In this document: piece by piece, positions 1 to 3,382 of the stretch
Numbering within the stretch: position 1 is the first letter of the stretch
Layout of the letters: every line of letters begins with the position of its first letter
DNA from: a virus
Taxonomy: Duplodnaviria; Heunggongvirae; Uroviricota; Caudoviricetes
Reading direction: 5' to 3' (one strand)
DNA: 3,382 bases
IMG/VR virus record: IMGVR_UViG_2617270938_000006
Notes under the pieces: model-generated
Databases searched by the model: none
What the model was told of the DNA's origin: nothing
The model's input: the letters and a program-made list of their open reading frames with translations, nothing else
Made by a program: the position numbers and the translations under genes

Positions 1-198
1 ATCGCTGTTGTTCTTTTTCAGACGGGCCATGCACCCGCAAATGATCATCGCGTCATCGTCACAACATTGTGGGCGAGATTTTACTTTTGAAGGAATTAAT
101 CCCTTAAAACCGGCGGCAATGGACGACCAGGTCACATCTTCATGATTATTAGCCGCCCACGCTCCCCAACGCTCAAGAACCATCTGAATATCACGCAT
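1..198 (-). CDS. quuD: Q-type late-gene antiterminator, N-terminal 66 codons only (gene continues beyond the left window edge)
   Basis: Minus-strand ATG at 198-196 preceded by GGAG about 7 nt upstream; open frame with no stop to position 1. Translation [66 protein letters not shown] matches my recollection of the DLP12 QuuD N-terminus and contains a Cys cluster (CC...C-x-C). Sits downstream of rusA/ylcG as in lambdoid nin-Q regions. Not in the supplied ORF track because it is truncated. Confidence 0.7.
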
Positions 199-283
199 CA
201 ACTTACTCCACAAAAATCAGACCAGAACGCCAATTACAAGCAAAAATCAACAAAACAGTATTAGTTGATTGTTATCTCTGACT

Positions 284-421
284 TCATACTCCTGCTCCTG
301 TCAGGGTTTTGGCGTAATTCTTCAGTATTCGGTAATCGGTCAAAACAGAACCGGGGAAACGATATAAGCGCAGACGCCCCCAGCGGTGGCGAAGAAGTTC
401 TGCCATATAAAACTCAAACAT
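284..421 (-). CDS. Small phage protein, YlcG-like by position (45 aa from the ATG overlapping the rusA stop; 40 aa if it starts at the internal ATG 406-404)
   Basis: Minus-strand frame [45 protein letters not shown], stop TGA at 286-284. The first ATG (421-419) shares one base with the rusA TGA stop (ATGA coupling). Located between rusA and Q, where ylcG lies in DLP12. Sequence identity to YlcG not verified. Confidence 0.45.
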   Translation of the reverse strand: MFEFYMAELLRHRWGRLRLYRFPGSVLTDYRILKNYAKTLTGAGV

Positions 422-783
422 CATTCATTCCCCATTTCGGTGATGGTCAGTTCCAGCCTCCCACCTTTGGTAACAGGCATCTTCACAACGCGGTAATCAA
501 CGACCTGAGCATCATCCAGCCAGAAACCTGCTTTGGTGAGTGCGTCAAAAGCGGCTTTTTGCAGATTATCCAGGTCACGGCGACGGCGATCCGGCATGTG
601 GCACTCAATACGGATTTTCACTGGCATAGCCAGGCCGATATCCAGCATTGCGTTTTTAATGATTCGGGTGACGTTATCGCGGTATGCCTGCCCTTCTGCG
701 CTGATGTGTGTGCGCCCGCGATTATGGCGGTAGTAGCGGTTATTGCTCGGCGGCCAGGGTAGTGTGATGTGGTAAGTATTCAC
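421..783 (-). CDS. rusA: Crossover junction endodeoxyribonuclease RusA (Holliday junction resolvase), 120 aa
   Basis: ORF-track protein [38 protein letters not shown]... is near-identical to E. coli RusA as I remember it. Acidic residues D70, D72 and D91 (RRDLDNL...LDDAQ) are present. Start codon is GTG (783-781) preceded by AAGAGGGGG about 10 nt upstream, with an in-frame TAA two codons upstream. Confidence 0.95.
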
Positions 784-893
784 GCCTTAATTACCCCCTC
801 TTTCAGCCAGATATTTCCCGGCCTTTCTGTTATCAGAAATCCACTGAAAGCACAGCGGCTGGCTGAGAAGATAAATAATAAACGGGAGGCGGT
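784..893. promoter_or_regulatory. Divergent intergenic joint between rusA (-) and the plus-strand operon; putative promoter/operator region
   Basis: 110-bp non-coding gap between divergently oriented first genes. Contains both ribosome-binding sites (GGGAGG 884-889 for the 894 ORF; rusA SD on the other strand), an AT-rich stretch GATAAATAATAAA (870-882) and an 8-bp inverted repeat TCAGCCAG (803-810) / CTGGCTGA (859-866). No -35/-10 pair can be called reliably by eye. Confidence 0.3.
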
Positions 894-1085
894 ATGCACA
901 AAGCATCTCCTGTTGAGTTAAGAACGAGTATTGAGATGGCACATAGCCTTGCTCAAATTGGAGTCAGGTTTGTGCCAATACCAGTAGAAACAGACGAAGA
1001 ATTTCATACGTTAGCCACATCCCTTTCACAAAAGCTGGAAATGATGGTGGCGAAAGCAGAAGCAGATGAGAGAGACCAGGTATGA
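894..1085 (+). CDS. Hypothetical small acidic phage protein (63 aa), first gene of the plus-strand operon
   Basis: ATG at 894 with strong SD GGGAGG 4 nt upstream; 63 codons; net acidic (about 11 D/E against 6 K/R). Its TGA stop (1083-1085) overlaps the ATG (1082-1084) of the next small ORF. Size and position recall the orf61/orf63-type small genes of lambda's pL operon, unverified. Confidence 0.6.
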   Translation: MHKASPVELRTSIEMAHSLAQIGVRFVPIPVETDEEFHTLATSLSQKLEMMVAKAEADERDQV

Positions 1086-1165
1086 CAACCACTGAATGCA
1101 TTTTTCTGGCAGCGGGCTTCATATTCTGTGTGCTTATGCTTGCCGACATGGGGCTTGTTCAATGA
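1082..1165 (+). CDS. Candidate 27-aa hydrophobic micropeptide MTTTECIFLAAGFIFCVLMLADMGLVQ (single predicted transmembrane helix)
   Basis: Absent from the ORF track (too short). ATG 1082-1084 overlaps the upstream stop as ATGA; its own TGA stop (1163-1165) overlaps the ATG (1162-1164) of the downstream ORF, again as ATGA. It bridges exactly the 77-nt gap between the two flanking ORFs. About 20 consecutive hydrophobic residues. Confidence 0.4.
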   Translation: MTTTECIFLAAGFIFCVLMLADMGLVQ

Positions 1166-1377
1166 CACCTCAGCAAGAAAACGCCCTTCGCAGCATTGCC
1201 CGTCAGGCTAATTCTGAAATCAAAAAAGCCAGACAGCATTTTCCGGATAAAAACGTCGATGACATTTGCCGTAGCGTACTAAAGAAGCACCGCGAAACGG
1301 TAACGCTGATGGGATTCACACCGACTCATTTAAGCCTGGCGATCGGCATGTTGAACGGCGTCTTTAAGGAACGGTGA
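1162..1377 (+). CDS. Hypothetical small basic phage protein (71 aa)
   Basis: Frame of track ORF 1096..1377, but I favour the internal ATG at 1162 (MTPQQENALRSIARQANSEIKKARQHFPDKNVDD...) because it is stop/start-coupled to the micropeptide and the 1096 ATG has no SD. Net basic (about 12 K/R against 7 D/E). Function unknown. Confidence 0.5.
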   Translation: MTPQQENALRSIARQANSEIKKARQHFPDKNVDDICRSVLKKHRETVTLMGFTPTHLSLAIGMLNGVFKER

Positions 1378-1398
1378 ACATGAAAAGCAAAATCATCA

Positions 1399-1426
1399 GG
1401 GAGCTACAGGCTCCTTTTTTATTATT
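1399..1426 (+). terminator. Putative Rho-independent terminator
   Basis: GGAGC (1400-1404), 5-nt loop TACAG, GCTCC (1410-1414), followed directly by TTTTTTATTATT (1415-1426); 22 nt past the stop at 1377. The stem is only 5 bp (extendable to 7 with G-U/A-U at the cost of the U-tract), so strength is uncertain. Confidence 0.35.
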
Positions 1427-1475
1427 CGCATTTACCCTCAAGCGTATTAACCAACAATTCAGGGATTAATGAAAG

Positions 1476-1694
1476 ATGGCAGACATCATTGATTCAGCAT
1501 CAGAAATCGAAGAATTACAGCGCAATACAGCAATAAAAATGCGTCGTCTGAACTACCAGACTGTATCCGCAACTCATTGTTGTGAGTGTGGCGATCCGAT
1601 AGATGAGCGAAGACGCCTAGCTGTTCAGGGTTGTCGGACTTGTGCGAGTTGCCAGGAGGAGATCGAACTTAAGAACAAACAATGGGGACTGTGA
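1476..1694 (+). CDS. TraR/DksA-family C4 zinc-finger protein (72 aa), likely RNA-polymerase secondary-channel binding regulator
   Basis: Exact C-x2-C-x17-C-x2-C spacing (Cys35, Cys38, Cys56, Cys59: HCCECGDP...GCRTCASCQ), the DksA/TraR zinc-finger signature. N-terminal D3-x-x-D6-x-A8 (MADIIDSA) matches the DxxDxA tip motif of this family. AGGGA about 10 nt upstream of the ATG. Confidence 0.85.
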   Translation: MADIIDSASEIEELQRNTAIKMRRLNYQTVSATHCCECGDPIDERRRLAVQGCRTCASCQEEIELKNKQWGL

Positions 1695-1741
1695 TGGCCT
1701 CAAAGCAGCAAATTTCAACATCGTCCAACTGAGGTGTAAAA

Positions 1742-2020
1742 ATGTTCAGAATCATTTTTCCTAACACCTGGTACGTCGACCACCACGGCACTCCCTGCAA
1801 AATCCTGCGTTCTACCCACAACAAAGTTCACTACATCCGAAAAGGCAGAACATGTATCGCCAGCATGTTCCGCTTTAATCATGACTTTGAACCTGTGAAT
1901 AAAGCTGATGCAGATCGGATAGCAGAAGAGATCGAAACGGCAGAACACATTAAGAAGTTACGTGACATGCGTTCAAAAAGCAGAGGTAACCATGGAATCA
2001 TACAGCCTCACACTCGATGA
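1742..2020 (+). CDS. Hypothetical phage protein (92 aa) immediately upstream of, and overlapping, xis
   Basis: ATG at 1742 with SD GAGGTG 5 nt upstream. Overlaps the xis start by 29 nt in a different frame. The core WYVDHHGTPCKILRSTHNKVHYIRKGRTCIASMFRFNHDF loosely resembles small DUF4222-type prophage proteins as I recall them, unverified. Confidence 0.55.
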   Translation: MFRIIFPNTWYVDHHGTPCKILRSTHNKVHYIRKGRTCIASMFRFNHDFEPVNKADADRIAEEIETAEHIKKLRDMRSKSRGNHGIIQPHTR

Positions 2021-2363
2021 GGCCTGTCAGTTTCTTAAGATATCCAGACCAACCGCCACCAACTGGATACGAACAGGCCGCCTACAGGCAACACGTAAAG
2101 ATCCAACCAAGCCAAAATCTCCTTACCTCACAACACGGCAAGCCTGCATTGCGGCGCTTCAGTCTCCGCTGCATACTGTCCAGGTGAGCGCGGGTGATGG
2201 CATAACAGAGGAAAGAAAATGTCACTCTTCCGCAGAAATGAAATATGGTATGCCTCGTATTCGCTCCCGGGCGGGAAACGAATTAAGGAATCTCTTGGCA
2301 CAAAGGACAAGCGGCAAGCTCAGGAGTTGCACGACAAGCGAAAAGCAGAACTCTGGCGAGTAG
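1992..2363 (+). CDS. xis: Excisionase (Xis), AlpA/Xis-family helix-turn-helix DNA-binding protein; 123 aa if the frame is read to its stop
   Basis: ATG at 1992 with SD AGAGGT 4 nt upstream (the track's 1962 start is a GTG without SD). N-terminal [37 protein letters not shown] is a typical excisionase HTH/wing and matches my memory of P22/DLP12-type Xis. Lies directly upstream of int. The frame stays open to 2363, 145 nt into int in another frame, so the 3' boundary is less certain than the 5' end. Confidence 0.75.
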
Positions 2364-3382
2364 AAAAGCTAGGGGATTTACCTGATGTCACTTTTGAAGA
2401 GCCCTGCCTAAGATGGCTTGAGGAAAAAGCTGATAAAAAATCTCTCGATTCAGATAAAAGCCGGATTGAGTTCTGGCTTGAACATTTTGAGGGTATAAGG
2501 CTTAAAGATATCTCGGAGGCAAAGATTTACTCTGCTGTAAGCAGAATGCATAACAGAAAGACGAAAGAAATATGGAAACAGAAAGTTCAGGCCGCCATCA
2601 GGAAAGGTAAAGAACTGCCTGTTTATGAACCAAAGCCAGTATCAACTCAGACAAAGGCAAAGCATCTTGCCATGATAAAGGCCATTCTCCGTGCTGCAGA
2701 ACGCGACTGGAAGTGGCTGGAAAAAGCGCCTGTCATCAAGATACCAGCGGTCAGAAACAAGCGAGTCAGATGGCTGGAAAAGGAGGAAGCAAAACGCCTT
2801 ATTGATGAGTGCCCCGAACCACTGAAATCTGTCGTCAAGTTTGCGCTGGCAACTGGTCTGAGAAAGTCGAACATCATAAATCTGGAATGGCAACAAATCG
2901 ACATGCAGCGACGAGTTGCCTGGGTGAATCCAGAAGAGAGCAAATCAAACCGCGCCATTGGTGTGGCGCTGAACGATACCGCCTGTAAAGTGTTGCGTGA
3001 TCAAATAGGCAAGCATCACAAATGGGTGTTTGTACATACCAAGGCGGCTAAGCGAGCAGATGGAACATCAACGCCTGCGGTCAGGAAGATGCGCATCGAC
3101 AGCAAGACATCATGGCTATCAGCTTGTCGTCGTGCAGGAATTGAAGATTTCCGTTTCCATGACCTCAGACACACCTGGGCAAGCTGGCTGATTCAGTCAG
3201 GCGTCCCATTATCAGTGCTTCAGGAAATGGGCGGATGGGAGTCCATAGAAATGGTTCGTAGGTATGCTCACCTTGCGCCTAATCATTTGACAGAGCATGC
3301 GAGGAAAATAGACGACATTTTTGGTGATAATGTCCCAAATATGTCCCACTCTGGAATTATGGAGGATATAAAGAAGGCGTAA
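2219..3382 (+). CDS. int: Phage integrase, tyrosine site-specific recombinase (P22/DLP12 IntD-type), 387 aa, complete
   Basis: ATG at 2219 with SD GAGG about 7 nt upstream; TAA at 3380-3382. N-terminus [33 protein letters not shown] and C-terminus ...[29 protein letters not shown] match my recollection of P22 Int / DLP12 IntD. Catalytic signature visible: R215 (TGLRKS), H314-x-x-R317 (FHDLRHTW), Y349 (VRRYAHL). Confidence 0.95.

Follow-up and report, generated by a model that had tools for sequence, protein, structure and literature searches.

Successive central deletions, the last joined at a shared TA dinucleotide, in a DLP12-type cryptic prophage at argU of Escherichia coli

The stretch of DNA analysed here, which we call the window, spans 3,382 nucleotides and corresponds to bases 1-3382 of the E. 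coli draft contig JNMO01000066.1. Its left part is occupied by genes on the minus strand. The first, at 1-198, is a Q-family late antiterminator gene (Pfam Phage_antitermQ, 8.9e-33) of which the start of the contig leaves the first 66 codons; it is present at full length (125 aa) on sibling contigs L009-L014. It is followed by ylcG at 284-424 (phrog_2705, 2.2e-21; so annotated in L001 and in K-12) and by rusA at 421-783, which starts with GTG at 783 and encodes 120 amino acids (Pfam RusA, 1.6e-22; phrog_34, 1.1e-57). The RusA domain (PF05866) is full length, covering profile positions 1-123 of 124 at 80.9 bits, and the product is accordingly a predicted Holliday-junction resolvase. The last gene of this arm is a remnant of ybcO at 784-813, which keeps only the last 10 codons (30 bp): the alignment to intact ybcO of L001, of Escherichia phage Turner and of the related allele L149 stops at 813. 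The stop codon of the remnant overlaps the start of rusA.

The right part of the window carries genes on the plus strand. At 814-921 lies the 3' remnant (35 codons and stop) of a homologue of λ orf60a, matching positions 26-60 of the 60-position Pfam DUF1317 profile (1.2e-17); the first 24-25 codons are deleted. Next come a DUF1382 protein homologous to λ orf63 (894-1085, ATG at 894; Pfam 7.7e-31 and λ annotation), a small b-region ORF (1162-1377, phrog_303) that is conserved in Turner and λ, a TraR/DksA-type C4 zinc-finger protein (1476-1694; zf-dskA_traR, 2.8e-9; phrog_54) and a DUF4222 protein (1742-2020, 1.9e-19). The arm ends with a full-length excisionase gene, xis, at 1992-2363 and a full-length tyrosine integrase gene, IntD, at 2219-3382, which overlap by 145 bp. 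Residues 1-116 of the 123-aa excisionase align to positions 2-117 of the 117-position phrog_2907 profile (5.9e-46), with a further match to Pfam HTH_17. The 387-aa integrase covers positions 1-171 of the 172-position Phage_integrase profile (7.4e-47), and the R...HxxR...Y motifs are found in its translation as TGLRKS, HDLRHT and RRYAHL.

The two arms lie close together, as the preliminary description of this DNA had reported: 110 bp (784-893) separate rusA from the first complete plus-strand ORF at 894, the start of rusA is 1.2 kb from that of xis, and only small λ b-region-type ORFs precede the intact xis and int. The apparent lack of immunity, replication and recombination functions that it described is likewise borne out by the ORF list and the Pfam and PHROG assignments, in which the stretch between the arms holds no repressor, N, O/P or red gene. 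The contiguous cI/cro, N, O/P and structural genes of a functional lambdoid phage are absent from the window.

The chromosomal context identifies the element. A tRNA gene to the right of int had been proposed as a check, and argU, tRNA-Arg(UCU), lies 16 bp past the end of int and of the window (3398-3474 of the contig), followed by fimZ and sfm genes. Since argU adjoins int, the element is a prophage of the DLP12 type, and DLP12 alleles annotated intD/rusA/quuD by PGAP occupy the same locus in complete genomes. Because the contig begins within the repeated Q gene, statements about the left side rest on the sibling contigs, which are 99.97% identical, and on L149, the DLP12 allele of E. coli TKEC21-59 (NZ_CP092452.1) and the closest complete genome. 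Leftwards, the sibling contigs run through Q, moron genes and a lysis cassette, which the preliminary description had suggested seeking there, and then reach trkG; no immunity, replication or recombination genes were found within 10 kb on that side. The TKEC21-59 allele has the same left neighbours (Q, a lipocalin, YbgA, an AraC-type regulator, lysis genes and trkG).

BLAST comparison with lambdoid phages, also suggested earlier, places the joint between the arms to the base. Matches 1-813 and 812-3382 overlap by the dinucleotide TA at 812-813, which is common to both parental sequences, CAGCCAGA-TA-ACCTG in ybcO and GGCTGGG-TA-TTTCCC in orf60a. The last 30 bp of ybcO are thereby fused to codon 25 of the orf60a homologue. 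The joint also creates a 50-aa ORF at 769-921 on the plus strand, which combines rusA antisense sequence with the C-terminus of DUF1317 and is probably non-functional. In Turner (PP925837), which is 99.8% identical to the window over 812-3382, window position 812 corresponds to base 3805, inside the CDS at 3732-3914, and the two arms map 10,857 bp apart. The genes absent relative to Turner are cro/cI, gam-bet-exo, O/P, ren, emrE, ybcK and nin genes. On either side of the joint stands a truncated gene whose missing part is found in Turner and in TKEC21-59, which supports a deletion.

Comparison with L149 further resolves this loss. Its left arm is identical to that of the window at 813 of 813 positions and its right arm at 2570 of 2571, with 4,807 bp of extra DNA between them that hold ybcO, ninE, ybcN, ren', P, O', ydaT and cro'. 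L149 also carries a joint of its own between cro' and orf60a, indicating that an earlier deletion had already occurred. As 4,807 bp are missing relative to L149 and 10,857 bp relative to Turner, the collapse took at least two steps, in an order deduced from this single near-identical relative. We infer that the TKEC21-59 allele represents the precursor of the element. In the proposed history, the earlier step or steps would have cost the allele cI, N and the red genes, and the last, a 4.8-kb deletion from the TA in the 3' end of ybcO to the TA inside orf60a, would have removed ybcO, ninE, ybcN, ren', P, O', ydaT and cro'. The tails of two operons now face each other: ybcO', rusA, ylcG and Q on the pR side, and orf60a', orf63, small ORFs, xis and int on the pL side.

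The preliminary description had named an assembly chimera as a finding that would undo its reading, and two prophages wrongly joined at a repeat could be imagined here, as the window opens at a contig end inside the repeated Q gene. The joint itself, however, involves no repeat beyond the shared TA. Gene calls on 20 public contigs include the chimeric ORF, and the junction is present in all nine loci that we fetched from different assemblies, eight of which (L009-L016) show it in the argU/fimZ/sfm context while L017 is too short to include neighbours. It also occurs at another locus of a complete genome. With the junction in at least nine assemblies it is no artefact, and we give a chimera practically no credence. 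An exact scan for the junction in GTDB species representatives gave no match; a looser 18-mer scan gave only chance matches in the GTDB representatives and mostly chance matches in metagenomes, where 3 of 41 were relevant.

The complete genome in question (L004) carries the identical joint in a second prophage, located at attλ and equipped with a different integrase. The argU and attλ joints could have arisen twice independently, both TA sites being preferred, rather than having spread by gene conversion between prophages. The TA at the 3' end of ybcO (window 812-813) is indeed joined to eight different partners, and SNPs between L004 and the window lie close to the joint, at 792 within 20 bp on its left and at 843 within 31 bp on its right. 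The same SNP pattern is also expected from short conversion tracts that end at the homology boundary, though, and the elements have in common a 5.8-kb block that contains the joint. The right-hand TA in orf60a (Turner 3805), moreover, matches only two of the six positions of the motif preferred at such joints (described below) and has been seen with no other partner. We consider two independent origins less likely than not.

An element reduced to int-xis and Q/rusA also raises the alternative of a minimal integrative element, as put forward in the preliminary description, or of a phage satellite, selected for these genes and moving with the aid of helper lambdoid phages. Full-length int and xis would fit such a lifestyle, as would the 5.8-kb block with the identical joint in an attλ prophage that has another integrase. 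The joint, however, is flanked by the truncated ybcO' and orf60a' rather than by designed ends; replication, packaging and helper-interference genes are absent, with no pri-rep, alpA/stl-type regulatory or packaging-interference genes among the Pfam/PHROG assignments. The sibling contigs run on into Q, morons, lysis genes and trkG, the near-identical precursor allele L149 retains P, O' and cro' and has no second att site, and the joint is seldom found (in 2 of 5,426 complete E. coli genomes). Such an element is thus highly improbable, and the other reading offered at the time, a deletion-collapsed variant of DLP12, is the one that argU, the intD/rusA/quuD alleles and the truncated genes at the joint uphold. 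We conclude with high confidence that the window holds the end, next to argU, of a DLP12-type lambdoid cryptic prophage that has lost its central region to successive deletions.

The earlier suggestion that the element keeps integration, excision and antitermination holds for gene content; it does not extend to function, as the element no longer has pL, pR, N or cII and its nearest relative lacks attL. With these promoters and regulators lost, both arms would now be promoterless, and no σ70-like promoter was found in 600-1100. Expression may be possible only in trans, from a co-resident or superinfecting lambdoid phage. The second copy of the 47-bp argU-derived att repeat, kept in K-12, L001 and L002, was not found within 22.7 kb to the left of int in L149 or within 12.5 kb in L009. 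The lack of this repeat in L149 suggests that the element probably cannot excise, and promoterless arms together with the loss of attL in the lineage point to an immobile remnant, as judged from sequence comparison.

The DLP12 of K-12 (argU; intD ... rusA-ylcG-quuD ... essD-rrrD) resembles the window in its argU site, in intD (99.6% identical over int and flank), in its homologous rusA-ylcG-Q arm (93.8% identical to NC_000913) and in lacking immunity genes and most of those for replication and recombination; the joints within it are likewise TA/TA. The two differ in what was lost. K-12 retains ybcO-ninE-ybcN-ybcM-ybcL-ybcK-emrE-renD-peaD', whereas the window lost ybcO to cro; conversely, K-12 has only fragments of exo and xis and lost orf60a to DUF4222, whereas the window keeps orf60a' through xis intact. 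K-12 also has the 47-bp att repeat that the closest complete relative of the window lacks. Turner, whose relatives include PhiR34_1, 2G7b and ev243, is the intact counterpart of the element and has a gene order like that of DLP12, including emrE and ybcK. It is a complete phage record of 48.2 kb with cro/cI, red, O/P and structural genes; 10,857 bp of its early region have no counterpart in the window. Among the λ b-region genes orf60a, orf63 and orf61, the plus arm has homologues of orf60a (DUF1317) and orf63 (DUF1382). In phages, these b-region genes lie more than 10 kb from the phage 82-type nin region (ybcO-rusA), and the orf60a-orf61 and ybcO-rusA blocks are transcribed away from the immunity region; in the window they abut.

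The TA at the joint belongs to a wider pattern. This prophage family contains about 33 distinct TA/TA deletion joints. The 29 with verified parents all have TA; both partners share this 2-bp crossover dinucleotide, show no homology beyond it and leave no residual element behind. Sites are reused, as for the ybcO TA above and for a TA 28 bp into orf60a that has 13 partners, and they prefer the palindrome CGGNTANCCG, a preference that holds on hold-out sites. On one or both strands a C stands four positions before the TA (-4), and G is favoured at -3 and -2. An unbiased survey found that 13 of 30 joints are not of the TA type. From these regularities we infer, with less confidence than the deletions themselves, that the deletions result from a TA-specific, site-preferring cut-and-rejoin activity and not from random microhomology slippage. 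It is possible, though we place it slightly below an even chance, that a new, seamless activity of this kind, specific for TA and preferring CGGNTANCCG, is the main force behind the decay of DLP12/λ-type prophages in E. coli, and that the two-step collapse in the window is its product.

Three enzymes are candidates, all on circumstantial evidence. Type IA topoisomerase is suggested by the C at -4 and cleavage at TA: E. coli topoisomerase I needs a C four nucleotides upstream and cleaves at TA (Sutormin et al., 2022; PMC9352719). Its published motif is AT-rich (TCNTTA/T) and the register may be off by one base, whereas the joint sites favour G at -3/-2 and are palindromic. The second is YbcK, a large serine recombinase that both DLP12 and Turner encode. 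The third is YbcO, a predicted HNH (His-Me) nuclease that matches PDB 3G27, '82 prophage-derived ybcO'.

Several other routes were considered and rejected. Adjacent deletion mediated by insertion sequences fails because no IS is present at any TA/TA joint and the deleted flank was not found nearby. IS30, which duplicates 2 bp of target, has a λ hot spot (33244-33498) unlike the motif; IS630 prefers CTAG, but just 1 of 31 joint sites has a C at -1; and gyrase makes a 4-bp stagger. The left arm was also considered as a transposon end, but a matching target half was not found. An att-like site of YbcK next to its gene was also dismissed, as no good motif match lies near ybcK and TA is absent from the mosaic borders between K-12 and Turner in that region. 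No consistent terminal inverted repeats were found at the ends of the deleted segments. Separately, allele L005 carries an IS1 between Q and orf60a, which does not lie at a hot TA.

About three quarters of E. coli genomes are reported to carry DLP12-type remnants (PMC6379469), and the collapsed architecture described here is a routine example of prophage domestication. The TA rule at the cut points of related remnants suggests that an enzyme drives their decay; no earlier account turned up in our literature searches on deletion endpoints of DLP12, the TA dinucleotide and ybcK. If true, a TA-directed activity would account for the recurrence of identical joints in prophages that occupy different att sites, and it could be a function, of host or phage, for 'grounding' prophages, in place of random slippage. 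Should such an enzyme act at preferred sites, prophage inactivation would become predictable and experimentally tractable.

The genes of the window, assigned with Pfam and PHROGs, fall into two arms. The minus-strand arm comprises a Q antiterminator of which the first 66 codons are present (1-198), together with ylcG at 284-424 and the complete rusA at 421-783. The plus strand carries the C-terminal remnant of a DUF1317 gene (814-921), DUF1382 (894-1085), the phrog_303 ORF (1162-1377), a TraR/DksA zinc-finger protein (1476-1694), and DUF4222 (1742-2020). This arm ends with xis (1992-2363), a full-length excisionase of 123 aa by its PHROG assignment, and with the gene of a tyrosine integrase of 387 aa (2219-3382), which overlaps xis by 145 bp. 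The collapsed layout claimed in the preliminary description is borne out by these assignments, with 110 bp between the rusA GTG (783) and the ATG at 894 and no cI/cro, N, O/P or red-like genes between the arms. In RefSeq/PGAP records, the only annotation on the same xis sequence is a pseudogene of 66 bp ('helix-turn-helix, incomplete'), and at this position the record of the intact sibling phage Turner (PP925837) calls an ORF in a different frame. We further note that rusA has five substitutions (535, 610, 622, 669 and 709) absent from all six compared alleles, and that positions 733-792 alternate between two haplotypes common to other prophages; these patterns suggest short-patch gene conversion among rusA copies.

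In BLAST searches against complete E. coli genomes and phages, the window splits at a single point, which resolves the suspected joint between the arms to the base, at a TA (812-813). The left part, bases 1-813, aligns with the rusA arm of DLP12 alleles, with 784-813 representing the last ten codons of ybcO, and bases 812-3382 match the intact phages Turner, PhiR34_1, 2G7b and ev243 at 99-99.8% identity. Base 812 is equivalent to Turner base 3805, within the homologue of λ orf60a (a DUF1317 gene) that lies immediately downstream of exo, and the dinucleotide TA is the only homology between the two parental sequences at the joint. Relative to Turner, 10,857 bp are missing. Turner is in effect a live DLP12: it shares intD and the nin region (emrE and ybcK included) with it, and further has ren, P, O, cII, cro, cI, gam, bet and exo. 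The joint also creates a chimeric 50-aa ORF (769-921, plus strand), found on 20 public contigs by exact-protein look-up. The ORF joins the antisense of the rusA 5' end in-frame with the DUF1317 C-terminus, and on these contigs it is annotated by gene callers and has a DUF1317 Pfam match.

The first 3,382 bases of contig JNMO01000066.1 (GCA_000700385.1) are 100% identical to the window, which therefore begins at a contig end, inside Q. On this contig, 16 bp separate the end of int from a tRNA-Arg(UCU), and fimZ and the sfm operon come next; the int end thus sits at the argU site of DLP12. Seven more draft assemblies (L009-L014 and L016) have the same sequence and context at 99.94-99.97% identity, and another contig (L017) matches at 100% and is too short for its neighbours to show. 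This recurrence excludes an assembly chimera, which had been raised as an alternative origin of the joint. The left flanks of the sibling contigs contain Q, a lipocalin gene, ybgA, an AraC-type regulator, holin, lysozyme, Rz1, trkG and a ParB-like gene; among these are the lysis genes that the preliminary description asked to look for left of Q.

DLP12, which a published survey reports for 74% of 638 genomes of E. coli and Shigella (PMC6379469), shows varied joints between the same two arms in other complete genomes: ybcN' to orf60a in LR-64-1, ninE to traR' in 2017-03-3CC, ybcO' to exo in FG92-1, ybcO' to the phrog_303 ORF in 14EC033, Q to IS1 to orf60a in Res13, and P' to exo' together with the exo end to xis' in K-12. 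The window is one further member of this series. The argU site, the truncated genes at the joint and the allele series support the earlier reading as a DLP12 variant, and the other reading offered, a minimal integrative element, is unsupported. The original finding is real and was correctly interpreted; the architecture is unremarkable, that of a textbook cryptic prophage in a new allele.

A precursor-like allele is found in the complete genome of E. coli TKEC21-59 (NZ_CP092452.1), where the left arm is identical at 813/813 bases, the right arm has one mismatch, and 4,807 bp of extra DNA between the arms contain ybcO, ninE, ybcN, a tagO-like gene, ren', P, O', ydaT and a cro-like fragment fused to orf60a. 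At least two steps thus led to the window allele: the repressor, N and red genes would have gone first, and a later deletion, from ybcO to orf60a, would have taken the remaining central genes.

An argU-derived 47-bp repeat is kept 16-21 kb from int in K-12, LR-64-1 and 14EC033. No such att repeat is found within 22.7 kb in TKEC21-59, where the prophage ends at a PAAR'-ParB' junction adjoining cusS; draft contig L009 is colinear with TKEC21-59. At this left junction (L149, the TKEC21-59 locus, 6107-8360; L009 1-3043), a truncated T6SS PAAR-domain gene, preceded by vgrG and a DcrB-like gene and next to cusS, meets a truncated ParB-like gene and then trkG. The trkG/ParB-like pair looks Rac-like, and the usual appY-ompT-envY end of DLP12 is absent from this lineage together with the att repeat. 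With attL gone, Int and Xis would lack a partner site. Expression of λ int requires pL plus N, or pI plus cII, and K-12 rusA is not known to be expressed without an upstream IS insertion. pL, pR, N and cII were part of the DNA that was lost, and a search of window 600-1100 gave no σ70-like promoter; given these losses, the element probably keeps these genes unused, unless another lambdoid phage gives regulators in trans.

The left breakpoint of 14EC033 is the same as that of the window to the base, joined to another right partner, also at TA. Three scans (IMG/VR and metagenomes with the left flank followed by any base except A, and IMG/VR with a second recurrent site), along with alignment of all ~140 fetched loci to Turner as an unbiased survey, yielded ~33 distinct prophage deletion joints with TA as the sole homology (L001-L008, L019-L024, L026, L149, L153 and L210-L218). 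Named sites are window 812-813 and the Turner-based P34796 and P45608 (L027/L003). TA is present at the crossover in every undeleted parent for the 29/29 joints with parents available. Across prophages at argU, attλ and thrW, the ybcO TA is joined to eight different partners, which lie inside O, a cro-type gene, gam, ea8.5, an N6-methyltransferase gene, orf60a, orf63 and the phrog_303 ORF. Thirteen partners are seen for a TA 28 bp into orf60a, and either flank of a hot site may be the one that is retained. The K-12 DLP12 joints themselves obey the TA rule. No IS was found at any TA/TA joint, nor was the deleted flank found nearby. Of the 30 joints in the unbiased survey, 17 are of the TA type and the other 13 have ordinary microhomologies of 1-11 bp.

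The 31 used sites share a palindromic preference, 5'-CGGNTANCCG-3', with C at -4 in 19/31 (background 0.24; p = 1e-5) and G at +4 in 16/31 (p = 4e-4). Thirteen hold-out sites, outside the motif definition, score 3.54 of 6, compared with 1.51 for the background, and 0 of 200,000 random sets scored as high as these sites. A palindromic crossover core predicts TA at an inversion as well; the sole inversion-type joint in the survey, at ~11790 in E. coli PK8566 (L004), has GTAA at the crossover (n = 1).

PK8566 also carries the identical ybcO'-orf60a' joint (L004 17272-18928, compared with window 1-1657), within a 5.8-kb block shared with the argU element, in a different cryptic prophage with a λ-type integrase between ybhC and bioA (attλ). 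To the left and to the right of the joint, SNP haplotypes already differ from the window within 20-31 bp. The shared joint may have been copied between prophages by gene conversion, or it may have arisen independently at preferred sites.

We found no prior description of the TA/TA deletion pattern in the literature. The pattern is statistically solid, and three candidate enzymes may be proposed for it. A dimeric cut-and-rejoin enzyme would leave a seamless joint with an identical palindromic 2-bp core and symmetric flanks. One candidate would be a type IA topoisomerase: in Topo-Seq data, E. coli topoisomerase I cuts at TA with a required C four nucleotides upstream (PMC9352719), but the published motif is AT-rich and its register may be one base off relative to the joint sites. 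Another might be YbcK, the large serine recombinase of the DLP12/Turner nin region (K-12 locus L026 5403-6929). Large serine recombinases use a 2-bp crossover core; close to ybcK, no cognate-looking site was seen. Turner, apparently a complete temperate phage record, has a tyrosine integrase for integration and also carries YbcK (L027 7489-9015) beside emrE. A third possible enzyme is YbcO, a predicted His-Me/HNH nuclease, and the hottest TA site lies within the 3' end of ybcO itself. IS30, IS630 and gyrase fit poorly as sources of these joints. The interest of the window lies in the deletion signature to which its joint led, one of TA/TA joints at hot sites bearing a motif.

Follow-up and report, generated by a model that had tools for sequence, protein, structure and literature searches.

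A probable deletion scar at a recurrent TA breakpoint in a DLP12-type lambdoid prophage of Escherichia coli

Where two sets of phage genes turn their backs on each other across 110 bp of a lambdoid prophage, a question arises about the short stretch between them; namely, whether it is a control region for both arms or the scar left when the middle of the prophage was lost. The stretch lies at positions 784-893 of the 3,382 nucleotides analysed here, referred to below as the window. A first-pass annotation had proposed both a recombination scar and a regulatory hub. The window consists of a minus-strand set (Q, ylcG and rusA) and a plus-strand set that runs from DUF1382 to an integrase, with the following features.

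1-198, minus strand: 5' part of a Q-family antiterminator gene (quuD-like), cut by the window edge (Pfam Phage_antitermQ 1-65/118, E = 9e-33)
284-424, minus strand: ylcG, a 46-aa open reading frame (YlcG family annotated at the equivalent place in loci L001, L003 and L004)
421-783, minus strand: rusA, Holliday-junction resolvase, intact, GTG start (Pfam RusA 1-123/124, E = 1.6e-22)
780-813, minus strand: ybcO remnant, the last 10 codons and a TGA stop that overlaps the rusA GTG (base-for-base alignment with L001)
803-866: 8-bp inverted repeat, TCAGCCAG / CTGGCTGA, split between the ybcO and DUF1317 remnants
812-813: shared TA, the crossover point, named hot site S1 (BLAST segments 1-813 and 812-3382 overlap by 2 nt)
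812-921, plus strand: DUF1317-family gene, 5'-truncated, the 3' 60% (Pfam DUF1317 positions 26-60/60, E = 1.2e-17)
894-1085, plus strand: DUF1382 gene (Pfam DUF1382 1-60/60, E = 8e-31)
Between the DUF1382 and TraR/DksA genes, plus strand: small unnamed gene
1398-1416, plus strand: terminator-like hairpin and T run (8 pairs, loop of 3, tail TTTTATTATT), stronger than a second hairpin at 858-841
1476-1694, plus strand: TraR/DksA zinc-finger gene of the left arm (Pfam zf-dskA_traR)
1742-2020, plus strand: DUF4222 gene
2219-3382, plus strand: intD-type tyrosine integrase, 387 aa (Pfam Phage_integrase, E = 7e-47)

The Q-family gene carries a quuD annotation in matching genomes, and the intD, rusA and quuD annotations adjoining tRNA-Arg (argU) and fimZ identify the locus as that of the DLP12 cryptic prophage; in L001 and L004, intD is annotated, the argU tRNA-Arg gene follows directly and fimZ is nearby. 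Parts of the window match 4,754 of 5,426 complete E. coli genomes, and the exact RusA protein is listed in 4,402 blocks of the index of the collection. The entire window is found in one piece, at 99.97% identity, in one E. coli assembly (GCA_050191895.1, L137), where fimZ lies on one side and the Q/lipocalin region on the other; in L137 and L001 alike the locus is bounded by fimZ/tRNA-Arg and by the Q/lysis genes. Two smaller reading frames of the left arm were also recorded. An excisionase-like helix-turn-helix (HTH) frame at 1962-2363 (plus strand) stays open for ~145 nt beyond the integrase start at 2219; here PGAP annotates related genomes with no more than a 66-nt HTH pseudogene fragment, and the gene at this place in phage Turner is 56 aa long. 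A 27-aa hydrophobic open reading frame (MTTTECIFLAAGFIFCVLMLADMGLVQ, 1082-1165, plus strand), which begins 4 nt before the DUF1382 stop and ends 4 nt inside the next gene, could encode a small membrane peptide.

The scar can be placed to the nucleotide. Loci with an intact ybcO-rusA pair match the window from 1 to 813, and identity stops after ...CCAGATA; the intact phages Turner, PhiR34_1, 2G7b and ev243 match it at 99-99.8% identity, from base 812 to 3382 only. With a slash marking the switch, the parental sequences read ...CCAGATA/ACCTG in ybcO and ...GCTGGGTA/TTTCCC in DUF1317, and the window reads ...CCAGATA/TTTCCC, that is, ...CCAGATA/TTTCCCGG. Because the parents and the window share only TA at the switch, the crossover lies in the TA at 812-813. 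Alignment with the ybcO-rusA junction, which the first-pass annotation had suggested as a way to find a breakpoint, therefore locates one at 812-813, with ybcO-rusA homology through 813 and left-arm homology from 812. The alternative it named, an unrearranged region that is no more than the conserved 3' end of an upstream nin gene, applies to 784-813 but not to 814-893.

The joint leaves both of its genes incomplete. The minus strand at 812-783 encodes the C-terminal 10 residues of YbcO. On the plus strand, bases 814-918 translate to positions 26-60 of the 60-position DUF1317 family; the match starts at Turner position 3805, 73 nt into a DUF1317 gene of 183 nt (3732-3914) that lies in that phage between exo and DUF1382 (3887-4078). 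PGAP calls the equivalent DUF1317 remnant in L003 a pseudogene. The overlap between the DUF1382 start and the DUF1317 3' end is native, since Turner has an equivalent overlap, and the order DUF1317-DUF1382-hyp-TraR-DUF4222-xis-int is common to the window and all four intact phages. A fortuitous GTG at 769, antisense to rusA, is in frame with the DUF1317 remnant and opens a 50-aa chimeric reading frame (769-921, plus strand) with a weak AGGG 10 nt upstream; gene callers could pick it up, and it is probably meaningless.

In intact contigs the two joined points are 8.8-11.6 kb apart and in direct orientation. Turner carries gam, RecT, a CI-like repressor gene and a divergent repressor gene adjoining it upstream of exo-DUF1317, and a second intact relative (L129) carries O, P and nin genes upstream of ybcO-rusA. 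From these two relatives, the lost segment comprises exo, bet/RecT, gam, the CI-like and divergent repressor genes, O, P and the nin genes as far as ybcO; judging by lambda, N, pL and pR would have been part of it as well. Intact DLP12-like phages retain exo, RecT, gam, the CI-like repressor gene and a full DUF1317, whereas the window has none of these.

With flanks collinear with those of intact relatives, the middle absent, truncated genes at the joint and a location at a prophage attachment locus, 784-893 is very probably the scar of an internal deletion (~9-11 kb) in a DLP12-type lambdoid prophage at argU of E. coli, without a native control role. The deletion would have rejoined the 3' tail of ybcO and the interior of DUF1317 at the TA common to both parents, with loss of the whole intervening segment. 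In the window, the ybcO tail, from the nin region of the rightward operon, is on the minus strand, and DUF1317, which closely follows exo in the leftward operon, is on the plus strand. Two other origins were considered and rejected. Derivation of the 'intact' arrangement by insertion into the joint is ruled out by the truncated reading frames on both sides, and a boundary between mosaic modules does not fit, as homology among intact phages breaks at 76, 278 and ~1078 nt into the nin region and nowhere at S1.

The DLP12 prophage of strain K-12 (intD...ybcN-ninE-ybcO-rusA-ylcG-quuD) is like the window in its integrase, its argU/fimZ locus, its rusA-ylcG-Q block and the 30 nt upstream of rusA. 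The window differs from it in lacking ybcN, ninE and all of ybcO except the last 10 codons, and in having rusA back-to-back with left-arm genes; in K-12, DLP12 has retained ybcO, and other genes have been inserted between its arms.

We then asked how often the joint occurs. At the argU locus, none of the 5,426 complete genomes has the window joint at high identity. The same ybcO'/'DUF1317 joint was found at 93.5% identity in strains PK8566 (L003, 6095-6120) and EC20-4B-2 (H52); that of PK8566 is in a different prophage, which adjoins ybhC and has a different integrase. The shared joint is thus either older than apparent, moved by flanking homologous recombination, or formed twice. A 32-mer across the joint had no match in a collection with one genome per species, and the sole match there to a looser joint pattern, in a Clostridiaceae metagenome-assembled genome, was set aside as chance. 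Other strains have at least six further deletion forms at the argU locus: ybcN'/DUF1317 (LR-64-1), ybcO'/exo (FG92-1), ninE'/'traR (2017-03-3CC), ninE'/ybcN' (STEC383), quuD/IS1/DUF1317 (one strain) and ybcO'/'hyp (14EC033). This diversity indicates that the central region has been lost from this locus many times.

The ybcO nucleotide is itself reused. We scanned public collections for the 20 bases that end in ...CCAGATA followed by any base except the native A, and found that S1 (...CAGCCAGA-TA) is joined to at least 8 different partners at exactly one nucleotide in E. coli prophages. In 14EC033, the identical ybcO nucleotide is joined to a partner equivalent to window position 1279. Among the other partners, three are distinct left-arm sites (one within an ea22-like gene), and one, judged by eye from the sequence, apparently falls in an HTH gene of the rightward early operon. 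A further partner, at about codon 20 of O (by eye against lambda O), recurs in strains H5 and H6, and another, in DUF1382, recurs in strain A10 at icd. Three control positions no more than 30 nt away, scanned like for like, gave no joints; two were empty and the third yielded only 2 single-base variants. Several rusA haplotypes carry S1 joints in some members and the intact arrangement in others, so that more than one inherited event must be involved. The window joint arose by TA-centred breakage and rejoining at this recurrent hot site.

Some prophages with an S1 joint show further changes. A 373-bp deletion fuses rusA' to 'Q in two of the loci (L146, 1203-1206; L153 of strain A10, 2278-2604); its microhomology is AAGC/GGGAAGC, and it is an ordinary joint that is not TA-centred. 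Through its S1 joint, the prophage of strains H5/H6 (L152, 2604-2730) no longer has P, the nin genes or the part of O from about codon 20 onward. It keeps N and cII, together with a CI-like repressor gene of the LexA family and a cro-like HTH gene; it is replication-dead with its immunity genes retained.

S1 is one of several such sites. S2, in ninE (...CACGAATA/), has three partners (L126, L128 and L151); S4, at the DUF1317 start (GGGTA/GGCGCG), has nine left partners (L001, L063, L108, L128 and L154-L158); and S9, in exo, has five (L027, L074, L127, L135 and L160). S3 (in ybcN), S3' and X1 are each paired with both S4 and S9, and S3 is the left partner in one joint and the right partner in another. 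An all-against-all comparison of ~150 related loci, with IS insertions set aside, gave ~37 distinct clean deletion joints, of which ~25 are TA-centred and ~12 are not. All events are simple deletions in direct orientation with no bases added or lost, and neither inversions nor reciprocal duplication joints occur among the related loci compared.

The TA-centred joints share a sequence signature. At S1 and S2 joints, the partner parental sequence also ends in TA (11 of 11), so that the two parents have an identical crossover core, as in site-specific recombination. TA makes up 14 of 17 joints with exactly 2 nt of microhomology, a count in which some joints are scored twice. Reading each of 32 distinct sites toward the TA on its own strand, we found C at -4 before the TA in 38 of 64 flanks, compared with a background of 0.23 at all TA sites in those loci (P = 3e-10); the position is counted with scission just 5' of the TA, a scissile position chosen after seeing the data. 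G is enriched at -3, -2 and -1, giving a flank motif of C-G-G-G/TA. Every tabulated TA-centred joint has at least one partner with CNNN-TA on the retained flank, and the sites that lack CNNN-TA are all partners of hot sites. S1, S2, S3, S4 and S9 could be preferred sites at which a TA-specific breakage-rejoining process with this motif repeatedly deletes the immunity and replication module, although we regard this as somewhat doubtful.

What might break and rejoin DNA in this way? We tentatively consider, as a possibility short of a probable one, a sequence-preferring cleavage-rejoining enzyme that cuts with a 2-nt stagger around TA and prefers C-G-G-G/TA, using an S1-like site as donor and almost any TA as partner; candidate activities would be topoisomerase-like, serine-recombinase-like or TA-targeting transposase-like. 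Such an enzyme would fit the TA common to both parents in every hot-site joint, the 2-nt identical core (as for cutters with a 2-nt stagger), the recombination of sites in various pairings, the cleanness of all events and the CNNN-TA on a retained flank of all tabulated TA joints. It sits less easily with the lack of reciprocal products and with the single orientation of the events, as a palindromic TA core should also allow inversions, and half-site similarity among partners is weak, a mild C-G-G-G flank preference in a small set of 32 sites. The scissile position was, moreover, picked post hoc.

Known TA-directed systems resemble these joints in part. The Tc1/mariner/IS630 group has targets such as the Tc1 consensus CAYATATRTG, which are similar in the central TA, the C at -4 and the G at +4; unlike in transposition, there is no transposon at the joints and the deleted segments have no common ends. 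C at -4 is also the position that type IA topoisomerases have been reported to read, and for E. coli topoisomerase I a cut at a TA that follows a C by 4 nt has been reported (PMC9352719), which parallels the C four bases 5' of the break and the TA at the break in our joints. The published topoisomerase I motif, TCNTT/A, however, is AT-rich and cut inside the TA (PMC9352719), whereas our flanks are rich in G at -3 to -1, with the C 4 nt before the T; the C at -4 thus fits this enzyme and the sequence context does not. DNA gyrase, for which a 4-bp stagger around G-TA-C is conceivable, was rejected because the flanks do not match its cleavage determinants. The nicking site published for the Gabija protein GajA, TNNNC/GGGNNA (PMC8136825), misfits S4 and cannot account for the TA joints.

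Ordinary short-homology illegitimate recombination (replication slippage or alternative end joining) would require no sequence-specific enzyme, and the reuse of ybcO would then reflect nested secondary deletions or sampling. We consider this unlikely as the explanation of the hot sites. The microhomology is indeed present and just 2 nt long, other joints in this phage group use longer microhomologies (for example, TACCGG and GGTA), and about a third of the clean joints, the ~12 noted above, are not TA-centred. Against it, the process should have no sequence preference, and such a preference is what we found: microhomology-mediated deletion predicts neither the TA monopoly in 2-nt joints and hot-site partners nor the C and G enrichment of the flanks, and its generic version is therefore disfavoured for the reuse of S1. 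The reuse of single nucleotides with 8-9 partners at S1 and S4, when control positions have none, and the spread of S1 joints over several rusA haplotypes that have intact members also speak against it.

It is very unlikely that an IS element formerly at the ybcO site generated adjacent deletions of varied length and was then lost. A constant endpoint joined to varying ones is what IS-mediated adjacent deletion classically leaves behind, one strain has quuD/IS1/DUF1317 at this locus, and IS2 and IS10 have been reported to insert upstream of rusA (PMC1636454). No IS or IS remnant, however, is present at the S1, S2, S3, S4 or S9 joints, where phage sequence passes seamlessly into phage sequence; the element would have to be lost precisely after the adjacent deletion, without a direct repeat to act on, and several unrelated fixed sites would each require a separate lost IS.

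There remains the proposal that the joint is a regulatory hub, which must supply initiation signals for both arms if these are expressed at all. Its premise is sound, in that the window has no N gene and no sigma-70 early promoter pair of the pL/pR type. The hub itself finds no support: both halves of 784-893 are gene interiors or 3' ends, transcribed in intact phages from promoters that are now deleted. A scan for sigma-70 consensus promoters, which covers consensus-type sites as distinct from weak, non-consensus or alternative-sigma promoters and is thus no proof of transcriptional silence, found none in 784-893 on either strand and 1 in the whole window, compared with 4.1 expected. Searched permissively against Rfam, the window matched no known RNA over its whole length.

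The sequence features of the stretch have simpler origins. The 8-bp inverted repeat is present as the first-pass annotation had placed it (803-810 and 859-866), perfectly complementary with 48 nt between the arms. A perfect repeat of at least 8 bp arises in 8% of dinucleotide-preserving shuffles of the 110 bp (P = 0.08) and occurs in 3 of 164 real 110-bp stretches of the window sequence; there is a second inverted repeat, of 7 bp, at 800-806/844-850, and folding is unremarkable on either strand compared with shuffled controls (z = -1.5 and -1.65). The arms flank the crossover and derive from different parents; the deletion itself created the repeat, and none of the 7 other S1 joints, with their different partners, contains it. 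We conclude that it is a chance by-product of bringing two unrelated sequences together. The A/T block reported at 870-882 is all A/T only over 871-882 (ATAAATAATAAA), base 870 being G, and corresponds to the DUF1317 codons AAG ATA AAT AAT AAA (KINNK). The plus-strand Shine-Dalgarno (SD) sequence is there (GGGAGG, 884-889, 4 nt ahead of the ATG at 894) and, with that ATG of DUF1382, sits within the DUF1317 3' end as in intact phages. The SD of rusA (GAGGGGG, 800-794, minus strand, upstream of the GTG) is likewise confirmed. Its setting was said to be a different upstream sequence that might alter expression; the first 30 nt, which take in the SD and the GTGA where stop and start overlap, are those of the native ybcO tail in L001, and the sequence differs only beyond 813, where no recognisable promoter follows.

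A working bidirectional regulatory region, with the repeat as operator, the A/T block as promoter element, rusA read leftward and DUF1382-to-int rightward, is highly improbable: the genes do diverge here with an SD on each, AATAAT (874-879) matches 5 of 6 bases of a -10 hexamer and the joint is kept in at least 2 prophage contexts, but AATAAT has no usable -35 and would set transcription to start within the SD, the two halves lie kilobases apart in intact phages rather than forming a conserved unit, the single chance-level repeat is all the operator symmetry there is, the block and SD are conserved DUF1317/DUF1382 coding sequence, terminator-like hairpins occur on both sides (858-841, minus strand, between the A/T block and rusA; 1398-1416, plus strand) and the 7 other joints at the identical ybcO nucleotide do without this partner sequence.

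The stronger hairpin, at 1398-1416, is placed between the unnamed gene and the TraR/DksA gene, and could stop unantiterminated plus-strand transcripts before int. The sole sigma-70 consensus site of the window lies beside it on the opposite strand (1450-1421, minus strand). With the early promoters deleted and no consensus promoter created, we infer that transcription of either arm is most likely absent or owed to read-through, which may come from the lipocalin gene left of Q or from argU right of int. In this the arms would be like rusA of K-12, which is reported to be quiescent unless IS2 or IS10 inserts upstream (PMC1636454).

The identification of a deletion scar speaks against a regulatory hub, and rusA is predicted to be no less silent in this prophage than it is in K-12. 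The window itself is ordinary: a cryptic prophage that lacks its control region, with rusA and int-proximal genes back-to-back and apparently promoterless. Spontaneous nin and b-region deletion mutants of lambda are familiar, as is the decay of prophages through loss of their immunity and replication modules, and the window is like these in its large internal deletion of lethal or regulatory early functions and its stably inherited remnant. The joint is in this sense a fresh instance of a well-known kind, the cryptic-prophage deletion. It differs from the lambda deletion mutants in that the endpoint is reused at nucleotide precision and is tied to TA and a CNNN motif. We found no description of a TA-specific deletion process in prophages in the literature searched, and the left-edge breakpoint of the joint, being recurrent, specific for TA and flanked by a motif, alone deserves further study. 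More broadly, breakage here is nonrandom: many independent deletions in lambdoid prophages of E. coli begin at one nucleotide, nearly all of them joined at TA, with a shared flank motif. If an enzyme is responsible, prophage inactivation would be partly directed, and the structures of cryptic prophages would be predictable from sequence. A true TA-specific activity would mean sequence-directed 'grounding' of prophages instead of random decay.

What the first reader, a model, noticed from the sequence alone, without database searches (positions are those of the whole stretch)
1082..1165. Unannotated 27-aa hydrophobic micropeptide translationally coupled to both neighbours
A short frame (MTTTECIFLAAGFIFCVLMLADMGLVQ) starts with an ATG that overlaps the TGA of the upstream 63-aa ORF and ends with a TGA that overlaps the ATG of the downstream 71-aa ORF. 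Double ATGA coupling that exactly bridges an otherwise unexplained 77-nt gap is unlikely to be chance. The product is essentially one transmembrane helix, similar in size and character to small membrane-active phage/prophage peptides (type I toxin-like or Kil-like), which are easily missed by ORF finders.
Basis: seen in the sequence. Interest (0 to 1): 0.65.

Follow-up and report, generated by a model that had tools for sequence, protein, structure and literature searches.

The report
Overlooked 27-residue membrane peptide gene
A 27-codon gene for a small, very hydrophobic peptide lies between two known genes of lambda-type prophages, including phage lambda itself; it evolves like a real protein gene, and it shows that the neighbouring gene orf61 has been annotated and studied with the wrong start.

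Summary
ORF 1082-1165 encodes MTTTECIFLAAGFIFCVLMLADMGLVQ. Its ATG overlaps the TGA of orf63 (DUF1382), and its TGA overlaps the ATG of the 71-aa orf61 homologue.

The window is the exo-xis block of a defective DLP12-like lambdoid prophage. The same peptide is encoded in lambda, 434, 933W, VT2-Sakai and Phi24B, and the 84 nt occur in 3142 of 5426 complete E. coli genomes.

The double ATGA geometry alone is weak evidence, because 50% of shuffles keep the frame open. Three independent lines support a real gene:
- **Selection.** Across about 340 loci, the micro frame has pN/pS 0.37 (p=0.0065), similar to orf61 (0.52). The rival 1096 frame is neutral (0.97), and so is a neighbouring 31-aa control ORF (0.91).
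- **orf61 start.** Distant Orf61 homologues in Klebsiella, Enterobacter and Vibrio phages all start at the Met equivalent to 1162. The 93-aa "Orf61" is therefore an over-extension.
- **Module boundary.** Where a DNA methyltransferase replaces orf63, the homology break falls exactly at the micro-ORF's ATG.

The most likely reading is a translationally coupled single-helix inner-membrane peptide. Its target is unknown. No evidence supports a type I toxin or Kil-like role. It is deposited in some records as a "hypothetical protein" but is uncharacterised.

The parts
894..1085 (+). orf63 homologue (DUF1382, 63 aa), the upstream gene. Its TGA (1083-1085) overlaps the micro-ORF's ATG.
   Evidence: ORF list. 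Pfam PF07131 at E 7.7e-31. PGAP annotation in matching genomes. Lambda orf63.
1067..1075 (+). Weak Shine-Dalgarno-like stretch TGAGAGAGA, 6 nt upstream of the 1082 ATG.
   Evidence: Anti-SD duplex energy is -5.3 kcal/mol. That is comparable to orf61-short (-4.7) and orf73 (-4.9), and stronger than anything before 1096 (-3.9 at 12 nt spacing). In the methyltransferase-linked variant the micro-ORF is instead preceded by GGGAGG.
1082..1165 (+). The micro-ORF: 27 codons plus TGA, encoding MTTTECIFLAAGFIFCVLMLADMGLVQ.
   Evidence: The peptide is 100% identical in lambda, 434, 933W, VT2-Sakai, Phi24B and DE3. pN/pS is 0.37, p=0.0065. 283 of 336 loci encode the identical peptide from 40 distinct DNA haplotypes, with one frameshift. 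The sequence is present in 3142 of 5426 complete E. coli genomes.
1097..1144 (+). Codons 6-21 (CIFLAAGFIFCVLMLA), the uncharged hydrophobic core and predicted membrane helix.
   Evidence: The summed Hessa-scale free energy is -3.4 kcal/mol for the 16-mer and -0.14 for the 21-mer. Mean Kyte-Doolittle value is 2.8.
1162..1377 (+). orf61 homologue, true 71-aa form. Its ATG (GTG in 72 of 340 loci) overlaps the micro-ORF's TGA.
   Evidence: PGAP start. Klebsiella, Enterobacter and Vibrio phage homologues start at the aligned Met. pN/pS 0.52.
1096..1161 (+). The 22-codon 'N-terminal extension' of the 93-aa Orf61 annotation (MHFSGSGLHILCAYACRHGACS). This is judged spurious: it is simply another frame of the micro-ORF.
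   Evidence: pN/pS 0.97. No Shine-Dalgarno. The extension is absent from all distant homologues. The codon before 1096 is TGA in 260 loci but GGA in 75, so the upstream limit of this frame is not conserved. Published AlphaFold models place the fold in residues 24-93 only (PMC8614690).

Best explanation
Positions 1082-1165 are a genuine small protein gene of the exo-xis block, part of the leftward early (pL) operon of lambdoid phages.

**How it is expressed (inferred from operon position and the overlaps).** In an intact phage it is transcribed with exo, orf60a and orf63 after repressor loss. A ribosome finishing orf63, or a DNA methyltransferase in a minority of phages, terminates at UGA and restarts at the overlapping AUG, helped by a weak GAGAGA Shine-Dalgarno. 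After making the 27-residue peptide it terminates at a second UGA that overlaps the AUG/GUG of orf61, which supports orf61 initiation. The three products would therefore be made in a linked ratio.

**What the product is (inferred from composition).** The peptide has a 16-residue uncharged core flanked by Glu5 and Asp22 and carries no basic residue. It most likely inserts into the inner membrane as a single helix.

**What is shown here.**
- The frame is under purifying selection at the amino-acid level.
- orf61 starts at 1162, not at 1096.
- The micro-ORF is a discrete 81-nt unit bounded by ATGACA repeats, present in E. coli lambdoid phages and absent from the orthologous methyltransferase-orf61 junction of Klebsiella and Enterobacter phages.

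**What is not shown.** Translation, membrane location and the peptide's target remain untested. My preferred guess is a small membrane-bound modulator of a host or phage membrane protein that acts during the early lysis-lysogeny period. If so, it could account for part of the phenotypes published for 'orf61' deletions, which remove this ORF too.

**In this particular window.** The prophage has lost pL, so the copy here is probably a silent relic of a functional gene.
For: 1. **Selection, by counting distinct polymorphisms in about 340 loci.** The micro frame has 15 synonymous and 15 nonsynonymous changes against an expected synonymous share of 27% (pN/pS 0.37, p=0.0065). For variants seen at least twice the counts are 13 and 9 (pN/pS 0.26, p=0.0016). 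The 1096 frame gives 0.97 and the third frame 1.55. In the same loci orf61 gives 0.52, orf73 0.52 and orf63 0.85, and the neighbouring 31-aa ORF, used as a negative control, gives 0.91. All common variants (1093, 1111, 1153, 1162) fall at third codon positions of the micro frame.
2. **Integrity.** Among 336 loci there is one frameshift (on a contig of 1.3x coverage), two ATG-to-ATA changes, and five with a stop at the last codon. By contrast orf61 carries frameshifts or deletions in about 26 loci.
3. **orf61 start.** Four homologues of 28-48% identity begin at the Met aligned with 1162. Three of them (the Klebsiella and Enterobacter phages) are ATGA-coupled directly to an upstream methyltransferase, leaving no room for an extension. 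The Vibrio homologue also starts at that Met but follows a 44-nt gap after an unrelated gene.
4. **Module boundary.** In about 15 E. coli loci (for example phage PhiR30_1) orf63 is replaced by a methyltransferase. Homology to the window begins exactly at the ATG of 1082, and the ATGA overlap is retained.
5. **Not an RNA element.** There is no Rfam match, and the fold is weaker than shuffles (z = +1.64).
6. **Hydrophobicity.** GRAVY is 1.62, a value reached by only 0.4% of open shuffles.
7. **Spread.** 175 of 176 phage records with a match encode the full-length peptide at 90% identity or more, and the sequence is in 58% of complete E. coli genomes.
Against: - There is no direct evidence of translation. 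Neither the peptide sequence nor this ORF was found in the papers I searched or read, nor in the supplements I could search. The review of the lambda ribosome-profiling study lists two extra peptides of 7 and 31 aa in this region, not a 27-aa one.
- The family is young and narrow. All copies are at least 90% identical, and no divergent homologue was detectable. The selection test therefore rests on only 30 polymorphisms.
- Several nonsynonymous variants are not conservative: D22G in 10 loci, E5K in 4, I14K in 2 and G12V in 4.
- The Shine-Dalgarno is weak.
- The hydrophobic core of 16 residues is short for a membrane span, and the lack of basic residues leaves the topology undefined.
- Some constraint on the frame could come from the need to deliver ribosomes to orf61 rather than from the peptide itself.
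- In this window the operon has lost its promoter.
Confidence: 0.7

Rival explanations
1. Coupling bridge only. The 81-nt segment is translated, but only so that ribosomes leaving orf63 or the methyltransferase arrive at the orf61 start. The peptide itself has no function and is degraded.
For: - ATGA overlaps lie at both ends.
- In Klebsiella and Enterobacter phages the methyltransferase and orf61 are directly ATGA-coupled. An insertion between them would have to stay open and in frame to preserve that coupling.
- orf61's own Shine-Dalgarno is weak.
- Non-conservative variants such as D22G and E5K circulate.
Against: A pure bridge needs only an open frame, so amino-acid changes should accumulate neutrally. 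Instead pN/pS is 0.26-0.37 (p=0.002-0.007), while the control 31-aa ORF and the other frames sit near 1 or above (0.91-1.55). 84% of loci encode the identical peptide from 40 DNA haplotypes. Such strong hydrophobicity is rare in open shuffles (0.4%). In lambda orf61 is truncated by a frameshift yet the micro-ORF is intact, although that is a single laboratory lineage.
Confidence: 0.14
2. Neutral insertion scar. The segment is a recent 81-bp insertion between two coupled genes. It happens to be open, is not translated to any purpose, and has not yet had time to decay.
For: - All copies are at least 90% identical and confined to E. coli-type lambdoid phages.
- The frame is open in 50% of shuffles.
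- The segment is bounded by ATGACA direct repeats, as expected of an illegitimate recombination event.
- I found no published expression evidence.
Against: - The excess of synonymous change is specific to the micro frame. It is absent from the other two forward frames and from the adjacent 31-aa ORF in the same loci.
- Indels are almost absent here, although the neighbouring orf61 has accumulated them in the same sample.
- The segment has been kept in two different upstream contexts.
Confidence: 0.1
3. The downstream protein Orf61 really starts at 1096 (93 aa, as in Phi24B vb_24B_7c and many phage records), or further upstream as in the lambda reference (31024). The 27-aa frame is then an out-of-frame artefact.
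For: This is the annotation in lambda, Phi24B, phage Turner and PHROG 303, and it is the one used in the literature (PMC6213356 and PMC8614690). The 93-aa form is deposited many times.
Against: - Distant homologues start at the Met aligned with 1162.
- The extension frame has pN/pS 0.97.
- There is no Shine-Dalgarno before 1096.
- The frame's upstream limit differs between phages: the codon before 1096 is TGA or GGA.
- The extension is Cys/His-rich, and published models leave it outside the fold.
- PGAP itself chooses 1162.
Confidence: 0.03
4. Membrane-damaging toxin. The peptide would act like a type I toxin or holin-like agent, depolarising the membrane or arresting growth.
For: It is small and strongly hydrophobic. 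Published overexpression of 'orf61' constructs, which include this ORF, gave insoluble material, and deletion of the region raised host survival after Phi24B infection (PMC6213356). Both observations are indirect.
Against: - There is no own promoter and no antisense promoter or RNA.
- The ORF is embedded in and coupled within an operon.
- It has no basic or amphipathic tail (net charge -2).
- It has no similarity to Kil and no hit in PHROGs, Pfam, NCBIfam or PADLOC.
- From general knowledge: early membrane depolarisation would hurt a phage that still needs an energised host.
Confidence: 0.08

Closest known systems
Small single-helix inner-membrane proteins of E. coli that bind larger membrane proteins (KdpF, AcrZ, MgtS, CydX class; recalled from general knowledge)
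   Same: Both are 25-50 residues long and consist of one hydrophobic helix with short polar ends. Both are often missed by gene finders and often translationally coupled within an operon. As I recall, KdpF likewise lacks basic residues.
   Different: There is no sequence similarity to any family. No partner is known, the gene is phage-borne and early-lytic rather than chromosomal, and the hydrophobic core is only 16 residues.
Type I toxin peptides (TisB, Ibs, ShoB, Ldr, Hok)
   Same: Similar size and hydrophobicity.
   Different: This ORF has no antisense RNA, no own promoter and no long structured leader. It lies inside an operon with ATGA coupling on both sides. It is acidic with no basic residues, whereas the type I toxins I recall carry a basic or amphipathic segment.
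Lambda Kil (47 aa, FtsZ inhibitor, same pL operon)
   Same: Both are small products of the lambda early leftward operon that are dispensable for plaque formation.
   Different: There is no sequence similarity. As I recall, Kil is a soluble protein rather than a hydrophobic helix.
Lambda exo-xis ORFs orf60a, orf63, orf61, orf73 (Wegrzyn and Donaldson work; PMC8614690, PMC6213356)
   Same: The micro-ORF shares their conserved block, operon and phage distribution. It is physically inside the segment that has been called and deleted as 'orf61'.
   Different: It is not listed among the exo-xis genes in those papers. It is read in a different frame from the annotated orf61 N-terminus, and it is the only strongly hydrophobic product of the block.

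Membership tests
Protein-coding gene (as opposed to a chance ORF) | Excess of synonymous over nonsynonymous change in this frame and no other | tested here: met
   pN/pS is 0.37 (p=0.0065), or 0.26 (p=0.0016) for variants seen at least twice. The other forward frames give 0.97 and 1.55, and a control 31-aa ORF gives 0.91.
Protein-coding gene (as opposed to a chance ORF) | Frame kept intact across homologous loci | tested here: met
   Of 336 loci, one has a frameshift, two have ATG changed to ATA, and five have a stop only at the last codon.
Protein-coding gene (as opposed to a chance ORF) | Direct evidence of translation (ribosome footprints, initiation peak or detected peptide) | not testable with these tools
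   No read-level data were available. The lambda ribosome-profiling paper is not held in the library. The review of it mentions extra peptides of 7 and 31 aa, not 27.
Translationally coupled operon gene | Start codon overlaps the upstream stop and stop codon overlaps the downstream start, on the same strand | tested here: met
   ATGA lies at 1082-1085 and at 1162-1165. The overlap is retained when the upstream gene is a methyltransferase instead of orf63.
Single-pass small membrane protein | Uninterrupted hydrophobic stretch able to span the bilayer | tested here: inconclusive
   The uncharged core is 16 residues (summed Hessa-scale free energy -3.4 kcal/mol), and the 21-residue window gives -0.14. 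This is compatible with a membrane span but short. There are no basic residues to set the topology.
Single-pass small membrane protein | Experimentally shown membrane localisation or a bound partner | not testable with these tools
   This needs fractionation or tagging experiments.
Type I toxin-antitoxin | Antisense or overlapping small RNA antitoxin with its own promoter | tested here: not met
   No promoter-like site was found on either strand in 900-1400. There was no Rfam match at E up to 1.
Type I toxin-antitoxin | Toxin has an independent transcript with a regulated leader | tested here: not met
   The ORF lies inside an operon with 4-nt overlaps on both sides and has no promoter. The local fold is weaker than shuffles (z = +1.64).
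Type I toxin-antitoxin | Toxicity on overexpression | not testable with these tools
   This needs an induction experiment.
Kil family | Sequence similarity to lambda Kil | tested here: not met
   BLASTP finds no alignment at E up to 100.
Any curated protein family (Pfam, PHROGs, NCBIfam, PADLOC, PDB) | Significant profile or sequence match | tested here: not met
   The best hits are phrog_21538 at E 0.68 and TIGR02507 at E 0.034 (13.8 bits, below its 25-bit cut-off). There are none in Pfam, PADLOC or PDB.

The most novel reading that the evidence does not exclude
Phage lambda and most Shiga-toxin phages carry an unrecognised, functional 27-residue membrane peptide gene hidden under the mis-started 'orf61'. 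This peptide, rather than or together with Orf61, would cause the effects on lysogenisation, host survival and (in Phi24B) adsorption that were reported for 'orf61' deletions. It would act on a host inner-membrane component during the lysis-lysogeny decision.
Probability: 0.25. Interest if true: 0.75.

Novelty: new member of a known kind. Interest (0 to 1): 0.55.

Why it matters
Lambda is the reference temperate phage. Its exo-xis block is studied because it shifts the lysis-lysogeny balance and prophage induction in Shiga-toxin phages.

If this ORF is real, several things follow:
- The gene list of lambda and of Stx phages gains a membrane peptide.
- The start of orf61 moves 66 nt downstream (93 to 71 aa in Stx phages). 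In lambda the annotated orf61 becomes a composite of an out-of-frame stretch and a frameshifted remnant.
- Published orf61 deletions and frameshift constructs, and possibly the overexpression and structural models built on the annotated orf61, need re-reading. The deletions replaced the annotated orf61 and so removed this ORF. The published Phi24B model used the 93-aa form, with the fold confined to residues 24-93.

The sequence is in 58% of complete E. coli genomes, so correcting the annotation would affect thousands of records. It also gives a clean, testable example of a micro-gene inserted precisely between two coupled genes.

Tried and rejected
- **Protein database search and locus fetch with the 27-aa query.** I used tblastn and exact cluster look-up instead.
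- **Divergent homologues of the peptide.** tblastn at E up to 10 against phages and plasmids found only copies at 90% identity or more, plus one spurious hit. Deep conservation therefore could not be tested.
- **Genome-collection scan with Orf63.** This returned mainly lambda DNA contaminating unrelated assemblies and added no diversity.
- **'Divergent' Orf61 proteins P0069 and P0075.** These proved to be error-ridden, frameshifted contigs and were excluded.
- **Lambda ribosome-profiling paper and the Casjens-Hendrix review.** Neither is held in the library.
- **Identity of the review's 31-aa 'orf2313'.** It is most simply the ATG ORF at lambda 30715-30620 (window 1380-1469). The micro-ORF's stop-to-stop frame is also 31 codons, so this stays unresolved.
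- **Text and supplement searches for the peptide sequence.** Full-text search and three small-protein papers gave nothing.
- **RNA-element reading.** Rejected: no Rfam hit and a fold weaker than shuffles.
- **Own or antisense promoter.** None found.
- **Structure prediction.** Not attempted, because the peptide is below the 30-aa minimum.

Full report
**Where the window comes from.** The window matches E. coli chromosomes next to intD and a tRNA-Arg gene, the DLP12-type attachment site. From position 812 onward it is 99-100% identical to the exo-xis block of lambdoid phages. Gene order on the + strand is:
- an orf60a/DUF1317 remnant;
- orf63/DUF1382 (894-1085);
- the micro-ORF (1082-1165);
- the orf61 homologue (to 1377);
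- a 31-aa ORF containing a terminator-like hairpin;
- orf73, a TraR/DksA-type protein (1476-1694);
- a DUF4222 gene;
- an excisionase remnant;
- intD (2219-3382).

Left of 812 lies rusA on the opposite strand. The prophage has therefore lost exo, bet, gam, N and the pL promoter. No complete genome shows the same junction in one piece.

**Checking the observation.** The peptide has GRAVY 1.62, a 16-residue uncharged core (C6-A21) flanked by E5 and D22, and no basic residue.

With both ATGA ends fixed, half of dinucleotide-preserving shuffles keep the frame open, and only 0.4% are both open and as hydrophobic.

'Unannotated' holds for RefSeq/PGAP and for the lambda reference. The exact sequence is nevertheless already deposited as 'hypothetical protein' in several GenBank records and in UniRef.

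**It is in lambda itself.** tblastn finds the peptide in 176 phage records, 175 of them full-length at 90% identity or more. It is 100% identical in lambda, 434, 933W, VT2-Sakai, Phi24B and DE3. In NC_001416 it runs from 31008 to 30925 on the minus strand, starting on the TGA of orf63.

The annotated lambda orf61 (31024-30839) covers the same bases in another frame. Lambda also has an extra A in an A-run, which truncates the Orf61 reading frame 29 codons after the MTP start. The 84 nt occur in 3142 of 5426 complete E. coli genomes, at 4247 places.

**Which frame is under selection.** I collected about 340 homologous loci from viral contigs, metagenomes and phage records. I counted each distinct site-and-allele change once and compared the synonymous share with the expectation from the consensus codons and the observed transition bias.

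| Region and frame | syn / nonsyn | pN/pS | p |
|---|---|---|---|
| Micro frame | 15 / 15 | 0.37 | 0.0065 |
| Micro frame, variants seen at least twice | 13 / 9 | 0.26 | 0.0016 |
| Frame that would extend Orf61 from 1096 | 7 / 16 | 0.97 | 0.55 |
| Third forward frame | 6 / 23 | 1.55 | 0.88 |
| orf61 (71 aa) | 27 / 35 | 0.52 | 0.0081 |
| orf63 | 16 / 36 | 0.85 | 0.34 |
| orf73 | 45 / 61 | 0.52 | 0.00077 |
| Neighbouring 31-aa ORF (negative control) | 10 / 23 | 0.91 | 0.47 |

orf63 scores weakly although its product has a solved NMR structure (PMC10869804, listed).

The four common polymorphisms (1093, 1111, 1153, 1162) are all at third positions of the micro frame. Of 336 loci, 283 encode the identical peptide from 40 distinct DNA haplotypes. 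One locus has a frameshift (on a 1.3x-coverage contig), two have ATG changed to ATA, and five have a stop only at codon 27. In the same sample orf61 carries frameshifts or deletions in about 26 loci, although many of those are copies of laboratory lambda.

**Where orf61 really starts.** tblastn with the 71-aa form finds homologues of 28-48% identity in Klebsiella, Enterobacter and Vibrio phages. In all four that I examined, the ORF begins at the Met aligned with window 1162. The enterobacterial ones begin MTP.

In the three enterobacterial phages that Met sits in ..GGGAGGCnGC ATGA CGCC.. (..ACGGAGGCAGC ATGA.. in RothD). It is therefore directly ATGA-coupled to an upstream DNA methyltransferase, which leaves no room for a 22-residue extension. 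There is no Shine-Dalgarno before 1096. The codon preceding 1096 is TGA in 260 loci and GGA in 75, so the upstream end of that frame is not conserved.

The published AlphaFold model of Phi24B Orf61 places the fold in residues 24-93 (PMC8614690). PGAP also chooses 1162.

**A discrete module.** E. coli phages show two arrangements: orf63-micro-orf61 (311 loci) and methyltransferase-micro-orf61 (about 15 loci, for example PhiR30_1). In the second arrangement, similarity to the window begins exactly at the ATG of 1082. The methyltransferase ends ..REAA*, like its Enterobacter orthologue, and the micro-ORF inherits the strong GGGAGG that serves orf61 in the other genera.

Compared with those genera, the E. 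coli phages carry an extra 81 nt (ATGACAACC...GTTCA) bounded by ATGACA repeats. This explains how both overlaps arose in a single event, which is a further reason not to count them as two independent coincidences. It also shows that the unit has been kept in two different contexts.

**What it is not.**
- There is no Rfam match, and the RNA fold is weaker than shuffles.
- There is no promoter-like site on either strand in 900-1400.
- There is no family match in Pfam, PHROGs, NCBIfam, PADLOC or the PDB.
- There is no similarity to Kil.

The features that define a type I toxin system are therefore absent.

**Literature.** Exo-xis papers list orf60a, orf63, orf61, orf73 and ea22. One review adds two peptides of 7 and 31 aa from ribosome profiling. 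The 31-aa peptide is most simply the ATG ORF at lambda 30715-30620.

The 'orf61' deletions replaced the whole annotated ORF and so removed the micro-ORF too. Overexpression of orf61 gave insoluble aggregates (PMC6213356). Full-text and supplement searches for the peptide sequence found nothing.

**Conclusion.** The best-supported reading (confidence about 0.7) is a real, translationally coupled gene for a 27-residue, probably membrane-inserted peptide. The gene belongs to the early leftward operon of lambdoid phages. In this decapitated prophage it is probably present only as a silent copy.

Translation, localisation and function are inferred, not shown. The main rivals are a coupling bridge without peptide function (0.14), a young neutral insertion (0.10) and a true 1096 start (0.03). 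A toxin role (0.08) is a sub-case of the preferred reading rather than an exclusive alternative. The finding is a new, uncharacterised member of a familiar kind, the small hydrophobic phage or bacterial protein. Its main value is that it corrects the gene map of a model phage.

Noticed in passing
window 1374-1469 (ATG at 1380); hairpin at 1398-1416: A 31/29-aa ORF (MNMKSKIIRELQAPFLLFAFTLKRINQQFRD) is annotated in phages 434 and Turner. It is probably the 31-aa 'orf2313' reported from lambda ribosome profiling. It encloses a terminator-like hairpin plus T-run, and it shows no coding signature in the same loci (pN/pS 0.91).
   Followed up: partly
window 1215-1220 (A-run); lambda NC_001416 near 30870: Lambda has one extra A in this run compared with the window and the Stx phages. 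This truncates Orf61 29 codons after its real start, so the annotated lambda orf61 is a composite of an out-of-frame stretch and a frameshifted remnant.
   Followed up: partly
window 421-812: rusA on the minus strand abuts the orf60a/DUF1317 remnant, and similarity to intact phages starts at 812. The prophage has lost pL, N and exo-bet-gam. No complete E. coli genome carries this exact junction in one piece.
   Followed up: partly
window 1162 (A/G polymorphism): The orf61 start codon is ATG in 268 loci and GTG in 72. The change is synonymous (CAA/CAG) in the micro-ORF's last codon.
   Followed up: yes
L229 701-1136, L230 48-922, L232 153-919: Klebsiella and Enterobacter phages carry the orf61 homologue directly ATGA-coupled to a DNA methyltransferase. 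In KpnBHU6 a TraR/DksA homologue follows orf61 directly. The methyltransferase-orf61 link is therefore broader than the E. coli exo-xis block.
   Followed up: partly
L088-L101 (genome-contig hits): Lambda-identical exo-xis DNA appears in assemblies labelled Shewanella, Bradyrhizobium, Paenibacillus, Kitasatospora, Pseudomonas and others. This is most simply lambda DNA contamination of those assemblies.
   Followed up: no
proteins P0081, P0082: Two unrelated 428-aa proteins sit in the same 90%-identity cluster as the 27-aa peptide. This is a clustering artefact of the protein collection.
   Followed up: no
window 1992-2190: An excisionase-like helix-turn-helix ORF ([32 protein letters not shown]...) lies upstream of intD. 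PGAP marks it as an incomplete pseudogene in matching genomes.
   Followed up: no

Follow-up and report, generated by a model that had tools for sequence, protein, structure and literature searches.

Introduction

The question raised by this locus is whether a small open reading frame within a defective prophage encodes a working regulator of host transcription and whether, in that setting, it is likely to be expressed. Proteins of the TraR type give phages and plasmids a ppGpp-independent means of imposing a transcription programme that resembles the stringent response, a capacity that is established for Orf73 of phage lambda. In the window, by which we mean the whole 3,382-nt stretch of DNA that was analysed, the best explanation as a whole, to which we give a probability of roughly 0.88, is that the reading frame is an intact ortholog of lambda orf73, encodes a TraR-type regulator of RNA polymerase (RNAP) and persists as a mostly silent passenger in a prophage relic. 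This copy of orf73 is an ordinary one, already described and annotated, and it adds nothing new mechanistically. The remaining interest is whether the promoter-less relics of the DLP12 type, which are very common in E. coli, ever express such toxic regulators, since relic-borne regulators of this kind, if expressed, could affect growth or stress tolerance.

Results

The reading frame (Table 1) encodes a protein of 72 amino acids, MADIIDSASEIEELQRNTAIKMRRLNYQTVSATHCCECGDPIDERRRLAVQGCRTCASCQEEIELKNKQWGL. The original prediction of a TraR/DksA-like regulator had pointed to an N-terminal DxxDxA motif and to an exactly spaced zinc ribbon, and both were found: the tip motif corresponds to D3, D6 and A8, and the predicted ribbon reads C35-x2-C38-x17-C56-x2-C59. 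Two extra cysteines, C36 and C53, which had gone unmentioned in that prediction, are also present. The arginine pair R46/R47 aligns with R48/R49 of TraR, and the protein carries E64, an acidic residue of the C-terminal helix, together with an ExxRL motif, as in lambda Orf73. A comparison with the zf-dskA_traR profile had been proposed as a check; residues 33-64 matched PF01258 on profile positions 4-35 of 36 with 37.3 bits (E = 2.8e-9), above the Pfam gathering cutoff of 24.9 bits. The window protein also matched PHROG 54, 'DksA-like zinc-finger protein' (E = 3.6e-26), and its best NCBIfam match was TIGR02419 (C4_traR_proteo; 53.9 bits, E = 2e-14, residues 3-64 on 1-64 of 64), which narrowly missed the curated cutoff of 59.7. 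A sequence search of the PDB returned YbiI (2kgo) and TraR (5w1s/6n57), the alignment to TraR spanning residues 1-69. Identical proteins are already on record, as RefSeq WP_000763385.1, named 'TraR/DksA family transcriptional regulator', and as the product of gene SfI_0031 of phage SfI (100% identity, tblastn of phage genomes). The TraR/DksA-like identification is thus borne out by the profile match, the tip, the zinc ribbon, R46/R47, E64 and an identity of 87% to lambda Orf73; judged by its sequence, the reading frame is an intact ortholog of lambda orf73 and belongs to the short TraR branch of the DksA/TraR family. Two minus-strand reading frames that overlap orf73, at 1617-1721 and 1669-1824, were set aside as spurious for want of family support, and the 'zinc-binding protein' YdaE of the K-12 Rac prophage was ruled out as a homolog, BLASTP having given no alignment.

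Table 1. Coordinates of the features in the window, counted from its first nucleotide
Feature	Position	Strand	Basis and remarks
rusA (Holliday-junction resolvase)	421-783	-	PF05866, 80.9 bits; RefSeq in relatives; directed away from the exo-xis genes
Deletion junction, ybcO 3' end (minus strand, 784 to about 811) / orf60a interior	784-813		Alignment with 2G7b and LR-64-1
orf60a (DUF1317) 3' remnant, last 36 codons, no start codon	811-921	+	Translations of window and lambda orf60a
orf63 (DUF1382)	894-1085	+	PF07131, 106 bits, full length; PHROG 292
orf61-family gene, full length	1096-1377	+	PHROG 303, 1-93 of 101, E = 1.3e-42
Mini-ORF, 29 aa, MKSKIIRELQAPFLLFAFTLKRINQQFRD	1380-1469	+	ATG at 1380, stop TAA ending at 1469; spans the hairpin, ends 6 nt before the orf73 ATG
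Predicted promoter p1: -35 TCATCA, 1393-1398; -10 TTTTATTAT, 1417-1425	1393-1425	+	BPROM, PMC4195576
Intrinsic-terminator-like hairpin AGGGAGCT-ACA-GGCTCCTT with T-run ('t2', Bloch et al. 2014)	1398-1425	+	Terminator scan: hairpin 1398-1416, T-run 1415-1420
Shine-Dalgarno-like AGGGA, 10 nt before the ATG	1461-1465	+	Read from sequence
orf73-type gene	1476-1694	+	ORF list, Pfam, PHROG, lambda identity; ATG at 1476, TGA at 1692-1694, stop codon included
DUF4222 gene, in lambda's ea22 position	1742-2020	+	PF13973, 69.4 bits; PHROG 285
xis (excisionase, 123 aa)	1992-2363	+	PHROG 2907, 2-117 of 117, E = 5.9e-46; SfI annotated alike
intD-type tyrosine integrase, 387 aa	2219-3382	+	PF00589, 159.7 bits; annotated intD in relatives

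The predicted fold points in the same direction, with modest scores. An AlphaFold2 (AF2) model, built on an alignment of 43 sequences, consists of a helix at residues 5-23, a zinc knuckle and helices at 44-49 and 57-70 (mean pLDDT 74), the N-terminal helix being only moderately confident (pLDDT 57-66). In a Foldseek search of the PDB the matches came in the order TraR 6n57_M, YbiI, TraR 5w1s and then DksA, the top one with probability 1.00, a TM score of 0.56, an rmsd of 4.7 A and E = 2.5e-3. The E-values are weak, as is to be expected of a 72-residue protein; the ranking is nonetheless specific. For a model of lambda Orf73, an rmsd of 4.0 A was put down to helix angles (PMC8614690), with which the 4.7 A obtained here agrees.

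The motifs are conserved well beyond the window. The C4 spacing recurs in 113 of 123 distinct full-length relatives, and of these C4-bearing proteins 101 carry DxxDxA and 8 more ExxDxA, 107 carry the arginine pair and 112 carry E64; D3, D6 and A8 were invariant in one family alignment. The two extra cysteines differ in this respect: C53 hardly varies (110/113), whereas C36 is variable (29/113). Of 5426 complete E. coli genomes, about 3296-3299 (61%) have the gene at a coverage of at least 80%. A scan of IMG/VR with the family alignment returned only copies that are 94-100% identical, which were of no use for covariation; diverged orthologs, with 49-76% protein identity, were taken from a genome collection and come from Enterobacter, Citrobacter, Lelliottia, Siccibacter and others.

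The surroundings of orf73 are those of a lambdoid exo-xis region. Its genes follow the order orf60a'-orf63-orf61-hairpin-orf73, upstream of xis-int, as in lambda and in phage 2G7b, an intact phage with the order N...gam-bet-exo-orf60a-orf63-orf61-orf73-DUF4222-int. The product of the orf61-family gene has 93 residues if translated from the ATG at 1096, or 71 from the ATG at 1162 as annotated in RefSeq, and this copy is full length whereas that of lambda is split by a frameshift. The xis and int genes overlap by 145 nt, as in SfI, and in related genomes a tRNA-Arg gene (argU) directly follows the integrase. Alignment with 2G7b and with E. coli LR-64-1, where the order is rusA-ybcO-ninE-ybcN', revealed a junction at about 811-813, at which the last ~29 nt of ybcO are joined to the interior of orf60a. 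Lost in this deletion were exo, bet, gam, kil, cIII, N, pL, the repressor gene cI, pR, the O-P replication genes and the left nin genes, and the break falls within the loop of the predicted terminator t1 (t1 sequence from PMC4195576). A 35-mer across the junction was found only in E. coli PK8566 among the fetched loci, a genome in which DUF1317 is annotated as incomplete, and a search of the species-representative genome collection gave no exact copy of it. The window prophage is a relic of the DLP12 type at argU; because the deletion took pL, N, the immunity and the replication genes, it is defective, as the original prediction had it, and orf73 is left without its native promoter and antiterminator. 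A search of the whole window against Rfam at E<=1 returned no RNA family.

Upstream of orf73 lies the terminator-like hairpin to which the original prediction alluded. Its folding energy is -10.2 kcal/mol (z = -2.5). Lambda has the hairpin without a single base changed; Bloch et al. (2014), who named it t2, found lower mRNA levels downstream of it (PMC4195576). Hairpin and adjoining T-run are kept in 14 of the 16 distinct upstream sequences of the diverged orthologs, and the stems vary with compensatory changes (GGGAGC/GCTCC, GGTCGC/GCGGCC and GGTCGC/GCGACC); a further stem, GGGAC/GTCCC, lies inside a full-length gene. Retention of the hairpin and the T-run across differing stem sequences makes a good comparative case for a functional structure. 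The Shine-Dalgarno block that follows takes the form (C/A)GGGAG in diverged relatives (Enterobacter and Citrobacter loci).

The hairpin is spanned by the mini-ORF of Table 1. Of 31 loci examined, 20 have kept it, with varying genes upstream of it and always with its end 1-6 nt before orf73, either as an ORF of 29-39 aa or as the C-terminal end of an ORF of 64-74 aa. In three loci (L131, L141 and L150) its C-terminal motif ends a protein of 74 aa, and the one that was scanned, from L131, matches the Orf61 family (PHROG 303); a PHROG search with the mini-ORF peptides themselves, which are too short, gave no match. Because the 74-aa relative matches the Orf61 family, the mini-ORF is a truncated paralog of the 3' end of orf61. 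In its frame the Nei-Gojobori pN/pS ratio was 0.19-0.80 in 21/21 pairs, and in the other two frames it was mostly about 1 or more; this indicates that the mini-ORF is under coding constraint. The 98 nt before orf73 are not a non-coding spacer. Phage SfI has it annotated as the hypothetical SfI_0032. According to a review, ribosome profiling of lambda detected a peptide of 31 aa in the exo-xis block. The lambda version of the mini-ORF is 31 aa, the same length as this profiled peptide. A terminator placed inside a translated mini-ORF that abuts orf73 might, speculatively, provide translation-dependent read-through together with translational coupling, and its conservation there is a small clue to the control of orf73 expression.

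The original prediction had also proposed that the gene could be expressed independently if its upstream terminator were functional. This part found no support, because a terminator insulates a gene and does not drive its expression; pL is gone, and a sigma-70 scan detected no plus-strand promoter anywhere in the window. Manual reading of the junction spacer (784-893) and of the leader (1426-1475) yielded only poor hexamers. The only candidate, the weak predicted promoter p1, is retained in sequence and overlaps the terminator; its -35 element matches 3/6, its spacer measures 21 nt if the -10 is taken as TATTAT and 18 nt if it is taken as TTTTAT, and the sigma-70 scan of the window did not report it. 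In phage 24B treated with H2O2, orf73/ea22 transcripts stood above those of upstream genes (Bloch et al. 2014, PMC4195576). From the lack of a recognisable promoter in the window and the toxicity of lambda Orf73, we infer that orf73 is silent or nearly so in this relic, and the ~10^4-fold cut in plating efficiency caused by lambda Orf73 argues against appreciable constitutive expression.

Discussion

The experiments that had been proposed with the original prediction were already done on lambda Orf73 (Gopalkrishnan et al. 2022, PMC9239242). The purified protein binds RNAP in competition with DksA and, without ppGpp, inhibits rrnB P1 with an IC50 of about 50 nM, and rpsT P2 as well, while its D3N and D6N variants are defective (PMC9239242). 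In vivo, induced lambda Orf73 complements a dksA null strain, and its expression from pL slows growth and lowers plating efficiency ~10^4-fold, whereas the phage yield is ~4-fold higher with the protein (PMC9239242). Activation of promoters is weak if any, unlike that by TraR, and the two extra cysteines may be the reason (PMC9239242). With 87% identity to the protein so tested, the window allele can be expected to share its RNAP binding and promoter effects.

By analogy with lambda Orf73 and with TraR of the F plasmid, the 72-residue protein would bind RNAP without binding DNA. Its N-terminal helix would enter the secondary channel and bring D3, D6 and A8 near the active site, the globular zinc-ribbon domain (C35, C38, C56, C59 and R46/R47) would sit on the rim helices and beta'Si3, and the C-terminal helix, through E64, would touch betaSi1. 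Open-complex kinetics would be altered in this way, and promoters of rRNA and ribosomal-protein genes inhibited without ppGpp. In a functional lambdoid phage, orf73 would be an early gene of the pL operon, reached when N-modified RNAP reads through the upstream terminator, and its product would turn host resources to lytic growth. In the relic of the window, orf73 is most likely silent, or at most a weakly and sporadically expressed passenger, and owes its intact state to recent descent or to exchange with lambdoid phages that are still active.

Other readings of the locus have to be weighed against this one. At the level of the phage, the main role of orf73 could be not to raise the lytic yield but to act with ea22, ea8.5 and orf55 in blocking the initiation of host DNA replication and so favouring lysogeny. 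The work cited on this subject in PMC9239242 (refs 21, 22 there) and PMC8614690, as summarised there, describes an inhibition of host replication initiation by the orf73-ea22-ea8.5-orf55 cluster, and a lower host survival and lysogenisation upon deletion of orf73. Point and in-frame mutants without Orf73, however, gave a ~4-fold lower yield and had weak effects on dnaA transcription (PMC9239242); in the window ea22, ea8.5 and orf55 are absent, a DUF4222 gene being found instead, and the prophage is unable to replicate or to lysogenise. We regard a pro-lysogenic main role as unlikely. That the protein is a generic small zinc-ribbon protein like the uncharacterised YbiI, with no function on RNAP and a merely coincidental tip motif, is hardly credible. 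YbiI is indeed its best PDB sequence match (1.2e-5), but only over the zinc-ribbon half, whereas TraR aligns over the full length (residues 1-69), DxxDxA, the RR pair and E64 are nearly invariant in the relatives, and lambda Orf73, at 87% identity, binds RNAP biochemically and depends on D3 and D6.

A domesticated modulator of the host, as suggested in the original prediction, is a further possibility, one that we consider rather improbable. Here orf73 would have its own promoter at or after the terminator and would serve, independently of both pL and ppGpp, to slow ribosome synthesis, oxidative stress being one possible occasion. Consistent with this, a strongly conserved upstream segment of ~98 nt moves with orf73 as a module behind different genes, BPROM places p1 at exactly that place, orf73/ea22 mRNA exceeded that of upstream genes in H2O2-induced 24B (PMC4195576), and orf73 is intact despite the loss of pL and occurs in 61% of complete E. 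coli genomes. Nevertheless, the conservation upstream is accounted for by the coding mini-ORF, the terminator and the Shine-Dalgarno sequence; p1 has a -35 element of 3/6, its spacer is 21 nt long unless a poor -10 is accepted, and it was missed by the promoter scan; expression of lambda Orf73 is strongly growth-inhibitory; and an intact gene is to be expected where many active lambdoid phages bear near-identical copies and recombine frequently. More far-fetched still would be an orf73 module that is a self-contained, conditionally expressed unit, with a terminator gated by the mini-ORF and a redox switch at C53, co-opted in promoter-less relics as a stress-triggered, ppGpp-independent ribosome brake. 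If this very doubtful scheme were true, read-through at the terminator would depend on whether the mini-ORF is translated, and the zinc ribbon would owe its redox response to the extra cysteine. In terms of that scheme, C53 is a clade-specific and nearly invariant fifth cysteine.

An intact, mostly silent ortholog of lambda orf73 remains the preferred reading, and its place among known systems can be described in some detail. TraR of the F plasmid (5W1S, 6N57), with 73 aa, has the same length class and three-element architecture, and shares D3, D6, A8, Cx2Cx17Cx2C and R48/R49 (R46/R47 in the window protein). It is only about 30% identical, however, and has four cysteines against six here; it activates amino-acid and tra promoters, which lambda Orf73 does weakly if at all, and its gene belongs to a conjugation operon and not to a phage pL operon. 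Against NF010268, the equivalog model of F TraR, the window protein scored 25.8 bits, the cutoff being 108, so that by sequence it is a homolog of F TraR and not an ortholog. E. coli DksA shares the C4 zinc finger of PF01258, the DxxDxA tip and the binding site in the secondary channel of RNAP. DksA proper has about 150 aa and an N-terminal coiled-coil and depends on ppGpp, whereas the window protein has 72 aa, a single N-terminal helix and no coiled-coil in the AF2 model, and is ppGpp-independent by homology; Foldseek matches of the model to DksA were weaker and partial (E 0.08 to 1). YbiI of E. coli (2KGO) is a short zinc-ribbon member of the family that, though first by E-value among the PDB sequence matches, aligns with residues 31-67 only, and the window protein reached 42.8 bits against NF008243 (YbiI), with a cutoff of 96. 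Orf82 of phage P2, another tested phage homolog of TraR, is likewise a short zinc-ribbon protein of the DksA/TraR family; its tip is without A8, and lambda Orf73 exceeds it about 5-fold in activity (PMC9239242).

The closest of the known systems is lambda itself, where orf73 (alias Orf2310) lies on the minus strand at about 30,396-30,614 and is unannotated in NC_001416. BLASTP aligned the two proteins without gaps at 62/71 identical residues (87%) and 94% positives, the window protein being one residue shorter than the 73-aa lambda Orf73. The 9 substitutions in the 71 aligned positions sit in the linker and the extreme C-terminal tail, mostly in the tail at 61-72, which has diverged (EEIELKNKQWGL in the window protein vs EDLELISKQRGSK in lambda Orf73), and only four fall in residues 1-60 (H27Y, A29T, I30V and V49A). 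The two loci differ also in what surrounds the gene: DUF4222 follows orf73 in the window and ea22/ea8.5 in lambda, the integrase is of the intD type at argU and not lambda int, and unlike that of lambda the window orf73 resides in a deleted prophage without pL. On the upstream side they are alike, with the same terminator, mini-ORF and ribosome-binding region, the same gene order orf60a-orf63-orf61-orf73 and about 97% identity over the 100 nt before orf73. Both proteins have DxxDxA, six cysteines including 36 and 53 (the 'TraR positions 38 and 55' of PMC9239242), ExxRL and the acidic residue of the C-terminal helix, and the residues highlighted in PMC9239242 and PMC8614690, namely the tip, the C4 ligands, ExxRL and the acidic residue, are all present in the window protein.

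Coding Features Flanking orf73

Directly upstream of orf73, the gene for the TraR/DksA-family protein, a mini-ORF encloses the hairpin of the intrinsic-terminator-like element and ends just before the orf73 start codon (table below). Comparison of loci showed that this mini-ORF is kept in diverged Enterobacteriaceae prophages, and sequence comparison revealed a substitution pattern of the coding type. Its peptide is homologous to Orf61-family proteins, at their C-terminal end, and the annotation of Shigella phage SfI, whose orf73 product is identical, lists it as a hypothetical protein. Ribosome profiling of phage lambda reported a 31-aa peptide, and the mini-ORF may correspond to it.

Features identified in the window besides orf73
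Feature	Position	Strand	Remarks
Deletion junction, ybcO 3' end joined to orf60a interior	784-813		
27-aa ORF, strongly hydrophobic (MTTTECIFLAAGFIFCVLMLADMGLVQ)	1082-1165	+	Other frame; overlaps orf63 stop and orf61 start region
orf61-family gene, full length, 93 aa from ATG at 1096	1096-1377	+	PHROG 303 matched over 1-93 of 101
Mini-ORF, 29 aa (MKSKIIRELQAPFLLFAFTLKRINQQFRD)	1380-1469	+	Terminator hairpin inside; stop 6 nt 5' of orf73 ATG
Excisionase ORF, 123 aa	1992-2363	+	PHROG 2907 matched over full length

The orf61-family gene is unsplit in the window, whereas in the phage lambda locus (L003, 3213-3525, minus strand) a frameshift divides it into ORFs of 61 and 60 aa, a difference consistent with the remark in the literature that lambda Orf61 appears truncated. 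The hydrophobic ORF overlapping its start region matched no family in Pfam or PHROG, and could encode a small membrane peptide. Further downstream, the excisionase ORF shares 145 nt with the integrase gene and is annotated in the same way in SfI. In near-identical E. coli relics, the RefSeq annotation at this position is confined to a 66-nt pseudogene labelled 'incomplete helix-turn-helix', a call that is probably an artefact of annotation.

Deletion Junction and Distribution of the Lambda Allele

Bloch et al. (2014; PMC4195576) predicted a terminator, t1, and the deletion junction of the window sits within its loop. E. coli PK8566 has an identical 35-nt junction; there it belongs to a prophage that occupies a different attachment site, adjoins ybhC and carries a lambda-type integrase. 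In strain 14EC033 the left endpoint coincides with that of the window, but the right one lies within orf61, at approximately window position 1278; in LR-64-1 the junction is different again, with ybcN' joined to orf60a'. Among the DLP12-type relics, breakpoints are shared or recurrent.

The lambda allele was also retrieved from dozens of assemblies of unrelated organisms, including Shewanella, Bradyrhizobium, Streptomyces, Paenibacillus and Helicobacter (loci L094-L125). These copies show a uniform 84-87% identity to the window protein and lie on contigs of low coverage, several of them about 48.4-48.5 kb long; they are almost certainly phage lambda DNA contaminating the sequencing libraries.

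Additional Cysteines of the Protein

Besides the four zinc-ribbon cysteines, the protein carries a fifth, C53 (codon at 1632-1634), within the motif G-C-x-T-C, and a sixth, C36. Among the 113 full-length relatives bearing the four cysteines, C53 is nearly invariant across the Orf73 clade (110/113) and C36 is variable, being present in 29. At the position equivalent to C53, the TraR protein of F has a valine. C53 could act as an alternative zinc ligand or as a redox-sensitive site. In their study of lambda Orf73, Gopalkrishnan et al. (2022; PMC9239242) speculated that the extra cysteines explain the missing promoter activation.
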